Shown here: positions 1 to 64,000 of the stretch, one piece after another
How positions within the stretch are numbered: the stretch's first letter is position 1
How the letters are laid out: the number at the start of each line of letters is the position of its first letter
Assembly (NCBI GenBank): GCA_036509895.1
Contig: DATCEV010000034.1
Coordinates: 13,437-77,436 of the forward strand
Source: Verrucomicrobiia bacterium
Lineage (GTDB): Bacteria > Verrucomicrobiota > Verrucomicrobiia > Limisphaerales > UBA11358
DNA: 64,000 nt
Direction: 5' to 3'
Made by a program: the position numbers and the translations under genes
The notes under the pieces: generated by a model
Database searches by the model: none
What the model saw: the letters and a program-made list of their open reading frames with translations, nothing else
What the model was told of the DNA's origin: nothing

Positions 1-297
1 GTCATTGTTCAAATAATTCAAACCGTGCCGGTTGTAGCGTTTGATGACGCCAGTGACGACAATATCGCTCTCGCCGCTGGTCGCGAGATGATAGGTGCCG
101 TCCGTTTGCAATCGCTCGCGCAACGCCTGCGTCACCGCCTCGCCCAGGCGCGGTTCCAGCGTTTGATTATTGAAGGGCAGAATTTCAATGGATTTTTCAC
201 CGGCGACCGCGCCATTGACGGGACCCAAATGATAACCGGCGCAACCGGCGAGCAAGAGCGCCACGGCGCCCGGCGCAAAAAGATTTAACAGGCGCAT
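1..297 (-). CDS. LptE-like outer-membrane lipoprotein, N-terminal part (gene continues beyond window start)
   Basis: Reverse-strand reading from ATG at 297-295 gives MRLLNLFAPGAVALLLAGCAGYHLGPV...SIEILPFNNQTLEPRLGEAVTQALRERL. This is a signal peptide plus lipobox LLAGC, followed by the C-x-Y-H-L and 'PF-N-T' pattern I associate with LptE. It is missing from the ORF track because no stop lies in the window. Only 1 nt separates it from the upstream gene. Confidence 0.5.
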   Translation of the reverse strand, partial: MRLLNLFAPGAVALLLAGCAGYHLGPVNGAVAGEKSIEILPFNNQTLEPRLGEAVTQALRERLQTDGTYHLATSGESDIVVTGVIKRYNRHGLNYLNND

Positions 298-298
298 T

Positions 299-1306
299 TT
301 AACTGGCGGGAGAATTTTGCAGGCGCGTTTTTAGAATTTCCACGCGCTGGCGCGCTTGCGCGGCGTAACGCGAATTGGGATCCAGCTGCAATACTTCATT
401 GTAATAAACCAGCGCGCCGCGCCTTTTTTGATCGGCCTTCAGGATATGGCTCTTTTCGTAAAATTGCGCGATCTCAAAATTGCCGCGCACTTGTTCCGTC
501 TTGAGCAGCACCATGGCTTTTTGCGCATTCGTCACGCGCCGGTCATCGGGAAAAAAGGTGATGAAATCCGTGAACGCGGCGACGGCTTGCGACGCCGTGC
601 CTTGATCGTATTCGGCGGTCGACGCCTGTTTATACAAAGTCACGCCTTCACGATACATCGCATCGGCGGCGATGACGGGCTGATTTTGATAACGGTCGGC
701 GGCCGTCGCGTAAGCCTTCACCGCCGCCGGATAATCTTTTTCCTTTTCGCGCGCTGCGCCGATGCGCAATTGCGCGTGCGGCGCGACATCGCTGTAAGGC
801 CCGTTGTCCACAATTTTTGCATACAATTTCGCCGTCTCATCCATGGAAGGATAAAACGGGATCGTGTTCCACAGCCGGAACCATTCGCCGTTCAAGAAAC
901 GCCCGGCGATTTCGTATTGCCGCCACAAAACTTCCTCGTAATCGCCGCTGTGCGGATATTTTTGAATGATATTTTCGTAAGCCTTGAACGCCAGTTCGTC
1001 CCGGCCTTTCATTTCCAGGCAGCGGCCGATCAGATATTCCGCGCGCGGCGCATAATCCGACAGCGGCCAGAGTTTCAAGAGCCGATGCGAGGCGTGCAGC
1101 GCCGTCGAGTAATCGTGATCGATGAACGCCTGTTGCGCGACCGCCAATTGATCCTTCGCGCGCTCCCGCTGCCAATGGGACATCGTTCCCGCCGTTTCAT
1201 AATACCAGCCTTCGCCCGGCGTATAAATCAGCGGCGCGGGCGAATGAAACGGAACCAGCGCCACGAACGCGGCGAGCAAAAATAAAAAAATGAACCGGCG
1301 ATTCAT
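299..1306 (-). CDS. bamD: BamD/YfiO-like TPR outer-membrane assembly protein
   Basis: ORF 299..1393, trimmed to the internal start MNRRFIFLFLLAAFVALVP (signal-like). The protein is TPR-like throughout (YSTALHASHRLLKLWPLSDYAPRAEYLIGRCLEMKG..., C-terminal NFEIAQFYEK...ALVYYNEVLQLDPNSRYA), typical of the YfiO/BamD family. It sits in an operon with the lptE-like gene. Confidence 0.6.
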   Translation of the reverse strand: MNRRFIFLFLLAAFVALVPFHSPAPLIYTPGEGWYYETAGTMSHWQRERAKDQLAVAQQAFIDHDYSTALHASHRLLKLWPLSDYAPRAEYLIGRCLEMKGRDELAFKAYENIIQKYPHSGDYEEVLWRQYEIAGRFLNGEWFRLWNTIPFYPSMDETAKLYAKIVDNGPYSDVAPHAQLRIGAAREKEKDYPAAVKAYATAADRYQNQPVIAADAMYREGVTLYKQASTAEYDQGTASQAVAAFTDFITFFPDDRRVTNAQKAMVLLKTEQVRGNFEIAQFYEKSHILKADQKRRGALVYYNEVLQLDPNSRYAAQARQRVEILKTRLQNSPAS

Positions 1307-1331
1307 ACGGCAACGGTAACGATGTGAAAAG

Positions 1332-1409
1332 CAGTTGCAAGTTGAAAGTTGCAGATCGAAAATGAAATTTTCCCGCGCGCCGTCCGCCGGCAACTTTCAC
1401 TTTCAACTG
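1332..1409. repeat. Intergenic copy of the heptamer-stem hairpin repeat (same family as the two copies in recG)
   Basis: Left arm cagttgcaagttgaaagttgc (1332-1352) and right arm ggcaactttcactttcaactg (1389-1409) are imperfect reverse complements, separated by about 36 nt. Confidence 0.75.
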
Positions 1410-1419
1410 ATGACTCGTC

Positions 1420-1917
1420 TTATCCCCGATAAACAATCGTCACGCCGTAATCCGCGATCATCTTTTGCGTGCTGACATCAAAATACGAATAAGAAATCGG
1501 ATGAACACTGATGAGCTTCTCCTCGCCGATTCCCGTCAAAAATTTCGTGACCACTTCGTCGAACTTGTCATGGCCGGATTCCACGCATTGCGCGTGGCGG
1601 ATGGTGCGCAGGCTGATTTGTTTTTCGTCCGCAGTTTTTGCGCCCAGCGGCGGCTTGGGTTTGGCGATGAGCCTTTCGCCGGGCGTGTCGCGCACCGGCA
1701 CTTTGAGATGCTTCTCGACTTTGGCGGCGGCGGAAGTCGCGATGGGACTGGCCGTCAAAGGCGGCAACGGTTCTTCTCCGGAAGCCGAAGCTTTCGTGGA
1801 TGCCGCCGGAATCGTAATCGTCTCGCCGCAGGACGGACAATCAATCTCCGAGCCGGCCCCGCTGCTGTCCACCGCGAGTTCCTGGCTGCACTGAGGGCAA
1901 TCAAAAACAATATCCAT
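1420..1917 (-). CDS. Hypothetical protein with N-terminal CxxC...CxxC zinc ribbon
   Basis: ORF 1420..1974, trimmed to MDIVFDCPQCSQELAVDSSGAGSEIDCPSCGETITIP. A Pro/Ala-rich linker follows, then a compact about 65-aa C-terminal domain. I do not recognise a family name. Confidence 0.6.
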   Translation of the reverse strand: MDIVFDCPQCSQELAVDSSGAGSEIDCPSCGETITIPAASTKASASGEEPLPPLTASPIATSAAAKVEKHLKVPVRDTPGERLIAKPKPPLGAKTADEKQISLRTIRHAQCVESGHDKFDEVVTKFLTGIGEEKLISVHPISYSYFDVSTQKMIADYGVTIVYRG

Positions 1918-2001
1918 AAACGATTTGGTTGAATGGTTCGCTGTTCCCGACACTAATCCCGTCCGCCGCCACAAACCAGAAAAAAATTCGCGCGGAAAAA
2001 T

Positions 2002-3543
2002 TTATTCCCACTCAATCGTGCCCGGCGGCTTGCTCGTGATGTCAAACACGCAGCGGTTCACGCCCTTCACTTCATTGATGATGCGGCTCGCCAGTTTTTC
2101 CAGAAGTTCATACGGCAATTTCACCCAATCCGCCGTCATGCCGTCCTGCGATTCCACCGCGCGGATCGCAATCGTAAAATCATAAGTGCGCTCATCGCCC
2201 ATCACGCCGACGCTGCGGATCGGCAGCAGCACGGCGAAGCTCTGCCAGATTTTGTAATACAAACCGGACACCTTCATTTCTTCGACGACAATCGCGTCGG
2301 CCTTCCGTAAAATTTCGCAACGTTGCGGCGAAACTTCGCCCAGAATTCTCACGGCAAGTCCGGGGCCGGGAAACGGCTGGCGCAAAACAATTTCGCGCGG
2401 CAAACCCAATTCCAATCCAAGCTCGCGCACTTCATCTTTGAACAAATATTTCAACGGCTCGACCAATTTGAACTTCATGTTCTTCGGCAAACCGCCGACA
2501 TTGTGATGACTTTTGATGAGCGCCGCCGGATTTCCGGCAATCGGCACGGATTCAATCACGTCGGGATACAAAGTTCCTTGCGCAAGAAATTTCGCTTTGC
2601 CGACGCGCTTGGTTGCGGATTGAAAAACTTCAACAAAGGTTCGGCCAATAATTTTGCGTTTGCGTTCCGGTTCCGTCACGCCTTTGAGCCGTTGCAAAAA
2701 TAATTTCGCCGCGTTCTCATATCGCAATTTGATTTTGAAATGGCGTCCAAAAACTTCCTGCACCACTTCCGCCTCGCGCGCGCGCAACAAACCATTGTTG
2801 ACAAAAATGCAGGTGAGTTGATCGCCAACCGCCTTGTGCAACAGCGCCGCCGCCACGCTCGAATCCACGCCGCCGCTCAAACCGAGAATGACTTTTTCAG
2901 TTCCGACTTGCGCGCGAATTTCGTTCACGGCCTGCTCGGCGTAACTTTTCATCGTCCAATTTTTCCCGCAGCCGCAAACGCCGTGGACAAAATTGGAAAT
3001 GATCTCTTTGCCGCGCGGCGTGTGTGCGACTTCAGGATGAAATTGCAGGCCGAAAAATTTCCGGTCGCGATTTTCAATCGCCGCAAATTCGGAATTTTCC
3101 GTGACGGCGACGGATTTGAAACCGCGCGGCAATTTCGTGAGCTTGTCGCCGTGCGAATTCCAGACCTGGAGTTGTTCCGGCAAATTCGCGAACAGCGGAC
3201 AATGATTATCCGTCACGCGCAAATTGCCTTTGCCGTATTCGCGCTTGAGGCCTTGCTCCACTTTGCCGCCGAGAAATTGCGCGAGCAGTTGCACGCCAAA
3301 ACAGATTCCCAAAACCGGCAGCCCGAGCGCGAAAATATTTTTGTCCGGCAGCGGCGCATTTTTGGCATAAACGCTCGAAGGACCGCCAGACAAAATAATT
3401 CCACGCGGTTTCAGTTCGGCAATTTTTTTCGCGGAAGTCTTGTAGGATAAAATTTGCGAATAAACGTTGCCTTCGCGCACGCGGCGCGCGATGACTTGCG
3501 TGTATTGCGACCCGAAATCGAGGATGATGATTTGTTCGTTCAT
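2002..3543 (-). CDS. guaA: GMP synthase (glutamine-hydrolysing)
   Basis: ORF 2002..3651, trimmed to [24 protein letters not shown]. It has the GATase domain ([13 protein letters not shown]), the ATP-PPase motif LSGGVDSSV, and the C-terminal PPGTIEWE typical of GuaA. Confidence 0.95.
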
Positions 3544-3633
3544 GGAATCAAACTGAAGGCGGATTCTCTTTGGACGGCGCGCGTTTTGCGAGAAAAATTT
3601 GCCAGCGCCGCGAAATTTCGTTACAAGATAAAT

Positions 3634-4245
3634 ATGAAAGCCTTTCTGCATCGCAAAAAAAAATCACCGGCTTTCTCGCTGATTGAACTTCTCGTGGTGT
3701 CGGCGTTGATGATCATTTTGACGACGATGATGTGGGGATTCGCCTCGGCCAGACATCAGCGCACGCAAAGGCAGCTTTGCGCGGACAACTTGCAAAAAAT
3801 TTATGTGTCCCTGCAAATTTACGCGAACGATTTCGGCGGCAAATTGCCGGAAAATACCAACGCCCAAACTTCCGAAGCCGTGTTGACCGGACTCGTGCCG
3901 CGTTACACGGCGGACACTTCCATTTTTATTTGTCCGGGCGGGCGCGACCCTCAAATCCCTTCCGGCGAACCGCTCGTCAATCACAAAATCAGTTACGCCT
4001 ACTACATGGGCCGGAGCCTGACCACGCCGCAAAATGCTTTGATGTCTGACCGGCAAATCAACACTTTGCCCAAAGTCGCGGGCGAATTGGTTTTTTCCCC
4101 GGATGGAAAACCACCGGGAAACAATCATTACAAATACGGCGGCAATTTTCTTTTTTGCGACGGCAGCGTGCAAGCGAGCAAGCCGCGCCTGGCGTTTTCA
4201 CTCGCCGCCACGCAAGGAGTCGTGCTATTAAATCCAAAACCGTAG
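3634..4245 (+). CDS. Prepilin-type N-terminal cleavage/methylation domain protein with H-X9-DG-like C-terminus (pseudopilin-like)
   Basis: Internal ATG at 3634 gives [29 protein letters not shown], a type IV prepilin leader/methylation motif. The C-terminus ...[18 protein letters not shown] resembles the H-X9-DG motif, with one extra residue. Confidence 0.8.
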
Positions 4246-4250
4246 TCGCC

Positions 4251-6551
4251 ATGAAAATCCGATGTTCCTGCGGCGCGAAGTATGAATTCGACGTCACGCC
4301 CGAAATGGCGCGCGAGCCGGTGAAATTTATTTGCCCGAATTGCGGCCTCGACTCGTCGGATCTCGTCAATGAACTGATCCGTGCCGAAATCGCGGAACAA
4401 TTTCCCGACGCAACTTCGCCGCCGCCAACGCCGGCGGTTTCGCGTTTGAAAATTTCGCGCGAAGAAAAAGTAATTGCTCCGCCGGAAACTGAATCCGTTG
4501 CCAACACTTGCCTGAAACATGGCGGCGCGCTGGCGACGGAAAAATGCGCCGTTTGCGGAAAACCGATTTGCCCCAAGTGCCTGGAACAGTTCGGCTTTTT
4601 TTGCTCGCCGTTTTGTCGGAGCAAAGCCGAGTCGCAAAACAAAAAAGCGCCGGTTTATGCCGGACAAAAATTTGCAGTCGAAGCGCGGTTCTGGCGCAAG
4701 GCGGGAATAATTTTTGGTTCGCTGGCGACCATTCTGGTTTTGGCCGTGGGTTTTTGGATTTGGTATGCGTGGTTTGGTTCGGTGCCGCACACTTATTTTT
4801 CCTTGCGCTTCGCCGACGATGATCGCGCTTACGCCGGCGGCACGCGACTTGTCGGCCCGGACCAAATTGTTTTTTTGCACGGCGGCACCTTGGCGCGTTA
4901 CGATCTCAAGACGAAAAAACCAGTCTGGTCGCAGGAGCTTGTCACGAAGGAACAGGTTGCCGCCATTGTCCAAATGGAAAATGAACAGCGCGCGCGCGAA
5001 AATGAATCAGATGAATTCAGCAGCGTTCCGCCGCCGGGTTCGCTGGAACGCAAGGCGAAAATCGCGCTGCAAAGAACGCTTTCGCTGCACGTCTCCGGAC
5101 AAAACATCTGGGTCGCCGCGCCCGGCAAGCTGACGCATTACGATTGGGACAGCGGCAAAATTTTGCAGGAAATTCCGGTGCCGGAATTTGGCGATGAAAT
5201 TGTCGAGCGCGGCGATGAATTGCTTTTGGCCGGCGCGCAATCCGTCATCCACGTCAATTTGGCGAGCGGCCAGACGCGCGCGGAAAATTTTTCTGAAAGC
5301 GGCGCGGCAAATGTCGCAACTGCAAACAGAGAAAATTCTGCCGGCGCGTTGGCAGCGGCGAGCGCAAATGGCCAGCCGACCGACGCGCAAAAACTTGCGG
5401 CGCAGGCGCAGAATTTGAATTTGCCCGGCAGACTGGCGTTGCCCGCGCTGCTCGGCAATGTTTCCTACGAACAAAAAATTGAAGCGGCGCTCAAAGATGA
5501 CAATTCGCGCCCGCCGCCTTCGCCAAGCGCGAATTCATTTGCGCGCGCTGCTGAAAATCCAGTTTTGATTCCTGATGAAAACGGGTTTGTGCAATTTTCC
5601 ACGCGGCTGGTTCAAAAAAATATCGTCGCGCACGAAGCGATGCGCGCGCCGCCGCAAAAATCGGTGCTCAACGATCCTAATTTGAACGTTTCGCAAACCA
5701 CCGAAGCCGAAAATGAAACGTTGAATGAAATGCAGCGCAACAATGGCGGCGACAAAGTTTTGGAGGACGAAAGCGTTTATCAAGTCACGCTTCATCGCCC
5801 GGATGCGTCGGGCATTCCCGATTGGACGGGACAAGTGGTTGGCCCGCCGCAATTGTTCGTTTTGAAAACTGTGAATGTTCTGGCCGCCGGCAAAACTGTC
5901 ATCGTCTTCGATAAATCCAACAAGAAACTTTGGGAAACCGCGCTGACTTATCCGATTTCCAATCTCAATCCACAGGTTGGGGAAAATAAATCGCAATTCG
6001 GCGAAGGTCCGTGCGTGGAACACGGCGGCACGCTTTTCGTTTTTGACGAAGCAGTTTTGAGCGCGTTCGATTTGGCAAGCGGCAACGCGCGTTGGCGTTT
6101 GCCGACCATCGGCGTTGTCGGTCTTTTTTTTGACGGGGAAAATAATTTGTATGTCAATACGACCACCGGCAATCCCGATGACATCAAATATTCGCGGCAA
6201 ATTGACATCTCCAAAAACACGGACGACCTGCTCCTGAAAATTGACGCGCAAACTGGAAAAATTCTGTGGCGCGCCACGCCCGGCGGTTTCATCTCCTATG
6301 TGTCTGGAAATTTCATTTACGCGGTCCTGTCGTATGATCCCAATCCGACCGACCAGGAAGTTTTGAACGACACCTTGCAAGGATTGCAACGGCCGCCTTA
6401 CCTTCGCCTCACGCGCCTCAATCCAAAAAACGGGCGCGCGATCTGGCAATATGATCAGGCTCGCGCGCCGGTGGCCGTTCGGTTCAAAAAGAATTTCATC
6501 GAACTCGTCTTCAAAAAAGAAGTTCTGGTGCTGAAATATCTGTCGCTGTAA
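4251..6551 (+). CDS. Membrane-anchored protein: two N-terminal zinc-binding modules, one TM helix, PQQ/BamB-like beta-propeller repeats
   Basis: ATG at 4251 (MKIRCSCGAKYEFDV...FICPNCG). A second Cys cluster is CLKHGG...CAVCGKPICPKC...FCSPFC, and the TM helix is AGIIFGSLATILVLAVGFWIWYAWF. Repeated 'G-x-x-x-W' blades follow (KKPVWSQEL, KKLWETAL, GNARWRLP, GKILWRATPGG, GRAIWQYD). Confidence 0.65.
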   Translation: MKIRCSCGAKYEFDVTPEMAREPVKFICPNCGLDSSDLVNELIRAEIAEQFPDATSPPPTPAVSRLKISREEKVIAPPETESVANTCLKHGGALATEKCAVCGKPICPKCLEQFGFFCSPFCRSKAESQNKKAPVYAGQKFAVEARFWRKAGIIFGSLATILVLAVGFWIWYAWFGSVPHTYFSLRFADDDRAYAGGTRLVGPDQIVFLHGGTLARYDLKTKKPVWSQELVTKEQVAAIVQMENEQRARENESDEFSSVPPPGSLERKAKIALQRTLSLHVSGQNIWVAAPGKLTHYDWDSGKILQEIPVPEFGDEIVERGDELLLAGAQSVIHVNLASGQTRAENFSESGAANVATANRENSAGALAAASANGQPTDAQKLAAQAQNLNLPGRLALPALLGNVSYEQKIEAALKDDNSRPPPSPSANSFARAAENPVLIPDENGFVQFSTRLVQKNIVAHEAMRAPPQKSVLNDPNLNVSQTTEAENETLNEMQRNNGGDKVLEDESVYQVTLHRPDASGIPDWTGQVVGPPQLFVLKTVNVLAAGKTVIVFDKSNKKLWETALTYPISNLNPQVGENKSQFGEGPCVEHGGTLFVFDEAVLSAFDLASGNARWRLPTIGVVGLFFDGENNLYVNTTTGNPDDIKYSRQIDISKNTDDLLLKIDAQTGKILWRATPGGFISYVSGNFIYAVLSYDPNPTDQEVLNDTLQGLQRPPYLRLTRLNPKNGRAIWQYDQARAPVAVRFKKNFIELVFKKEVLVLKYLSL

Positions 6552-6638
6552 AAAGTTCTACTTTTTCATCCGGCAAAAAAAATCCCTCCGCATTTGTTCG
6601 GCAAATGCGTTGGATAAACAGCGGCAAAACTGCGGCAA

Positions 6639-6824
6639 TTACTGCGCCGCCGGTGTGTTCGTGTCGGGCATCGCCGGGACATTCGTCGTAGTCATGTCCG
6701 GGGAGTTCGTCGTGGGCGTTTCCGGCACGGTGCTGGAAGTGTCTGTGTCATTCTTGTTGCAACCTACGAAGGCGAAGGTGGAAACCAAAGCCAATAACAT
6801 AACCAGCGATAATTTAATTTTCAT
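6639..6824 (-). CDS. Small Thr/Pro-rich lipoprotein
   Basis: ORF 6639..6854, trimmed to MKIKLSLVMLLALVSTFAFVGCNKNDT. This is a signal peptide with lipobox FVGC. A hairpin (6589-6609) plus T-run on the minus strand follows the gene. Confidence 0.5.
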   Translation of the reverse strand: MKIKLSLVMLLALVSTFAFVGCNKNDTDTSSTVPETPTTNSPDMTTTNVPAMPDTNTPAAQ

Positions 6825-6863
6825 ACAAGGCGAACTTTGCCGCAACCCGCCCAAAATGCAAAT

Positions 6864-8948
6864 TTATTTAATTTCGGAAAAAAACGATTTTGCTTGCGCT
6901 CGCGCCTGCCGGATCAAATCCAAATCCTCCGTCAGATTTCCAAAACGCAATTTCATCGCGCCGCTTTGCTCGCGGCCCAGCAATTCACCCGGCCCGCGCA
7001 ATTTCAAATCCACTTCGGCAATTTTGAAACCGTCGTTCGTTTCTTCCAAAATTTTCAGACGTTCTCGCGCCTCAAGATTTTTCACATCAGAAATTAAAAT
7101 GCAAAAACTCTCATGCGCGCCGCGCCCGATGCGCCCGCGCAACTGGTGCAACTGCGCCAAACCAAACATTTCTGAATTTTCGACCAGCATGATCGTCGCG
7201 TTCGGCACGTCCACGCCGACCTCGATGAGCGAAGTCGAAAGTAAAATCTGGATTTTGTTCGCGCGAAAATCGGCCATCACATTTTCCTTTTCCGCAGATT
7301 TCAAACGCCCGTGCAAAAGCCCGACACGAAATGGCGCGAACAATTTTTTAAGATTTTCAAATTCCGTCGTCACGGCCTTCAATTCTTTCGCGCCCGAATT
7401 TTCCACGCGCGGATAAACGACGAATGCCTGCCTGCCGGCGGCGAGTTTTTCGCGGATGAATTCCAGAACCTTCGGCAATTTTTCCGTCGCACGGACGAAT
7501 GTTTTTATTTTTCCACGACCGCCGGGCATTTCTTCAATCGTCGAAACGTCCAAATCGCCGTAAAGCGTCAGGCCGAGCGTGCGCGGAATCGGCGTCGCCG
7601 TCATCACGAGCAGGTGCGGATAATTTCCCTTGCGAACCAATTGCTCGCGCTGCGCCACGCCAAACTTGTGCTGCTCGTCAATTATCACTAGGCCAAGGTT
7701 GGATAATTGAAAATTTTCCGTGAAAAGCGCGTGTGTGCCGACGGTCAAAGTTGAAGGTTGAAGGTTGAAAGTTGAAGGTTTGTCCAAGCGACGCATTCCT
7801 GATTTTTCAACCTTCAACTTGCAACTTTCAACTTGCAACGAAGCGTCCTTCCGGCTGCCCGTTTGCAACAGAACTTTGACGCCCAAAGGTTCAAACCACT
7901 TCACAAAATTACGATGGTGCTGTTCCGCCAGGATTTCCGTCGGCGCCATGAGGGCGACGTTGAATCCGCTTTCAATCGCCATCAATGCGCTGCAAGCCGC
8001 GACCGCCGTTTTACCGGAACCGACATCGCCTTGCAACAATCGCCGCATCGGATGCGCGCCGCTCATGTCCGCGCGGATTTCGCGGAGAACTTTCGTTTGC
8101 GATTCGGTCAACTTGAAACCGAGCCGCGTCAAAAACGGTCTCATCAAGCGATTGTCGCCGCTGCACGGCAGCGCTTTGGCGTTCGTTTCAAATTTTTTTC
8201 GTCGCGATTGAATTTGCATTTGCAGTGAAACAAATTCTTCGAGCGCCAATTCTTTCCGCGCAATTTCCACATCCGAAATTTCTGCGGGAAAATGAATCAT
8301 ACGAATTGCTTCGCTGGTTGAAAGTTGAAGGTTGAAAGTTGAAGGTTTTGTGAGATCAACCGCGCCGGTTTTTTTAACCTGCAACTTGCAACTTTCAACC
8401 TGCAACATATTCGATTCCAACGTTCTCCAAATCAGTCCGCGCAGCCAGCGTTGCGGCAAACCTTCCGTGAGTGGATAAATCGGCGCGATGCGGTTGATGT
8501 GAATGAAACTTTCTTCGCCGGGTTCGATGACTTCGGTTTCGGGATGGTCCATCGTGCGCGGCTTGGTTTCCTTCAATTTTCCGAAGACGAAAACTTCATC
8601 GCCCATCGCGAAATAATTTTCCATGAACGGCAGATTCCACCAGCGGCAATGCAGTCGCGCCGAGCCGTCGTCCAAAATGATTTCAAAAACAGATTTGTTG
8701 CCGCCGCGAAAACGCTTGAGGCCGAGCGCGACAATTTTTCCGCGCGCGGTGAACGGCTCGTCTTTGGTGAGTTCGGAGATTTTGCGGAAATGCCGGCGGT
8801 CTTCGTAACGCTTGGGCCGGTGCAGCAGCAGATCTTCAATTGTGAAAATTTCCAGCCGCGCGAGTTGCGCCGCGCGTTCCGCGCCGACGCCCCAAAGCGA
8901 AGCGACGGGATTTTTCAGCGGCGAAATTTTAGTTTCCGGCGGCGACAT
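6864..8948 (-). CDS. recG: ATP-dependent DNA helicase RecG (with two in-frame repeat-derived segments)
   Basis: ORF 6864..8990, trimmed to MSPPETKISPLK. Motifs present: GDVGSGKT, MAPTEILAEQH, IIDEQHKFG, VMTATPIPRTL, STSLIEVGVDVPNAT, QLHQLRGRIGRG. Confidence 0.9.
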   Translation of the reverse strand: MSPPETKISPLKNPVASLWGVGAERAAQLARLEIFTIEDLLLHRPKRYEDRRHFRKISELTKDEPFTARGKIVALGLKRFRGGNKSVFEIILDDGSARLHCRWWNLPFMENYFAMGDEVFVFGKLKETKPRTMDHPETEVIEPGEESFIHINRIAPIYPLTEGLPQRWLRGLIWRTLESNMLQVESCKLQVKKTGAVDLTKPSTFNLQLSTSEAIRMIHFPAEISDVEIARKELALEEFVSLQMQIQSRRKKFETNAKALPCSGDNRLMRPFLTRLGFKLTESQTKVLREIRADMSGAHPMRRLLQGDVGSGKTAVAACSALMAIESGFNVALMAPTEILAEQHHRNFVKWFEPLGVKVLLQTGSRKDASLQVESCKLKVEKSGMRRLDKPSTFNLQPSTLTVGTHALFTENFQLSNLGLVIIDEQHKFGVAQREQLVRKGNYPHLLVMTATPIPRTLGLTLYGDLDVSTIEEMPGGRGKIKTFVRATEKLPKVLEFIREKLAAGRQAFVVYPRVENSGAKELKAVTTEFENLKKLFAPFRVGLLHGRLKSAEKENVMADFRANKIQILLSTSLIEVGVDVPNATIMLVENSEMFGLAQLHQLRGRIGRGAHESFCILISDVKNLEARERLKILEETNDGFKIAEVDLKLRGPGELLGREQSGAMKLRFGNLTEDLDLIRQARAQAKSFFSEIK
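7746..7839. repeat. Heptamer-stem hairpin repeat, copy inside recG (in frame)
   Basis: A run of GTTGAAG/GTTGAAA heptamers (7749-7780), a spacer, then the imperfect reverse complement ttcaaccttcaacttgcaactttcaacttgcaa. Translated as LQVESCKLKVEKSGMRRLDKPSTFNLQPSTL. Confidence 0.85.
8316..8406. repeat. Heptamer-stem hairpin repeat, second copy inside recG (in frame, same orientation)
   Basis: ggttgaaagttgaaggttgaaagttgaagg ... aacctgcaacttgcaactttcaacctgcaac. Translated as LQVESCKLQVKKTGAVDLTKPSTFNLQLSTS. Confidence 0.85.
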
Positions 8949-9014
8949 CGCCCGCACGATACAAACCTGGCGGAAGAGAATCAAACGCAACCCGCTTTGT
9001 CGCGGAGCGACGAT

Positions 9015-9171
9015 TGGAAATTAGCCCGGCACATCGTGCCGGGTTTGTCGTTCAAAATGAAAAAACGTCCTGAAGGGACGGCGGAAATGTGATGACGGTT
9101 TCCGGCGTCCTTTCAGGACGAAAAATGGTTTTCCGTGATGAACCAGACACTTCGTGTCTGGCTAATTTCCA
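9015..9171. repeat. Nested palindromic element (outer stem enclosing several inner hairpins), intergenic
   Basis: Outer stem tggaaattagcc (9015-9026) / ggctaatttcca (9160-9171). Inner hairpins: cccggcacatcgtgccggg (9025-9043), cgtcctgaagggacg (9066-9080) paired with its inverted copy cgtcctttcaggacg (9106-9120), and ccagacacttcgtgtctgg (9143-9161). Confidence 0.8.
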
Positions 9172-9205
9172 GTTGTCCCTGCGGGACGAAACGCGCGCTC
9201 CGAAC

Positions 9206-9994
9206 TCAAGCGCGTTTTGGAGTCTTTCGATTTTGCGCCGGCATGAGCCAAGCGATAAGCGCAACGAGGATTGCCGGATAAAGCAAGCTCATCAAATTCA
9301 CCACAATAACCAAGTCCAATGATGGGCTGTTCGGATGACTTTCATATCGCAGTAAAGAATTTACCAGCAACAGAAGATAAAATGAAAAAAGCGTGGCGGA
9401 AATAAATAGAAACCGGCGGCGTGAATGGAAGAAAAATTGCGTCCATGAGAAACCTTTGTTTAACCGTCCGCGAGATAAAAGCCACGCGATTCCGAGCACT
9501 GGCAGCAAACTCAAGAAATTAAAAACCATTCTTGAGCTTGGACTGAACAACAAAGCGTAAAGATCAATATTTGATGGCAGTGGCAAATAAAACCGAACCC
9601 AATCAGGAAACGGAGAAACAGAATGATATTTATTTAGGAAATATGGCGTCGTGACAGTAGTTTGAAAAATAGCCCACGCAATTGATGAAATTCCCGACCA
9701 GAGACGAATTATGAGAAGAATTATTGCGGCCCAAAAAATTCGCTCGCGCCAGACCGTTGCTGGATTTGCTTTCACAAATTCTTCGACAAGCCGTTGCGGC
9801 TGGCCGACGCGTTTGCGCGCAAGCCAGAAAGATTCTTCGTCGTTCAAGTCGCGTTGCTGGAATCCGGCGATGGCGTCGCGCAAATGCGTTTCCAGTTCGC
9901 GCCGGTCGTCGGACGCGAGATTCGGTTGCACGGCGAGTTCGTTCCGCCAGTTTTCAACGGCGGCGTTCAGATCGAAACGGGTTTGATTTTCCAT
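9206..9994 (-). CDS. PadR-associated multi-pass membrane protein with N-terminal helical 'permease-prefix'-like domain
   Basis: ORF 9206..10027, trimmed to MENQTRFDLNAAVENWRNEL...ELETHLRDAIAGF. Several hydrophobic helices follow. The gene overlaps the end of the PadR gene. Confidence 0.6.
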   Translation of the reverse strand: MENQTRFDLNAAVENWRNELAVQPNLASDDRRELETHLRDAIAGFQQRDLNDEESFWLARKRVGQPQRLVEEFVKANPATVWRERIFWAAIILLIIRLWSGISSIAWAIFQTTVTTPYFLNKYHSVSPFPDWVRFYLPLPSNIDLYALLFSPSSRMVFNFLSLLPVLGIAWLLSRGRLNKGFSWTQFFFHSRRRFLFISATLFSFYLLLLVNSLLRYESHPNSPSLDLVIVVNLMSLLYPAILVALIAWLMPAQNRKTPKRA

Positions 9995-10320
9995 AATTTG
10001 CACAGGGAGTTGTGAACGGCCAGCCATTGCCGGCGCTCGGTTTTAAGGGCTTTGCGTCCGTCGGAACTGATGAAATAGTATTTCCGCTCGCGTCCGGTGT
10101 CGGCTTCCTTCCACTCGGACTCGATCAGGCCGTCGCGCTCCAGCCGGTGCAAAACGGGATAGAGCATCCCGTCGCTCCACTCAATCGAGCCGCCGGAAAG
10201 TTCGCGCACTTTCTGGATGATTTCGTAGCCGTAGCTTTCGCCGCCGGCGAGAATGGACAGCAGCAGCGGTTTCGAGGACGCGGCGACCAAATCTTTCGTA
10301 AGCATGGCAGCTTTATACAT
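9967..10320 (-). CDS. PadR-family transcriptional regulator
   Basis: LLLSILAGGESYGYEIIQKVRELSGGSIEWSDGMLYPVLHRLERDGLIESEWK...RKYYFIS is the PadR winged-helix signature. The start is uncertain (ATG at 10320 or 10305). Confidence 0.85.
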   Translation of the reverse strand: MYKAAMLTKDLVAASSKPLLLSILAGGESYGYEIIQKVRELSGGSIEWSDGMLYPVLHRLERDGLIESEWKEADTGRERKYYFISSDGRKALKTERRQWLAVHNSLCKLWKIKPVSI

Positions 10321-10364
10321 TGAACTGTTAGTTATGTCAATGAAAAAATCGCGCCACTGCGAAT

Positions 10365-11153
10365 TCAAACTTCAAATACGGTGATTTCCGGGCGGCAATT
10401 GAAGCGGACCTCGAAGTTTTGCAGATAGCCGATGCCGGGATTGACATAAAGCGGGCCGGCCGGTGTGTGAAAAAGTCCCAGGTCATATTCATCCACGTCA
10501 AACGGCAGGCAGACCGCGCCGTAAAAGGGAATGCGCACCTGGCCGCCATGCGAATGGCCGGCGAGCATCAGATCAAATTTTCCGCCGCCGAGGTTTTTGA
10601 CCCACGCCGGATAGTGCATGAGCAGGATGTTTTTGGCCGCCGTTTTTGACGCGGGCAGCAATTGAAGCGAATGACCATAAGTGATTCCCGCGAGATTGAT
10701 TTTGCCGCCGGCAATTTCCCTTTGCTCGTTGAGCAGCCACGCGCCGCCGGTGACGGCAAAGCATTTTTGGATCGGCGCAAAGGAAACCTGGCTCCAATAA
10801 TCATGATTGCCCGGCACGCCAAACATCGGCGCGTTGATGCCGGATAAAATTTCCAATGCTTCCGGTAGAAATTTTCCGTCTTCCATGATGTCGCCGGTGA
10901 AACAGACAAAATCAGGGGTGAGCGAATTGATCCGGCGCACGACGGATTGCAAATACTCGCAGTCGCCTTTGTGATGCAAATCCGAAAAATGAACGAGGCG
11001 GCAACCCGTTTTGTCGCCGTCAAGCGGCACCTGGCGGACTTTCACCCACGTCGGCTCCAGCCAGCGCGCGTCGGCGGTCAACGCGAATGGCGTTGCGAGC
11101 AACGTGGTGGCGATGAATTTTCGGCGACTGATTTTTCTGAAATTCAAAGGCAT
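10365..11153 (-). CDS. Calcineurin-like metallophosphoesterase with Tat-like signal
   Basis: MPLNFRKISRRKFIATTLLATPFALTADA, then the motifs HFSDLHH, FTGD, GNHD, LMLAGHSHGGQ. Confidence 0.85.
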   Translation of the reverse strand: MPLNFRKISRRKFIATTLLATPFALTADARWLEPTWVKVRQVPLDGDKTGCRLVHFSDLHHKGDCEYLQSVVRRINSLTPDFVCFTGDIMEDGKFLPEALEILSGINAPMFGVPGNHDYWSQVSFAPIQKCFAVTGGAWLLNEQREIAGGKINLAGITYGHSLQLLPASKTAAKNILLMHYPAWVKNLGGGKFDLMLAGHSHGGQVRIPFYGAVCLPFDVDEYDLGLFHTPAGPLYVNPGIGYLQNFEVRFNCRPEITVFEV

Positions 11154-11222
11154 GATTCAATCTTCAACCTTTCCGACACCGCTGACGTTGCGTTCGTTCA
11201 ACTGCCGCGCTACGTTTTGCGA

Positions 11223-12941
11223 ATGCCGGAAATTTTTCGTCCGCTAAAAACTTCGCCGCTGCTTCTGCTCCTGCGCGTCAACGCGATTTCAAGCTGGCGG
11301 AAACTGCTGGCCACGCGCGAACAATCGCGGCTGCTCACAAGCCTCATCGCGGCGTTCATCGTCGGTTATCTCGTTTTATCGTTTGAACTTTTTTATCACG
11401 GCCTGCGGTTCATCGCCAAATTTCCCGGCCTCGGTGCCGTGCTGACGGAACGGCTGATGTTCGTGCTGTTCGCGTTTTTATTCGGCCTGCTGCTGTTGAG
11501 CAATCTCGTCATCAGCTACACCAATTTATTTCGCAATCGCGAAACCGCATTTCTCCTGTCGCTGCCCATTTCGACGCAGACCATTTTCCGCTGGAAATTC
11601 ATCGAATCCACTTTGCTCGCGTCGTGGGCGTTTTTATTTTTGATCGCGCCGTTGCTCGCGGCCTTTGGCCTGGTGCGCGGCGTGCCGTGGCATTTTTATC
11701 CGGTCACATTTTTTCTGATCGCATTATTTATTGTGTTGCCGGGGGTGATGGGTTCCGCCTTGGCGATTTTGATTGGCAGATTTTTGGACCGGCGCAATTT
11801 TCAGATCGCCATCGTCGGCATCGCCATCGCGCTGCTCGCGTTTGCGGCTTTTTGGTGGAAGACGCAATCCGTTGACGATGAATTGCTCGACAAACGCACG
11901 CTCGAGGCGCTGGATCAGCTGCTCGCCAAAACGCGGTTCACCATGTTTCCCTTTTTGCCGAGCTACTGGCTTTCGTCGGCGGTTTTGCAATGGGCGGAAG
12001 GCAGCTTGCGCGGCGCGGCGTTTTTTGCGGCGGTGCTTTTAAGCAACACGCTTTTTTTTGGCGCCATCGCCTTCACAAAATTTGGAAATATTTTTTACGA
12101 CACGGCCTCGGCGGTGCAAAGCCGCGCGGGCGGCAGTTTCAAATTAAATTTTTTAACGCCGCAAAAAAAATCCCGGCAATCAGTCGGTTTGCTCGAAACC
12201 ATTTTCGCGAAATTTTTCTGGCTCAAGCGCGACACGCGCGCGCTGGCCGTCAAAGACATCCGCATGTTCTGGCGCGACACGACGCAATGGGGCCAGTCCG
12301 TGATGCTCTTCGGTTTGCTCGGCATTTACATCATTAACCTGCGGAATTTCACGCACGAACTCGCCAGCCCGTTCTGGATCAACCTGGTCGCATTTTTGAA
12401 TCTCGGCGCGTGTTCGCTCAATCTGGCCACGCTCACGACGCGATTTGTCTTTCCGCAATTTTCCCTCGAAGGCCGGCGCGTATGGATCGTCGGTATGGCG
12501 CCGATGGGTTTGGCGCGCGTCGTCAAAGTCAAATACTGGCTCGCGAGTTTTGCGTCGTTACTCGCCACGTTGAGCCTCATCACGCTTTCGTGCTGGCTGC
12601 TGAAAATGACCTGGGACCGCATCGCCTTTTTTGGCGCGGTCATCACCGTGATGACTTTCACGCTCAACGGCCTCGCCGTCGGTCTCGGCGTTTTGTATCC
12701 GAATTTGAAAGAAGCCAATCCGGGCAAAATCGTCAGCGGGTTTGGCGGCACACTTTGCCTCGTCTTGAGTTCGCTTTATATTCTCGGTTCCGTGGCGCTG
12801 ATCATTTTGGCCATTTTGGGATTGCGCAAAGATGCCGCCTGGACCATTGAAAGTCTAATCGGCTTCATGGCGCTCTCGTTTGTGATCGGCTGGCTGCCGC
12901 TGAAATGGGGATTGCGCCGGTTAGAAAATTTTGAGGCGTGA
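11223..12941 (+). CDS. Polytopic membrane protein (possible ABC-2/exporter-type permease)
   Basis: ORF 10947..12941, trimmed to the ATG at 11223 (MPEIFRPLKTSPLL), because the upstream part overlaps the divergent phosphoesterase gene. I count at least 10 hydrophobic segments. The function is not recognised. Confidence 0.55.
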   Translation: MPEIFRPLKTSPLLLLLRVNAISSWRKLLATREQSRLLTSLIAAFIVGYLVLSFELFYHGLRFIAKFPGLGAVLTERLMFVLFAFLFGLLLLSNLVISYTNLFRNRETAFLLSLPISTQTIFRWKFIESTLLASWAFLFLIAPLLAAFGLVRGVPWHFYPVTFFLIALFIVLPGVMGSALAILIGRFLDRRNFQIAIVGIAIALLAFAAFWWKTQSVDDELLDKRTLEALDQLLAKTRFTMFPFLPSYWLSSAVLQWAEGSLRGAAFFAAVLLSNTLFFGAIAFTKFGNIFYDTASAVQSRAGGSFKLNFLTPQKKSRQSVGLLETIFAKFFWLKRDTRALAVKDIRMFWRDTTQWGQSVMLFGLLGIYIINLRNFTHELASPFWINLVAFLNLGACSLNLATLTTRFVFPQFSLEGRRVWIVGMAPMGLARVVKVKYWLASFASLLATLSLITLSCWLLKMTWDRIAFFGAVITVMTFTLNGLAVGLGVLYPNLKEANPGKIVSGFGGTLCLVLSSLYILGSVALIILAILGLRKDAAWTIESLIGFMALSFVIGWLPLKWGLRRLENFEA

Positions 12942-12971
12942 AAAAATTTAAGATCACGGTCAAAAATCGCG

Positions 12972-13007
12972 GTTTTCAAAACCAAATTCCCGCAAGATTT
13001 TGAAAAC
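12972..13007. promoter_or_regulatory. Perfect 10-bp inverted repeat between the permease gene and gltB (terminator or operator candidate)
   Basis: gttttcaaaa (12972-12981) and ttttgaaaac (12998-13007), separated by 16 nt. Confidence 0.3.
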
Positions 13008-13065
13008 ATTTATTGCGCGGCGACGAGATTGAGTGAAAAATAAGTGAAGGCTAATTCGTCGAGCG

Positions 13066-16000
13066 ATGACCAACAACCCAACACTGAAAACTAATGACCT
13101 CGGAAGCGCGCAAATTCAAATTTCCGCGCCGCCGAAACAGGGGCTTTACGACCCGCAATTCGAGCATGATGCCTGTGGCCTCGGTTTCGTCGTTCACATC
13201 AAAGGAAAAAAATCGCACCAGTTGGTCAGCGACGCGTTGAAAATTTTGGTGAACCTCGATCATCGCGGCGCGGTCGGGTGCGAACCGAACACGGGCGACG
13301 GCGCGGGCATTTTGATCCAGATCCCGCATGATTTTCTGGCTGCGCAAACGGCGAAGCTCGGTTTCAAACTTCCTGCTTTTGGCGAATACGGCGTCGGCAT
13401 GTTGTTTTTGCCAAAAGATTCCGCCGAACGCGAAGCGATCAAAAAAGAATTCGCCAAAATCGTTTCCGGCGAAGGCCAGAGCGTTCTGGGCTGGCGCGAC
13501 GTGCCGGTGGACAATTCCTCGCTCGGCAACGGCGCGAAAAATTCCGAGCCGTTCATGGCGCAGGTTTTTGTCGGCAAAAATTCTTCGCTGAAAGACGAAG
13601 CGGCCTTTGAAAGAAAACTGTTTGTCATCCGCAAGATCGCGGAGCAGAAAATCCGTTACGGCGGGAAAATTCCCGGCGGCAGATGGTTTTACGTTTCCAG
13701 CCTGTCGGCGCGCACGATCATTTACAAGGGCATGTTGATGTCCGAGCAGGTGGAAAAATATTACGCCGACCTCCGCGACGAAAGCGTGGTCACGGCGCTC
13801 GCGCTCGTGCATTCACGTTTCAGCACGAACACTTTTCCAAGCTGGGATCGCGCGCATCCAAATCGCTACATCGCGCACAACGGCGAAATCAACACGCTGC
13901 GCGGCAATGTAAATTGGATGCACGCGGCGCAGGCGAAGTTCAAATCAAAATTGTTCGGCGACGACATCAAAAAAATTGTTCCCGTCATCAACACGGACGG
14001 CAGCGACTCGGCGCAGTTCGACAATTGCGTGGAGCTTTTGACGCTGGCCGGTCGCGAATTGCCGCACGCGATGATGATGATGATTCCCGAGCCGTGGGAA
14101 AATCACGAAAGCATGGACGCCGAACGCCGCGCGTTTTACGAATTTCATTCGTGCCTGATGGAGCCGTGGGACGGCCCGGCTTCAATGGCGTTCACGGACG
14201 GAAAAATTATTGGCGCGTGCCTCGACCGAAATGGTTTGCGCCCGTCGCGTTATTATGTGACGAAAGATGATTTGGTTATCATGGCGTCGGAAGCGGGAGT
14301 TTTGCCCGTCGCGCCGGAACGCATTTTGCAGAAAGGGCGTTTGCAGCCGGGCCGGATGTTTCTCGTGGACATCGCGCAAGGGCGAATTGTCGCGGACGAA
14401 GAACTTAAGAAAAAATATGCGAGCGCGGAGCCGTATCAAAAATGGCTGGATGAACATCACGTGCTTTTGGAAAATTTGCCGGAGCCGTCGCAGGCAACGC
14501 AACCGGATCATCGCAAAATTTTGCAGCGACAACAGGCGTTCGGCTACACGTTTGAGGATTTGCGTTTGATTGTCGCGCCGATGGGCAAGGACGGCGTGCA
14601 ACCGCTTGGTTCGATGGGCACGGACACGCCGCTCGCGGTTTTGTCGAATAAGCCGCAGTTGCTTTACAATTATTTCAAACAACTGTTTGCGCAGGTGACG
14701 AATCCGCCGATTGATCCGATTCGCGAAGAAATTATTACTTCGACGGAAACGATGGTCGGCGCGCGCGGCGGTTTGCTTCAGCCGACGCCAGAAAGTTGTG
14801 CGCTGATAAAATTGAAACATCCGATTCTCACGAATGAGGAATTGGAAAAATTGCGGCACGTGGACGGCGGCGCGTTCAAATGCGTGACGCTGCCGATTTT
14901 GTTTGAGGGGAGCGCGCGCGTCTCGCGTGCAGATTCGGGCGTCGCGCCCGAATCTCTTCGTGCGCCGGACGGCGTGACCAGTGGTTTTCGGCGCGACGCC
15001 GAAAACCACACGCGGGACGCGTGTGCTCCCCAAAAAAATCTCGCAGCCGCTTTGGAAAAATTATTTTCCGAAGCGGACAAAGCCATTGCCGGCGGCGTGA
15101 ACATTTTGCTGTTGTCGGATCGCGGCATTTCGCCCGAACTCGCGCCGATTCCCGCGTTGCTCGCGGTTTCCGGTTTGCATCATCATTTGATTCGCAAAGG
15201 CACGCGCGGCAAAGTCGGCCTCGTGCTTGAATCCGGCGAACCACGCGAGGTGCATCATTTCGCGCTGCTCATCGGTTACGGTTGCAGCGCCATCAATCCG
15301 TATCTGGCGTTCGCGACGTTGGACGATTTGATTCAACAAGGTTTGCTCGTCAACACGGATCACAAAACGGCGCAGAAAAAATTCATCAAAGCCGTCGTCA
15401 AAGGCGTCGTCAAAACGATGGCCAAGATGGGCATCTCGACGATTCAAAGTTATCGCGGCGCGCAAATTTTTGAAGCCATCGGCCTCAACAGCGAAATCGT
15501 GGAAAAGTATTTTACCTGGACGCCGACGCGCATTGAAGGCGTCGGCCTCGACGTGATTGCGGAAGAAGCACTCGCGCGACATCGTCACGCGTTTCCAGAT
15601 CGTCCGGTCAATGGAGTTTTGGACGCGGGCGGCCAATATCAATGGCGCGACGGCGGCGAATTTCATTTGTTCAATCCGCAGACGATTCACAAATTACAAA
15701 ACGCGTGCCGCACGAATAACGAAAAAATTTATCGCGAGTATGCCGAGTTGATTAACAATCAGGCAAAAAATCTTTGCACGCTGCGCGGCTTGCTCGAATT
15801 CAAATTCGCGGAAAATCCCATTCCGATTGATGAAGTTGAATCCGTCGAAGAAATCGTGAAGCGTTTCAAAACCGGCGCGATGAGTTACGGTTCGATTTCC
15901 AAAGAAGCGCACGAAGCGCTGGCGATTGCGATGAATCGCATCGGCGGAAAATCCAACACCGGCGAAGGCGGCGAAGACCCGGCGCGTTACGTTCTCGAAC

Positions 16001-17820
16001 CAAACGGCGACTCGAAAAATTCCGCGATCAAACAAGTCGCGTCGGGACGTTTCGGCGTGACGAGTTATTATTTGACGCAGGCACGCGAGTTGCAAATCAA
16101 AATGGCGCAGGGCGCGAAACCCGGCGAAGGCGGAGAATTGCCCGGCAAAAAAGTTTATCCGCCGATTGCAAAAGTTCGCGGCACGACGGCGGGCGTCGGT
16201 CTGATTTCGCCGCCGCCGCATCACGACATTTATTCCATCGAAGATTTGGCGGAGTTGATTCACGATTTGAAAAATTCAAATCGCGACGCGCGCATCAGCG
16301 TAAAACTTGTGGCCGAAGTCGGCGTCGGCACCGTCGCGGCGGGCGTTGCCAAAGCGCACGCGGATGTGGTTTTGATTTCCGGTCACGACGGCGGAACCGG
16401 CGCGTCGCCGCTTTCATCCATCAAACACGCGGGCGGTCCGTGGGAATTGGGTTTGGCCGAAACGCACCAGACGCTCGTGCTGAATAATTTGCGCAGCCGC
16501 ATTTATGTCGAAGCTGACGGACAATTGAAAACTGGACGCGACGTTGCCGTCGCCGCGTTGCTCGGCGCGGAAGAATTTGGTTTTGCGACCGCGCCGCTCG
16601 TCGCGGTCGGCTGCATCATGATGCGCGTCTGCCATTTGAACACGTGTCCCGTCGGCATCGCGACGCAAGACCCGCGGTTGCGCGCGCGGTTCGCGGGCGG
16701 CGCGGACAACGTCGTGAATTTCATGCGCTTCGTCGCGGGCGAACTTCGCGAAATCATGGCTCGGCTCGGCTTCCGCAAATTGGAAGAAATGGTCGGGCGC
16801 ACGGATAAATTGATTCCGTGGCACGCGATTGAACATTGGAAAGCCAACGGACTCGACCTCACGCCGATTTTGCATCAGCCGGAAATGGGCGCGGACGTTG
16901 GACGTTTCCGTTCGCAAGATCAGGATCACGGCTTGGAAAAATCTTTGGATGTGACGAAACTTTTGGACATTTGCAAACCGGCGATTGAGCGCGGCGAAAA
17001 AGTGAAAGCCGAACTGCCGATTCGCAACGTCCATCGCGTTGTCGGCACAATCACCGGCAGCGAAATCACGAAAAAGCACGGCCCGAACGGATTGCCGGAA
17101 GACACCGTGTGGTTGAAATTCAACGGCAGCGCCGGGCAAAGTTTCGGCGCGTTCATTCCGCGCGGCATGACGCTCGAACTGGAAGGCGATGCGAACGATT
17201 ATTTCGGCAAAGGCTTGAGCGGCGGGAAAATAATTGTTTATCCGCCGCGCAATTCCACGTTCGTCGCCGAGGACAATATCATTATCGGCAACGTGGCGCT
17301 TTACGGCGCGACGGCGGGCGAAATGTTTGTATGCGGCATGGCGGGCGAACGCTTTGCTGTTCGCAATTCTGGCGTTGATGCGGTCGTCGAAGCCATCGGC
17401 GATCACGGCTGCGAATACATGACCGGCGGTCGCGTGATTGTTTTGGGAAAGACCGGACGCAATTTTGCCGCGGGCATGAGCGGCGGCATCGCGTATGTTT
17501 TGGATGAAGCCGGCGATTTCAAAAATCATTGCAACATGGAATTGGTCGGCCTCGAAAAACTTTCGGACGCGGACGAAATCGAAGAAGTCTGGAAATTGAT
17601 CCAGCGTCATCAAACTTACACGCAAAGCGAACGCGCCGCGAAAATTCTCGGCGACTGGAAAAATTTCATTCCGAAATTCATCAAAGTTTTGCCAAAAGAT
17701 TACGCGCGCGTTTTGCAATCGTTGAAAAAAGCGCAATCGCAAGGCTTGAGCGGTGACGACGCAATCATGGTCGCGTTCGAGGAAAACATCCGCGACGTCG
17801 CTCGCGTCGGCGGCGGATAA
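13066..17820 (+). CDS. gltB: Glutamate synthase large subunit (with in-frame palindromic insertion)
   Basis: A 1584-aa ORF. It has the N-terminal amidotransferase start ...HDACGLGF, an FMN/Fe-S central domain (...GEGGEDP..., ...[16 protein letters not shown]...) and the C-terminal GXGXG domain. Confidence 0.95.
14907..15031. repeat. Nested GC-rich palindromic element inside gltB (in frame)
   Basis: Outer stem ggggagcgcgcgcgtctcgcgtg / cacgcgggacgcgtgtgctcccc. Inner hairpins are gattcgggcgtcgcgcccgaatc (14932-14954) and ggttttcggcgcgacgccgaaaacc (14983-15007). Translated as [42 protein letters not shown]. Confidence 0.85.
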
Positions 17821-17822
17821 GC

Positions 17823-17968
17823 AATCCGCAGATTACGCAGATGAACGCAGATTTTCAGAAATAAACTGAACTGAATGAATTTAAGAAAATTCAAAACCGC
17901 AATTATGACCGTTGCGAAAGCAAAAAAAAAACGCCTTTAATCTGCGTTCATCTGTGAAATTTGCGGAC
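17823..17968. repeat. Long inverted repeat immediately downstream of the gltB stop (ATCTGCG-type family)
   Basis: Arms are aatccgcagattacgcagatgaacgcagatt (17823-17853) and aatctgcgttcatctgtgaaatttgcggac (17939-17968). They are about 30 bp with a few mismatches, around an 85-nt loop. Confidence 0.75.
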
Positions 17969-18412
17969 AACAATAATCGTGACCCGCAAACCTACGCCAT
18001 CATTGGCGCGGCGATGGAAGTCCATCGTCAATTGGGTCATGGTTTTCTGGAAGCGGTTTATCAGGAAGCCTTGGCAATTGAGTTGGCAGCGCGTGAAATT
18101 CGATTCCAGCGGGAAGTCCCGCTACCGGTAGAATACAAAGGTCAACGATTGTTGTGTTCGTATCGCGCTGACTTCGTTTGCTTCGACGAAGTGATTGTGG
18201 AATTAAAAGCCATCACCCAATTGACCGGCATTGATGAAGCACAAACAATCAATGAACTCAAAGCAACGAATTTGCATCGCGCGCTATTGATTAACTTTGG
18301 CGCACCAAGCTTGGAATATAAGCGTCTTGTCTTTAATCTGCGTGAATCGGCGCAATCTGCGGATGAAAATTCTGCGGATGAAATAAAAAACGTTAACCTG
18401 ATAGGAGCATAA
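17954..18412 (+). CDS. GxxExxY-family protein (PD-(D/E)XK nuclease-like fold)
   Basis: ...[51 protein letters not shown]...[15 protein letters not shown]... contains the G-x-x-E-x-x-Y motif (GFLEAVY) and a D...ELK nuclease-like core. The start is uncertain (GTG at 17954 or TTG at 17912). The C-terminal tail is repeat-derived. Confidence 0.8.
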
Positions 18413-18413
18413 C

Positions 18414-19970
18414 TTGGGCAAGCCAACCGGATTTTTAGATTTTAATCGCGAACTGCCGCTGGATCGTTCGGCTATCGAACGCATCCGCGACTGGAACGAA
18501 TTTCATCTGCACATGTCAGACGCCGACCTGAAAAAGCAGGGCGCGCGCTGCATGGATTGCGGCATTCCGTTCTGCCAGCACGGCCAGCTTGTCAGCGGCA
18601 TGGCCAGCGGCTGCCCGATTCACAATCTCATTCCCGAATGGAACGATCTGGTGTATCGCGGACTTTGGAAGGAAGCGCTCGAACGTCTTCACAAGACGAA
18701 TAATTTTCCCGAATTCACCGGGCGCGTTTGTCCCGCGCCATGCGAAGGCTCATGCGTTTTGGGAATCAACGCGCCTCCGGTCACGATCAAGAATATAGAA
18801 CAGGCCATCGCCGATCACGGCTGGGCGAACAATTGGATCGTTCCCGAAATTCCGAAAAAGCGGACGGGGAAAAAAGTCGCGGTCATCGGTTCCGGTCCCG
18901 CCGGACTTTCTGCCGCCGCGCAATTAAATCGCGCTGGCCATCTCGTCACGGTTTTCGAGCGCGCGGATCGCCCCGGCGGTTTGCTCATGTATGGCATTCC
19001 CAACATGAAGCTCGACAAAAACGAAGTTGTGCTGCGGCGAATTAAAGTGCTCGAAGCGGAAGGAATTCAATTTGTTTGCAATACGGAAGTAGTGGCACAG
19101 GCGTCTCGCCTGTGTGATAAGTCACAACAAGAAACGCCAACTCACAGGCAAGATGCCTGTGCCACTAAAAATTATCCGGCGGAAAAATTATTGAAAGAAT
19201 TTGACGCTGTGATTTTGGCGACGGGCGCGACCAAACCGCGCGATTTATCCGTTCCCGGACGCGAATTGAAAGGCATTCACTTTGCGATGGATTTTCTCAC
19301 CGCGAACACGAAAACAATTTTGGACAATCACAAAAACGGAAATTTTATTGACGCAACCGGCAAGGATGTGATCGTCATCGGCGGCGGCGATACCGGAACG
19401 GATTGCGTCGGCACTTCGATGCGGCATGGCTGCAAAAGTTTGGTGCAAGCGGAAATTTTGCCGATGCCGCCGCCTGAACGCGCGAAGGATAATCCGTGGC
19501 CCGAATGGCCGAAGGTTTATAAAATGGATTACGGTCAGGAAGAAGCCGCCGCGAAATTCGGCGCCGATCCGCGCACTTATTTGACGACCGCGACGAAATT
19601 TGAGGGCGACGCGCATGATCATGTCAAAGCCGTTCATCTCGTGCAAATCGAATGGACGCAAAACGACAAAGGCCAGTTCATTCCGAAACACGTTCCCGGA
19701 ACGGAAAAAGTTTTGCCCGCACAACTCGTTTTGCTGGCGATGGGTTTTCTCGGACCGGAACAGCCGTTGCTTGAAGCGCTCGGCATCGAACGCGACGCGC
19801 GCTCAAACGCAAAAGCCGAATTTGAAAAATACGCGACAAATCTTCCGAACGTTTTTGCCTGCGGCGATTGTCGTCGCGGCCAAAGTTTGGTCGTCTGGGC
19901 ATTCAACGAAGGTCGCGGCGCGGCGCGCGAGTGCGACCGTTTCCTCATGGGCGCAACGGATTTGCCGTGA
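18414..19970 (+). CDS. gltD: Glutamate synthase small subunit (NADPH), TTG start, with in-frame palindromic insertion
   Basis: [15 protein letters not shown]..., the Fe-S Cys motifs ([18 protein letters not shown]), and the dinucleotide folds [14 protein letters not shown] and [13 protein letters not shown]. Confidence 0.95.
19091..19166. repeat. GTGGCACAGGC-type palindromic element inside gltD (in frame)
   Basis: Outer stem agtggcacaggc / gcctgtgccact. Inner hairpins are cacaggcgtctcgcctgtg and cacaggcaagatgcctgtg. Translated as [25 protein letters not shown]. Confidence 0.85.
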
Positions 19971-19993
19971 GGTCACGTTTCTGAAACTTATTC

Positions 19994-20022
19994 TTGACTT
20001 AAGTTGTATCATTGTTTATCGT
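19994..20022 (+). promoter_or_regulatory. Candidate sigma-70 promoter of the cold-shock gene
   Basis: TTGACT (19994-19999), a 17-nt spacer, then TATCGT (20017-20022). This would give a 5' UTR of about 100 nt, as is common for csp mRNAs. Confidence 0.35.
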
Positions 20023-20125
20023 CGGCGACAGGTATGAGCCGTTTCCAAAATTGACTGGCGGGCCAACTGGTTTCCAGTTGCGTCCGTTTTTCTTTTGGAG
20101 CATGCCCGAAAAGTCAGGAGCAATT

Positions 20126-20335
20126 ATGGCTAGCGGCAAAGTCAAATGGTTTGATAACAGAAAAGGGTTTGGTTTCATTGCCCAAAATTCCGGCCAGGAT
20201 GTTTTCGTGCATCACACTTCCATCGTTGGCGAAGGCTACAAAACTTTGAATGAAGGCGAGGAAGTTTCCTTTGAAGCGATCCCCAGTGACAAGGGATTGA
20301 AAGCCCAAAATGTCCATCGCCTGCACGCGCCTTAA
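20126..20335 (+). CDS. Cold-shock protein (CspA family)
   Basis: [33 protein letters not shown] carries the RNP1/RNP2 motifs. AGGAG sits 6 nt upstream of the ATG. Confidence 0.95.
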
Positions 20336-20415
20336 AGCGAGATGCCGGTCAAATAAAATTCTCGCGCGGTAAAATTTCCATTCGCCAGCGCGTGAATTAC
20401 GCATAAACTGTTTTT

Positions 20416-21636
20416 ATGCCGGATTTCTGTGTCACGCCTGTCGCCAGCCTTTACGTCCACGTTCCTTTTTGCGCGCAGAAATGCGCGTATTGCGCGTTTT
20501 ATTCCGAAGCGTCCAGCGGCGAACTGGTCAACCGTTTTGTCAATGCGCTCATCCGGGAAATGGAAATCGTCGCGGACGATCTCAAAACGAAAACCATTTT
20601 CTTTGGCGGCGGAACCCCGTCGCTCTTGAATCTGCGGCAGTGGGAACAGATTCTCCGCACAATGGAAAAACTGGATCTGCTCGGCGCGGAAGAATTCACC
20701 GTCGAATGCAATCCGGCGACCGTTTCGGCGGACAAGGCAAAATTGTTCCGCGACTTCGGCATCAACCGCATTTCCATGGGCGTGCAATCGCTTGACGAAA
20801 AATTGCTCGACCGGCTCGGACGGATTCATTCGCGCGAAATGGTTTTCAAGTCGTTCGATATTTTGCGCGCCGCCGGTTTTGAAAACATCAATCTGGATTT
20901 GATGTTTGCCATTCCCAGCCAGACGATGGAAATCTGGCGCGACACTTTGAACGAGGCGATGGCGATGCAAAGCGAGCATTTGTCCAGCTACGAAGTCATT
21001 TACGAAGACGACACGCCGCTTTATGAACAACTCAAGGCCGGTGAATTTGCCGTGGATGAAAATCTTGCCTGCGAAATGTATGAGGAATTGATTTCAACCG
21101 CGACGCGCGCCGGTTTTCAGCAATATGAAATCGCGAATTTTGCAAAACAGTCCAAAGTCCAAAGTCCAAAACCCAAAGTCAATGGGACCGAAATAACTTT
21201 GGACATTGGACATTGGACGTTGGACATTCCGTTTTTCGCGTGCAAACACAACGTCATTTACTGGCGCGGCGGAAATTTTTATGGATTGGGGCCGAGCGCG
21301 ACGGGTTACGTTCGCGGCGCGCGGACAAAAAATTGGGCGAACACCCAACTCTATTGCGAGCAATTGGAAAAAGGAAAACGCGCGATTGAATCCCGCGAAG
21401 AATTATCACCGCTGCGACGCGCCGGAGAAATCGCCGCGTTCGGTTTGCGGATGAACGCGGGCTGGCCGTTCATAGAATTCAAACGCGCAACAGATTTTGA
21501 TTTGCGGAATGAATGGTCGTCGGAAATGGACCAACTCGCCGAACGCGGCTGGGCTTCACGCGATTCAGAAAAATTTCAACTCACACATCAAGGACTGCGC
21601 TTCGCAGATTCGGCGGCGGAACTTTTTTTACGTTAA
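20416..21636 (+). CDS. hemW: Radical SAM haem chaperone HemW / HemN-like (with in-frame repeat insertion)
   Basis: LYVHVPFCAQKCAYCAF (the CxxxCxxC radical-SAM cluster), GGGTPS, and HNVIYW near the HemN_C region. Confidence 0.85.
   Translation: MPDFCVTPVASLYVHVPFCAQKCAYCAFYSEASSGELVNRFVNALIREMEIVADDLKTKTIFFGGGTPSLLNLRQWEQILRTMEKLDLLGAEEFTVECNPATVSADKAKLFRDFGINRISMGVQSLDEKLLDRLGRIHSREMVFKSFDILRAAGFENINLDLMFAIPSQTMEIWRDTLNEAMAMQSEHLSSYEVIYEDDTPLYEQLKAGEFAVDENLACEMYEELISTATRAGFQQYEIANFAKQSKVQSPKPKVNGTEITLDIGHWTLDIPFFACKHNVIYWRGGNFYGLGPSATGYVRGARTKNWANTQLYCEQLEKGKRAIESREELSPLRRAGEIAAFGLRMNAGWPFIEFKRATDFDLRNEWSSEMDQLAERGWASRDSEKFQLTHQGLRFADSAAELFLR
21150..21225. repeat. Heptamer-stem hairpin repeat (GTCCAAA type) inside hemW (in frame)
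   Basis: gtccaaagtccaaagtccaaaacccaaagtc (21150-21180), a 16-nt loop, then ctttggacattggacattggacgttggac (21197-21225). Translated as SKVQSPKPKVNGTEITLDIGHWTLD. Confidence 0.85.
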
Positions 21637-21705
21637 ATCGTAATGGCGCGTCGGCAGACCGCCGCATTTATTTTCCGGCTTTCTGCCGAAAACCGCTACG
21701 CCAAA

Positions 21706-23175
21706 TCAAAACGGCATTCGCACCGTAAAAATCGTTCCAACCATTTCTTCGCTGGCGGCTTCAATCATGCCGCCGTGCGCTTCCACAATCGCTTTTGAAA
21801 TAGCCAGCCCCAGGCCCGCGTTGCCGGACGAACGCGATTTGTCCGCGCGATAAAATCGTTCAAACACGCGCGATAAATCCTCCGGCGGAATCCCGTGCCC
21901 GGTATCGGTAATTATTAAAATTGCCAAACCATTTGCCGGTTCCAATTTCACGCGCACTTCGCCTTCGTCATGATTGTATTGAATCGCATTCGTCAAAAGA
22001 TTCGTGACAACTTGCGCGAGCCGTTCGGAATCGCCGACAATTTCCAGCGGCGAAAGCTCGGTGAAAATTTTCACGCCGCGTTCGTCGGCAATCGGTTTGA
22101 CCAGCTCAATGCAGTCGGAAATGGTTTTGGAAAAATCAAAACGCAATCGTTTCAAAATTTCCTGGCCGGCATCAAGCCGGGCGAGCGCGAGCAATGATTC
22201 GATCAATTTCCGCATCCGCTGCGCGGCGCGCTGGCAGGCCTCGATGGTTTGTTTGTAATCGGCGGCTTCGCGTTCGCGATTCAAGGCGGTCTGCGTTTGC
22301 GTCAAAATCACAGAAACGGGCGTGCGCAGTTCATGCGCGGCGTCGGAGGTGAACTGCTGCTGCTGCGCGAAGGCGGCTTCGAGCCGCGCGAAAGTGGAAT
22401 TCAAAACGGCCGCGAGCTGGCCGAGTTCGCTTTCCGCCTCGGCGACGTTGATGCGCTGCGACAAATCGCCGGCGGAAATTTTAACTGCGGCCAAGCTGAT
22501 TTCTGAAATCGGTTTGAGCGAACGGCCGACAAACCACCAGCCGCCCGCGAGGCCAATTAATAAAATCACGCCGCCGATCAAAGTCAGCATGATGGCGTCG
22601 TTGCGAATTTCTTCCAACTCATTGGAAATAGAACAACCGACTTCAATCATTTCGCCAGACGGCAAAATTTTGAGAATGGCATGATAATGGGCAAAAGTTC
22701 TTGGTGCCGGTTTTGCAAACCGATTCGGAAAGGGAGAGAAGCTGTTTTCCGGCTGTGGAAAATGGGTTTCATTCATCGGTTCATTTGGAGGTTGGTTTGT
22801 CGATTTTGCGATTTCATCGTTTTGATTTCTGAGCGAAATTATTTTGAAATAAAAATTATGCGGATCATTGCTGCCAAAAAGAATTTCGTCTTCTGGCCGC
22901 AAATGAAAGGCGTGTGGCGCACGGTTTTCTTGCAGCATTGGTGGGAATTGATCCTCCGGCAACTGGTCGGGTGGTGGTCGGTCTTCGCGGCGTGGCGGGT
23001 GATGCAGCGTGGCGCCGAGAATATCTGCGCGCCGATTCAGTTCGTCATCAATCCCGCGAAAGACCTGCCCTCGTTCGAGTTGAAACGCCGTGAAGCCAAA
23101 ACCCGCCAGCACAACGACAAGAATCAAGCCATACCAAAGCTGCAACCGCCATTTGATGGATTTGAAAATTTTCAT
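21706..23175 (-). CDS. Sensor histidine kinase (two TM segments, HAMP, HisKA, HATPase)
   Basis: It has the H-box FTSDAAHELRTPV, the N-box LLTNAIQYN, DTGHGIP, and GLGLAISKAIVEAHGG. Its placement next to the CusR-like regulator suggests heavy-metal-sensor similarity. Confidence 0.85.
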   Translation of the reverse strand: MKIFKSIKWRLQLWYGLILVVVLAGFGFTAFQLERGQVFRGIDDELNRRADILGATLHHPPRREDRPPPDQLPEDQFPPMLQENRAPHAFHLRPEDEILFGSNDPHNFYFKIISLRNQNDEIAKSTNQPPNEPMNETHFPQPENSFSPFPNRFAKPAPRTFAHYHAILKILPSGEMIEVGCSISNELEEIRNDAIMLTLIGGVILLIGLAGGWWFVGRSLKPISEISLAAVKISAGDLSQRINVAEAESELGQLAAVLNSTFARLEAAFAQQQQFTSDAAHELRTPVSVILTQTQTALNREREAADYKQTIEACQRAAQRMRKLIESLLALARLDAGQEILKRLRFDFSKTISDCIELVKPIADERGVKIFTELSPLEIVGDSERLAQVVTNLLTNAIQYNHDEGEVRVKLEPANGLAILIITDTGHGIPPEDLSRVFERFYRADKSRSSGNAGLGLAISKAIVEAHGGMIEAASEEMVGTIFTVRMPF

Positions 23176-23209
23176 TTAATTCGGAGGGACGATCTCTACG
23201 AATCCCTAT

Positions 23210-23911
23210 TCAAATTATTTTGGGGTTCGGGTAATTCGTCCCTCCGATTGTTGGTGGTTTTCCTTCGATGCAATAGCCGTGGCCGCGCCGGGTGACGATG
23301 AATTCCGCGCCAAGTTTTTTGCGGACGTTGGAAACGTGAACATCCAGAAGATTGGAAAGCGAACTTTCATTTTCATCGAAAAGATGTTCGTAAAGTTGCG
23401 TGCGCGTGACGACTTCGCCGCGATGCAGCGCGAGAAATTCCACCAGCGCATATTCGCGCGCGGTGATTTCCATTATTTTATTTTTGAAAAAAACCTGGCG
23501 CGCGGCGGTGTCAATTTTTACGTCGCCAATTTCAATTTCATTCGTGGTTTTATTTGCGCTGCGGCGGATGAGCGCGCGCAGCCGCGCAAAAATTTCTGCC
23601 AGATCAAATGGTTTGACGACGTAATCATCCGCGCCGGTATCGAGACCTTTCACGCGGTCGCGCGTCTGGTCGCGCGCGGTGAGCATGAGCACCGGCGTTT
23701 TTTTGGTTTTGCGCAGACGCTTGAGCATTTCCCAGCCGTCGAGGCCGGGCAACATCACGTCAAGAATAATTGCGTCGTAGTCCGTGCCTTCGGCGTTGAA
23801 AAGTCCGTCATCGCCGTTGTCGGCGGTGTCCACGGCGTAGCCTTCCTCGCGCAGCGCCTGGGCGAGGCTCGCGAGTAAATCCGGTTCGTCTTCGACAATT
23901 AAAATTCGCAT
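23210..23911 (-). CDS. OmpR/CusR-type response regulator
   Basis: MRILIVEDEPDL...DAIILDVMLPGLDGWE...LTARD...GADDYVVKPF plus a winged-helix C-terminus (LTAREYALVEFL...VSNVRKKL...RGHGY). From memory it aligns well with E. coli CusR. Confidence 0.9.
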   Translation of the reverse strand: MRILIVEDEPDLLASLAQALREEGYAVDTADNGDDGLFNAEGTDYDAIILDVMLPGLDGWEMLKRLRKTKKTPVLMLTARDQTRDRVKGLDTGADDYVVKPFDLAEIFARLRALIRRSANKTTNEIEIGDVKIDTAARQVFFKNKIMEITAREYALVEFLALHRGEVVTRTQLYEHLFDENESSLSNLLDVHVSNVRKKLGAEFIVTRRGHGYCIEGKPPTIGGTNYPNPKII

Positions 23912-24048
23912 CGGCTTGATTCGGCTGCCGAAAGGTTTAGCAGGAAATAACTTTTCCGCCAGTGCGCGGAAATTCTTGCACGCGGAACCTTAAGCGCAGA
24001 TGAAGAGAAAATTTGCGCCGGCTGTGAAAATTTTCCCGCTTCACGTTT

Positions 24049-24071
24049 CCTTAAGGTTCATTTGCTTAAAG
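24049..24071. promoter_or_regulatory. CTTAAGG-type motif pair upstream of the YHYH gene (candidate response-regulator site)
   Basis: ccttaaggttcatttgcttaaag. A further ccttaag lies at 23988-23994. Related sequence gccttaacattcgcttaaggtt occurs upstream of the EF-hand gene (27707-27728). Confidence 0.3.
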
Positions 24072-24078
24072 TCGCGGC

Positions 24079-25884
24079 ATGAAAATGCAAACTTACCTTC
24101 ACCAAATCATTTCCCTGGGATTTTTAACCGTGTTCGCGGGAATTTTTTTCGGGTTCAGCATGATTGTCCGCGCGGATGATTCGCGCACCAATTCCTGGTT
24201 CACGGCTTATTCTGGAAAATACGCGCGCATTTACACGAACGACGCGATGAAAAGCGCCGGCACGACGCTGACGAATTGGGGCAACGGCTCGCAGACGCAA
24301 TCGCCCGCCGCGTATTGCGGCATTCAGGAAGTGTATTCCTCGGCAGATTGGATTTACGTCCGCAGCACCGGCCTCGCCAGTTACAACATGGGGCCGTGGT
24401 ATTTGAATTCCGCGCGCACGCAACCATTTCCCAATTTGCCGGTGAATCAAAAACTGCTCTTCCGTTTTCCACGAACAAACAGCGTGCCGGCGACCAAAGT
24501 TTTGAACGGCGGCGGGCAGATCGGAATTTTTGTGGACGGCGTGGAAATGTTCAACAGTTGGGACGGTTATTATTGGAACGGCAGCGCGGATGTGCAAAAC
24601 GGCGCGGACAACGGCTATTGGAACCGCGACGCTTTTGTCAATGAAGGCGTGACCTTTGACGCCGGTTACGCGCACCAGCAAAATAACGGCGTGTTTCATT
24701 ATCACGCCGATCCGCTGGCGTTGCGCTATGAACTTGGCGACCATGTGGATTACGACACGGCGACAAAAAATTATTCCGAAGACACCAACGCGCCGACGAA
24801 ACATTCGCCGATTCTCGCGTGGGCGGCGGATGGTTTTCCGCTTTACGGCCCCTACGGTTATTCCAACGCGACAAACGCGAACAGCGGAATCCGCCGGATG
24901 ATTTCCGGTTACGTTCCGTGCAACGGTCTGAACGGCACGGATAATCTTTCAACGAACGGCGCGGCGCGAACAACCATTCCCGCGTGGACGCAACGGCTGT
25001 TCGGTGTTTCGGCAAATCAAACTGGCCCGACGGTTTCGAGTTCCTATCCGTTTGGCCGTTACATGGAAGACAACGCCTATCTCGGCGACCTGACCAATTC
25101 CGCCACCGGCACAAATTATCAGCAAGGCGTGGATTTTGATCTGGACGAATACAACGGTCGCTGGTGCGTCACGCCGGAATTTCCGAACGGCACTTACGCC
25201 TACTTTGTCGCGATTGATTCCAACGGCACGCCGGTTTTTCCCTACGACATTGGCCGCGCATTTTACGGCGATCCAATCGGCGGCGCAGTTTCGACAATTA
25301 CCGAAACGGTCGTAACCAATTTTCTCGGCGGGACAAATCTGACTTCAACGCTCAATTCGCCGGCCGTGAAAAATGGAACCGTAACTTTAAGTTGGAGCGC
25401 AATTGAAGGCGGCAGTTATCAAGTCGCGACGACGACGAATTTGGCAAGTTCATCCGATTGGACGGTTCTGGCATCCGGCGTTTTGCCGAATCAAAACGTT
25501 GGCAGCTACACCAATTTTACAACGTCAGACCAAGGGTTTTATCGCGTCGGACGGACTTCCGTCGCGGATTTTGACAGCGCGGGGACGACAACATTTTCGA
25601 CCGCTTCCATCGCGCCGGGCGGCAGCGCCAGCCGCAGTTCGACCGTCACCGTGACAATTACTTTGCCGGGTTCGCCGCCGAATCCGCCGGCGAACGCGCC
25701 GATCACCGGCGTCACGCTGGCCGGCAGCATCAGCGGCTCGAACATCTCCGATTCAACGCCGGGAACGGTCGCCGCAACCTTCACGATTCCGGCGGACGCG
25801 CCCACCGGCGCACAAAACATTGTTGTCACTTTTCAAAGTCCCGCGCCGGCTTACACGCTCACCGGCGGATTTACGATCCACTGA
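24079..25884 (+). CDS. Secreted YHYH-domain protein with two C-terminal Ig-like domains
   Basis: An N-terminal signal/anchor, then ...AGYAHQQNNGVFHYHADP...DGFPLYGPYGY... (the YHYH family motif). The C-terminal beta-sandwich segments are Thr/Ser-rich. Confidence 0.7.
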   Translation: MKMQTYLHQIISLGFLTVFAGIFFGFSMIVRADDSRTNSWFTAYSGKYARIYTNDAMKSAGTTLTNWGNGSQTQSPAAYCGIQEVYSSADWIYVRSTGLASYNMGPWYLNSARTQPFPNLPVNQKLLFRFPRTNSVPATKVLNGGGQIGIFVDGVEMFNSWDGYYWNGSADVQNGADNGYWNRDAFVNEGVTFDAGYAHQQNNGVFHYHADPLALRYELGDHVDYDTATKNYSEDTNAPTKHSPILAWAADGFPLYGPYGYSNATNANSGIRRMISGYVPCNGLNGTDNLSTNGAARTTIPAWTQRLFGVSANQTGPTVSSSYPFGRYMEDNAYLGDLTNSATGTNYQQGVDFDLDEYNGRWCVTPEFPNGTYAYFVAIDSNGTPVFPYDIGRAFYGDPIGGAVSTITETVVTNFLGGTNLTSTLNSPAVKNGTVTLSWSAIEGGSYQVATTTNLASSSDWTVLASGVLPNQNVGSYTNFTTSDQGFYRVGRTSVADFDSAGTTTFSTASIAPGGSASRSSTVTVTITLPGSPPNPPANAPITGVTLAGSISGSNISDSTPGTVAATFTIPADAPTGAQNIVVTFQSPAPAYTLTGGFTIH

Positions 25885-25920
25885 TAATTTGAGGAAGCGT
25901 TCCCGCAAGCCGAAAATAAA

Positions 25921-27690
25921 ATGAAACGCGCGCGAATAAATTTGATTCTGCTTTTCGCTACGGCCATTTCGCTCGCCGCGAACGCCGCCGATTTGCAAAT
26001 CAATTTTGTTCCGCAATTCAACGGCGCGCCGCTGACATTTGACGCGCTGACCAATCAAATTACCGGCGGCCAGAAGATTTCCGTCATGCGATTGGATTTT
26101 CTTTTGTCCGATTTTGCGTTGCACGAAACAAACGGCGTTTGGATTGAACGGAAAAACATTTTCGCGTTCATCGGTGCGCGCGACGGCAAAACCAGTTTCA
26201 CGCTTGCAAATGTTCCGCCGCGAAATTACGACGCCCTCCGTTTTCAAATCGGTTTGCCGCCGGAAATAAATCACGGCGACATCGCGCAATGGCCGGCGAA
26301 TCATCCGCTGAATCCCGGCGTGGACCATTTGTATTGGGACTGGTCAAAGGAATACATTTTTCTCGCGTTTGAAGGCCGCTGGCAAAACGGCAAAAATGAG
26401 AGCGGCTTTTCGTATCACCTTGCGACCGACCGCGAATTGATGACGGTTGAATTGCCGGCGGCGCTGAATTTGAATTCCAGTCGCGAAATTGAAATTGGAC
26501 TTAACACGGACAAATTTTTTTCTACGCCGAACAAAATCCGTTTGAGCGATACAACGGACACAAGCCATTCGCGGACGAACGACCTGCTCGTCGCGCAATT
26601 GCGGGAAAACGTCGAAAATTCATTCGCCATTGAATCTGTAAAAGCATTTTCACCGATTGCCGAATTGACGCACGGAACCAATCACATTGAAATCGCGCCC
26701 AATGCCACGCCGTATCGGCTGACGATTTCAGCGTTTGCGCCGCAACCCAATTTGCCGCGCGACAATCCGCTCACGGTCGAAGGCGTTGATCTCGGCGGTA
26801 AATTATTTTTTGACCGGCGGCTTTCGGCAAATAATTTGGAATCCTGCGCGACTTGCCACAATCCGCATCTGGCATTTTCGCAACCGAGGAGGGTCAGTCG
26901 CGGCGCGGACGGCGACCTCGGCGCGCGCAACGCGATGTCGCTGGAAAATCTCGCTTGGAAGGATTCGTTTTTCTGGGATGGCCGCGCGGCGAGCGTGCGT
27001 GCGCAGGTTTTGCAGCCGATTCAAAATCCAATTGAGATGCACGAATCCTTGACCAATCTCGTTGCCAAAATTTCGGCGGACAAAAATTATCACCGACTTT
27101 TCGCCAACGCCTTTGGTTCGCCGGAAATTACTGCGGACAAAATTGCCCGCGCGCTGGAGCAATTTCTTTTGGTCCAAGTTTCGTTCGATTCAAAATACGA
27201 CCGCGTGATGAATGGTCAGGCAAATTTTACCACGGAAGAAGCGCGCGGTTTTATTTTGTTCAACACGGAATACGATCCGTATCACGGGCAATTCGGCGCG
27301 GATTGTTTTCATTGCCACGGCGGGCCGCTGTTTCAAAGTTTGGACTTTGCCAACAACGGTTTGGATTCGGCATTTTCAGATTTGGGTCGCTACAACGTGA
27401 CGAAACGCGCGGGCGACGAGGGAAAATTTGCCGTGCCGTCGCTGCGCAACGTCGCCGTCACCGCGCCGTATATGCACGACGGACGCTTCAAAACTTTGGG
27501 CGAGGTGATCGAGCATTATTGCACGGGCATGAAACGCAGCGCGACGCTCGATCCGAACCTCGCCAAGCATCCCGACGGCGGCGTGCCGTTGGGCGGCGCG
27601 GACAAAAAAGCGTTGGTCGCGTTTTTAAAAACGCTCACGGATGAAAAGTTTCTGCCGCCGAAAATTTCGGCGGTTCTCGCGCAAAAATAA
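25921..27690 (+). CDS. MbnP-like domain fused to di-haem MauG/MbnH-type cytochrome c peroxidase
   Basis: Signal peptide MKRARINLILLFATAISLAANA. The N-terminal part has the MbnP-like pattern (RLDFLLSDFAL..., YDALRFQIGLPPEINHGD, PLNP...HLYWDWSKEYIF). The C-terminal part has two CxxCH motifs (CATCH at 26845-26859, CFHCH at 27304-27318) and ...APYMHDGRF..., typical of the CCP/MauG family. Confidence 0.75.
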   Translation: MKRARINLILLFATAISLAANAADLQINFVPQFNGAPLTFDALTNQITGGQKISVMRLDFLLSDFALHETNGVWIERKNIFAFIGARDGKTSFTLANVPPRNYDALRFQIGLPPEINHGDIAQWPANHPLNPGVDHLYWDWSKEYIFLAFEGRWQNGKNESGFSYHLATDRELMTVELPAALNLNSSREIEIGLNTDKFFSTPNKIRLSDTTDTSHSRTNDLLVAQLRENVENSFAIESVKAFSPIAELTHGTNHIEIAPNATPYRLTISAFAPQPNLPRDNPLTVEGVDLGGKLFFDRRLSANNLESCATCHNPHLAFSQPRRVSRGADGDLGARNAMSLENLAWKDSFFWDGRAASVRAQVLQPIQNPIEMHESLTNLVAKISADKNYHRLFANAFGSPEITADKIARALEQFLLVQVSFDSKYDRVMNGQANFTTEEARGFILFNTEYDPYHGQFGADCFHCHGGPLFQSLDFANNGLDSAFSDLGRYNVTKRAGDEGKFAVPSLRNVAVTAPYMHDGRFKTLGEVIEHYCTGMKRSATLDPNLAKHPDGGVPLGGADKKALVAFLKTLTDEKFLPPKISAVLAQK

Positions 27691-27706
27691 TTTCAAAAAT
27701 CGTTTT

Positions 27707-27728
27707 GCCTTAACATTCGCTTAAGGTT
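27707..27728. promoter_or_regulatory. Direct CTTAA repeat 11 bp apart upstream of the EF-hand gene (candidate OmpR-family site)
   Basis: gCCTTAAcattcgCTTAAGGtt. It shares the 9-mer cttaaggtt with 24050-24058. Confidence 0.3.
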
Positions 27729-27795
27729 GGTTCGCGTAAATTGAGCGCGCAGATTCACACTCGGCAAAACAAAACAACAAGAAAGAGAGCACAAA

Positions 27796-28143
27796 ATGAA
27801 AACAACAATGAAAACCATGCTGGCGCTGCTGGCGCTCGATGCGTCGGCCCTCGCGGTCAACGCGCAGGACGCAACTCCGCCGCAAGGCGGTGATAATTCA
27901 AACGGCCCGCGCCGGCATCATCCGCCGATCCCGGCCATCGTGCTGGCGCTCGACGTGAACCATGACGGCGTGATTGACTCGAATGAGATCGCTAACGCGA
28001 GCGCCGAACTGAAGACGCTCGACAAAAATGGCGACGGCCAGTTGGAGCGCGATGAATACATGGGCAAACGTCCCGGACCGCCGCCTAATTCCGACGGAAA
28101 CAATGCCGGTTCACCGCCGGATGGCGCGCCACCAACACAATAA
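27796..28143 (+). CDS. Secreted EF-hand pair protein
   Basis: A signal peptide followed by two canonical loops, DVNHDGVIDSNE and DKNGDGQLERDE. Confidence 0.75.
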   Translation: MKTTMKTMLALLALDASALAVNAQDATPPQGGDNSNGPRRHHPPIPAIVLALDVNHDGVIDSNEIANASAELKTLDKNGDGQLERDEYMGKRPGPPPNSDGNNAGSPPDGAPPTQ

Positions 28144-28163
28144 AAACGTTCGCCAAAACGGAA

Positions 28164-28205
28164 AGCGGCGGAAGGCTGTAAAAGTTTTCCGCCGCTGATT
28201 ATTTT
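28164..28205 (+). terminator. Intrinsic terminator candidate after the EF-hand gene
   Basis: Stem agcggcggaa (28164-28173) / ttccgccgct (28187-28196), followed by gattatttt. Confidence 0.45.
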
Positions 28206-28250
28206 AAGACACGGTTTTAAACCGTCGCTTAAAAATGCGAGGCGTAAAAT

Positions 28251-29456
28251 TTATTTTTTCCGGCAAAGAAAATTCCAGGCAAAAAAACTCGTCAACAGTG
28301 CAATCCCGCCGCAAATCAAATAAGGCAGCGACGGTTTCACAAAAAACAAGGTGCTGGCGAAAATCGGGCCGAGAATCCGGGCGAGCGCGCTGAAACTTTG
28401 GGCAACGCCAAGATTCGCGCCTTGTTCGTGCGGCGATGAACTTAACGAGATCATGCCAAAAACCGGCGGGCGGTTCAGTCCCGAACCGATGGCGAGCAGC
28501 GCGAGGACGATTAAAATTTCCGTCAGGCTTTTTGCAAACGGCAACCCGGCAAGGCCGACGGCGAAAATAATCAGGCTGCTGAAAATCAAATTGGGCTCGC
28601 CGAATTTTTTCACGAGTTTGCCGATGACGCCTTGCACGAGCGCGGCGATGACACCGGCGTAAGTGAACAGATAGCCGATGCGATAGTTGAGATTTTTTAC
28701 GCCGCCAGAAAATTCATGTCTCGCCAAAAGCGGAAAGGTGGATTCAAAACAGGTGAAGCAAAATGTCGCGAGAAAAAAAACGCCGATGAGCAGGCCGAGT
28801 TTTGGCTGCGCGAGCGTGTGCGCCCATTGGTTCAATTTTGGCCGCGCGACGACGTGCTCGGAATTTGGCTTCCGGCTTTCGCCGAGGATGAACCAGCCGA
28901 GAATAAAATTTGCGGCGCAAAAACTCGCGGCGACCCAGCCGGGCGCTTGTTTGCTGTGAAAAATTTCAATGGAAAACGCGCCGAGCGCCGGGCCGAAAAT
29001 GAAACCGAGGCCGAACGCCATGCCGATCAAACCCATGCGCGCGGAACGTTTTTCCGGCGGCGAAATGTCGGCAATGTAGGCGGAGGCGACGGACAGGTTC
29101 GCGCCGCAAATTCCCGCGAAAATCCGCGAGGCGAGAATCCAAAGCAAACCAACCGTGCCGCTCATGCCGCACGCGATGGCGAAGAACGCGTAGGAACCGG
29201 CGGCGCCGAGATTGCTGACGAGCATGACGGGGCGGCGGCCGATGCGGTCGGATAATTTTCCCCACGCGGGCGCGAAGAAAAATTGCATCGCGGAAAACGA
29301 CGCGATGATCGCGCCGATGACCAATCCTTTCTGTCTGAACGTCGCGCTGAAATTATCTTCCGCGTAGCCGGGCAGCAGCGGCAGCACGATGCCGAAGCCA
29401 ATGAGGTCAATGAAGACCGACAGGAAAATGACGAGGAGTGACGGTTTGCGTTTCAT
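28251..29456 (-). CDS. MFS transporter (Tet/TCR-like, 12 TM)
   Basis: MKRKPSLLVIFLSVFIDLIGFGIVLPLLP...GKLSDRIGRRPVM (the MFS motif A). I prefer the ATG at 29456 over the TTG at 29462. Confidence 0.85.
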   Translation of the reverse strand: MKRKPSLLVIFLSVFIDLIGFGIVLPLLPGYAEDNFSATFRQKGLVIGAIIASFSAMQFFFAPAWGKLSDRIGRRPVMLVSNLGAAGSYAFFAIACGMSGTVGLLWILASRIFAGICGANLSVASAYIADISPPEKRSARMGLIGMAFGLGFIFGPALGAFSIEIFHSKQAPGWVAASFCAANFILGWFILGESRKPNSEHVVARPKLNQWAHTLAQPKLGLLIGVFFLATFCFTCFESTFPLLARHEFSGGVKNLNYRIGYLFTYAGVIAALVQGVIGKLVKKFGEPNLIFSSLIIFAVGLAGLPFAKSLTEILIVLALLAIGSGLNRPPVFGMISLSSSPHEQGANLGVAQSFSALARILGPIFASTLFFVKPSLPYLICGGIALLTSFFAWNFLCRKK

Positions 29457-29591
29457 TTGCAAAATTGGAGTTTAATTATTGCGGACAGAATTGACAGAGT
29501 TTTCAGAATTAAATTTGGCGGCGAATAACTTTGGGAACAAGATAAACAACTTTGTCTTGCCGTAAATTATACCGCAGAGTTTTCTTGTGCC

Positions 29592-31061
29592 ATGATTGAT
29601 TCCGTTTCCGACAGTGCCGGTGCAGCGGCAGATTTGAAAAAAGCGCGGCGCCAAAAATCGGCGCGCGCGGACGCGCGTCCGAGCGTTGACCGTTTGCCGC
29701 CGCATTCGCCGGAAGCGGAGCAGGGAGTTTTAGGTTGCGCGCTGCTTTCGCCGAACGAGTGCGTGGGCGAGTGCATCGAAAAGCTCAAGGACGACGGCCA
29801 GGAAGTTTTTTACGATCTCCGGCACCAGACGATTTACGAAATGCTGGCGACGATGTTCAATGCGCGCGAGCCGATTGACGTCATCACGCTTCAGCAAAAA
29901 TTAAAGGACAAGCAACTTTTGGAGCAGGTCGGCGGGATCGCGTATCTGGCGCAACTTCAGGATTCGGTCCCGAGCGCGGCGAACCTTTCTTATTATTTGG
30001 AAATTGTCCGCGAAAAATTTTTGCTGCGGAAAATGATTTCGACCTGCACGGATGTCGTCGGGCGGGTTTATGATTATGAAGGCGAAGTGGACGCGCTCAT
30101 GGACGAGGTCGAGCGCGACGTTTTACGGATTTCCGAATCACGCGCGCAAAGCAACGTGATGACGACGAAGGAACTCGTCGGCAAAGCCATCGGGACGATT
30201 GAAAATTATTTCAGCCGCAAAGGCGTGTTGAACGGTTTGGGCACGGGCTTCCCGGATTTGGACCGGATGACGGACGGTTTGCACGGCAGCGAAATGATCG
30301 TGATCGCGGCGCGGCCTTCGATGGGCAAAACGTCGCTGGCGATGAACATGGTGGAACATGTCGTCTTGGAACAAAAATTGCCGGCGGCGGTTTTCAGCCT
30401 GGAAATGAGCGCGGAATCGCTGGTGTTGCGGATGATGTGTTCGATTGCGCGCGTGAATTTGCGGAGCATCCGCGAAGGGTTTATGAGCGAATCGGATTTT
30501 CCGAAATTGACGAGCGCGGCGGGCAAGCTGGCGAACGCGCCATTATTTATTGACGATTCGGCGGGGCTTTCAATTTTACAATTTCGCGCGCGGGCGCGGC
30601 GGCTGCACCAGCAGCACGGCGTGAAGCTTTTCGTGATTGACTACTTGCAATTGCTGCATTCTACTGCGCGGCGTTCGCAGGAAAACCGCCAGCAGGAGAT
30701 CGCCGACATTTCGAGCGGCATCAAGGCATTGGCGAAGGAATTGAAAGTGCCGGTGCTGGTGTTGAGCCAGTTGAACCGCGAACTGGAAAAAGACAAAAGT
30801 CGCAAGCCGCGCCTGTCGGATTTGCGCGAGTCGGGCGCGATTGAACAGGATGCGGACGTGGTGGGTCTGTTATACAAGCCAAATTCAGGCGACGACGAAG
30901 ACGGGGCGACGGCTGAAGAAGCGGATGGTTTGCCGATCAATTTATTGATCGCCAAACAGCGCAACGGCCCGACGGGCGATGTCAATTTAACGTTCTTAAA
31001 ATCTTACACGCGATTTGAAAGCGCAGCCAAAGTCAGTGATGAAGATGTGCCGAACCAATAG
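29592..31061 (+). CDS. dnaB: Replicative DNA helicase DnaB
   Basis: PPHSPEAEQGVLG, Walker A AARPSMGKTS, VIDYLQLL, SQLNRELE, and IIAKQRNGPTG. Confidence 0.95.
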   Translation: MIDSVSDSAGAAADLKKARRQKSARADARPSVDRLPPHSPEAEQGVLGCALLSPNECVGECIEKLKDDGQEVFYDLRHQTIYEMLATMFNAREPIDVITLQQKLKDKQLLEQVGGIAYLAQLQDSVPSAANLSYYLEIVREKFLLRKMISTCTDVVGRVYDYEGEVDALMDEVERDVLRISESRAQSNVMTTKELVGKAIGTIENYFSRKGVLNGLGTGFPDLDRMTDGLHGSEMIVIAARPSMGKTSLAMNMVEHVVLEQKLPAAVFSLEMSAESLVLRMMCSIARVNLRSIREGFMSESDFPKLTSAAGKLANAPLFIDDSAGLSILQFRARARRLHQQHGVKLFVIDYLQLLHSTARRSQENRQQEIADISSGIKALAKELKVPVLVLSQLNRELEKDKSRKPRLSDLRESGAIEQDADVVGLLYKPNSGDDEDGATAEEADGLPINLLIAKQRNGPTGDVNLTFLKSYTRFESAAKVSDEDVPNQ

Positions 31062-31064
31062 ACG

Positions 31065-33512
31065 ATGAAAGCCATTTTTCGCCTTTTGGGAATCTGGCTG
31101 TTGCTTGGTTGCGCCATCGCGCGGGCGCAGACTGCGAGTCCGAAAATTGACCGGGTGGACATCAAGTTCGTCGGGCCGGCGGCGGTCAGCGAGCAATTCA
31201 TCCGCGCCAATTTGCGCGTCAAGGCCGGTGAGACTTACCTTCCCAACTCCACGCAGGACGACGTGCATTCGCTTTACACGACCGGACAATTTTACAACAT
31301 CCGCGTGACGGTGGATCAGGCGGACGACGGCGGCGTCATTTTGACTTTCATCGTGCAAGCGCGTCCGCGCATCACGGAAATCAGGATCGTTGGCAATAAA
31401 AAATTGTCGGATTCCAAGTTGAAGAAAAAAATCACGGTGAAAGTGGGCGAGCCGCTGGACGAGGAGAAATTGTTCACCGACGTGCAGGAAATGAAAAAGC
31501 TCTACGAAAAATACGGGCATCCTGACACGCAAATAAAATACGTCCTGAACATTGACGAGAATGCCGGGCGCGGAACGGTCACTTTCGAGATCGCGGAAAC
31601 ACCGAAGGTTGAGATCAAAAAAATCGAGTTCATCGGCGCGGCGGCGTTCTCGCAAAAAGAATTGCGCAAACAGATCAAGACTTCCCGGCACCGCTGGTAT
31701 TCGTGGATCACGGGCAGCGGCGTTTTCAAGCAGGACGAGTTTGACGATGACCGCGACCAGTTGGTGGATTTTTATCGCAACCACGGTTATCTCGATTTTG
31801 AGATCAAGGACGTGCAGTTCGTTCATCCGACGACCAATATTTTGATCCTCCGTTTTTATATTTACGAAGGGCGGCAATACAAAGTCGGTTCCATTAAATT
31901 CACCGGCAATTCGATTTTTAACGACGCCGCCATCCGCGCCGGATTGCAGGCCGATCATGATTTTGAACACGCCAAAGGCAAGCTCGGCGCGCATGGTTTG
32001 CCGATGGACGCGGGCGATATTTTTACGCCCGACGGTTTGAACAAAGACACGCAGGCGTTGCAGGATTTTTATGGCAGCAAAGGTTATATTGACGTGGCGC
32101 AAGGCCCAACGCTGCGCGTCCTGCGCATTCCCAACGTGGACACCGGCACGATGGACTTGGAATTTCAGATTGATGAAGGTGAGAAATCCTATGTGGAAAA
32201 AATCAATATCCGTGGCAACGTAAAGACCAAGGATAAAGTCATCCGCCGCGAACTGGCGATCTCGCCCGGCGAAACCTTTGACATGGTGCGCGTGAAAATC
32301 AGCAAAGAGCGTCTGGAAAATCTGGACTATTTTGACAAAGTCGAAATGGAGCCGGAGCCGACCGACCCGCCGATTGCCGGGCGCAAAAATCTGGACGTGG
32401 ACGTGGAAGAAAAAAACACAGGCAACCTGACTTTTGGCGCGGGCTTCAGCACCGTGGACGCGCTCGTCGGCTACGTCGAATTGACGCAGGGCAATTTTGA
32501 TTTGTTCCATCCGCCGAATTTCACCGGCGGCGGCCAGAAATTCCGCCTGAAAATCCAATTGGGAACCGAGCGGCAGGATTATGAAATGTCGTTCATCGAG
32601 CCGTGGTTTTTGAATCGCAAACTTGCCCTCGGCGTTGACCTCTACCGTCACCAGTTGGATTTTGAAAGTCCGAATAATATTTTCAATGAAACGCAAACCG
32701 GCATGAAATTAAGCCTGACGCGCGCATTGTGGAGCGATTTTTTTCGCGGCAGCGTCAGTTACACGGTGGAAGACGTGGGCATTGATTTGAATTCGCCTTA
32801 TCATGGTCCCAAACTCATTGCCGATCCCGTTCCCACGCAAGAAGCGCCGAATGTTCCCAACGCGATCCTCGAGCAACGCGGCGATCATTTTTATCAACGT
32901 CTCGGCACGACGCTCGCCTACGACACGCGCAACAGTGATAAATTGCCCAATCACGGCCAGCGCAGCGAGCTGGACACCGAATTCAGCATCGGCGACAAAA
33001 ATTATTACAAGATCGAAGCCAAAACCGATTGGTTTTTCCCCGGATTTTTCAAAGGCCACGTCATCGAAGCCAGCGGACGCGCCGGCGTCACCGAATCTGT
33101 GGACCCCGGCGACGTGCCGTTTTACGACCGTTATTATCTCGGCGGTTTGTATTCCCTGCGCGGTTTCAAATACCGCAACGTCGCGCCGCGCCAACCGGGA
33201 TTTTTTGGCGTGGACGAACCCATCGGCGGCGACACTTTATTATTTGGCTCGCTCGAATACAGCCTGCCCCTTTTTGAAAAAGATGGCGGACTCGGCGTGC
33301 GCTTCGCGCTCTTTTACGATGTCGGCGCGGTCGGCGCCCAACCTTATTCCATTCCCGACGATTACGACGATAACTGGGGTTTGGGTTTTCGCCTGAACAT
33401 TCCGCATCTTGGGCCGTTGCGATTGGATTACGGCATCCCGATCCATCACGATAAATTCAACGGCTCGGGCGGCCAATTCCAATTCGGCGTCGGTTACACC
33501 CGTGAATTTTAA
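31065..33512 (+). CDS. bamA: Outer membrane protein assembly factor BamA
   Basis: A signal peptide, then five POTRA-like repeats (I..I.F.GN..., ...IEGxxY.V) and a C-terminal Omp85 barrel ending ...QFQFGVGYTREF. Confidence 0.9.
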   Translation: MKAIFRLLGIWLLLGCAIARAQTASPKIDRVDIKFVGPAAVSEQFIRANLRVKAGETYLPNSTQDDVHSLYTTGQFYNIRVTVDQADDGGVILTFIVQARPRITEIRIVGNKKLSDSKLKKKITVKVGEPLDEEKLFTDVQEMKKLYEKYGHPDTQIKYVLNIDENAGRGTVTFEIAETPKVEIKKIEFIGAAAFSQKELRKQIKTSRHRWYSWITGSGVFKQDEFDDDRDQLVDFYRNHGYLDFEIKDVQFVHPTTNILILRFYIYEGRQYKVGSIKFTGNSIFNDAAIRAGLQADHDFEHAKGKLGAHGLPMDAGDIFTPDGLNKDTQALQDFYGSKGYIDVAQGPTLRVLRIPNVDTGTMDLEFQIDEGEKSYVEKINIRGNVKTKDKVIRRELAISPGETFDMVRVKISKERLENLDYFDKVEMEPEPTDPPIAGRKNLDVDVEEKNTGNLTFGAGFSTVDALVGYVELTQGNFDLFHPPNFTGGGQKFRLKIQLGTERQDYEMSFIEPWFLNRKLALGVDLYRHQLDFESPNNIFNETQTGMKLSLTRALWSDFFRGSVSYTVEDVGIDLNSPYHGPKLIADPVPTQEAPNVPNAILEQRGDHFYQRLGTTLAYDTRNSDKLPNHGQRSELDTEFSIGDKNYYKIEAKTDWFFPGFFKGHVIEASGRAGVTESVDPGDVPFYDRYYLGGLYSLRGFKYRNVAPRQPGFFGVDEPIGGDTLLFGSLEYSLPLFEKDGGLGVRFALFYDVGAVGAQPYSIPDDYDDNWGLGFRLNIPHLGPLRLDYGIPIHHDKFNGSGGQFQFGVGYTREF

Positions 33513-33513
33513 C

Positions 33514-36500
33514 ATGAATTTTCGCGCAACATTTTTTACGGTTTTGAAACTCGCCGGCTTCGCCAGTTGCGTGACCGCGTTCACCGCTGTGGCGCAAACC
33601 GCCGCGTCTTTTGGCAACCTGCCGCTTTATTTTGAAGCCGGTTCCGCCGCTCAATTTATTGCGCGCGGCAGCGACGCCGAATTTTCCATTTCGCCCGCGC
33701 ATGCGCAATTCGCCCTGCGCAAATCCGATTCCCTTCGCGCCGTCCAAATGCAATTTATCGGCGCAAATCCGAACGCAAAAATTTCCGGCGGCTCGGAATT
33801 TTCCGGCAAAATAAATTATTTGACCGGCAATGATCCCGCGCAATGGCGTTCGCAAATTCCGACCTTCGCCCAAGTCTGCGTCGGCCAGATTTATTCCGGC
33901 ATCAATTTGATCTATTATGGAAATCAAAGACAGTTGGAATACGATTTCACCATTGCGCCCGGCGCCAATCCTAACGCCATTGCCATCCGTTTTGAGGGCG
34001 CGGATAAAATTTCCGTCAACGCCGGCGGCGAACTGATTTTGAAATTGGGCGGGAACGAAATCATCCAGCCCGCGCCGGAAATTTATCAAACGGCCAAGGG
34101 CGCGCGGAAAGAAATTTCCGGCGGCTACAAAATTTTGGACGATGGCGCCGTCGCCTTTTCCGTTGGCAAATATGATTCCGCGCAGCCGCTGGTGATTGAT
34201 CCCATTTTGAGTTACTCGACTTATTTTGGCGGCACTTTGGGCGAGACCGCCTGGGCGATTGCCCTGGACAAAAATGACCGTTCGATTTACGTCGCCGGCG
34301 AAACGTTCTCCCAACATTTTACGACCAATAATCTTCCCTTTTCGACGCCCGGCGCGTTCCAGACAAATTTTGCGGGCGGCAAATTGACCGGCGATGCTTT
34401 CGTCGCCAAGTTTGACAACTCCGGCACCAACCTGATTTATTTGACGTATCTCGGCGGCAGCGCGGATGACGGCGCGTTGAGCGTGGCCGTGGATAATTCC
34501 GGCAATGCCTACCTGACCGGCTTCACCGATTCGCCAAATTTTCCGGTCGCCAACCGTTCGCCCGGCGGCGTTTCTGGAATTGCCAATTCCACCAACCTCA
34601 GCGGAACTTTCAACCAGGCTTATGGTTCTTATCCGGTGGACGCTTTTGTTGCGGAATTAAATACGAATGGTTCGGAGTTGGTTTATTCGACTTATCTGGG
34701 CGGTTCGAGCATGGACGCCGGTTTGGGCATCGCCGTGGACAATTCCGGCAATGCGTATGTGGCCGGTTATACTTATTCCACAAATTTTCCGACGGCCAAC
34801 GCGGTGCAAAATCGTTTTGCCGCGACCAATTCATTTTACAACAATGCCAATGCGTTTGTGGCGGAAATTTCCAGCGGCGGCGGCGCGCTCGTTTTTTCCA
34901 CTTATCTTGGCGGCACAAATTTTGACGAGGCCAAAGGCATTGCCGTGGATGCCAGCGGATATATTTATGTGACCGGCTTCACCAGTTCGACCAATTTTCC
35001 GGCGACCAATTTCATCAGCCAGACTTTCACGAATTTGTTGGGCACGAATTTCTATCGCGGTTCTTCGCTGGGCGGCGCGGAGAAAAAAGTTTTTCCGACC
35101 GATGCGTTTGTCACAAAATATAATCCGTCCGGCAACGGTTACGTCTATTCCACTTATTTGGGCGGCACCAACGACGACATCGGAAACGGCATCGCCGCCG
35201 ACGCGGCGGGTTGCGCGTATGTGACCGGCTCTTCGGATTCGCCCGGCTTTCCGTTCACGCTCACGAATTATTCCTTCGTGGCGACCAATACGCGCGTCAT
35301 CGGTTTGGTGACCAATGCTTTTCTGACGAAGATCGGCGCGTTCGGCACCAACATCATTTACTCCACGCTTTTTGGCGGCGGCTTGAACCATCGCGGGGGA
35401 GCGACCGACGTCGGCAATGGCGTCGCGATTGATGCGCTGGGAAATGCCTTTGTCATCGGCACGGAAAATTCGACCAATTTTCCCATTTATAATAATTCTG
35501 GATTTTTGCGCTCAACAAATTCCGGCGGCAAAACCGGAACCCTGGATGTTTTTGTGACGGCCTTCAACACAAATGCCTCGGCATTGCTTTATTCGGTTTT
35601 GCTCGGCGGCGCGCAAGACGATTACGGCTATGGCATCGCCGTGGACGCGGCGCACGATGCGTATATCGTCGGGCAAACTCTCTCGACCAATTTTCCGACG
35701 CTTGATGCCTTTCAAGCGAAACGCAACGGCACCAACGATGCTTTTCTCGCGGAAATCGTTTTCACCGCCACGCCGCCGCAAATCACCACCGAGCCGACGA
35801 ACCAGTTGATCGAAACCGGAAGCCTGGCGAGCTTTGTGACGACGGCGACCGGGTCGCAGCCGTTGATTTATCAATGGCAGTTGAACGGAACGAATCTCAT
35901 GAATGGAACAAACCGCAATGGCTCAACCATCAGCGGCGCCACGAATGCCACCCTGTTCATCAGCGACGCGCAAACCAATGACAGCGGAAATTATTTTGTC
36001 ATCATCACAAATGTTGCCGGATCAGTGACAAGCTCCGTTGCGGTCCTGACCGTTACGAGCGCGCCGTTTCTTACGACGCAACCCACGAACCAGACAGTCG
36101 TGATTGGTTCAACTGCGACCTTCAATATCAATGGATTTGCGACCCCGCCTTACTTTTTGCAGTGGCTCAAAGACGGAACCGGTCTGACGAATGGAACAAA
36201 CGCGAGTGGTTCAATCATCAGCGGCTCGTCCAGTCCCACATTGACCATCAGCAACGTGCAAACCAACGATGAAGGGAATTATTCGGTGGCGCTCACCAAT
36301 AATTGGGGAGCCACCACGAGTTTGGTGGCCACGCTGACGGTGCTGCTGGGGCCAAGTTTTACGAGCATCGCTGCGGCAAACGATGGCAGTGGAGATTTTA
36401 TCTTGAACGGTTTTGGCGGCAAGGGCAGCGGCACTTATTTTGTGTTGACCTCGACGAATCTTGCGACGCCCTTGGATTTGTGGACGCCCATTGCGACCAA

Positions 36501-36594
36501 TCAATTCGGCAGCCAGGGCCAGTTTATTTTTACCACCGCGCCGGTCACGAACGCTGCACAACAGTTTTATCTTTTGCAAATGCCCTCGCCATGA
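33514..36594 (+). CDS. Secreted SBBP beta-propeller-repeat protein with three Ig-like (I-set-like) domains
   Basis: ATG at 33514 (MNFRATFFTVLKLAGFAS...). There are many repeats of the form DAFVAK...G..L.YSTYLGG...D.G.GIAVD..GNAYV.G.T.S.NFP. The C-terminal segments are PxITTEPTNQ...G...F...A.G..P..YQW..NG, three times. Confidence 0.75.
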   Translation: MNFRATFFTVLKLAGFASCVTAFTAVAQTAASFGNLPLYFEAGSAAQFIARGSDAEFSISPAHAQFALRKSDSLRAVQMQFIGANPNAKISGGSEFSGKINYLTGNDPAQWRSQIPTFAQVCVGQIYSGINLIYYGNQRQLEYDFTIAPGANPNAIAIRFEGADKISVNAGGELILKLGGNEIIQPAPEIYQTAKGARKEISGGYKILDDGAVAFSVGKYDSAQPLVIDPILSYSTYFGGTLGETAWAIALDKNDRSIYVAGETFSQHFTTNNLPFSTPGAFQTNFAGGKLTGDAFVAKFDNSGTNLIYLTYLGGSADDGALSVAVDNSGNAYLTGFTDSPNFPVANRSPGGVSGIANSTNLSGTFNQAYGSYPVDAFVAELNTNGSELVYSTYLGGSSMDAGLGIAVDNSGNAYVAGYTYSTNFPTANAVQNRFAATNSFYNNANAFVAEISSGGGALVFSTYLGGTNFDEAKGIAVDASGYIYVTGFTSSTNFPATNFISQTFTNLLGTNFYRGSSLGGAEKKVFPTDAFVTKYNPSGNGYVYSTYLGGTNDDIGNGIAADAAGCAYVTGSSDSPGFPFTLTNYSFVATNTRVIGLVTNAFLTKIGAFGTNIIYSTLFGGGLNHRGGATDVGNGVAIDALGNAFVIGTENSTNFPIYNNSGFLRSTNSGGKTGTLDVFVTAFNTNASALLYSVLLGGAQDDYGYGIAVDAAHDAYIVGQTLSTNFPTLDAFQAKRNGTNDAFLAEIVFTATPPQITTEPTNQLIETGSLASFVTTATGSQPLIYQWQLNGTNLMNGTNRNGSTISGATNATLFISDAQTNDSGNYFVIITNVAGSVTSSVAVLTVTSAPFLTTQPTNQTVVIGSTATFNINGFATPPYFLQWLKDGTGLTNGTNASGSIISGSSSPTLTISNVQTNDEGNYSVALTNNWGATTSLVATLTVLLGPSFTSIAAANDGSGDFILNGFGGKGSGTYFVLTSTNLATPLDLWTPIATNQFGSQGQFIFTTAPVTNAAQQFYLLQMPSP

Positions 36595-36656
36595 TTAAAG
36601 CCGGGACCTGTCAGTTTTAAGTTGGCTTTGCCGGTGAATTTTGTTTTCCTGTCTTT

Positions 36657-37298
36657 ATGAAATTTTTTTTACGAAGGATGCTGCCGGCGGTTTTGTTGAT
36701 GACTTTTTTAAGCGGCTCCGCGCTGGCGCAAACCAAAATCGCCACGGTGGATATGAAAAAACTTTTCGACAATTATTGGAAGACCAAACAGGCGCAGATT
36801 GTCATTCAAGACCGCGCCGCGCAGTTGGACAAGGACGATAAAAGCATGAAGGACGATTTGAAAAAAGGCAGCGACGAATATGAAAAACTTTTGCAGCAGG
36901 CCAATGACCAGGCGATTTCCGCCGATGAACGCGACAAGCGCAAGCAGGCCGCCGACGCCAAGCTGAAACAGTTGCAGGATTCCAAAGCCGCCATTGATCA
37001 ATATGAACGTCAGGCGCAAACGACGCTGGGCGAGCAGCGCCAGCGGATGCGCGAAAGCATTCTTACAGAAATCAAAGCCGCCATCACCACCAAAGCCAAA
37101 GCCAACGGCGATTCGCTGGTCTTTGACGCGGCGGCGGAAACGGTCAACGGAACGATGGCGATCATTTATAGCAACGGAGACAATGACATGACTGCCGAGA
37201 TTCTCGCCCAGATCAACGCGGGCGCGCCGATTGACATGAACAAGCCGGCGGCGACGGGCACGACACCGCCGCCCTTGAATTCGTCCGGCACTCCCTAG
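36657..37298 (+). CDS. skp: OmpH/Skp-family periplasmic chaperone
   Basis: A signal peptide, then KIATVDMKKLFDNYWKTKQA and a long coiled Lys/Gln/Asp-rich arm. It sits downstream of bamA. Confidence 0.8.
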   Translation: MKFFLRRMLPAVLLMTFLSGSALAQTKIATVDMKKLFDNYWKTKQAQIVIQDRAAQLDKDDKSMKDDLKKGSDEYEKLLQQANDQAISADERDKRKQAADAKLKQLQDSKAAIDQYERQAQTTLGEQRQRMRESILTEIKAAITTKAKANGDSLVFDAAAETVNGTMAIIYSNGDNDMTAEILAQINAGAPIDMNKPAATGTTPPPLNSSGTP

Positions 37299-37324
37299 TT
37301 GGCCGCCTTATTCCAAAATCACGC

Positions 37325-37353
37325 TTGCGCTGCCCGCGTTCGTTGCGTATAGT
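37325..37353 (+). promoter_or_regulatory. Candidate sigma-70 promoter of rpmI-rplT
   Basis: TTGCGC (37325-37330), a 17-nt spacer, then TATAGT (37348-37353). Confidence 0.35.
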
Positions 37354-37382
37354 GCGCGCCCTTTTGCAATTAAAATAAATTT

Positions 37383-37592
37383 ATGCGACGTCCCAAAGGC
37401 ATCAAAACGAAAAAGTCCGTGGCCAAACGATTCAAGATCACCGGCACCGGAAAAGTCATGCGCTCGCGCGCCGGTCGCCGCCATCTGGCGCAAACCAAAA
37501 ATTCCAAGCGCCTGCGCAGCCTCGGCAAATCCGTCGTCGTGGACAAGACCGACACCTATCGCATCACGCAAAGTCTGCCGTTCAGCCATTAA
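37383..37592 (+). CDS. rpmI: 50S ribosomal protein L35
   Basis: ...KTKKSVAKRFKITGTGKVMRSRAGRRHL...K..K..R.L matches the L35 pattern. Confidence 0.9.
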   Translation: MRRPKGIKTKKSVAKRFKITGTGKVMRSRAGRRHLAQTKNSKRLRSLGKSVVVDKTDTYRITQSLPFSH

Positions 37593-37597
37593 ATTTT

Positions 37598-37981
37598 ATG
37601 CGAGTAACCAATTCTCCCGCTTCCCGCAAACGCCGCAAACGGATGCTTACCGCTGCGAAAGGTTTTCGCCTCAAGCGTTCCAAACTTTATCGCTACGCCA
37701 GCGACGCCGTGGATCATGGCCGTCAATATGCCTATCGCGACCGCCGCGTCAAAAAACGCACGTTTCGTTACCTCTGGCAAATCCGCATCAACGCCGCCGC
37801 CCGCGCCGCCGGCCTGACTTACAGCCGTTTTATGGAAGGACTCAAAGCCGCGAAATGTCCGCTCGACCGGAAAATTCTCGCCGACATCGCCGCGCAAGAT
37901 GCGACCGCGTTTGGCGAACTGGTCAACCTCGCCAAAGGGGCGCTGAAAAACAAGCCCGCCGCAACTTTGGCAAAAGCGTAG
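37598..37981 (+). CDS. rplT: 50S ribosomal protein L20
   Basis: MRVTNSPASRKRRKRMLTAAKGFR...YAYRDRRVKKRTFRYLWQIRINAAAR is the L20 signature. Confidence 0.95.
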   Translation: MRVTNSPASRKRRKRMLTAAKGFRLKRSKLYRYASDAVDHGRQYAYRDRRVKKRTFRYLWQIRINAAARAAGLTYSRFMEGLKAAKCPLDRKILADIAAQDATAFGELVNLAKGALKNKPAATLAKA

Positions 37982-38007
37982 AAGAAATTTAGATTTGAAA
38001 ATTCAAT

Positions 38008-38045
38008 AACGGGCGGCCTGAAAAGGTTCGCCCGTTTTTCTTTTC
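38008..38045 (+). terminator. Intrinsic terminator between rplT and pheS
   Basis: Stem aacgggcg (38008-38015) / cgcccgtt (38029-38036), followed by ttttcttttctt. Confidence 0.5.
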
Positions 38046-38080
38046 TTCCACTTTCAAACCTTTATTCTCAATCCAATTCT

Positions 38081-39166
38081 ATGGGATTTTTGAACGACAT
38101 CGAACCGCTGAAACAAACCGCGTTGAATGAATTAAAAAACGCGCCCGACCTCGCCGCGCTTGAACAAACCAAAGGCGCGTGGATCGGGCCGCACGGAAAA
38201 TTCACCGCGCTGATGAAACAACTCGGCACACTTTCCAAAGAAGAAAAACCCGCCGCCGGAAAATTAATCAACGCTGCGAAAGTGGAACTCGAAGCCGCGC
38301 TCGTCTCGCGCCGTGAAGAATTGGAATTGAAAGCCGCGCTGCCCAAAGAGCCGACCGATTTTACTTTGCCCGGACGCCGCCGCGCGCCCGGTAAATTGCA
38401 TCCGCTCACGCAAGTCACCGACGACATCGTCCGCGCCTTTCGCAAAATCGGTTTTGCCGTCGCCGACGGACCGGAAATCGAGGACGAATATCATTGCTTC
38501 GACGCGCTCAACACGCCCGCCGACCATCCCGCGCGCGATTCGCAGGACACATTTTATTTAGTGGGACCGGCTTCCAGCTTGTCTCCGAAATCAAAAACAG
38601 AAGCAAACGAAGTGAACAAAGAATCTTCGTTACCTTCGTTATCTTCTGTAAAACAATTTTTGCTCCGCACGCACACTTCCTCAGTCCAAATTCGCGTGAT
38701 GGAAAAACAGCCGCCGCCGATTCGCATCATTGTTCCCGGCCGCGTTTATCGCCGCGACAACGCCGACGCCACGCATAATCCGACCTTCCAACAAATCGAA
38801 GGACTTTACGTTGACAAAAATGTCACTGTCGGCGATTTGAAAGGCACGGTCGAATTTGTTTTCCGCGAACTCATGGGCGCGGATGTGAAGATTCGTTTTC
38901 GTCCGCATTATTTTAGTTACACCGAGCCGAGCTACGAAATTGATTTCACCAATGCGCTCGTGAAAAAAATGGGCAAGGACTGGCTGGAGATCGCCGGCTG
39001 CGGCATGGTGCATCCGCAGGTGTTTGAGACCGTCGGCTACGACCCCGAAGTCTGGACCGGCTGGGCGTTCGGTTTCGGCATCGAACGCATCGCCATGATT
39101 CGTTACGGCATCAACGACATCCGCCTCTTCTACGAAAACGACGTGAGGTTCCTGAAGCAATTTTAG
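38081..39166 (+). CDS. pheS: Phenylalanine--tRNA ligase alpha subunit (with in-frame palindromic insertion)
   Basis: HPLTQV, FDALNTPADHPARDSQDTFY, LLRTHTSSVQIR, PGRVYRRD, and GCGMVHPQVF...GFGIERIAMIRYGI. Confidence 0.95.
   Translation: MGFLNDIEPLKQTALNELKNAPDLAALEQTKGAWIGPHGKFTALMKQLGTLSKEEKPAAGKLINAAKVELEAALVSRREELELKAALPKEPTDFTLPGRRRAPGKLHPLTQVTDDIVRAFRKIGFAVADGPEIEDEYHCFDALNTPADHPARDSQDTFYLVGPASSLSPKSKTEANEVNKESSLPSLSSVKQFLLRTHTSSVQIRVMEKQPPPIRIIVPGRVYRRDNADATHNPTFQQIEGLYVDKNVTVGDLKGTVEFVFRELMGADVKIRFRPHYFSYTEPSYEIDFTNALVKKMGKDWLEIAGCGMVHPQVFETVGYDPEVWTGWAFGFGIERIAMIRYGINDIRLFYENDVRFLKQF
38598..38648. repeat. Palindromic repeat core inside pheS (in frame)
   Basis: cagaagcaaacgaagtgaacaaagaatcttcgttaccttcgttatcttctg is an imperfect palindrome. 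Translated within ...SKTEANEVNKESSLPSLSSVK.... Confidence 0.75.
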
Positions 39167-39215
39167 GATTCCGAAATACGATTGACAGGATTCCAAATTA
39201 TATTATTTTGGAAGC

Positions 39216-39440
39216 ATTAAAACGACAATTGATATTCCTGAAAAGCTTTTGGCAGAAACTATAAAACACACTGGCGCGAAGACCAAACGCGATGCCGTCG
39301 TGACCGCCGTCAGCGAATTCAACCGCCGTCGTCGGTTGGAAGAATTGGCGGAGCGGCTGCAAGGCTCATGCCCAAATTTTATGACGCAGACTGATTTGCG
39401 GCGGAGGCGGCAAGACCACAAATGGGAAAGATCGCGATGA
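39216..39440 (+). CDS. vapB: Type II antitoxin VapB (DUF2191-like), probable non-canonical ATT start
   Basis: In-frame reading from ATT at 39216 gives (M)KTTIDIPEKLLAETIKHTGAKTKRDAVVTAVSEFNRRRRLEEL, the full-length family N-terminus. The ORF track starts at TTG 39249, which would remove the first strand. The stop overlaps the vapC ATG (ATGA). Confidence 0.65.
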   Translation: MKTTIDIPEKLLAETIKHTGAKTKRDAVVTAVSEFNRRRRLEELAERLQGSCPNFMTQTDLRRRRQDHKWERSR

Positions 39441-39814
39441 CCTTGGTGGACGCATCAAGTTGGATCGAATTTCTGCGCGGACGAAGCAGCGAGCCGAGCG
39501 AGCGCGTCAAAACTCTGCTCGCGCGCGGACAAGCCGCCTGGTGTGAATTCACGTTGGTTGAACTTTGGAACGGCGCGCAAGGCCACGTTGAAAAGAAAGT
39601 GTTGGAAGAATTGGAAGTCGAAGTCCAACTTTACGCCGTCAACGAACAAGTCTGGGCAAAAGCCCGTTTGCTGGCGCGGCGCAGCCGGGAAAAAGGAATC
39701 ACGGCAACTTCAGGCGACATTGTGGTTGCCGCCTGTGTTGTTAATTATGATTTGGAAGTAGAACATTGCGACAGCCACTTCGACAAAATTCTGCCTATCG
39801 CGAAAAAATTATGA
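39437..39814 (+). CDS. vapC: PIN-domain toxin VapC
   Basis: MTLVDASSWIEFL (first acidic residue), LVELWNG, SGDIVVAACV, and EHCDSHFD. These acidic residues are spaced as in PIN domains. Confidence 0.8.
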   Translation: MTLVDASSWIEFLRGRSSEPSERVKTLLARGQAAWCEFTLVELWNGAQGHVEKKVLEELEVEVQLYAVNEQVWAKARLLARRSREKGITATSGDIVVAACVVNYDLEVEHCDSHFDKILPIAKKL

Positions 39815-39970
39815 TTCCTGAAACTACGACAACAATTGTTCGATGTTAAAATTTTGAAAAGGATTTCGACTTGCGCCGGTTTTCGGCGTTGTTAAAGTGC
39901 GCCTTGCATTTTTATCCGCAACGGCGGTTTTCCGTTCGATCAGAAATTTTTTGATTAAATTTATTTACGC

Positions 39971-40915
39971 GTGAAAATTTTTAGCGGCACAGCAAATGAA
40001 CCTTTGGCCGGCGCCATCTGCAAATCCATCGGCGCGGAATTGGGCAAATGCACCATCAAACCGTTTCCCGACGGCGAGACGTTTGTGAAGATCGAGGAGA
40101 ACGTGCGCGGCGAGGAAGTGTTCATCGTGCAGCCGACTTCGCCGCCGACGAATCACAATCTGATGGAATTGTTCATCATGATGGATGCGTTGCGGCGCGC
40201 GAGCGCAAAAAGAATCACCGCCGTGCTGCCCTTTTACGGTTATGCGCGGCAGGACCGCAAAGATCAGCCGCGCGTGCCCATCACGGCGAAATTGGTGGCG
40301 AATCTTTTGGTGGCGGCGGGAGCCAATCGCATTTTGACGATGGATTTGCACGCGCAGCAGATTCAAGGATTTTTTGACATTCCGGTGGATCATCTTTATG
40401 CGGCGCCGGTGATGTATGAATATTTGCGCAAAAAAAAATTGACCAATCTGGTTGTCGTCAGCCCGGATACGGGCGGCTTGAAAATGGCGCACGCGTATTC
40501 GCAAATGCTCGAAGGCGGTCTGGCGATTGTCGCCAAGCGGCGCAAAAATGCGACGGACGTGGAATCCATGGCAGTCATCGGCGAAATTCGCGGGAAAAAT
40601 ATTTTGCTGGTGGACGACTTGACGGAAACGGCGGGCACGTTGACGGAGGCCGCGGCTTTATTGAAGAAAAAAGGCGCGAAACAGATTCTGGCCTGCGTGT
40701 CGCACGCGATTCTGGGCGAAACGGGCATCGCGCGATTGCGAAAATCGGCGATTGACGAATTGATTACAACTGATACCGTCCAACGCCCTGCGATTGACGG
40801 CGTGAAGATTACAACGCTTTCGGTCGCCGGACTTTTGGGCGAAGCCATCAAACGGATTCACAGTAATTCGTCGGTCAATTCGCTCTTTGAGTTCAAAGGC
40901 GGGCGCACGAGTTAA
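39971..40915 (+). CDS. prs: Ribose-phosphate pyrophosphokinase (GTG start)
   Basis: FPDGETFVKIEENVRGEEVFIVQ, YGYARQDRK, DLHAQQIQGFF, and the PRPP loop LVDDLTETAGTL. Confidence 0.95.
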   Translation: MKIFSGTANEPLAGAICKSIGAELGKCTIKPFPDGETFVKIEENVRGEEVFIVQPTSPPTNHNLMELFIMMDALRRASAKRITAVLPFYGYARQDRKDQPRVPITAKLVANLLVAAGANRILTMDLHAQQIQGFFDIPVDHLYAAPVMYEYLRKKKLTNLVVVSPDTGGLKMAHAYSQMLEGGLAIVAKRRKNATDVESMAVIGEIRGKNILLVDDLTETAGTLTEAAALLKKKGAKQILACVSHAILGETGIARLRKSAIDELITTDTVQRPAIDGVKITTLSVAGLLGEAIKRIHSNSSVNSLFEFKGGRTS

Positions 40916-40939
40916 AAAATTCCAATGCGCGCAATTTTT

Positions 40940-41869
40940 TTAGAAATCGCTGCCGATGGGCATAAGACCCTTTGAATATGAAATCAAACCTAAATCAATG
41001 CCTGAAACTTCAATTCTCACCGTTTTGAGCTTCGCATAAGAGTCGTTATCTTCAAGCTCTTTTACGGTGACATCCTTGCGATACCAGGTGATTGCGTAAT
41101 AGGGCAGACGCCTTTCATTGCCTGGCAGGTCCTCGGACTCACTGACCCAATAACCTTGGGTGATTTCCGGTGGATAAAAATCCAGCGGATGAAAATCCTT
41201 CTCCTTGTGTCCCAGTATCTTGAAATACTTTGCCGCCAATATCGCCGCGCTTTTTTTATTGAGTTTGTTCTGAAGATTCATCGCCTGGAGGGCTTCAATT
41301 TTTTCTTTCGGCGGATTTTCCAAGTCGAAATAAGTTTTAATGGGGCGATGAAATGACCAGATTTCCGTCTTGTTGGATTCAGTAAGGTAAGAGAAATAAG
41401 TATTGTTCGTTAGTCTCAAATTCCCTTGGCAGCCGGGGCGGTCGTGGAAATAAGTCACCCGGTAATATTTTATTTGGTTGGTTTCCAACGGAAGATCGTT
41501 GGTCTGTCCCATCCGCTGCAAAAATGCCTGTGCCAATGGAATCATTGTTTCTTTGAGGTAGGTCTTCTCCAATTTTTCCGGCGCATGAAATATGCTTTCG
41601 TTGGTTTCTCTCTGGTCGGTAAAGAATCCAATGCCCCAACCATTGGTCAATTGCATCTTGGCCACCCAACCGTCGTCATAAAAGTCCACCTTGTAGCTTT
41701 GCACCTGATTCGTCGTGATGGGCAAATCATTCGTCTGGGCGATCCGCAGCAAGAGTTCTTGTGCCCGTGGAATCATTTTTTCTTTGAGATACATCTCCTC
41801 CTTTTCCCCGCCCAATACAAGCGCGGGGAAAAGGAGCAAGACGGCAAGGATGAGAATTGTATTTTTCAT
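40940..41869 (-). CDS. Secreted hypothetical protein with internal tandem duplication (low-GC island)
   Basis: Signal peptide MKNTILILAVLLLFPALVLG. Two units of about 80 aa share YLKE-MIP-AQ..L.R..QTNDLP..TNQ...Y.V. The start overlaps the stop of the upstream frame (TGATG). Confidence 0.6.
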   Translation of the reverse strand: MKNTILILAVLLLFPALVLGGEKEEMYLKEKMIPRAQELLLRIAQTNDLPITTNQVQSYKVDFYDDGWVAKMQLTNGWGIGFFTDQRETNESIFHAPEKLEKTYLKETMIPLAQAFLQRMGQTNDLPLETNQIKYYRVTYFHDRPGCQGNLRLTNNTYFSYLTESNKTEIWSFHRPIKTYFDLENPPKEKIEALQAMNLQNKLNKKSAAILAAKYFKILGHKEKDFHPLDFYPPEITQGYWVSESEDLPGNERRLPYYAITWYRKDVTVKELEDNDSYAKLKTVRIEVSGIDLGLISYSKGLMPIGSDF

Positions 41870-42075
41870 CAGTCACTATATTGCAAGGAACCATTGCCAT
41901 ACCACTTGATTGGCACATTGTTGAATACCGATGGAGCGGCCTTATAGGCTTGCTGTATTGCACGAGTAAGCGTTATGTCACCATTTCCATCATCCATCCA
42001 AGTCGTCCAGAATTGCAACGTCCAGTCTATATGAGAAGTGTCAAAGCGGAATACCACCGGCGCGCTCCAGCCCAT
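41869..42075 (-). CDS. Out-of-frame continuation of the CHAT-like domain (either a frameshifted 3' end of the upstream gene or a separate 68-aa ORF)
   Basis: The ORF-track frame 41869..42180 reads ...KRAFMGWSAPVVFRFDTSHIDWTLQFWTTWMDDGNGDITLTRAIQQAYKA. This matches the segment that normally follows the catalytic Cys in CHAT domains (rAFl.aGa..vv..lW.v.D......f...l..g.....A...A). Confidence 0.45.
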   Translation of the reverse strand: MGWSAPVVFRFDTSHIDWTLQFWTTWMDDGNGDITLTRAIQQAYKAAPSVFNNVPIKWYGNGSLQYSD

Positions 42076-43789
42076 GAAAGCACGTTTGTGAAAGGTTGGC
42101 TTCGTTAAGCGCGTCTCCGGAAACCGTCTTGGAAATGCCAAAGGCTTCGGGCAAATCTCCCAGCGCGGTGTTGCAACCATCCAAAAATACGAAGTTAAAT
42201 GGCTTGTGTGTCATGGGTTTTCCCGCAAACGATCCATAACTGGCGGGCAAGGAGGATATGTAAGAATTACCGAACAACGCCGCCAAATCTTTGCCAGAAA
42301 TAACCGCATCTTCGATTCCAAACGCATTGCCATTGGTGTTGCCATGACAATAAAAATATAGCGCGCTGACATTTTGGTTGTCCAAATCGCTCTTTAATTG
42401 AGTCAGGTCAGCGCTGTTTTGAATTAGTTCGACATTGCCGCCGAACATTTGGCGATTCAGGTCATCCACCAAACCCAGAAAATCAGCAATCTGGTTGCAA
42501 AGATTGATCACATCGGTATTAAGCGAACCCGCAATCGGCACGCGGGCGACAATGGTTTGCCTGCTACCCCACTGATTTTCCCACCAGACCAGCGTTTTCG
42601 TCGAACCGCTTCTCATGCCTGAATCATTCGGCGTGACTGTTCCCGCCGCCATGCTCGAAGAGATGTTTGAACTCTGATGAATGGCAAGAAACATTTCACG
42701 CGCGGACATTGTTTCTATGGTCGTCGCGTAGGGATTGTTGGCCGGTTGTTCTGGCAGTGGCGGATAAATCAATTTTTCCTCTGGCGTAAGCTGATTGTAA
42801 ATGTTCAAAATTTGCAGATAAGCAGTCAACGGGTTCGGCGCGGGTTTTTGCGCGGTAAATTCCGGCACGCCATACGAGTTTAACTTGGACGAAACCGATG
42901 TCGCTCCCAAAGTGCTGGCAACGCTCGAACTCATCATTGAAAATCCGTCGCCTGTTTCCGTCACGTCCACCGTGATTTGATACAAACTTTCGACTGACAA
43001 CGACTGGCCATTATTGTCCGTGCCGTCCCAATTTGTATTGATGTTGCCATCCGTGGTTGAGCCGGAAATGGTGCGAACAATTGTGCCATTCGTGTCCGTC
43101 ACTGTTACCAGCCAGTCCGCCGGAAAAAAATCCGAAGTCACATCAATCGGCACATCATAATTGAACATGGAACTGGCATCCAGCCAGCGCACAGGATTTT
43201 CAAAATCCAACGTGATTGAACTGGAAAGCGTTTCGTTATTGGCCGTATCCACAGCGCCAACATACAACGTATGAAGACCATTTGTAAAATGAGTCGTGTC
43301 CAGGCTAAATAAAATGCCGCCGGAATCAATGAAGCCGACCAGCGCGTCATCCAAATAAAGATTGACGCCTTGAATTTGAGTTCCAATTTGCGCGCCGACT
43401 CCAACGGCGATTGTTCCGCTAATTGTTTCTCCATTCGTCGGCGAAAAAATTTGAACTCCGCTATTTGTGGGAATCGCCGCAATAAAAAATCCGTTTGGCG
43501 CATTTGTGGTGGAAATGCCGGCGGAAATATTTGGGTCGCTTGAAAAAACATCTTCCAATGGCGTCCAAAGAGAAAGAGGCATGGTTAAATCCGGCGTGGA
43601 AAACAGCCGGTAAGTTGTGCCAATGCTATTCGTCCAAGTGATTTGAGCTAATGCCGGCGAATCTTTTGAAATGCTCAAATACGGCGGCGATTGAGCAATT
43701 GAGTTTGAAGTGAGGCAGCAGGCGAGAACGCAACCGGCTGCGAACCTTCCGGTAATTGTTCCACTAATTGCTTGTTTGGTTGTTTTCAT
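42041..43789 (-). CDS. Secreted Ig-like/FlgD-Ig-like domain protein with C-terminal CHAT-like (clan CD, caspase-fold) protease domain, apparently truncated by a frameshift
   Basis: ORF 42041..43978, trimmed to MKTTKQAISG...CCLTSNSIAQ (signal). Ig-like segments are GLHTLYVGAVDTANN and WLVTVTDTNGTIVRTISG...NWDGTDNNGQ. A His...Cys dyad sits in beta-strand context (SALYFYCHGN ... FNFVFLDGCNTALG). Confidence 0.6.
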   Translation of the reverse strand: MKTTKQAISGTITGRFAAGCVLACCLTSNSIAQSPPYLSISKDSPALAQITWTNSIGTTYRLFSTPDLTMPLSLWTPLEDVFSSDPNISAGISTTNAPNGFFIAAIPTNSGVQIFSPTNGETISGTIAVGVGAQIGTQIQGVNLYLDDALVGFIDSGGILFSLDTTHFTNGLHTLYVGAVDTANNETLSSSITLDFENPVRWLDASSMFNYDVPIDVTSDFFPADWLVTVTDTNGTIVRTISGSTTDGNINTNWDGTDNNGQSLSVESLYQITVDVTETGDGFSMMSSSVASTLGATSVSSKLNSYGVPEFTAQKPAPNPLTAYLQILNIYNQLTPEEKLIYPPLPEQPANNPYATTIETMSAREMFLAIHQSSNISSSMAAGTVTPNDSGMRSGSTKTLVWWENQWGSRQTIVARVPIAGSLNTDVINLCNQIADFLGLVDDLNRQMFGGNVELIQNSADLTQLKSDLDNQNVSALYFYCHGNTNGNAFGIEDAVISGKDLAALFGNSYISSLPASYGSFAGKPMTHKPFNFVFLDGCNTALGDLPEAFGISKTVSGDALNEANLSQTCFHGLERAGGIPL

Positions 43790-43793
43790 AATT

Positions 43794-43955
43794 GTGGTTT
43801 CGGTTTTGAGGTTGAACCTGGCCGCGCTCAATGCTCGCACCATCCGGCACATTGAAGCTGGAGAAATGAACATTCTCATTACCACCATCGCCAGAATTCG
43901 CAAAGCGCTGGATTGTAAATGGGATGACCTCGTTCCCAACGAATGGAAGCGATAA
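43794..43955 (+). pseudogene. Short XRE/Cro-type HTH remnant or mini-ORF at the island edge
   Basis: ...LNLAALNARTIRHIEAGEMNILITTIARIRKALDCKWDDLV resembles the C-terminal two-thirds of an HTH_3 domain. The only start option is GTG at 43794, and the N-terminal helices are missing. Confidence 0.3.
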
Positions 43956-44084
43956 ACGATCAAAGCATCCCGGAACAACTTTTATTTGAAATCCGTTATT
44001 GACGGATGGCCGGCAACTGATATTTTTTTCGTCCCTTTAATTCAAAAGGCAAGCGTGCTGGCACGCAATGATCGTTTTAAGAAA

Positions 44085-44855
44085 ATGAAATCAGTCGCAT
44101 TAAAAGCCTATCCGCGCACGCAAGTGCAGCGCGCCGAAGTCAAAAAACTCCGCGCGTCCGGCCGCGTCCCCGCGACGATTTACGGACGTCAGGCCAAGCC
44201 GCAGAATTTGGAAATCAGCGCGAAAGAAATCAGCGACCTCATTCACCATTCTGTTTCGGAAAATTTGCTCGTAGATTTGTCCGTGGAAAATGACGCGCGC
44301 GCCAAGCGCCTCGCGCTCGTGCAGGAAATCCAGCATCATCCGATTGACGGGAAAATTCTTCACATTGATTTTCACGAAGTCGCCGAAAACGAAAAAGTGA
44401 CCGTGCAAGTGCCGGTGGAAACGACCGGCGAAGCTGTCGGCGTCAAAACCGGCGGCGGCGTGCTCGAACACGTTTTGTTCAAATTGAAAGTTCGCTGCCT
44501 GCCCAAAGATTTGCCGGAGCAAATTATCGTGGACGTGACCAGTCTTGAGATTGGCAAATCTTTTCACATTGCCGACATCAAAGTGCCGGAAGGTGTGGAA
44601 ATTTTGGGCGACAAACATATTTCAGTGGTGGCCGTCGCCGCGCCGCGCGCCGAAGAAGAAGTGGCCGCGACCGAAGCGGTTCCCGCTGCGGGCGACGTGG
44701 AAATGACCAAGGAGAAAAAAGAAGAAGGCGCGGAAGGCGCCGCGCCCGCGAAAGCCGGCGAGAAAGCTCCGGCCAAGGGCGACGCGAAGGCGGCTGCGGC
44801 AGGCGACAAAAAAGCCGAGGCCAAACCGGAAGCCAAGGCCGAGAAGAAAAAATAA
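44085..44855 (+). CDS. rplY: 50S ribosomal protein L25 / general stress protein Ctc, with Lys/Ala/Glu-rich tail
   Basis: MKSVALKAYPRTQVQRAEVKKLRASGRVPATIYGRQ...HHPIDGKILHIDF is the L25/Ctc signature. It lies in the prs-ctc-pth context. Confidence 0.9.
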   Translation: MKSVALKAYPRTQVQRAEVKKLRASGRVPATIYGRQAKPQNLEISAKEISDLIHHSVSENLLVDLSVENDARAKRLALVQEIQHHPIDGKILHIDFHEVAENEKVTVQVPVETTGEAVGVKTGGGVLEHVLFKLKVRCLPKDLPEQIIVDVTSLEIGKSFHIADIKVPEGVEILGDKHISVVAVAAPRAEEEVAATEAVPAAGDVEMTKEKKEEGAEGAAPAKAGEKAPAKGDAKAAAAGDKKAEAKPEAKAEKKK

Positions 44856-44885
44856 TTTTTGCGGCGCGAGCCGCTTTTCCCGCGC

Positions 44886-45491
44886 ATGGAGCCATTGCAT
44901 CTCATCGTGGGTTTGGGAAATCCGGGCGCGGAATATGTGCAGACGCGCCACAACGCCGGTTTTTTGCTGGTCGAAAAACTGGCGGCGCAATGGAAAGCGG
45001 ATTGGACGAACGAACGAAAGTTTCGCGCGCGAATCGCCAAAGCGAATCGCCACGACAAAAAAGTTTTGCTCTGCGAGCCGCAGACGTTCATGAATTTGAG
45101 CGGCGAAACGGTCGGCGCGCTGAAAGATTTTTATCAGTTGCCGCTCGCGCAAATTTTGATCGCCGTGGACGACGCGGATTTGCCTTTCGGCGAAATCCGG
45201 TTGCGCGCGAGTGGCAGCAGCGGTGGACATCACGGTTTGGAATCCATCGAGCAGCATTTGGCGTCGCGCGAATTTGCGCGCTTGCGGATCGGCATCGGCC
45301 GCAAAGACGGCGCGCGGGAGATCACAAATTACGTTCTCGGAAAATTTGATTCGAGCGAGGGCGAATTGCTGGAAAAGATTTTGGAACGGGCGGCCAATCA
45401 AATTGAAACCTGGTTGGAAGCGGGAATTGAAAAAGCGATGAGTCAATTTAACGGAGTCGTGGACTCCAAAAACGAAGAAAATAAAAAGTGA
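44886..45491 (+). CDS. pth: Peptidyl-tRNA hydrolase
   Basis: LIVGLGNPGAEYVQTRHNAGF, MNLSGE, DDADLPFGEIRLR, and GGHHGL. Confidence 0.95.
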   Translation: MEPLHLIVGLGNPGAEYVQTRHNAGFLLVEKLAAQWKADWTNERKFRARIAKANRHDKKVLLCEPQTFMNLSGETVGALKDFYQLPLAQILIAVDDADLPFGEIRLRASGSSGGHHGLESIEQHLASREFARLRIGIGRKDGAREITNYVLGKFDSSEGELLEKILERAANQIETWLEAGIEKAMSQFNGVVDSKNEENKK

Positions 45492-45793
45492 AACGATACG
45501 AAGGTCTGTTCATCCTGAACACAGCAGGAAAAGAAGAAGGCGTCAAAGACACACTCGATAAAGTCGAGGCGGAAATTGTCGCGGCGGGCGGCAAAGTCGA
45601 GACCGTGCAAAAAATGGAGAAGAAAAGTTTTGCGCGCATCGCCGACAAAAAACACATCGCCGGATTTTACGCGAACGTCATTTTCAACGGCACGCCGACG
45701 ATCATCGCGCAGTTGCGCGCGAAATTCGGCTTGAGCGAAGACGTTTTTCGCGTGATCTTCACCGATTCGCCGGAACCGAAGCTCGCAAAATAA
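45488..45793 (+). CDS. rpsF: 30S ribosomal protein S6 (GTG start overlapping the pth stop)
   Basis: MKRYEGLFILN...W.KK.FA..I...H.G.Y-like pattern, at the position upstream of ssb. Confidence 0.85.
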   Translation: MKRYEGLFILNTAGKEEGVKDTLDKVEAEIVAAGGKVETVQKMEKKSFARIADKKHIAGFYANVIFNGTPTIIAQLRAKFGLSEDVFRVIFTDSPEPKLAK

Positions 45794-45804
45794 ATTAATT
45801 TATC

Positions 45805-46263
45805 ATGGCCAGTTTCAACAAAGTCATCTTGATGGGCAATCTGACGCGCGACCCTGAATTGCGTTATACGCCCAAGGGAACTGCCATTGCCAAAATCGGT
45901 CTGGCGGTCAATCGGAATTGGACAAGCGAAAGTGGCGAGAAAAAAGAGGAAGTGACTTTTGTGGACGTGGATGTTTTTGGCCGCACGGCGGAAAACGTGG
46001 GTCAATATATGCGCAAAGGCCGCCCGATTTTGGTCGAAGGCCGGCTCAAGCTCGACCAATGGGACGACAAACAAACCGGACAAAAGCGCAGCCGTCTGGG
46101 CGTCGTCGCGGAAACGGTTCAATTTCTCGGCAGCGCGCCCGGTGCCGGCGAAGGCGGCGCACCAGGAACTCCACGCGCGCCGCGTCCAGCCGCAACCAAC
46201 GCGCCTGCAAGCGAACCGGTCGAAGGCGACGCGCCGCCCGAAAGCGACGACGTTCCGTTTTAA
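45805..46263 (+). CDS. ssb: Single-stranded DNA-binding protein
   Basis: MASFNKVILMGNLTRDPELRYTPKGTAIAKIGLAVNR (OB fold), a Gly/Pro/Ala-rich linker, and the acidic tip ESDDVPF. Confidence 0.95.
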   Translation: MASFNKVILMGNLTRDPELRYTPKGTAIAKIGLAVNRNWTSESGEKKEEVTFVDVDVFGRTAENVGQYMRKGRPILVEGRLKLDQWDDKQTGQKRSRLGVVAETVQFLGSAPGAGEGGAPGTPRAPRPAATNAPASEPVEGDAPPESDDVPF

Positions 46264-46292
46264 TTAAAATTTTTCGGGAGAATTTTTTTCTC

Positions 46293-46320
46293 TCAACTTT
46301 CAACCATCAACTCTCAACTT
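46293..46320. repeat. Four tandem TCAACNN heptamers (single arm of the heptamer-stem repeat family) in the rplI 5' region
   Basis: tcaactt tcaacca tcaactc tcaactt. No complementary arm lies nearby. Confidence 0.7.
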
Positions 46321-46327
46321 TTTTCGT

Positions 46328-46966
46328 ATGGCAAAAACTGAAGTCATTCTCACTCACAACATCGTCGGGCTCGGCGGTGAATCCGACCAGGTCAAAGTCG
46401 CCGCCGGTTACGCGCGCAATTTTTTGTTTCCGCAGCGGTTTGCGATCCCGCTGACTTCGGCAAATAAAAAACACATCGAAGCGTTGAAGAAACGCCGTGG
46501 CGAACGCGAGGCGCACGAGTTCAACACCATGAGCGAACTGGCCAAAGGCGTTTCCAAGTTGATTTGCGTCGTCAAGGTCAAGGCCGGCGACGACGGCAAA
46601 ATGTTCGGCTCGGTGACGACCGGCACGATCGCTGACGAATTGAAACATCAGTTCGACATCACGCTCGACAAAAGAAAAATCCATCTCGAATCGCCGATCA
46701 AAACGCTGGGCGAACACGAAGTGGAATTGCATTTGCACGCCGAAGTCAAAAGCACTTTGAAAGTGCGCGTGGAAAGTTTGACGCCTGTGGCTGCGCCCGC
46801 GCCCGAAACCGCGCCCGCCGAAGTTAGAACCGAAAAACGCGGCAAACGTCCTGAGCGCGCCGAAAAAGTTGAAGCCGCCGAAGAAAAACCAAAGGCCGCA
46901 AAAGGCGAAAAGCCCGCGAAATCCGCCAAAGCGCCAAAGGCCGAAAAGAAAGCCAAGGCCGAATAA
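46328..46966 (+). CDS. rplI: 50S ribosomal protein L9 with a roughly 60-aa Lys/Ala/Glu/Pro-rich C-terminal extension
   Basis: MAKTEVILTHNIVGLGGESDQVKVAAGYARNFLFPQRFAIPLT is the L9 N-domain. Confidence 0.9.
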   Translation: MAKTEVILTHNIVGLGGESDQVKVAAGYARNFLFPQRFAIPLTSANKKHIEALKKRRGEREAHEFNTMSELAKGVSKLICVVKVKAGDDGKMFGSVTTGTIADELKHQFDITLDKRKIHLESPIKTLGEHEVELHLHAEVKSTLKVRVESLTPVAAPAPETAPAEVRTEKRGKRPERAEKVEAAEEKPKAAKGEKPAKSAKAPKAEKKAKAE

Positions 46967-46995
46967 AAATCGAGACGGCAATTTACTTTCACCGG

Positions 46996-47024
46996 GCTGC
47001 GGAATTTTTCTCCGCAGCTTTTTT
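46996..47024 (+). terminator. Intrinsic terminator after rplI
   Basis: gctgcgga (46996-47003) / tccgcagc (47011-47018), followed by tttttt. Confidence 0.6.
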
Positions 47025-47120
47025 GTTGCGCAAAATTCTTTGACTGCCGCGCGGACAATGAGCAAAATAATTTCAAAAACGGGACTTGACCGTTCTGGGA
47101 ATTTCGTTAAGCTAAACTCA

Positions 47121-47192
47121 ATGTTGAAAAACGTTTCACAAGTTGTCATTCTGGCCGTCGTCGTAGTTGGCGACGCCGCTGGCGCTTGTTGA
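47121..47192 (+). CDS. Branched-chain-amino-acid-rich leader peptide of ilvB (23 aa)
   Basis: atg ttg aaa aac gtt tca caa gtt gtc att ctg gcc gtc gtc gta gtt ggc gac gcc gct ggc gct tgt tga translates to MLKNVSQVVILAVVVVGDAAGAC. It has 7 Val, 2 Leu and 1 Ile, and a terminator hairpin follows immediately. Confidence 0.6.
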   Translation: MLKNVSQVVILAVVVVGDAAGAC

Positions 47193-47208
47193 ATTGAACC
47201 AATTTAAC

Positions 47209-47244
47209 AAAACCCACGGCTAAAAAGTCGTGGGTTTTTTGTTT
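47209..47244 (+). terminator. Attenuator terminator between the leader peptide and ilvB
   Basis: aaaacccacg (47209-47218) / cgtgggtttt (47229-38) with a 10-nt loop, then a T-run tttttt g ttt. It lies 38 nt upstream of the ilvB ATG. Confidence 0.65.
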
Positions 47245-47281
47245 AATCCGCGACGGTCAGCCGCAAACGGAAATAAAAAAC

Positions 47282-49198
47282 ATGAGCAAGACAATCGCTG
47301 AAAAGAAATCCGCCGCCGCAAAAAATATTCTGGCGCAACCGCAAAAAACTTCCGCGCCCAAACGCGCCGAGGTCGGACCGGCCATGTTTGGCCGCGACAT
47401 TTTCGTGGAAGCGTTGGAACGCGAAGGCGTCGAAGTTATTTTTGCTTATCCCGGCGGCGCGAGCATGGAAATCCACCAGTCGCTCACACATTCCAAAATC
47501 CGCACCATTCTTCCGCGCCATGAACAGGGCGGAAGTTTCGCGGCGGAAGGCTACGCGCGCGCGACTGGCAAAGCCGGCGTGTGCATGGGCACGAGCGGTC
47601 CGGGCGCGACGAATCTCGTCACCGCCATCGCCGACGCTTACATGGATTCCTGCCCGCTCATCGCGATTACGGGTCAAGTTTCGCAGGCGATGATCGGGCG
47701 CGGCGCGTTTCAGGAAACCGACATCATCGGCGTGACGTTGCCGATCGTGAAACATTCTTATTTAATCACGGACATCAACGACATTCCACGCATCGTGAAA
47801 GAGGCGTTTTATATCGCGCAATCCGGTCGCCCCGGCCCGGTCGTGATTGATTTTCCAAAAAACATCCAGCAGCAAAAAACGCAGCCGGTCTGGCCGACGC
47901 TGGAGCAGATCAAAAAAGGTTTGCCCGGTTACACGCAGCCGGACTTGAAAGCGGACGACATCGCGCTCAACGAAATCATTGGCCTCATCGAGAAGGCCGA
48001 ACGTCCGGTGCTTTATGTTGGCGGCGGAATTATCACGAGCGGCGCGGCGGCGGAATTGAAAAAATTTGCCGAGGCGACGAATATTCCCGTGACGACCACA
48101 ATCATGGGCGTCGGCGGATTTCCCGAAACGCATCCGCTCTCGTTGCGCTGGCTCGGCATGCACGGTTCCGCCTCGGCGAACTGGGCGGTCAACGGAGAAT
48201 ACGAACTCCGTAAAAATTTTGACGCGCCGATGGTGAAGTTGAAAGACGGCGCGGATTTATTGCTCGCGTTTGGCGTGCGCTTTGACGACCGCGTGACCGG
48301 CAAGTTCGAGGAATTTTGCAAGAGCGGAACGATTGTCCACGTGGACATTGACGCGTCGGAGTTGAACAAGAATCGCAAGGCGAATCTGCCCGTGGTCGGC
48401 GACATCAAGGACGCGTTGACGCGTCTGAATAAATTGGTCGCGAAACGTCCGATTCAGAAAAAACACACCGCGTGGCTCGCGCAGATTTCTGAATGGCAGA
48501 AAAAAGCGCCGTTCGCCTATCGCATCACGCCGGAAATCGCCAACAGCGATCACATGAAAGACCATCTCCAAGGCCAGGAGAATGAAGTCATTTTGCAGCA
48601 GATGGTGATCGAGATGCTTTACGAACTCACGAAGGGCGAGGCTTACATCACCACCGGCGTCGGCCAGCATCAGATGTGGGCGGGTCAATGGTATAAATAC
48701 AAATACCCGCGCCAGTTCATCACCAGCGCCGGTCTCGGCTCAATGGGTTACGGTTATCCCGCCGCGCTCGGCGTGAAGGTGGCGTTGCCGGACAAGCAGG
48801 TCATTGATATTGATGGCGATGGTTCCTTCTTGATGAACATCCAGGAACTCGCGACGGCGCACGTCGAAAAAATTGCGGCGAAGGCGATCATCCTGAACAA
48901 TCAGCATCTCGGCATGGTGGTGCAATGGGAGGATAATTTCTTTGAAGGCAATCGCGGTCACACGTATCTCGGTGATCCCGATCATCGCGCCGAAATTTAT
49001 CCTGACTACGTTCGCGTGTGCAATTCGTTCAACGTGAAATGCGAGCGCGTGATGTATAAAAAAGATTTGCGCGCCGCGTTGCAGCGGATGCTCGACGCCG
49101 ACGAACCTTACGTCCTCGACGTGGTGACGCCTTACAGCACGCACGTCTTGCCATTCATTCCCGCCGGCAAAACCGTGGCGGACATGATTTGGAAATAG
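47282..49198 (+). CDS. ilvB: Acetolactate synthase (biosynthetic), large subunit
   Basis: GRDIFVEALEREGVEVIFAYPGGA, RHEQGGSFAAEGYARATGK, GPGATNLVT, the ThDP motif GLGSMGYGYPAALG...IDGDGSFLMNIQEL, and NNQHLGMV. Confidence 0.95.
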   Translation: MSKTIAEKKSAAAKNILAQPQKTSAPKRAEVGPAMFGRDIFVEALEREGVEVIFAYPGGASMEIHQSLTHSKIRTILPRHEQGGSFAAEGYARATGKAGVCMGTSGPGATNLVTAIADAYMDSCPLIAITGQVSQAMIGRGAFQETDIIGVTLPIVKHSYLITDINDIPRIVKEAFYIAQSGRPGPVVIDFPKNIQQQKTQPVWPTLEQIKKGLPGYTQPDLKADDIALNEIIGLIEKAERPVLYVGGGIITSGAAAELKKFAEATNIPVTTTIMGVGGFPETHPLSLRWLGMHGSASANWAVNGEYELRKNFDAPMVKLKDGADLLLAFGVRFDDRVTGKFEEFCKSGTIVHVDIDASELNKNRKANLPVVGDIKDALTRLNKLVAKRPIQKKHTAWLAQISEWQKKAPFAYRITPEIANSDHMKDHLQGQENEVILQQMVIEMLYELTKGEAYITTGVGQHQMWAGQWYKYKYPRQFITSAGLGSMGYGYPAALGVKVALPDKQVIDIDGDGSFLMNIQELATAHVEKIAAKAIILNNQHLGMVVQWEDNFFEGNRGHTYLGDPDHRAEIYPDYVRVCNSFNVKCERVMYKKDLRAALQRMLDADEPYVLDVVTPYSTHVLPFIPAGKTVADMIWK

Positions 49199-49367
49199 CC
49201 GCGATTGAAAAAATCGCTGAAAAATTATTTTTTTTGCCGCGCTTTTGACAAGGCGCGCATATTGAATTTTTTACAGACCGACAATTTATTGGACACTTGA
49301 GCTGCCTTCAGGACCAATCAAAGGCCGATTATGTTGATTTTTAGTGATTTTTGCCCTTTTCCCACTT

Positions 49368-49382
49368 TGGCGCACGGCTTGC
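49368..49382 (+). promoter_or_regulatory. Candidate sigma-54 (-24/-12) promoter upstream of pilM
   Basis: TGGCGCacggcTTGC has GG and GC exactly 12 nt apart, as in the consensus TGGCAC-N5-TTGC. It lies 74 nt upstream of the pilM ATG. Confidence 0.35.
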
Positions 49383-49455
49383 TCAAACCCAAAACGTCGG
49401 ATTTTCTCAATTGTAGCTTGCAATTGGGAGGCATTAACCTTTAATAACAACGCAC

Positions 49456-50529
49456 ATGGCATTGCAGTTTCTTAACGGGGCATTTAAAAAAAAGCGGTCG
49501 CAGATGATCTCGATTGATCTGGGAACGCGCACTACGAAAGCTGTCCTTTTGGAACAGCGCGGGGAAATTTTTGCCCTGTGCCGTTATGCGCTGCTCGACG
49601 CGCCGATTTTTGACAAAAAAATTTCCGCCGAGTTGCTCGCCGAGCATTTGAAAAACGTCATCGAGGCCTTGGGCGCGGAAACCCAATATGTCACGCTGTC
49701 GCTGGGATTGGATGACGCCGTGGTGCGGCAGGTGGATTTGCCGCAAATTCCTCTCGACGAAATGCGGCTCATCCTTAAAAATAATCCCAAGGCGTATTTG
49801 CAGCAGGATTTACCGGGACACGTTTTCGACTGTTATATTTTTCCGCCGCGACCGGTGACGGGCAGGCCGGCGGACGGCGCGAAAGCGGGAATTCCAAAAT
49901 TAAAAGTTTTAGTGGCGGGTGCCAAACAGCAATTGGTGGAGGATTTTCAAGCGGCGTTCAAAGAAGCCGGATTGGTGGGCGATCATCTCGTGCCGGGATT
50001 GATCGGGCCGATTAACACATTTGAAATGGCAATGCCGGAAATTTTTGCCAATGAGTCGGTGGCCTTGGTGGACATCGGTTTCAAACATACTTCGGTCTGC
50101 GTGTTGGATCGCGGGCAACTGATGTTGACTCGGACGATGAACATTGGCGGAGACCGGCTGACGGCGGGATTGGCTGAACAAATGAACATCACTTACGCGG
50201 AAGCCGAGGGCATCAAAGTGGGCATGGCGCCGGAAGTGGTTTCAGCATTGGAAACACAGGTGCTGCCCTTGGGCCGCGAGTTGCGCGCCTCGCTTGATTT
50301 TTTTGAACATCAGCAAGATCGCGCGGTATCGCACATTTATGTCAGCGGCGGTTCGGCCAAATCGGAATCCATTTTGGAAATGTTGCGCGCCGAGCTGGTT
50401 GTCGAATGCCAAACGTGGAACCCGACCGGCTTTTTGCAGATGGCGTTGCCGGGGCAGCAGGCGGTGGAAATTGACCAGGTCGGCTCGCAATTGACGGTGG
50501 CGATCGGTGGCGCCCTGGCGGCTTTTTAA
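49456..50529 (+). CDS. pilM: Type IV pilus assembly protein PilM (actin-like ATPase fold)
   Basis: ISIDLGTRTTKAVLLE..., VDIGFKHTSVCVL, NIGGDRLT, and YVSGGSAK. Confidence 0.9.
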   Translation: MALQFLNGAFKKKRSQMISIDLGTRTTKAVLLEQRGEIFALCRYALLDAPIFDKKISAELLAEHLKNVIEALGAETQYVTLSLGLDDAVVRQVDLPQIPLDEMRLILKNNPKAYLQQDLPGHVFDCYIFPPRPVTGRPADGAKAGIPKLKVLVAGAKQQLVEDFQAAFKEAGLVGDHLVPGLIGPINTFEMAMPEIFANESVALVDIGFKHTSVCVLDRGQLMLTRTMNIGGDRLTAGLAEQMNITYAEAEGIKVGMAPEVVSALETQVLPLGRELRASLDFFEHQQDRAVSHIYVSGGSAKSESILEMLRAELVVECQTWNPTGFLQMALPGQQAVEIDQVGSQLTVAIGGALAAF

Positions 50530-50538
50530 CGGAAAATT

Positions 50539-51210
50539 ATGCCCATAAAAATCAATTTATTGGCGGAGACGCAAATCGCAGAAGAGTTGCGCCGGCGCGA
50601 TCCGGTCAAACGGGCGATTTTTGTCGGCGCCTTTCTGATCGCATTGATGTTGGTCTGGAGCAGTTCACTGCAATTGGAAGCGATGATTTCAAAAAAATCT
50701 TTGGCCGATGTGCAGGCACAAATCGAAACCCATTCCGATCAATATCAAAATGTGGTGGGCAGCCTGAAAAAAATCAATGAGGCAAAAAACAAACTGGCGG
50801 CCTTGCAGAAATTAAGCGCCGCGCGCTTTCTTCAGGGTAATCTTTTGAATGCATTGCAAGAGTCCACCCTGGACAATGTCCAACTGGCGCGCCTAAGAGT
50901 GGACCAATCCTATTTTAATGTTCCGGGCGCGCCGGCCAAGACGAATGATAATCATGTGACTCCGGGCTACCTGGCAACGACGCACGAAAAAATAGTCGTG
51001 GTTTTGGATGCGAAAGATTTCAGCGCCAGCCCGGGTGACGCCGTGAACAAGTTCAAGGAAATGCTTGCCAATCAATCCTATTTCAAATCTATCTTAAGCA
51101 AAACCAATGGCGTTCAGTTGACCAGTTTATCGCCTCAACAAAGCGGTCCTGACGGCAAAGCGTATGTATTGTTCACATTGGAATGTGATTTACCCGAGCA
51201 AATCCGATGA
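50539..51210 (+). CDS. pilN: PilN-like pilus assembly protein
   Basis: MPIKINLLAE... followed by a single TM helix and a coiled coil. It sits after pilM. Confidence 0.7.
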   Translation: MPIKINLLAETQIAEELRRRDPVKRAIFVGAFLIALMLVWSSSLQLEAMISKKSLADVQAQIETHSDQYQNVVGSLKKINEAKNKLAALQKLSAARFLQGNLLNALQESTLDNVQLARLRVDQSYFNVPGAPAKTNDNHVTPGYLATTHEKIVVVLDAKDFSASPGDAVNKFKEMLANQSYFKSILSKTNGVQLTSLSPQQSGPDGKAYVLFTLECDLPEQIR

Positions 51211-51773
51211 AATGGCTGCCCAGAGATAAGCGCAATCCGTTTTTTGCCGTTGTCATAACTACGGTTGTAGTTTTGGCTTTGATTTATTTTGGCCTGATTG
51301 AATCGCAGAATGAGTCGCTTTTAAGAGTGGCTTCCGATCGCCGAGCGGCGGCAGACAAATTAGCCAATATGGAAAAAGCGATCAAAAATGCCGAAGTCAC
51401 TTCCCGCGATTTGGATAATGAAACTTTTGCGCTTTCGCGCGCGGAAGAAGACATGGCTTCCGGCGATCTCTACTCATGGACTTATGGAACGATGCGGTTG
51501 TTCAAGCAACAATATAAAATAGAAGTTCCTGAAATAGGACATCCGGTGACGGGCGAGGTGGATTTATTTCCTGCTTTTCCCTACAAGCAGCTTCGCTTTA
51601 GCATTAATGGAACCGGCTACTACCACGATCTGGGAAAATTTGTTTCTGATTTTGAAAATGCCTTTCCCCATGCCCGGATTCTCAATCTGGTGATTGAGCC
51701 GGTGAGTCCGGATAGTGAAAAACTTTCTTTCCGGCTCGATATTGCAGCTTTGGTAAAACCGAATCCTTCATGA
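51207..51773 (+). CDS. pilO: PilO-like pilus assembly protein
   Basis: An N-terminal TM helix, a coiled coil and a ferredoxin-like C-terminus (YHDLGKFVSDFENAFPHARILNLVIEP). It overlaps the neighbouring genes. Confidence 0.65.
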   Translation: MKWLPRDKRNPFFAVVITTVVVLALIYFGLIESQNESLLRVASDRRAAADKLANMEKAIKNAEVTSRDLDNETFALSRAEEDMASGDLYSWTYGTMRLFKQQYKIEVPEIGHPVTGEVDLFPAFPYKQLRFSINGTGYYHDLGKFVSDFENAFPHARILNLVIEPVSPDSEKLSFRLDIAALVKPNPS

Positions 51774-52207
51774 TTATGAAATTATTCGGAAATTATTTTA
51801 ACCTGGCTTTGATCCTGGCGGGTCTGGCGGCGATGCCGGTTGTCGCCAAGCCGGTTGTCTTGCAGCCGACCAATTCAATTGCGCCGCGATCCGTATTCAT
51901 TCTTCCTTCCAACCCAAAAGAAGGCCGCGATCCATTTTTTCCATCTTCAATGCGGCCTTATATTTCGGCGGTGCCCAAAGCGGTTCCCGGCGGTGACATC
52001 ACGGCGCTGCGACTGATCGGAGTTTCGGGAGCGCCGGGACATCGGCTGGTGATTATCAATAACCATACCTTTGGCGTCGGCGACGAGGGGGAAGTTATCA
52101 CGAGTCAGGGACGGATGCATATCCGTTGTGTGGATATAACCGCCAATTCGGTGGTGATTGAGGCCGACGGACGGCGGGCTGAATTGCATTATTCAAGCGA
52201 GCCATGA
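51770..52207 (+). CDS. pilP: PilP-like small periplasmic protein
   Basis: A signal peptide and the C-terminal beta-domain pattern LRLIGVSG...RLVIINNHTFGVGDEGEV. The assignment rests mainly on gene order. Confidence 0.5.
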   Translation: MIMKLFGNYFNLALILAGLAAMPVVAKPVVLQPTNSIAPRSVFILPSNPKEGRDPFFPSSMRPYISAVPKAVPGGDITALRLIGVSGAPGHRLVIINNHTFGVGDEGEVITSQGRMHIRCVDITANSVVIEADGRRAELHYSSEP

Positions 52208-52264
52208 AGAAAACAGTGTCCATTTTTTAAAAAAAACAGATTGGCGCAGGCGATTGCCAAAAAT

Positions 52265-52279
52265 TGGTATCGCTTGTGC
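52265..52279 (+). promoter_or_regulatory. Second, weaker sigma-54-like element upstream of pilQ
   Basis: TGGTATcgcttGTGC has the correct 12-nt GG..GC spacing but a degenerate -12 element. The nearby TGGCGCaggcgaTTGC (52242-52257) is one nt too long. Confidence 0.2.
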
Positions 52280-52335
52280 TTGCAGGTCAAATGATCCGGG
52301 CGTCAAGCCGGGGAACTTACTAAACAAAACAAAGT

Positions 52336-54075
52336 ATGAAACATAAATTATTAATCGCCGTCATGCTGGGAGCGTTTGCGATGCAACGCGCTGCCATTGC
52401 CCAGACTAACGTCATGGAAGATGACGCAACCAATCCGCCGGTTACGGCGGTTATGATAACCAATACACAGGTGACAGTAGATGTGGCTACTAATGAGGCT
52501 GCCACCAATGAAACTGCCGCCGAGGTCGCGCCCGCCGCCGCCGCAAGTCCCGGCCAGCCCGCCGATGCGACTGCGACTAACGCGACCGACCTGTCTGAAG
52601 CAGTTATTCCGCTGATTCAATTTCAAGACGTGCCGCTCACCACGGCCATTGAAAACCTGGCGCGGCAAGCGGGCATCAACTATTTGCTGGATCCAAAAAT
52701 CGGTTATGGCCAGCCCGACGCCAATGGACAGGTCAAGGCGGAGCCGACTCTATCCATCCGCTGGGAAAATATCACCGCCGAACATGCTTTGCTGGCGCTG
52801 CTGGATAATTATGGCTTGCAACTCGTTCCCAGTCCTCAAACTAAAATTGTCCGCATCACGACTAAAGACCCGTCGGCGCCGCCGCCCTTGATCACCCGGG
52901 TTGTCCAGCTAAAGTATTCCAGCACTTCAAACATGGTTGATTCCATTGTGGCCGCCCTTACGGATAAACGCAGCCGGGTATTGCCGGACACGCGCACCAG
53001 CCAGTTGGTGGTGGTCGCCACCGAACCGGAACAGGAAGCGGTGGACACTCTTGTCAATGAATTGGACAAACCTACCCGCCAGGTGTTGATTGAGACCAAG
53101 CTGGTGGAAATTTCCAGCAACCCAAGCACCACCAAAGGTATTGACTGGTCGGGCACACTGGCGGCGCAAAATTTTTCGGTCGGCAATGGATCGACATTTT
53201 TAGTGCAACCCACTGCGGCGGTCCCGGGAACGGAGACAACGGTTAATGGTGTAACGACGATTAGTGGCGCCCAACCTGCCCAGCCCGGTCTGCTCAGTGG
53301 TATTCTTGGCAATCCCGGCATTTTAGCCAACTCCGCCGATGGATTAAATCCCAGCACTATGTTTCTTAATGCTGATGGAGTTCATGCCGTGCTTTCATTT
53401 TTGAATTCATCTTCGGATGCGCAGGTTATATCTACTCCTCGCGTCGTTACCTTGGATAATGAGATGGCGACGATTTCAGTTACCCGCGCTTTTCCCATCA
53501 TCAATGTGACGGCCGGCACCGCCAACACGTCGGGTGGTTCTTCGATCACTTACTCTAACATCGGAACCATCCTGCAAGTGACTCCTCGCATCTCCGCCAA
53601 TGACTATATCTGGCTTAAAGTAATTCCCGATGTCTCCAGTTTCTTCGGCACCGTTACTAAAACTATTCAAGGCGCTATTTTCCAGGCCGATGAATTTGAC
53701 GTCCGTCATATTGATACGCAGGTGCTTATTCCCAACGCCAATACTTTGGTCATGGGCGGTTTGGTAAAGGACAGTCCGCAGGCTTCCTACACCAAAGTGC
53801 CGTTCTTGGGCGACATCCCGGTTCTGGGATACGCTTTCCGCAGTGAAAACAAATCCCTGGACAAGGATAATCTTTTGATCTTTATCACGCCAACCATCGT
53901 AAAAGATTCGGATTATACTCCCACGGCAACCGATTTTCTTAAGTCTCGACCGAACGTAATGAAATCACCGTTGAATCCCCACACATGGTGGGATAGCTCC
54001 CAGCCTCGTGGCGATTGGAGCAACCCCGCTCCCGAACCAGGCGAGTTCGATAAAAGTGCGCCAAACGTTCAATGA
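52336..54075 (+). CDS. pilQ: Type IV pilus secretin PilQ
   Basis: A signal peptide, an STN-like N-terminal domain (IQFQDVPLTTAIENLARQAGINYLLD), and a C-terminal secretin domain (ILQVTPRIS...VMGGL...KVPFLGDIPVLGYAFR...LLIFITPTIV). Confidence 0.9.
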   Translation: MKHKLLIAVMLGAFAMQRAAIAQTNVMEDDATNPPVTAVMITNTQVTVDVATNEAATNETAAEVAPAAAASPGQPADATATNATDLSEAVIPLIQFQDVPLTTAIENLARQAGINYLLDPKIGYGQPDANGQVKAEPTLSIRWENITAEHALLALLDNYGLQLVPSPQTKIVRITTKDPSAPPPLITRVVQLKYSSTSNMVDSIVAALTDKRSRVLPDTRTSQLVVVATEPEQEAVDTLVNELDKPTRQVLIETKLVEISSNPSTTKGIDWSGTLAAQNFSVGNGSTFLVQPTAAVPGTETTVNGVTTISGAQPAQPGLLSGILGNPGILANSADGLNPSTMFLNADGVHAVLSFLNSSSDAQVISTPRVVTLDNEMATISVTRAFPIINVTAGTANTSGGSSITYSNIGTILQVTPRISANDYIWLKVIPDVSSFFGTVTKTIQGAIFQADEFDVRHIDTQVLIPNANTLVMGGLVKDSPQASYTKVPFLGDIPVLGYAFRSENKSLDKDNLLIFITPTIVKDSDYTPTATDFLKSRPNVMKSPLNPHTWWDSSQPRGDWSNPAPEPGEFDKSAPNVQ

Positions 54076-54094
54076 TTTTAACCTGATATTTCAC

Positions 54095-54127
54095 GGCGCG
54101 TTCAAGTCGAACGCGCCTTTTTTTTAT
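54095..54127. terminator. Bidirectional terminator between pilQ and the DUF971 gene
   Basis: ggcgcgttc (54095-54103) / gaacgcgcc (54109-54117), followed by tttttttttattt. Confidence 0.6.
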
Positions 54128-54439
54128 TTAGCCGCTGAAATTTTCTTTGGCAACCCGTTTCAAATAATCAAAAGAAAAAATTCCTGTCGCGTGGCCGTCC
54201 GCCCAAATGGGCTGAATGGCATAATTGCCAACCGTGCCGATGCGAACCAATTCAAATGCTTTCGGCGAAAATTTTTGTTCGGGGTTTTTATAAACGTTTC
54301 CTAAAATATCCGCTTCGCCTTTGCAACCCGCGCATGGGCAACTGCGCCGCAATTTTTCCAACGAAATAAAATCTTCGCCGCCATTACTCCATTTGATGGC
54401 CAGTTCGTTCCCGATAAGTTGAATGTCCGTTGGCCGCAT
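54128..54439 (-). CDS. DUF971 (gamma-butyrobetaine hydroxylase-like N-terminal) domain protein
   Basis: LAIKWSNGGEDFISLEKLRRSCPCAGC...YAIQPIWADGHATGIFSFDYL is the typical DUF971 pattern. Confidence 0.8.
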   Translation of the reverse strand: MRPTDIQLIGNELAIKWSNGGEDFISLEKLRRSCPCAGCKGEADILGNVYKNPEQKFSPKAFELVRIGTVGNYAIQPIWADGHATGIFSFDYLKRVAKENFSG

Positions 54440-54442
54440 GCC

Positions 54443-54463
54443 TTGAAATTATCTTGATTTCAA
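54443..54463. promoter_or_regulatory. 7-bp perfect inverted repeat in the DUF971/mntH divergent region (candidate metalloregulator operator)
   Basis: TTGAAAT-tatcttg-ATTTCAA. Confidence 0.25.
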
Positions 54464-54481
54464 ACAAACGTCCATTCGACT

Positions 54482-55927
54482 TTGTTTGACTGCCATTCGC
54501 CTTCAACTATTCTCATTTTGGTGAAAGCTGACAATTCGGTTCCTCTTGAAGATTCAAAGCAGGCAGGGCGCGCAAAAAACCAAACGCCCAGTTTGCCCGA
54601 AGTTCATCGCAGCATCGTCGTTCCGTCCACCGCATCATTCTGGAGAAAACTGCTCGCGTTTTCCGGCCCCGGATTTCTCATCGCCGTCGGATACATGGAC
54701 CCCGGAAATTGGGCGACCGACCTCGCCGGCGGCGCGCAATTCGGTTACACGCTGTTGTCCGTCATTTTGATTTCCAACTTGATGGCCGTTTTGCTCCAGC
54801 ATCTGTGCGTCAAACTCGGCATCGCCACCGGACGCGATCTCGCGCAAGCCTGTCGCGATCATTATTCCACACCGAGCGTTTGGTTTCTGTGGATACTTTG
54901 CGAAATTGCCATTGCCGCGTGCGACCTTGCCGAAGTCGTCGGCTCCGCCATCGCCTTGCAATTACTTTTTGGAATTCCCCTCGTCTGGGGTTGCGTCATC
55001 ACGGCGGCGGACGTCATCGCCGTTTTATTTTTGCAGAATAAAGGTTTTCGTTACATCGAAGCGCTGGTTATCACGCTCATTGCAACCATCGGCACTTGTT
55101 TTGCTGCGGAACTTTTTTGGTCAAAGCCCGGACTCGCCGGAATGTTTCTCGGCTTCGTGCCGAGTCCGCAAATTTTGAAAAATCAGAATATGCTTTACGT
55201 CAGCATCGGCATCATCGGCGCGACCGTCATGCCGCATAATTTATATTTGCATTCCTCCATCGTTCAAACGCGCAAATACGAACAAAATTCTTCCGGAAAA
55301 CGCGAAGCGATTAAATTCGCCACGATTGATTCGACCGTCGCGCTAACCTTCGCGCTTTTTATCAACGCCGCAATTCTTATTCTCGCTGCGGCGGCATTTC
55401 ACTGGACGGGACATCAAAACGTCGCGCAAATTCAAGACGCCTACAAGCTTTTGAAACCGTTGCTCGGCGTCGGCGGCGCGAGCATTTTATTCGCCGTCGC
55501 GCTGCTCGCGTCGGGACAAAATTCCACGCTCACCGGCACGCTCGCCGGGCAAGTCGTCATGGAAGGTTTTGTCAACATCCGGCTGCGACCGTGGCTGCGA
55601 CGACTCATCACGCGACTGCTCGCCATCGTGCCCGCCGTTTGCGTCATCGGATATTTTGGCGAAAGCAAAACGACTGAACTTCTCGTCGCCAGTCAAGTCG
55701 TGCTTTCAATGCAACTCGGTTTTGCCGTCTGGCCGCTCATGCGCTTCACCGGCGAAAAAAATAAAATGGGTGAATTCGTCAATCCGCTTTGGATCAAAAT
55801 TCTCGGCTGGACAACCGCCGCAATTATCATTGTGCTCAACGTGAAATTGCTTTTCGATACGTTCATGCCAGTGTCGTGGTTGAAAATTTTTTACAGCCAT
55901 CTCGGATTGCCCGTGCCGACGCAATAA
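54482..55927 (+). CDS. mntH: Nramp-family divalent metal (Mn2+/Fe2+) transporter
   Basis: [19 protein letters not shown] (the Nramp DPGN motif) and [14 protein letters not shown]. The start is uncertain (TTG at 54482 or GTG at 54521). Confidence 0.9.
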
Positions 55928-55940
55928 ATAAAAAAATTGT

Positions 55941-56372
55941 ATGTTCAAAAAAATTTTAGTTGCGCTTGAAAACAGTCCGGCGGACGAAACGATGTTGCCG
56001 CAAATCGCCGCACTGGCAAAAAAACTTGCCTCGGAACTTTTATTTTTGCACGTCGCCGACGGCTGGGTCGCGCGCAATTTCAATCAACTCAAGCTTGCCG
56101 AGTCCGAAGAAATGAAAAGCGACCGCGAGTATTTGGAAAAAGCCGCCGACAAAATTCGCGCCGAAGGAATTTCAGTTTCCACCATGCTCGCGCTCGGCAG
56201 TCCGCCGACCGAAATTTTGAAAGTCGCCGATGCTGAACGGTGCAGTTTGATCGCGATGACCAGCCACGGCCATCGTTTGTTCGGCGACATTTTTCACGGC
56301 AGCACCATCAACGAAGTCCGTCACAACACGCACATTCCAATTCTCCTCGTGCGCGCGAAAAAAATAAAGTAG
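55941..56372 (+). CDS. Universal stress protein (UspA family)
   Basis: MFKKILVALENSPADE...LIAMTSHGHRLFGDIFHGSTINEVRHNTHIPILLV. Confidence 0.85.
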   Translation: MFKKILVALENSPADETMLPQIAALAKKLASELLFLHVADGWVARNFNQLKLAESEEMKSDREYLEKAADKIRAEGISVSTMLALGSPPTEILKVADAERCSLIAMTSHGHRLFGDIFHGSTINEVRHNTHIPILLVRAKKIK

Positions 56373-56431
56373 CGCAGGCATCTTGCCTGCGTTTTTATTT
56401 AAAAATTTCGCAGGCTGGATGCCTGCGCTAC
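56369..56431. terminator. Palindromic element forming two convergent terminator hairpins; it contains both flanking stop codons
   Basis: gTAGcgcaggcatcttgcctgcg-tttttatttaaaaattt-cgcaggctggatgcctgcgCTAc. Hairpin 56373-56391 plus a T-run serves usp. Hairpin 56409-56427 plus a T-run on the minus strand serves the VOC gene. Confidence 0.55.
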
Positions 56432-56823
56432 TTTAATTGAGAATCTTTTGGCCGTTCCACCAGATGCAACAAATTTCCTTCGCAATCTTCAAAAAATAAA
56501 ACGCGCCCGCCGCCAGCAGCCGGACGAATTTCTTCCGAAAATTTTAGGCCGCGTTTTTCCAATTCACTTTTCGCCCCGTCCAACGAATCCACGCGCAACG
56601 CGATGTGCCGAAAACCGGCGAGCTTGTTGTTGCCGCGATTTTCCGGCGCGCCGTCCGCCGCGTAAATTTCAAACCAGCCGCCGCCCGGCAACGCAATCAA
56701 ACACGTTGGCGGATTCTGTCCGTTATTAAAAATTTCACGCGCGTCCAATTTTTTTTCATACCAATTTTTCAGTGCAACCGGATTTGGCGACGGAATCGCA
56801 ATGTGTTCAATGGAAATATTCAT
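56428..56823 (-). CDS. VOC-family (glyoxalase/bleomycin-resistance fold) protein
   Basis: ORF trimmed to MNISIEHIAIPSPNPVALKNWY...GFRHIALRVDSLD...FFEDCEGNLLHLVE. Confidence 0.8.
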   Translation of the reverse strand: MNISIEHIAIPSPNPVALKNWYEKKLDAREIFNNGQNPPTCLIALPGGGWFEIYAADGAPENRGNNKLAGFRHIALRVDSLDGAKSELEKRGLKFSEEIRPAAGGGRVLFFEDCEGNLLHLVERPKDSQLK

Positions 56824-56910
56824 GGCTGAATTAAAAATTAAAAATGCAAAATTAAAAACTAAAATCGTGTTTGACCGCAAAAGGTTTTGTAACGTTTGCT
56901 AAATAAATTT

Positions 56911-57552
56911 ATGAACCTGGAAAACTTTTTGAAACAGCGGCTCGTTTGCGTCGCGGTGATTGACAATGTTGACGATGCGATTCCGCTGGCCGAAGCGTTG
57001 CTCGCGGGCGGATTGAATGTAATCGAAGTTACATTTCGCACTGCGGGTGCGGCGGACGCGATTGCGCGTATTCGCAAAAATGTTCCGCAAATGAGCGTCG
57101 GCGCAGGAACGTTGCTGACGCCGGACAACGTAAAACAAGCCGTGGACGCGGGCGCGCAATTTGGCGTTTCGCCCGGCTTGAACGAATCCGTTTCGCGCGC
57201 GGCGCACGAAAATAAATTGCCGCTGTTTCCCGGCGTCATCACGCCCAGCGAAGTCATGCGCGCGCTGGAACTCGGCTGGAAAACATTGAAATTTTTTCCG
57301 TCGGAAACTTTTGGCGGCGTGAACGCGCTCAAAGCGCTCGCCGGACCGTTCGGTCATACCGGCGTAAAATTTATTCCGACCGGCGGCATTTCGGCGGCGA
57401 CGTTGCAAAATTATTTGGCGATGCCGCAAGTCGCGGCAGTTGGCGGTTCGTGGATGGCGGAAAAAAAATTGATTGCGGAAAAAAATTGGAAAAAAATTTC
57501 CGTGCTTACGGCGGAAGCAATGAAAATAATTTCTGTGCCGCAAACAAAATAA
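56911..57552 (+). CDS. eda: KDPG / KHG aldolase
   Basis: IEVTFRTAGAADAI, VGAGTLL, FGVSPG, PGV.TPSE, LKFFP, and the KF.PTGG pattern. Confidence 0.9.
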   Translation: MNLENFLKQRLVCVAVIDNVDDAIPLAEALLAGGLNVIEVTFRTAGAADAIARIRKNVPQMSVGAGTLLTPDNVKQAVDAGAQFGVSPGLNESVSRAAHENKLPLFPGVITPSEVMRALELGWKTLKFFPSETFGGVNALKALAGPFGHTGVKFIPTGGISAATLQNYLAMPQVAAVGGSWMAEKKLIAEKNWKKISVLTAEAMKIISVPQTK

Positions 57553-57572
57553 GTGGAGCGCGCAAATTTTAG

Positions 57573-57727
57573 GGTGGCACAGGCCTCTGGCCTGTTGTTT
57601 CGGGCGTCGCGCCCGAAACCGGCGAGGCGCGAACGTCTGACTTGGCAGCACACGCAAAACCCAGCGTATGTCCTCAAACGAAATCCGGCGGGACGCCGGA
57701 TTTGACAGGCGAGACGCCTGTGCCACC
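57573..57727. repeat. Nested GTGGCACAGGC-type palindromic element between the convergent eda and GH genes
   Basis: Outer stem ggtggcacaggc / gcctgtgccacc. Inner hairpins are gtttcgggcgtcgcgcccgaaac (57597-57619), aaatccggcgggacgccggattt (57681-57703) and acaggcgagacgcctgt. Confidence 0.85.
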
Positions 57728-57730
57728 AAA

Positions 57731-60034
57731 TTAATTTCCAATCGTCACTTGCAACGGCTCATCGCGGCGTTCGGCGAAACGTTTCACATAATTTTCCCAT
57801 TGAATGTGATTCGTGAAATCGCCGCTGCGATCCCAGCACGCGCCGAAATAATATTCAAATGGCTTGCCGATTTGCGCCGGCGCAATTGCAAGTTGATCGC
57901 GAATCGGCGGATAACCTTCATGCGTCGGTTGCGGCACGTTGGCGTGAATTTTTGATTCCGGCAAATTCGGATTATCGTTCGTAAATTCTTCGACCGAATT
58001 TTTCGGCAGCACAATCGCGACCGCCGTGACGCCTTTCGGTTTATCTTCCGGCTGCCAAGAAGTCGTCCAGCCTTCGACTTTGTCGCGCGCAAAAAATTCT
58101 TCACGATTTGTCGGGCACGCGCGCTCGGCTACGCCGACACCAATCGTTAGCGGCGAATTATCTTCGCTCGCGAACGTGCTTTGCGCTTTTGTGAAATAAG
58201 AACCGGCGTCAATGCTGTAACGTTTCGTCTCGGAAACTTTTCTGCCGTTGCCCGCGTCCCACGCGTCGTAAGTCAATTCAAATTCCGAACGGATCGGCCC
58301 GGTCGTGATCAATTTCCAATTGCGATAATTGCTTGAAACAAAAAGTTTTTTGCCGTCCCAAATTCCCAAACCGCCGTCGCCGCGACTGTGCCCGACGCGA
58401 TAATCATCCATGAACGAACCGTTATCCTCGTGATAATGTTTCGTCGCATACATCGTTTGAACAATCAGGTCGTGATCTTTTTTTATCCAAACATCCGGCG
58501 CGCTGCTGATGGTTCCCTCGGCAGGGATCAGCGCAAGACCGTAAGCGCGAAACGCGATGCGGTCGCTTTCCCACGCAAAATCGTCGTAACGTTCGGGAAC
58601 AAAACGCGCAAAAGTTTTTACAATCGGCGGCGGCACGGCCAACGCGCTTGCGTCTAAAATATAAAATATTTTTGTTTCGTGCGGCGCGAAGTCCGCTTGA
58701 AAAAGAAATTTTTTGTTACTGTTTTCTTTGTAAATCTGTGAATTCAAAATGCGCGAAGAAGTCCCATTCATTACTACCAAACTTTCAAATGTGTATAAAT
58801 GCTTTATTGGTAACTTTGAAAAATCGGCTGAACTTAATTCAATGGTTTCACTGGCACGGTAAAATTTTGCTGTGTTTGTAATCTTGAACACAAATCGTTG
58901 TGGATTATTTTCAAAGGCAGCCATCCGATAAACTTCACTTCCCGCGAGCAAAAAAATGCCGCCGCCGTATGGTTGAGTTGAGTCCGCATCAAATTTTATC
59001 GGACGATCGCCGGCGGGTTGAATGTGCGTCAGTTTGCCGTCTGCGTTCACGCACGCGACGAGCGCCGGCCACGCTTTGCGCACCGCCGGTTCAAATTTCG
59101 CGCGGTCGAGCAAACCCTGATTTACGCCCCACGCGAGGCCGTAAGTGAACAGTCCGGAACCGCTGGCTTCGGACATCGGAAAATTTTCCGGGTCGAGCAA
59201 ACTCGCGCTCCACATTCCGTCCGGCTGCTGGCACGACAAAATTTTTTCCGCCATGTCCTTGAATAATTTTTCAAAACGCGGACGTTCGGGATGATTCATC
59301 GGCAAGTATTGCAGGCAACGGACAATTCCGGCAAAAACCCAGCCGTTGCCGCGACTCCAAAAAACTTTTTTTCCGTTCGCCTCGCGTTTGTCAAAAAAAG
59401 TGCTGTCGCGAAAAAATAAATGTTCGTTCGTGTCGTAAAGATAATCCGTCGTGCGCCAAAAATTTGTGAGCGCAAAATTCATATAGCGCTCGTCGCCAGT
59501 TGCCGCAGTTAATCGTAACCACGCGCCTGGAGCCATGAACAGCGCGTCGCACCACGACCACAATTCCTGACCGTGTCCCGGTTGCGAAAAATCGAGACTC
59601 TTCGTCGCGGGCGGATGCGCCAAAATCCAGTCGAAGCGTTCGCGCATCGGCGCAATCATATAATTTTCGCGATAGAGAAAATAAAGTTCCGTCCAAACCT
59701 GACCGATGCATTCGTCGTCCGCGTGATACATGCGCCCGCGATAAGCCGGAAGTTCCCAGTGATTTGTGTCGCCTTGCGCGCGCATCGCGTCACGATATTT
59801 TGCGTCGCCGGAAATTCCCGCGAGCGCCATCATGCCCACGTCGCCGACGGCTTGAATCCAGCCGGTCGTGCGATTGGTCGCCGGATTTGCGAGTTGCCAA
59901 TCGCCGACGCGCTGCATGATTGTCAAAATAGTTTGCGGCGTGAAATCGGAATTGGTTTGCGCGCGCGCAGAAAAATTTACGGCGAAAAAAATAATTGAGG
60001 AAAAAATAAACGGGCGGAAAAAATAATTTTTCAT
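57731..60034 (-). CDS. Secreted GH88/GH105-like unsaturated uronyl hydrolase domain fused to a DUF4861-like C-terminal domain
   Basis: A signal peptide. The N-terminal (alpha/alpha)6-type motifs are ...YHADDECIGQ..., WSWCDALFMAP and WSRGNGWVFAG. The C-terminal FVPERYDDFAWESDRIAFRAYG is typical of DUF4861, from memory. Confidence 0.7.
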   Translation of the reverse strand: MKNYFFRPFIFSSIIFFAVNFSARAQTNSDFTPQTILTIMQRVGDWQLANPATNRTTGWIQAVGDVGMMALAGISGDAKYRDAMRAQGDTNHWELPAYRGRMYHADDECIGQVWTELYFLYRENYMIAPMRERFDWILAHPPATKSLDFSQPGHGQELWSWCDALFMAPGAWLRLTAATGDERYMNFALTNFWRTTDYLYDTNEHLFFRDSTFFDKREANGKKVFWSRGNGWVFAGIVRCLQYLPMNHPERPRFEKLFKDMAEKILSCQQPDGMWSASLLDPENFPMSEASGSGLFTYGLAWGVNQGLLDRAKFEPAVRKAWPALVACVNADGKLTHIQPAGDRPIKFDADSTQPYGGGIFLLAGSEVYRMAAFENNPQRFVFKITNTAKFYRASETIELSSADFSKLPIKHLYTFESLVVMNGTSSRILNSQIYKENSNKKFLFQADFAPHETKIFYILDASALAVPPPIVKTFARFVPERYDDFAWESDRIAFRAYGLALIPAEGTISSAPDVWIKKDHDLIVQTMYATKHYHEDNGSFMDDYRVGHSRGDGGLGIWDGKKLFVSSNYRNWKLITTGPIRSEFELTYDAWDAGNGRKVSETKRYSIDAGSYFTKAQSTFASEDNSPLTIGVGVAERACPTNREEFFARDKVEGWTTSWQPEDKPKGVTAVAIVLPKNSVEEFTNDNPNLPESKIHANVPQPTHEGYPPIRDQLAIAPAQIGKPFEYYFGACWDRSGDFTNHIQWENYVKRFAERRDEPLQVTIGN

Positions 60035-60083
60035 GCGAATGAAAATCCGATAGCAGAAGCGATTTAATTGTCGAAGAAAAACG

Positions 60084-61325
60084 TCATTGAATGTCTGTTT
60101 GTGTCAAATGTTGCATTTCAATTCCTGCAAGAATGAATGGTCCAATGCCTTTCAAATCATTTTTCACAATCGGCTCGCTGACATAATAATCAAAACTGCC
60201 GTCGCGCGAACGCCCTTTTGAATTTGTAAAACCGAGTCCGGCGACGGAACAACAATTCGTCAGCGACCAATTGTTTCCGCTGTCCGCAACAATTAAATTT
60301 TTTATGATTCCGGCAAAACCCTTTTCTGCAAATGCAGAATAATTTTCCGGCAAATAATTTTTATTCACGCCTTTGGCCAGCGCATAAACAAACATCGCCG
60401 ACGCCGTCGCTTCCAAATAATTTCCTTTGCGACTGCCCGCGTCCATGACCTGCCACCAAAGTCCGGTTTTTGCGTCCTGAAATTTTATGGCGCTCGCACA
60501 AAGTTTCTGAAAGCGCGAAAGGATTTCCGCGCGCGCCGGATGATTTGTCGGAAAAAAATCGAGCGCGTCCACGAGCGCCATTGCATACCAGCCGTCCGCG
60601 CGCCCCCAAAAATTTGACGAGCAGCCCGTTAGTGGATTTGCCCACGGCTGAATTTTTGCCGCGTCCCAGGCGTGAAAATACAAACCGGTTTTGGTGTCGT
60701 AACAATGTTCGTCAATCAAGTGAAATTGTTTCGCCACGTCGTCAAAATCATTTGTCTCGCCAAAATTTTTTGCGTATTCCGCATAAAAAATGTCGCCCAT
60801 ATAAATTCCATCGAGCCACATTTGATTTGTGTAACGCTGTTTGTGCCAGAAGCCGCCGTCAAAAGTTCGCGGCTGGGAATTCAATTGCGCGCGCAAAATC
60901 GTCGCGGCGTTTTTATACTTTTCGTCGTGCGTGATTTGCCAAAGCGCGAGAATTGTTTTGCCGGAATTCAGCGCGTCGAGTTGAAATTCTTGCGGCTTGT
61001 AAGTTTGAATTTTTCCATCCGGCGAAATGAACGAACCAATTACTTTTTCAGAAAAATTTTCGCAACACGCGTCGTGCGTTTGCTCGCTCAATTTCAAAAG
61101 CGAAAGCGTGAACAAACCGACCGTGTAATCCCATTTTGTTTTACCGCCCGGTTTCCAAACGAGCGAATCATCGAGCCGCGAAATTTCCGAATTTGCAAGG
61201 CGTTGCGACCATTCGAGCGGCGTCGCGCCGGAAAATTTTTGCGGCGCAGCAAATGACGGAAAAGGCAAAAAGTAAAAGGGAAAAAGTAAAAGATTGAAAG
61301 CGACGCCAGTGAATTTTTTTTTCAT
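60084..61325 (-). CDS. GH105/GH88-family unsaturated rhamnogalacturonyl/glucuronyl hydrolase
   Basis: A signal peptide, then MWLDGIYMG, FWGRADGWYAMALVD and GLWWQVMD, typical of the YteR/YesR family. Confidence 0.8.
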   Translation of the reverse strand: MKKKFTGVAFNLLLFPFYFLPFPSFAAPQKFSGATPLEWSQRLANSEISRLDDSLVWKPGGKTKWDYTVGLFTLSLLKLSEQTHDACCENFSEKVIGSFISPDGKIQTYKPQEFQLDALNSGKTILALWQITHDEKYKNAATILRAQLNSQPRTFDGGFWHKQRYTNQMWLDGIYMGDIFYAEYAKNFGETNDFDDVAKQFHLIDEHCYDTKTGLYFHAWDAAKIQPWANPLTGCSSNFWGRADGWYAMALVDALDFFPTNHPARAEILSRFQKLCASAIKFQDAKTGLWWQVMDAGSRKGNYLEATASAMFVYALAKGVNKNYLPENYSAFAEKGFAGIIKNLIVADSGNNWSLTNCCSVAGLGFTNSKGRSRDGSFDYYVSEPIVKNDLKGIGPFILAGIEMQHLTQTDIQ

Positions 61326-61345
61326 TTTGCCTTTTAGTTTTTAAT

Positions 61346-62119
61346 TCAACGTCCAAGCCAGCCGCCGTCAATGTTGAGAATCGCGCCGTTCAAATAATCC
61401 GAATCGCCCGACGCCAGAAAAACGCAGCCGCCCGCGATGTCTTCCGGCTTGCCCCAGCGATTTTCCGGAATGCGATCCAAAATCGCTTTATTGCGAACCG
61501 CGTCTTCGCGCAACGCTTCCGTATTTTCCGTCGCGATATAACCGGGCGCAATGGCGTTGACGTTGATGCGTTCGTGCGCCCATTCGTTCGCGAGCGCTTT
61601 GGTGATTCCGGCGATGCCGTGTTTGCTCGCCGTGTAAGCGGAAACAAAAATGCCACCTTGAAATGAAAGCAGCGACGCGATATTGACTATTTTTAACCGG
61701 GAATTTTCGGAAGATTTTTCGCGGCCTTGCGTCAACCACCATTTTGCCACCGCTTGACACAAGAAAAATGGCGACGATAAATTCGTCTGCAAAACTTCAT
61801 TCCAATCTTTTTCCGAAAAATCCACGGCAGCCGCGCGACGAATGATTCCAGCATTGTTGATCAGCGCGTCAATTTTTCCCGTTCGCGACAAAATATCTTT
61901 AACGACGCCGACGGCTTCTTTTTGCGAGCCGCTGGAAAGGTCGGCCTTGATGCTGACAAATTCGCCGCCCGCCGCATTCACTTGCGCGACCGTCTGACCC
62001 AAACTGCCGCGCGCGATGCCGACAATTTTTGCGCCTTCGCGCGCGAACGCGACACAAATCGCCCGGCCAATGCCGCGACTCGCGCCAGTGACGATGACTA
62101 CTTTATTTTTGAAACGCAT
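61346..62119 (-). CDS. kduD: 2-dehydro-3-deoxy-D-gluconate 5-dehydrogenase (SDR)
   Basis: ORF trimmed to MRFKNKVVIVTGASRGIGRAI. It has NNAG, the S...YxxxK triad (YTASKHG), and sits next to kduI. Confidence 0.85.
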   Translation of the reverse strand: MRFKNKVVIVTGASRGIGRAICVAFAREGAKIVGIARGSLGQTVAQVNAAGGEFVSIKADLSSGSQKEAVGVVKDILSRTGKIDALINNAGIIRRAAAVDFSEKDWNEVLQTNLSSPFFLCQAVAKWWLTQGREKSSENSRLKIVNIASLLSFQGGIFVSAYTASKHGIAGITKALANEWAHERINVNAIAPGYIATENTEALREDAVRNKAILDRIPENRWGKPEDIAGGCVFLASGDSDYLNGAILNIDGGWLGR

Positions 62120-62128
62120 AATATTTTT

Positions 62129-62200
62129 AGCCACAGATGAAACACAAATTAAACACGGATTGGAATTTTTCATCTGTGTTCACCTGTGAAATCTGTGGCT
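62129..62200. repeat. ATCTGTG-type palindromic element between kduI and kduD, overlapping the kduI stop
   Basis: Outer stem agccacagat / atctgtggct. The inner stem is cacagatgaaa ... tttcatctgtg. Confidence 0.8.
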
Positions 62201-63032
62201 ACTTCAAATCCACCGGTTTCACCGCATCCATGTCATCGAACGTTTGATTTTCGCCGGCCATGCCCCAGATGAATTTGTAATTGCCGGTGCCGACGCCGAA
62301 GTGCATGGACCAGTTCGGTGAAAGCGCCACGTCGTCGTTGTGCAAAAACAAGTGACGCGTCTCCTGCGGTTCGCCGAAAAAATGCGCGAGCACTTGCGCG
62401 CCGAGATCGAAGTAAAAATAAATTTCCGTTCGCCGCCAATGCGTGTGCGGCGGAAACGAATTCCAAACGCTGCCGGATTCGAGCGCGGTCAGGCCCATCA
62501 CGAGCTGGCAACTTTGAATGCCGCCGGCGTGAATGAATTTGTAAATCGTGCGTTTGTTCGCGGTTTCGACCGCGCCGAGATTCACCGGCGCGGCTTCAGA
62601 CGATTTCATCATCGCCGCCGGATGCGCAGAATGCGCGGGACAACTTAAAAAATAAAATTTCGCCGGATTTTTTTCGTCGCTGCTTTCAAACGAAACTTTT
62701 TTTGTGCCCATCGGCAAATACGCGCAATCCATTTTTTCGAGCGCAAAAATTTTTTCGTCGGCCACAATTTTTCCCGCGCCGCCGACGTTGATGGCGCCGA
62801 GTTCGCGGCGTTCGAGAAAAAACGCGCGTCCGGTTTCGCGATGGTTGGGAAGTTCAATCGGTTTGGCGGGCATTGCGCCGCCGACGACGAGCCGGTCTAA
62901 ATCGGTGAAGCGCGCATTGATTTCGCCCGGCGCAAAGAGATTTGAAACTTGAAAGGCTTCGCGAAGTTCTTGCGTGTTCATGCGGCGCAAATCCTGTGGG
63001 CGCGGCGTGCGATGAATCGAATTTTCAAACAT
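62199..63032 (-). CDS. kduI: 5-dehydro-4-deoxy-D-glucuronate isomerase
   Basis: Only the last 277 aa of the 532-aa track ORF, starting at MFENSIHRTPRPQDLRRMNTQELREAF, fit KduI. The cupin motif is FPPHTHWRRTEIYFYF. The upstream part of the ORF is antisense to the MFS gene. Confidence 0.9.
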   Translation of the reverse strand: MFENSIHRTPRPQDLRRMNTQELREAFQVSNLFAPGEINARFTDLDRLVVGGAMPAKPIELPNHRETGRAFFLERRELGAINVGGAGKIVADEKIFALEKMDCAYLPMGTKKVSFESSDEKNPAKFYFLSCPAHSAHPAAMMKSSEAAPVNLGAVETANKRTIYKFIHAGGIQSCQLVMGLTALESGSVWNSFPPHTHWRRTEIYFYFDLGAQVLAHFFGEPQETRHLFLHNDDVALSPNWSMHFGVGTGNYKFIWGMAGENQTFDDMDAVKPVDLK

Positions 63033-63134
63033 GCGGCGATTGTAAATTTTATTTTTGCCGCCGGTCAATTTGAATCCACGACGTTTCATAAATTTCCAAT
63101 TCAATTTCGTCGCGCAAATGTTTAGCTTGGCGGC

Positions 63135-64000
63135 GTGACGGAAATAAAAAATGGCAGTGCGCGAACTGCGAAACTTCGCAGTTTCTGGCTTATGTTCGTC
63201 GTTGAATTTCAAAATGCGTTCAGTGACAACACGCTGAAATTTCTTGTCACGTTTATCATCATCGGTTTGGGATTGTCGCAGGAAAAACGTGATTCGCTGG
63301 TGCCGCTCGTCGGCGCGGTCTTCGCGCTGCCGTTCATTTTGTTTTCGATGGCCGGCGGATTTTTTGCCGACCGTTTCAGCAAACGCAGCGTCGCCGTCGC
63401 CATCAAATGCGCCGAAATGGGAATCATGTCGCTCGCGCTGGTTGGCTTTTGGCAGCACAACCTTCCGCTGCTGCTCGGCGCGATTTTTCTGATGAGCACG
63501 CACAGCGCGATTTTTGGCCCGACGAAATACGGCATGTTGCCGGAACTGCTGCCGGAAAAAAAATTGTCGTGGGGCAACGGCATTTTCAGCCTCGGCACTT
63601 TTGCCGCCGTCATCGCAGGAACCGTTTTCGCCGGAACCCTTTCGGACATGTTCGGAAAAAATCAGATGTGGTCCGGCGCAATTCTTATCGCACTTGCATT
63701 GTTTGGCTTGTCGCTGTGTCTTGGCCTCGTAAAAATTCCCGCCGCCGATCCGCAGAAAAAATTCCGCGTGAATTTTCTCGGCGAGTTTGTCACGCAATTG
63801 AAATCAATTCATGCCGACCGCGTTTTATTTCTCGGTGTCATTGGCAACACGTTTCTTTGGTTTCTCGGCGCGCTGTTGCAGCCGACGATTCTTTTTTACG
63901 GCAAGGACATTTTGCATCTGGACGACACGCACAGCGGTTACTTGCAGGCCGCGCTGGCCATCGGCATCGGCATTGGCAGTTTAATTGCAGGATTTTTATC
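63135..64000 (+). CDS. MFS transporter (LplT / Aas N-terminal-like), 3' end outside the window
   Basis: My own translation gives ...LRSFWLMFVVEFQNAFSDNTLKFLV...FALPFILFSMAGGFFADRFSKRSV...STHSAIFGPTKYGMLPELLP.... The gene is missing from the ORF track because no stop lies in the window. The start is uncertain (GTG at 63135 or ATG at 63192). Confidence 0.7.
   Translation, partial: MTEIKNGSARTAKLRSFWLMFVVEFQNAFSDNTLKFLVTFIIIGLGLSQEKRDSLVPLVGAVFALPFILFSMAGGFFADRFSKRSVAVAIKCAEMGIMSLALVGFWQHNLPLLLGAIFLMSTHSAIFGPTKYGMLPELLPEKKLSWGNGIFSLGTFAAVIAGTVFAGTLSDMFGKNQMWSGAILIALALFGLSLCLGLVKIPAADPQKKFRVNFLGEFVTQLKSIHADRVLFLGVIGNTFLWFLGALLQPTILFYGKDILHLDDTHSGYLQAALAIGIGIGSLIAGFL

Follow-up and report, generated by a model that had tools for sequence, protein, structure and literature searches.

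With reference to what is known of short bacterial repeats, STRRs are reportedly able, in heterocystous cyanobacteria, to form a hairpin within the RNase P RNA gene, an observation attributed to Vioque in 1997, and small dispersed repeats are said, after Elhai in 2008, to be located inside heptamer arrays. Heptameric repeats in general are described in one account as over-represented in bacteria and barely studied (PMC4692102, citing Mrazek 2007). The TAACTGA repeats of Beggiatoaceae, cyanobacteria and Bacteroidetes occur as two to six direct copies; a single genome has many such loci, and their distribution across the phylogeny is patchy (PMC4679880). REPINs are REP doublets that form hairpins and are mobilised by RAYT transposases (PMC3116915), and REPs tagged with GTAG have also been described (PMC3733652). 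The palindromic elements of Rickettsia are inserted in frame in unrelated housekeeping genes, at positions compatible with the protein fold, and are translated (PMC10969869).

In this study, a hairpin built of heptamers inside the hemW gene of a Verrucomicrobiia bacterium was investigated, together with the 64-kb window, the whole stretch of DNA that was analysed. Direct reading, TRF and folding agree on a heptamer-stem hairpin at 21150-21225, just as the first-pass annotation had described it. The 5' arm (21150..21180, plus strand) consists of GTCCAAA three times, ACCCAAA and GTC; TRF records it at 21149-21180 with a period of 7 and 4.6 copies. It is followed by a 16-nt loop, AATGGGACCGAAATAA (21181..21196, plus strand), which is unlike the loops of the orthologous and paralogous copies, and by the 3' arm (21197..21225, plus strand), CTTTGGA CATTGGA CATTGGA CGTTGGA C, for which TRF gives 21199-21228, period 7 and 4.3 copies. 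Four GTCCAAA-type units are in this way opposed to four (T/A/G)TTGGAC units, and when the 3' arm is read in the register GGACATT, its end coincides with the Ile-Pro codons ATT CC. Folded as RNA, the hairpin reaches -34.4 kcal/mol (z -4.90, with none of 200 shuffles equally good), and as DNA -21.8 (z -4.85); its stem of 25 bp is interrupted, with 6+6+6+7 bp and one mismatch per heptamer. The element displays the tandem-heptamer arrangement of at least three head-to-tail 7-nt copies, and a strict period-7 scan of the window disclosed three such arrays against 0.05 expected from Markov shuffles. Rfam gave no match at gathering score in the window, the best hits being look-alikes of miRNA precursors with 25-30 bits against cut-offs of about 100.

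The host ORF (20416..21636, plus strand) encodes a radical SAM family heme chaperone HemW of 406 aa (TIGR00539, 2.9e-76), and the TIGR00539 match is above cutoff with the profile in two stretches split at about residue 245. Pfam recognised Radical_SAM at residues 13-180, and a HemN_C match at residues 330-396 (E 0.0015) scores 19 bits, below the 24 bits that Pfam sets as gathering score. In 123 diverse HemW representatives the canonical context is YEISNFA-RPGRECR-HNxxYW, and the linker, which leads from the strand ...YEIANFA to the helix HNxxYW, has 7 residues in 109 of them; the form NFA-KPG-x3-HN..YW, given in the first-pass annotation, was right. Compared with this 7-residue linker, the window's gene harbors 27 extra codons (residues 244-270, KQSKVQSPKPKVNGTEITLDIGHWTLD; 21145..21225, plus strand), after which the codons of IPFFACK (residues 271-277; 21226..21246, plus strand) are the counterpart of RPGRECR. 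The alignment that had been proposed as a check on the insertion shows that HemW in general is without a comparable segment, and distant homologues align in two stretches with the break at query residues 243-247, so that the segment stands as an insertion relative to HemW at large. Most close orthologues do carry some insert at this linker, of differing kinds, and the conserved Pro codon of IPFFACK is the fixed right boundary for all of them. The AF2 model of HemW is of high quality overall (pLDDT 93.8, pTM 0.92); residues 245-276 are without secondary structure, with pLDDT of 79, 48 and 62 by 10-residue block, and the flanks of the insert have a pLDDT of 96 or above. The insert is accordingly modelled as an unstructured surface loop between well-folded parts of the protein.

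Read in frame, the hairpin translates as KQSKVQSPKPKVNGTEITLDIGHWTLDIPFFACKHN, as first noted. The linker interval is in frame and free of stops in all 161 orthologous hemW sequences from Limisphaerales, and in sister families TGA is replaced by TGC or TGT only in the unit in which TGA would be in frame, as observed in both recG copies and in L179/L188. Judged by these reading frames and stop-avoiding substitutions, the insert is predicted to be translated as part of the protein, in agreement with the claim that the hairpin is translated inside hemW. A metatranscriptome (X25) yielded contigs from distant relatives alone, without coverage of 21072-21522. A question raised at the outset was whether the 7-nt periodicity always keeps at least one frame open; the idea is wrong by arithmetic and by enumeration. 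As 7 is coprime to 3, three units read every unit triplet in every frame, and the three frames of a heptamer unit are therefore all open or all closed; upon enumeration, one heptamer in two proved to be open on both strands.

The comparison with recG drawn in the first-pass annotation was borne out, as two in-frame GTTGAAG/CTTCAAC hairpins are located in that gene: site A (7747..7839, minus strand; peptide SLQVESCKLKVEKSGMRRLDKPSTFNLQPSTL), with TGC where the unit would give TGA, and site B (8313..8406, minus strand; peptide MLQVESCKLQVKKTGAVDLTKPSTFNLQLSTS). The loops of the two sites are not related to each other. Both sites vary among orthologues as much as the hemW linker does, and an alternating 14-nt pattern common to the two copies suggests copying between loci. 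The hemW element does represent a second heptamer-hairpin family, in fact one among many. The two sets of units are not as clearly unrelated as had been thought, for the 5' arms of GTCCAAA, GTTGAAG, GTCCACA and GACGAAT have G-x-x-x-A-x-x in common, and three of these four share G-T-x-x-A-A-x. The GTCCAAA family is a singleton within the window; in related genomes GTCCAAA recurs at recG site A (RKIVQSPKSKVQSLF) and in a membrane-protein gene (L005, L014, L017 and L086). Other heptamer arrays at Limisphaerales loci lie in coding-like frames in 18 of 26 cases. The window also contains a GTAG...CTAC REP doublet at 19090-19167, in gltD.

For detailed enquiry into the linker, 161 Limisphaerales hemW sequences were considered, comprising 151 distinct orthologues at this site, and more than 25 different kinds of occupant were noticed among them. 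These include a baseline form of 15 residues, arrays of four heptamers, heptamer hairpins of several units, and doublets of the GTAG...CTAC REP type in L208 and L235, an observation which tells us that mobile hairpins do land there. Lineages with flank identities of 93-98% display wholly different linker peptides or none; L139 and L267, for instance, are 97.6% identical over 2.4 kb, yet harbor CCCCAGA x4 and CTCAAC x4, respectively. The NJ tree of the flanks was poorly resolved, with the linker states interleaved, and gains were assessed by nearest-neighbour comparisons. Units are more alike within an array (identity 0.876) than between orthologues at the same position (0.591), single substitutions connect 8 of 13 consensus units, and the baseline GAAAAAATT/CC is one substitution away from CAAAATT. 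The one-armed arrays keep a common register relative to the Pro codon, and this register together with the single-substitution links argues for evolution in place rather than repeated insertion. Comparison of the orthologues demonstrates a resident array that evolves where it stands through point mutation and homogenisation, that is, concerted evolution. GGACATT, the unit of the right arm in the window, resembles CAACATT (5/7, same register); this likeness was considered and carries no significance, the final three bases being constrained by the flank. Mirrored unit variants between the arms, which would be a sign of direct copying from arm to arm, were not seen by eye in L147, L203 or recG. 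Candidate excision joints in metagenome contigs (X1, X3, X5 and X7) were rejected, since the contigs that skip 106-150 nt represent the linker states of related strains, Logan contigs being unable to show rare variants.

The first-pass annotation had proposed a structure-selected class of elements, and at hemW this would mean a host-selected mRNA or DNA hairpin at the point where the radical SAM core meets the C-terminal domain, any folding sequence being sufficient, for ribosome pausing during co-translational folding or cluster insertion, or for expression control. The window hairpin is indeed stable, and relatives have a wide variety of hairpin-forming sequences at exactly this position between the domains. 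Against this, 30 of the 151 distinct orthologues have the short baseline linker, about 60 have one-armed arrays with a folding energy near zero (L127, -0.2 kcal/mol, z +1.0), and HemW outside the clade has the 7-aa linker. The orthologous hairpins also decay, with z ranging from -7.65 to about -0.7 and a series running through L203 (-48.8, z -7.65), the window (z -4.2), L201 (z -3.0) and L213 (z -0.75). Whole arms are lost independently in L121, L124, L207, L122 and L204, each step being exactly 21 nt (three units), a block of seven residues that keeps the frame, and the left arm of L201 has become GCCCAAA throughout without a compensating change in the opposite arm. No compensatory maintenance is seen among the orthologous copies, with 18 broken against 3 compensated cells and an RNAalifold covariation term of +1.67, a positive value being penalising. 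A structure-selected element is thus not supported, host selection for the stem at this locus appears to be absent, and a host-selected nucleic-acid structure is largely refuted and, in our estimate, most improbable. The loop might instead be an innovation of the protein, in which SKVQSPKSK...TLDFGHWTLD serves HemW function, for example in partner binding or membrane contact. The arm-encoded peptide is fairly conserved in the closest relatives (P0001-P0026), and contributions of palindromic inserts to proteins have been discussed for the Rickettsia RPEs (PMC10969869); that conservation, however, fits a short divergence time, and the missing structure in the AF2 model (pLDDT 48-79), the replacement or absence of the peptide in sister lineages and the deletion of arms as 7-residue blocks make this reading very improbable. 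It is barely credible that hemW is a contingency locus switched on and off by frameshifting 7-nt slippage, even though the units, like those of known phase-variable repeats, have a length not divisible by 3 and array length clearly changes over evolutionary time: the arrays are short (about four units), HemW has a housekeeping function, and instead of frame-shifting changes in unit number we find 161 of 161 sequences in frame and arm deletions of exactly 21 nt in the GTCCAAA series, although assembled contigs could hide minority frameshifts.

Comparatively more can be said for a non-autonomous mobile hairpin of REPIN or MITE type, whose heptamer-array ends would be read by a transposase acting in trans and which would have been inserted whole into the HemW linker, surviving through the permissive site, with one-armed arrays as decayed remnants like the REP singlets of REPINs. 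Polarity is fixed per unit family, as with terminal inverted repeats: the order [GTCCAAA]n-loop-[TTTGGAC]n was counted 18:0, and a control family gave about 6:0. This is the sole statement kept from a rule on arm sequences; a universal 5'-arm rule was abandoned, AG and GT being enriched 25:1 and 30:6 in one set and the control showing its asymmetry in TG/CA instead, and AGT/ACT as a signature of all arrays was found in just 31% of single arrays. The occurrence of GTCCAAA at several loci and in genes of related genomes also speaks for mobility, as do a depth spike over the left arm in a peat metagenome, with many different loose flanks, and the GTAG-tagged doublets in the same linker. Two inverted conserved sequences that fold with their spacer as a hairpin are present here as in a REPIN, and REPINs themselves have conserved ends, a poorly conserved spacer and singlet remnants (PMC3116915). 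The in-frame position in a housekeeping gene, at a site compatible with the fold, resembles that of an RPE. On the other hand, the conserved internal sequence of a MITE is missing, as the loops of GTCCAAA hairpins with the same unit are unrelated and vary from 5 to 120 nt even within one genome, and both recG loops are unrelated as well; about 70% of the GTCCAAA arrays, moreover, are one-armed. Neither hemW, whose flanks AAACA and ATTCC are not direct repeats, nor either recG copy has a target-site duplication; the arms are arrays of variable units with no fixed recognition sequence, are not self-complementary like the palindromic ends of REPs, which often have a GTAG or CGTC tag, and lack the GTAG tag. 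The one-armed hemW arrays, in one flank register and linked by single substitutions, likewise disagree with arrival by insertion. GTCCAAA x3 was met in at least 120 contigs from many phyla, a breadth that was rejected as a sign of horizontal spread since an arbitrary scrambled heptamer of identical composition, GCATCAA x3, was as widespread among the matches listed. Taken together, we regard whole insertion of a mobile hairpin as unlikely.

The reading we favour, and hold to be probably correct with some reserve, is that a heptanucleotide satellite, in frame and joined by an inverted copy of itself, makes up the element; it would be neutral for the host and be tolerated in the one loop of HemW that is permissive. 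The window's clade (Limisphaerales, Verrucomicrobiota) has a resident array of about four heptamers adjoining the conserved Pro codon, possibly born from the local heptamer AAAAATT beside that codon. In several lineages, including that of the window, an inverted copy of the resident array may then have been made a few nucleotides upstream, giving the hairpin, most likely through template switching in replication (quasi-palindrome formation) or templated repair that copied another array. The hairpin would thereby be a by-product of the origin of the repeat DNA, needed by neither HemW nor its mRNA and decaying later, and selection would act only for a harmless, translatable insert with a length divisible by 3, no stops and mostly polar residues. 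Quasi-palindrome template switching, known from the work of Ripley and of Lovett and co-workers, creates or extends inverted repeats around a short spacer without a transposase, copies changes from arm to arm, and is known for point and complex mutations at imperfect palindromes; to our knowledge, it has not been found to generate whole inverted heptamer arrays. The fixed polarity of the heptamer hairpins does not follow from it in any obvious way, and is not predicted by simple template switching that starts from arrays of either orientation. Moreover, purely local birth does not predict GTCCAAA at unrelated loci of relatives, so that ectopic copying or convergence is needed as well. The 14-nt pattern common to the two recG copies and the REP doublets in the hemW linker also count against the favoured reading. 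A more speculative proposal, which we consider rather doubtful, is that an unrecognised strand-polar process in several phyla writes short arrays of tandem heptamers, and inverted copies of them, into DNA, open reading frames included; a dedicated enzyme that copies hairpins is one candidate, and templated 3'-end addition on the two sides of a break is another. If true, it would explain the excess of heptameric repeats, the fixed polarity, the unrelated loops and the fast replacement at the same codon at 98% identity, and natural reporter sites of its activity would be found in the HemW linker and in both RecG loops.

Under the favoured reading of a tolerated satellite, repeat DNA of the STRR or heptamer type can reside in essential genes and be translated with them; Rickettsia offers a precedent in its larger palindromic elements, and the literature searched held none for heptamer arrays or for Verrucomicrobiota. 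The hemW site offers a natural experiment at one codon-precise position across 151 distinct orthologues, and it shows the concerted evolution of a coding satellite, frame-keeping arm losses of 21 nt and the repair of stops in the predicted unit. There are consequences for annotation as well, since inserts of this kind split profile matches (HemW, GltB), inflate the apparent diversity of proteins in metagenomes and give rise to hypervariable peptides that are no functional innovations. How heptamer repeats of bacteria originate is unexplained, and the inverted arrays, through their fixed polarity, supply a concrete clue that can be tested.

Among known systems, the REPINs share with the present element inverted conserved ends, a poorly conserved spacer, a hairpin and the commonness of remnant-like single ends. 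They differ in that the arms here are tandem heptamers with no palindromic GTAG-tagged REP, the location is intragenic and no RAYT association is known. The RPEs measure about 100-150 bp with a conserved consensus and peptide, as against about 80 nt of 7-nt units without a conserved core here, and unlike them at least the one-armed forms evolve in place, with no arrival by insertion. The TAACTGA repeats are heptamer direct repeats like the arrays described here, and the coding potential of the unit decides which locations are tolerated (PMC4679880). They contain forward stop codons and lie just upstream of start codons, whereas the present units are stop-free and internal to ORFs; one indirect repeat was counted among 170 sets of TAACTGA (PMC4679880), in contrast to the many inverted pairs here. 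The cyanobacterial STRRs, or heptameric SSRs, resemble the hemW arrays in their tandem 7-nt units in few copies, with about four preferred (PMC4692102); STRRs are dispersed, as the present arrays may be too, and both have a unit sequence specific to the lineage and an unexplained origin. STRRs and GGGAATC repeats lie mostly between genes, with under-representation on coding strands (PMC4692102); the arrays of this study are found in Verrucomicrobiota, are predominantly intragenic, in frame and, as far as their reading frames indicate, translated, and unlike STRRs they are often paired as inverted arrays of fixed polarity.

We observed that hemW of this Verrucomicrobiia bacterium harbors a real heptamer hairpin at 21150-21225 (+), and direct reading of the window bears out the sequence described in the first-pass annotation. 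The 5' arm (21150-21180) consists of GTCCAAA three times, ACCCAAA and GTC, the loop (21181-21196) of 16 nt, and the 3' arm (21197-21225) of CTTTGGA CATTGGA CATTGGA CGTTGGA C; Tandem Repeats Finder reported two period-7 arrays, 21149-21180 and 21199-21228. The element's predicted fold comprises four helical blocks (6, 6, 6 and 7 bp), at -34.4 kcal/mol for RNA (z -4.9) and -21.8 for DNA (z -4.85), and 0 of 200 shuffles were as good. Three strict period-7 arrays were found in the window against 0.05 in Markov shuffles, about 60-fold more, and no Rfam family matched. In our census of the 64-kb window the GTCCAAA family occurs once and the GTTGAAG family twice, together with two weak arrays. The sequence is also present in X1, a peat metagenome run, and the best hits in the genome collection are 85-86% identical.

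The host ORF (20416-21636) encodes HemW (TIGR00539, 2.9e-76), whose profile match falls into two parts around residue 245, and nearly all distant homologues retrieved from 1.8 billion representative proteins align in two stretches, breaking at query residues 243-247. Of 123 full-length representatives, 109 have 7 residues (consensus RPGRECR) between the YEISNFA strand and the HNxxYW helix, against 34 in the window's HemW; as IPFFACK is the counterpart of the canonical linker, residues 244-270 (nt 21145-21225) are extra. Orthologue alignment thus upholds the proposed insertion relative to HemW at large; within the clade, it is one of many alternative occupants. The AlphaFold2 model (pLDDT 93.8, pTM 0.92, 134-sequence alignment) gives residues 245-276 no secondary structure and pLDDT of 79, 48 and 62 in 10-residue blocks, with both flanks at or above 96, so the insert is predicted to be a floppy loop. 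The insert sits between the final strand of the N-terminal part (Pfam Radical_SAM match at residues 13-180) and the helix opening the C-terminal part. Directly upstream of hemW is a gene for a cold-shock protein (CspE/CspA-like, 20126-20335); such proteins can occupy single-stranded heptamer repeats, with one protein bound to each heptamer (PMC4679880), and the adjacency is probably coincidental.

Orthologous intervals were compared in 161 sequences: that of the window plus 80 loci each from genomes and metagenomes, all of Limisphaerales or Verrucomicrobia subdivision 3 relatives (protein identity 67-89%). Each of the 161 has a length that is a multiple of three and contains no stop codon. In sister families whose unit contains TGA, the very unit that would place TGA in frame carries a substitution: two in-frame GTTGAAG/CTTCAAC hairpins of recG (7747-7839 and 8313-8406, minus strand, ORF 6864-8990) carry TGC at that point, both reading TTG CAA GTT GAA AGT TGC AAG, and at loci L179 and L188 from other genomes or metagenomes TGA is changed to TGC or TGT. 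Such substitutions appear to be the signature of a translated sequence and not of an intron-like or bypassed one, and with the stop-free intervals they support the earlier claim that the hemW element is translated in frame. The 7-nt periodicity, suspected of keeping a frame open, is not a design. Because 7 is coprime to 3, three units show every unit triplet in every frame, so a heptamer array is either open or closed in all three frames alike; as GTCCAAA and TTTGGAC lack a stop triplet, the hemW hairpin is open in all six, and GTTGAAG, which contains TGA, needs the repair seen. By enumeration, arrays of 69% of all heptamers lack stops on one strand, and those of 50% on both strands, making this a common property.

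The hemW interval is hypervariable: its length spans 42-192 nt, and the 151 distinct sequences show more than 25 different occupants, all bounded by NFA-(R/K) and a conserved proline codon. A baseline 15-residue form, RGELSGEKIPARACK, was found in 30 sequences, and about 60 harbor one-armed arrays of some four heptamers (CTCAACx, TTCAAAA, CTCCGAA, AATCCGC, CCCCAGA and others) or an 8-mer (AATCCATC). Heptamer hairpins of GTCCAAA (the window's clade), GTCCACA, GACGAAT and CCAATTG, and one of an 8-mer, occur in several lineages, and GC-rich palindromes including GTAG...CTAC REP doublets at L208 and L235 (compare PMC3733652, PMC3116915). Right-alignment on the proline codon puts the one-armed arrays in one register and mostly in one length class (57 or 60 nt), and their units are 87.6% identical within an array versus 59.1% at the same position between orthologues, a case of concerted evolution. 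In the proline-codon register, single substitutions join 8 of 13 consensus units into a network with the branches CAAAATT - CAAAACT - CGAAACT and CAAAATT - CAACATT - CAACCTT - CAACCCT - CAACTCT / CGACCCT, and mixed arrays such as L142 (AAAACTC AAAATTC AAAACTC AAAATTC) look like intermediates. The baseline GAAAAAATT, followed by CC, is one substitution away from CAAAATT, so the array probably began as a tandem duplication of the local heptamer. Replacement or homogenisation can be very fast, as shown by L139 (3721-3792) and L267, which are 97.6% identical over 2.4 kb and carry CCCCAGA x4 versus CTCAAC x4 at this site. The right arms of hairpins also end in one register (GGACATT, CGACATT, GGTCATT and TGGCATT, each before CC), compatible with a resident array as right arm and an inverted copy as left arm; this is suggestive only, since the last three bases are constrained by the flank.

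The first-pass annotation took these hairpins to suggest a structure-selected class of elements, a reading that the hemW locus weakens. The orthologous GTCCAAA elements form a decay series from the nearly perfect L203 (-48.8 kcal/mol, z -7.65) through L202 (z -5.8), L126 (z -5.35), the window (-34.1 kcal/mol, z -4.2) and L201 (z -3.0; all four left units GCCCAAA, right arm unchanged) to L213 (z -0.75), in which the stem is mostly gone. The right arm is short by exactly three units (21 nt) in L121, L124 and L207, and the left arm by three units in L122 and L204. Across six full-length copies the RNAalifold covariation term is positive (+1.67), and stem changes comprise 18 cells with broken pairs versus only 3 compensated. 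Nothing foldable is present in many orthologues (L127, for instance, -0.2 kcal/mol, z +1.0), which, with the decaying, non-covarying stems, largely rules out a host-selected hairpin here.

Similar sites were noticed elsewhere in the window. The two recG hairpins have an alternating 14-nt pattern in common and unrelated loops; among 120 RecG orthologues both sites are variable, with many different repeats, and at 7747-7839 the commonest state is RKIVQSPKSKVQSLF, a one-armed GTCCAAA array, beside at least four other heptamer hairpins. A 135-nt imperfect palindrome (14902-15036; arms of 47 nt, 79% complementary) lies in frame in gltB, the glutamate synthase large subunit gene (open frame 13048-17817), and the NCBIfam GltB profile aligns in two stretches that break exactly there. 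GC-rich doublets of the GTAG-tagged REP type occur at 19090-19167 (TAGTGGCACAGGC...GCCTGTGCCACTA), in frame in the small subunit gene gltD (ORF 18414-19970; 27-residue peptide), and at 56362-56438 (GTAGCGCAGGC...GCCTGCGCTAC), with no long open frame across the latter. The gap from the end of the gltB frame (17817) to gltD holds an inverted repeat of CGCAGAT-type short units (TCCGCAGATTACGCAGATGAACGCAGATT / AATCTGCGTTCATCTGTGAAATTTGCGGA; 17825-17967) with an 85-nt A-rich spacer. Further period-7 arrays (61260-61335, 46290-46319, 1333-1361, 56829-56864) lie mostly near ORF starts; one is an AAAAGGC/AAAAAGT hairpin near the 5' end of ORF 60087-61340 (minus), and the others are one-armed (CTCTCAA-type, GTTGCAA/GTTGAAA-type and AATTAAA-type). 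In Verrucomicrobiota, GTCCAAA x4 was noticed in a putative membrane-protein gene of L005, L014, L017 and L086 (...SKVQSPKS, then YLLALGFFVLGLMSKPMVVTLPFVLLLLDFWP); judged by eye from the contexts, the arrays seem to share one position in homologous genes of the four genomes, which would make it another recurrent in-frame site.

With regard to origin, the loops of same-unit hairpins at other loci are unrelated and 5-120 nt long, neither hemW nor recG showed a target duplication, and about 70% of GTCCAAA arrays in the 120 contigs listed are one-armed, often beside arrays of related units. This pattern does not resemble a MITE and resembles a REPIN only loosely, and together the observations favour a transposase-free origin. 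Quasi-palindromes are a known setting for template switching, and the hairpin may have arisen by inverted duplication of a resident array through such switching during replication; templated repair from another array would be an alternative route to the inverted copy. Descent from a mobile element is rather unlikely in our judgement, yet it would account for two observations that are awkward for a transposase-free origin: GTCCAAA recurs at unrelated loci of related genomes, and each unit family has a single polarity. The order [GTCCAAA]n-loop-[TTTGGAC]n prevails 18:0, or 40:3 by a cruder count (L001-L120, many phyla), and GCATCAA, a scrambled control heptamer of the same composition, occurs only as [TTGATGC]n-loop-[GCATCAA]n, TTGATGC always being the 5' arm (L281-L400, many phyla). 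In most unit families the 5' arm is richer in G than C. Reverse complementation leaves this polarity as it is, so neither replication nor transcription direction can be its source; more plausible sources are a property of the process that generates the hairpins or element-like descent. The control itself, chosen arbitrarily, forms arrays that are abundant and present at multiple loci in some genomes (L281-L400), for example in contigs JANQRS01 (Calditrichia) and JAUCGI01 (Desulfobacterales HSG2). Across bacteria, tandem heptamers with lineage-specific units thus appear to be generic.

The hemW element is best read as repeat DNA neutral to its host: a heptanucleotide satellite that is coding, carries an inverted copy and is tolerated by a permissive loop of HemW. 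The wider phenomenon is more interesting than the single element: codon-precise repeat nurseries in housekeeping proteins, frame-keeping 21-nt arm losses and fixed hairpin polarity. Our literature search did not find descriptions of heptamer arrays or hairpins in Verrucomicrobiota, Acidobacteriota or Planctomycetota, nor of in-frame heptamer satellites. Comparable repeats were reportedly studied by Mazel (1990), Vioque (1997) and Elhai (2008). Nearest in kind are the cyanobacterial STRRs and over-represented bacterial heptameric repeats (PMC4692102), the TAACTGA repeats (PMC4679880), REPINs (PMC3116915) and the in-frame Rickettsia palindromic elements (PMC10969869). Features of all four groups come together in the hemW element, but it lacks defining features of REPINs, MITEs and contingency loci.
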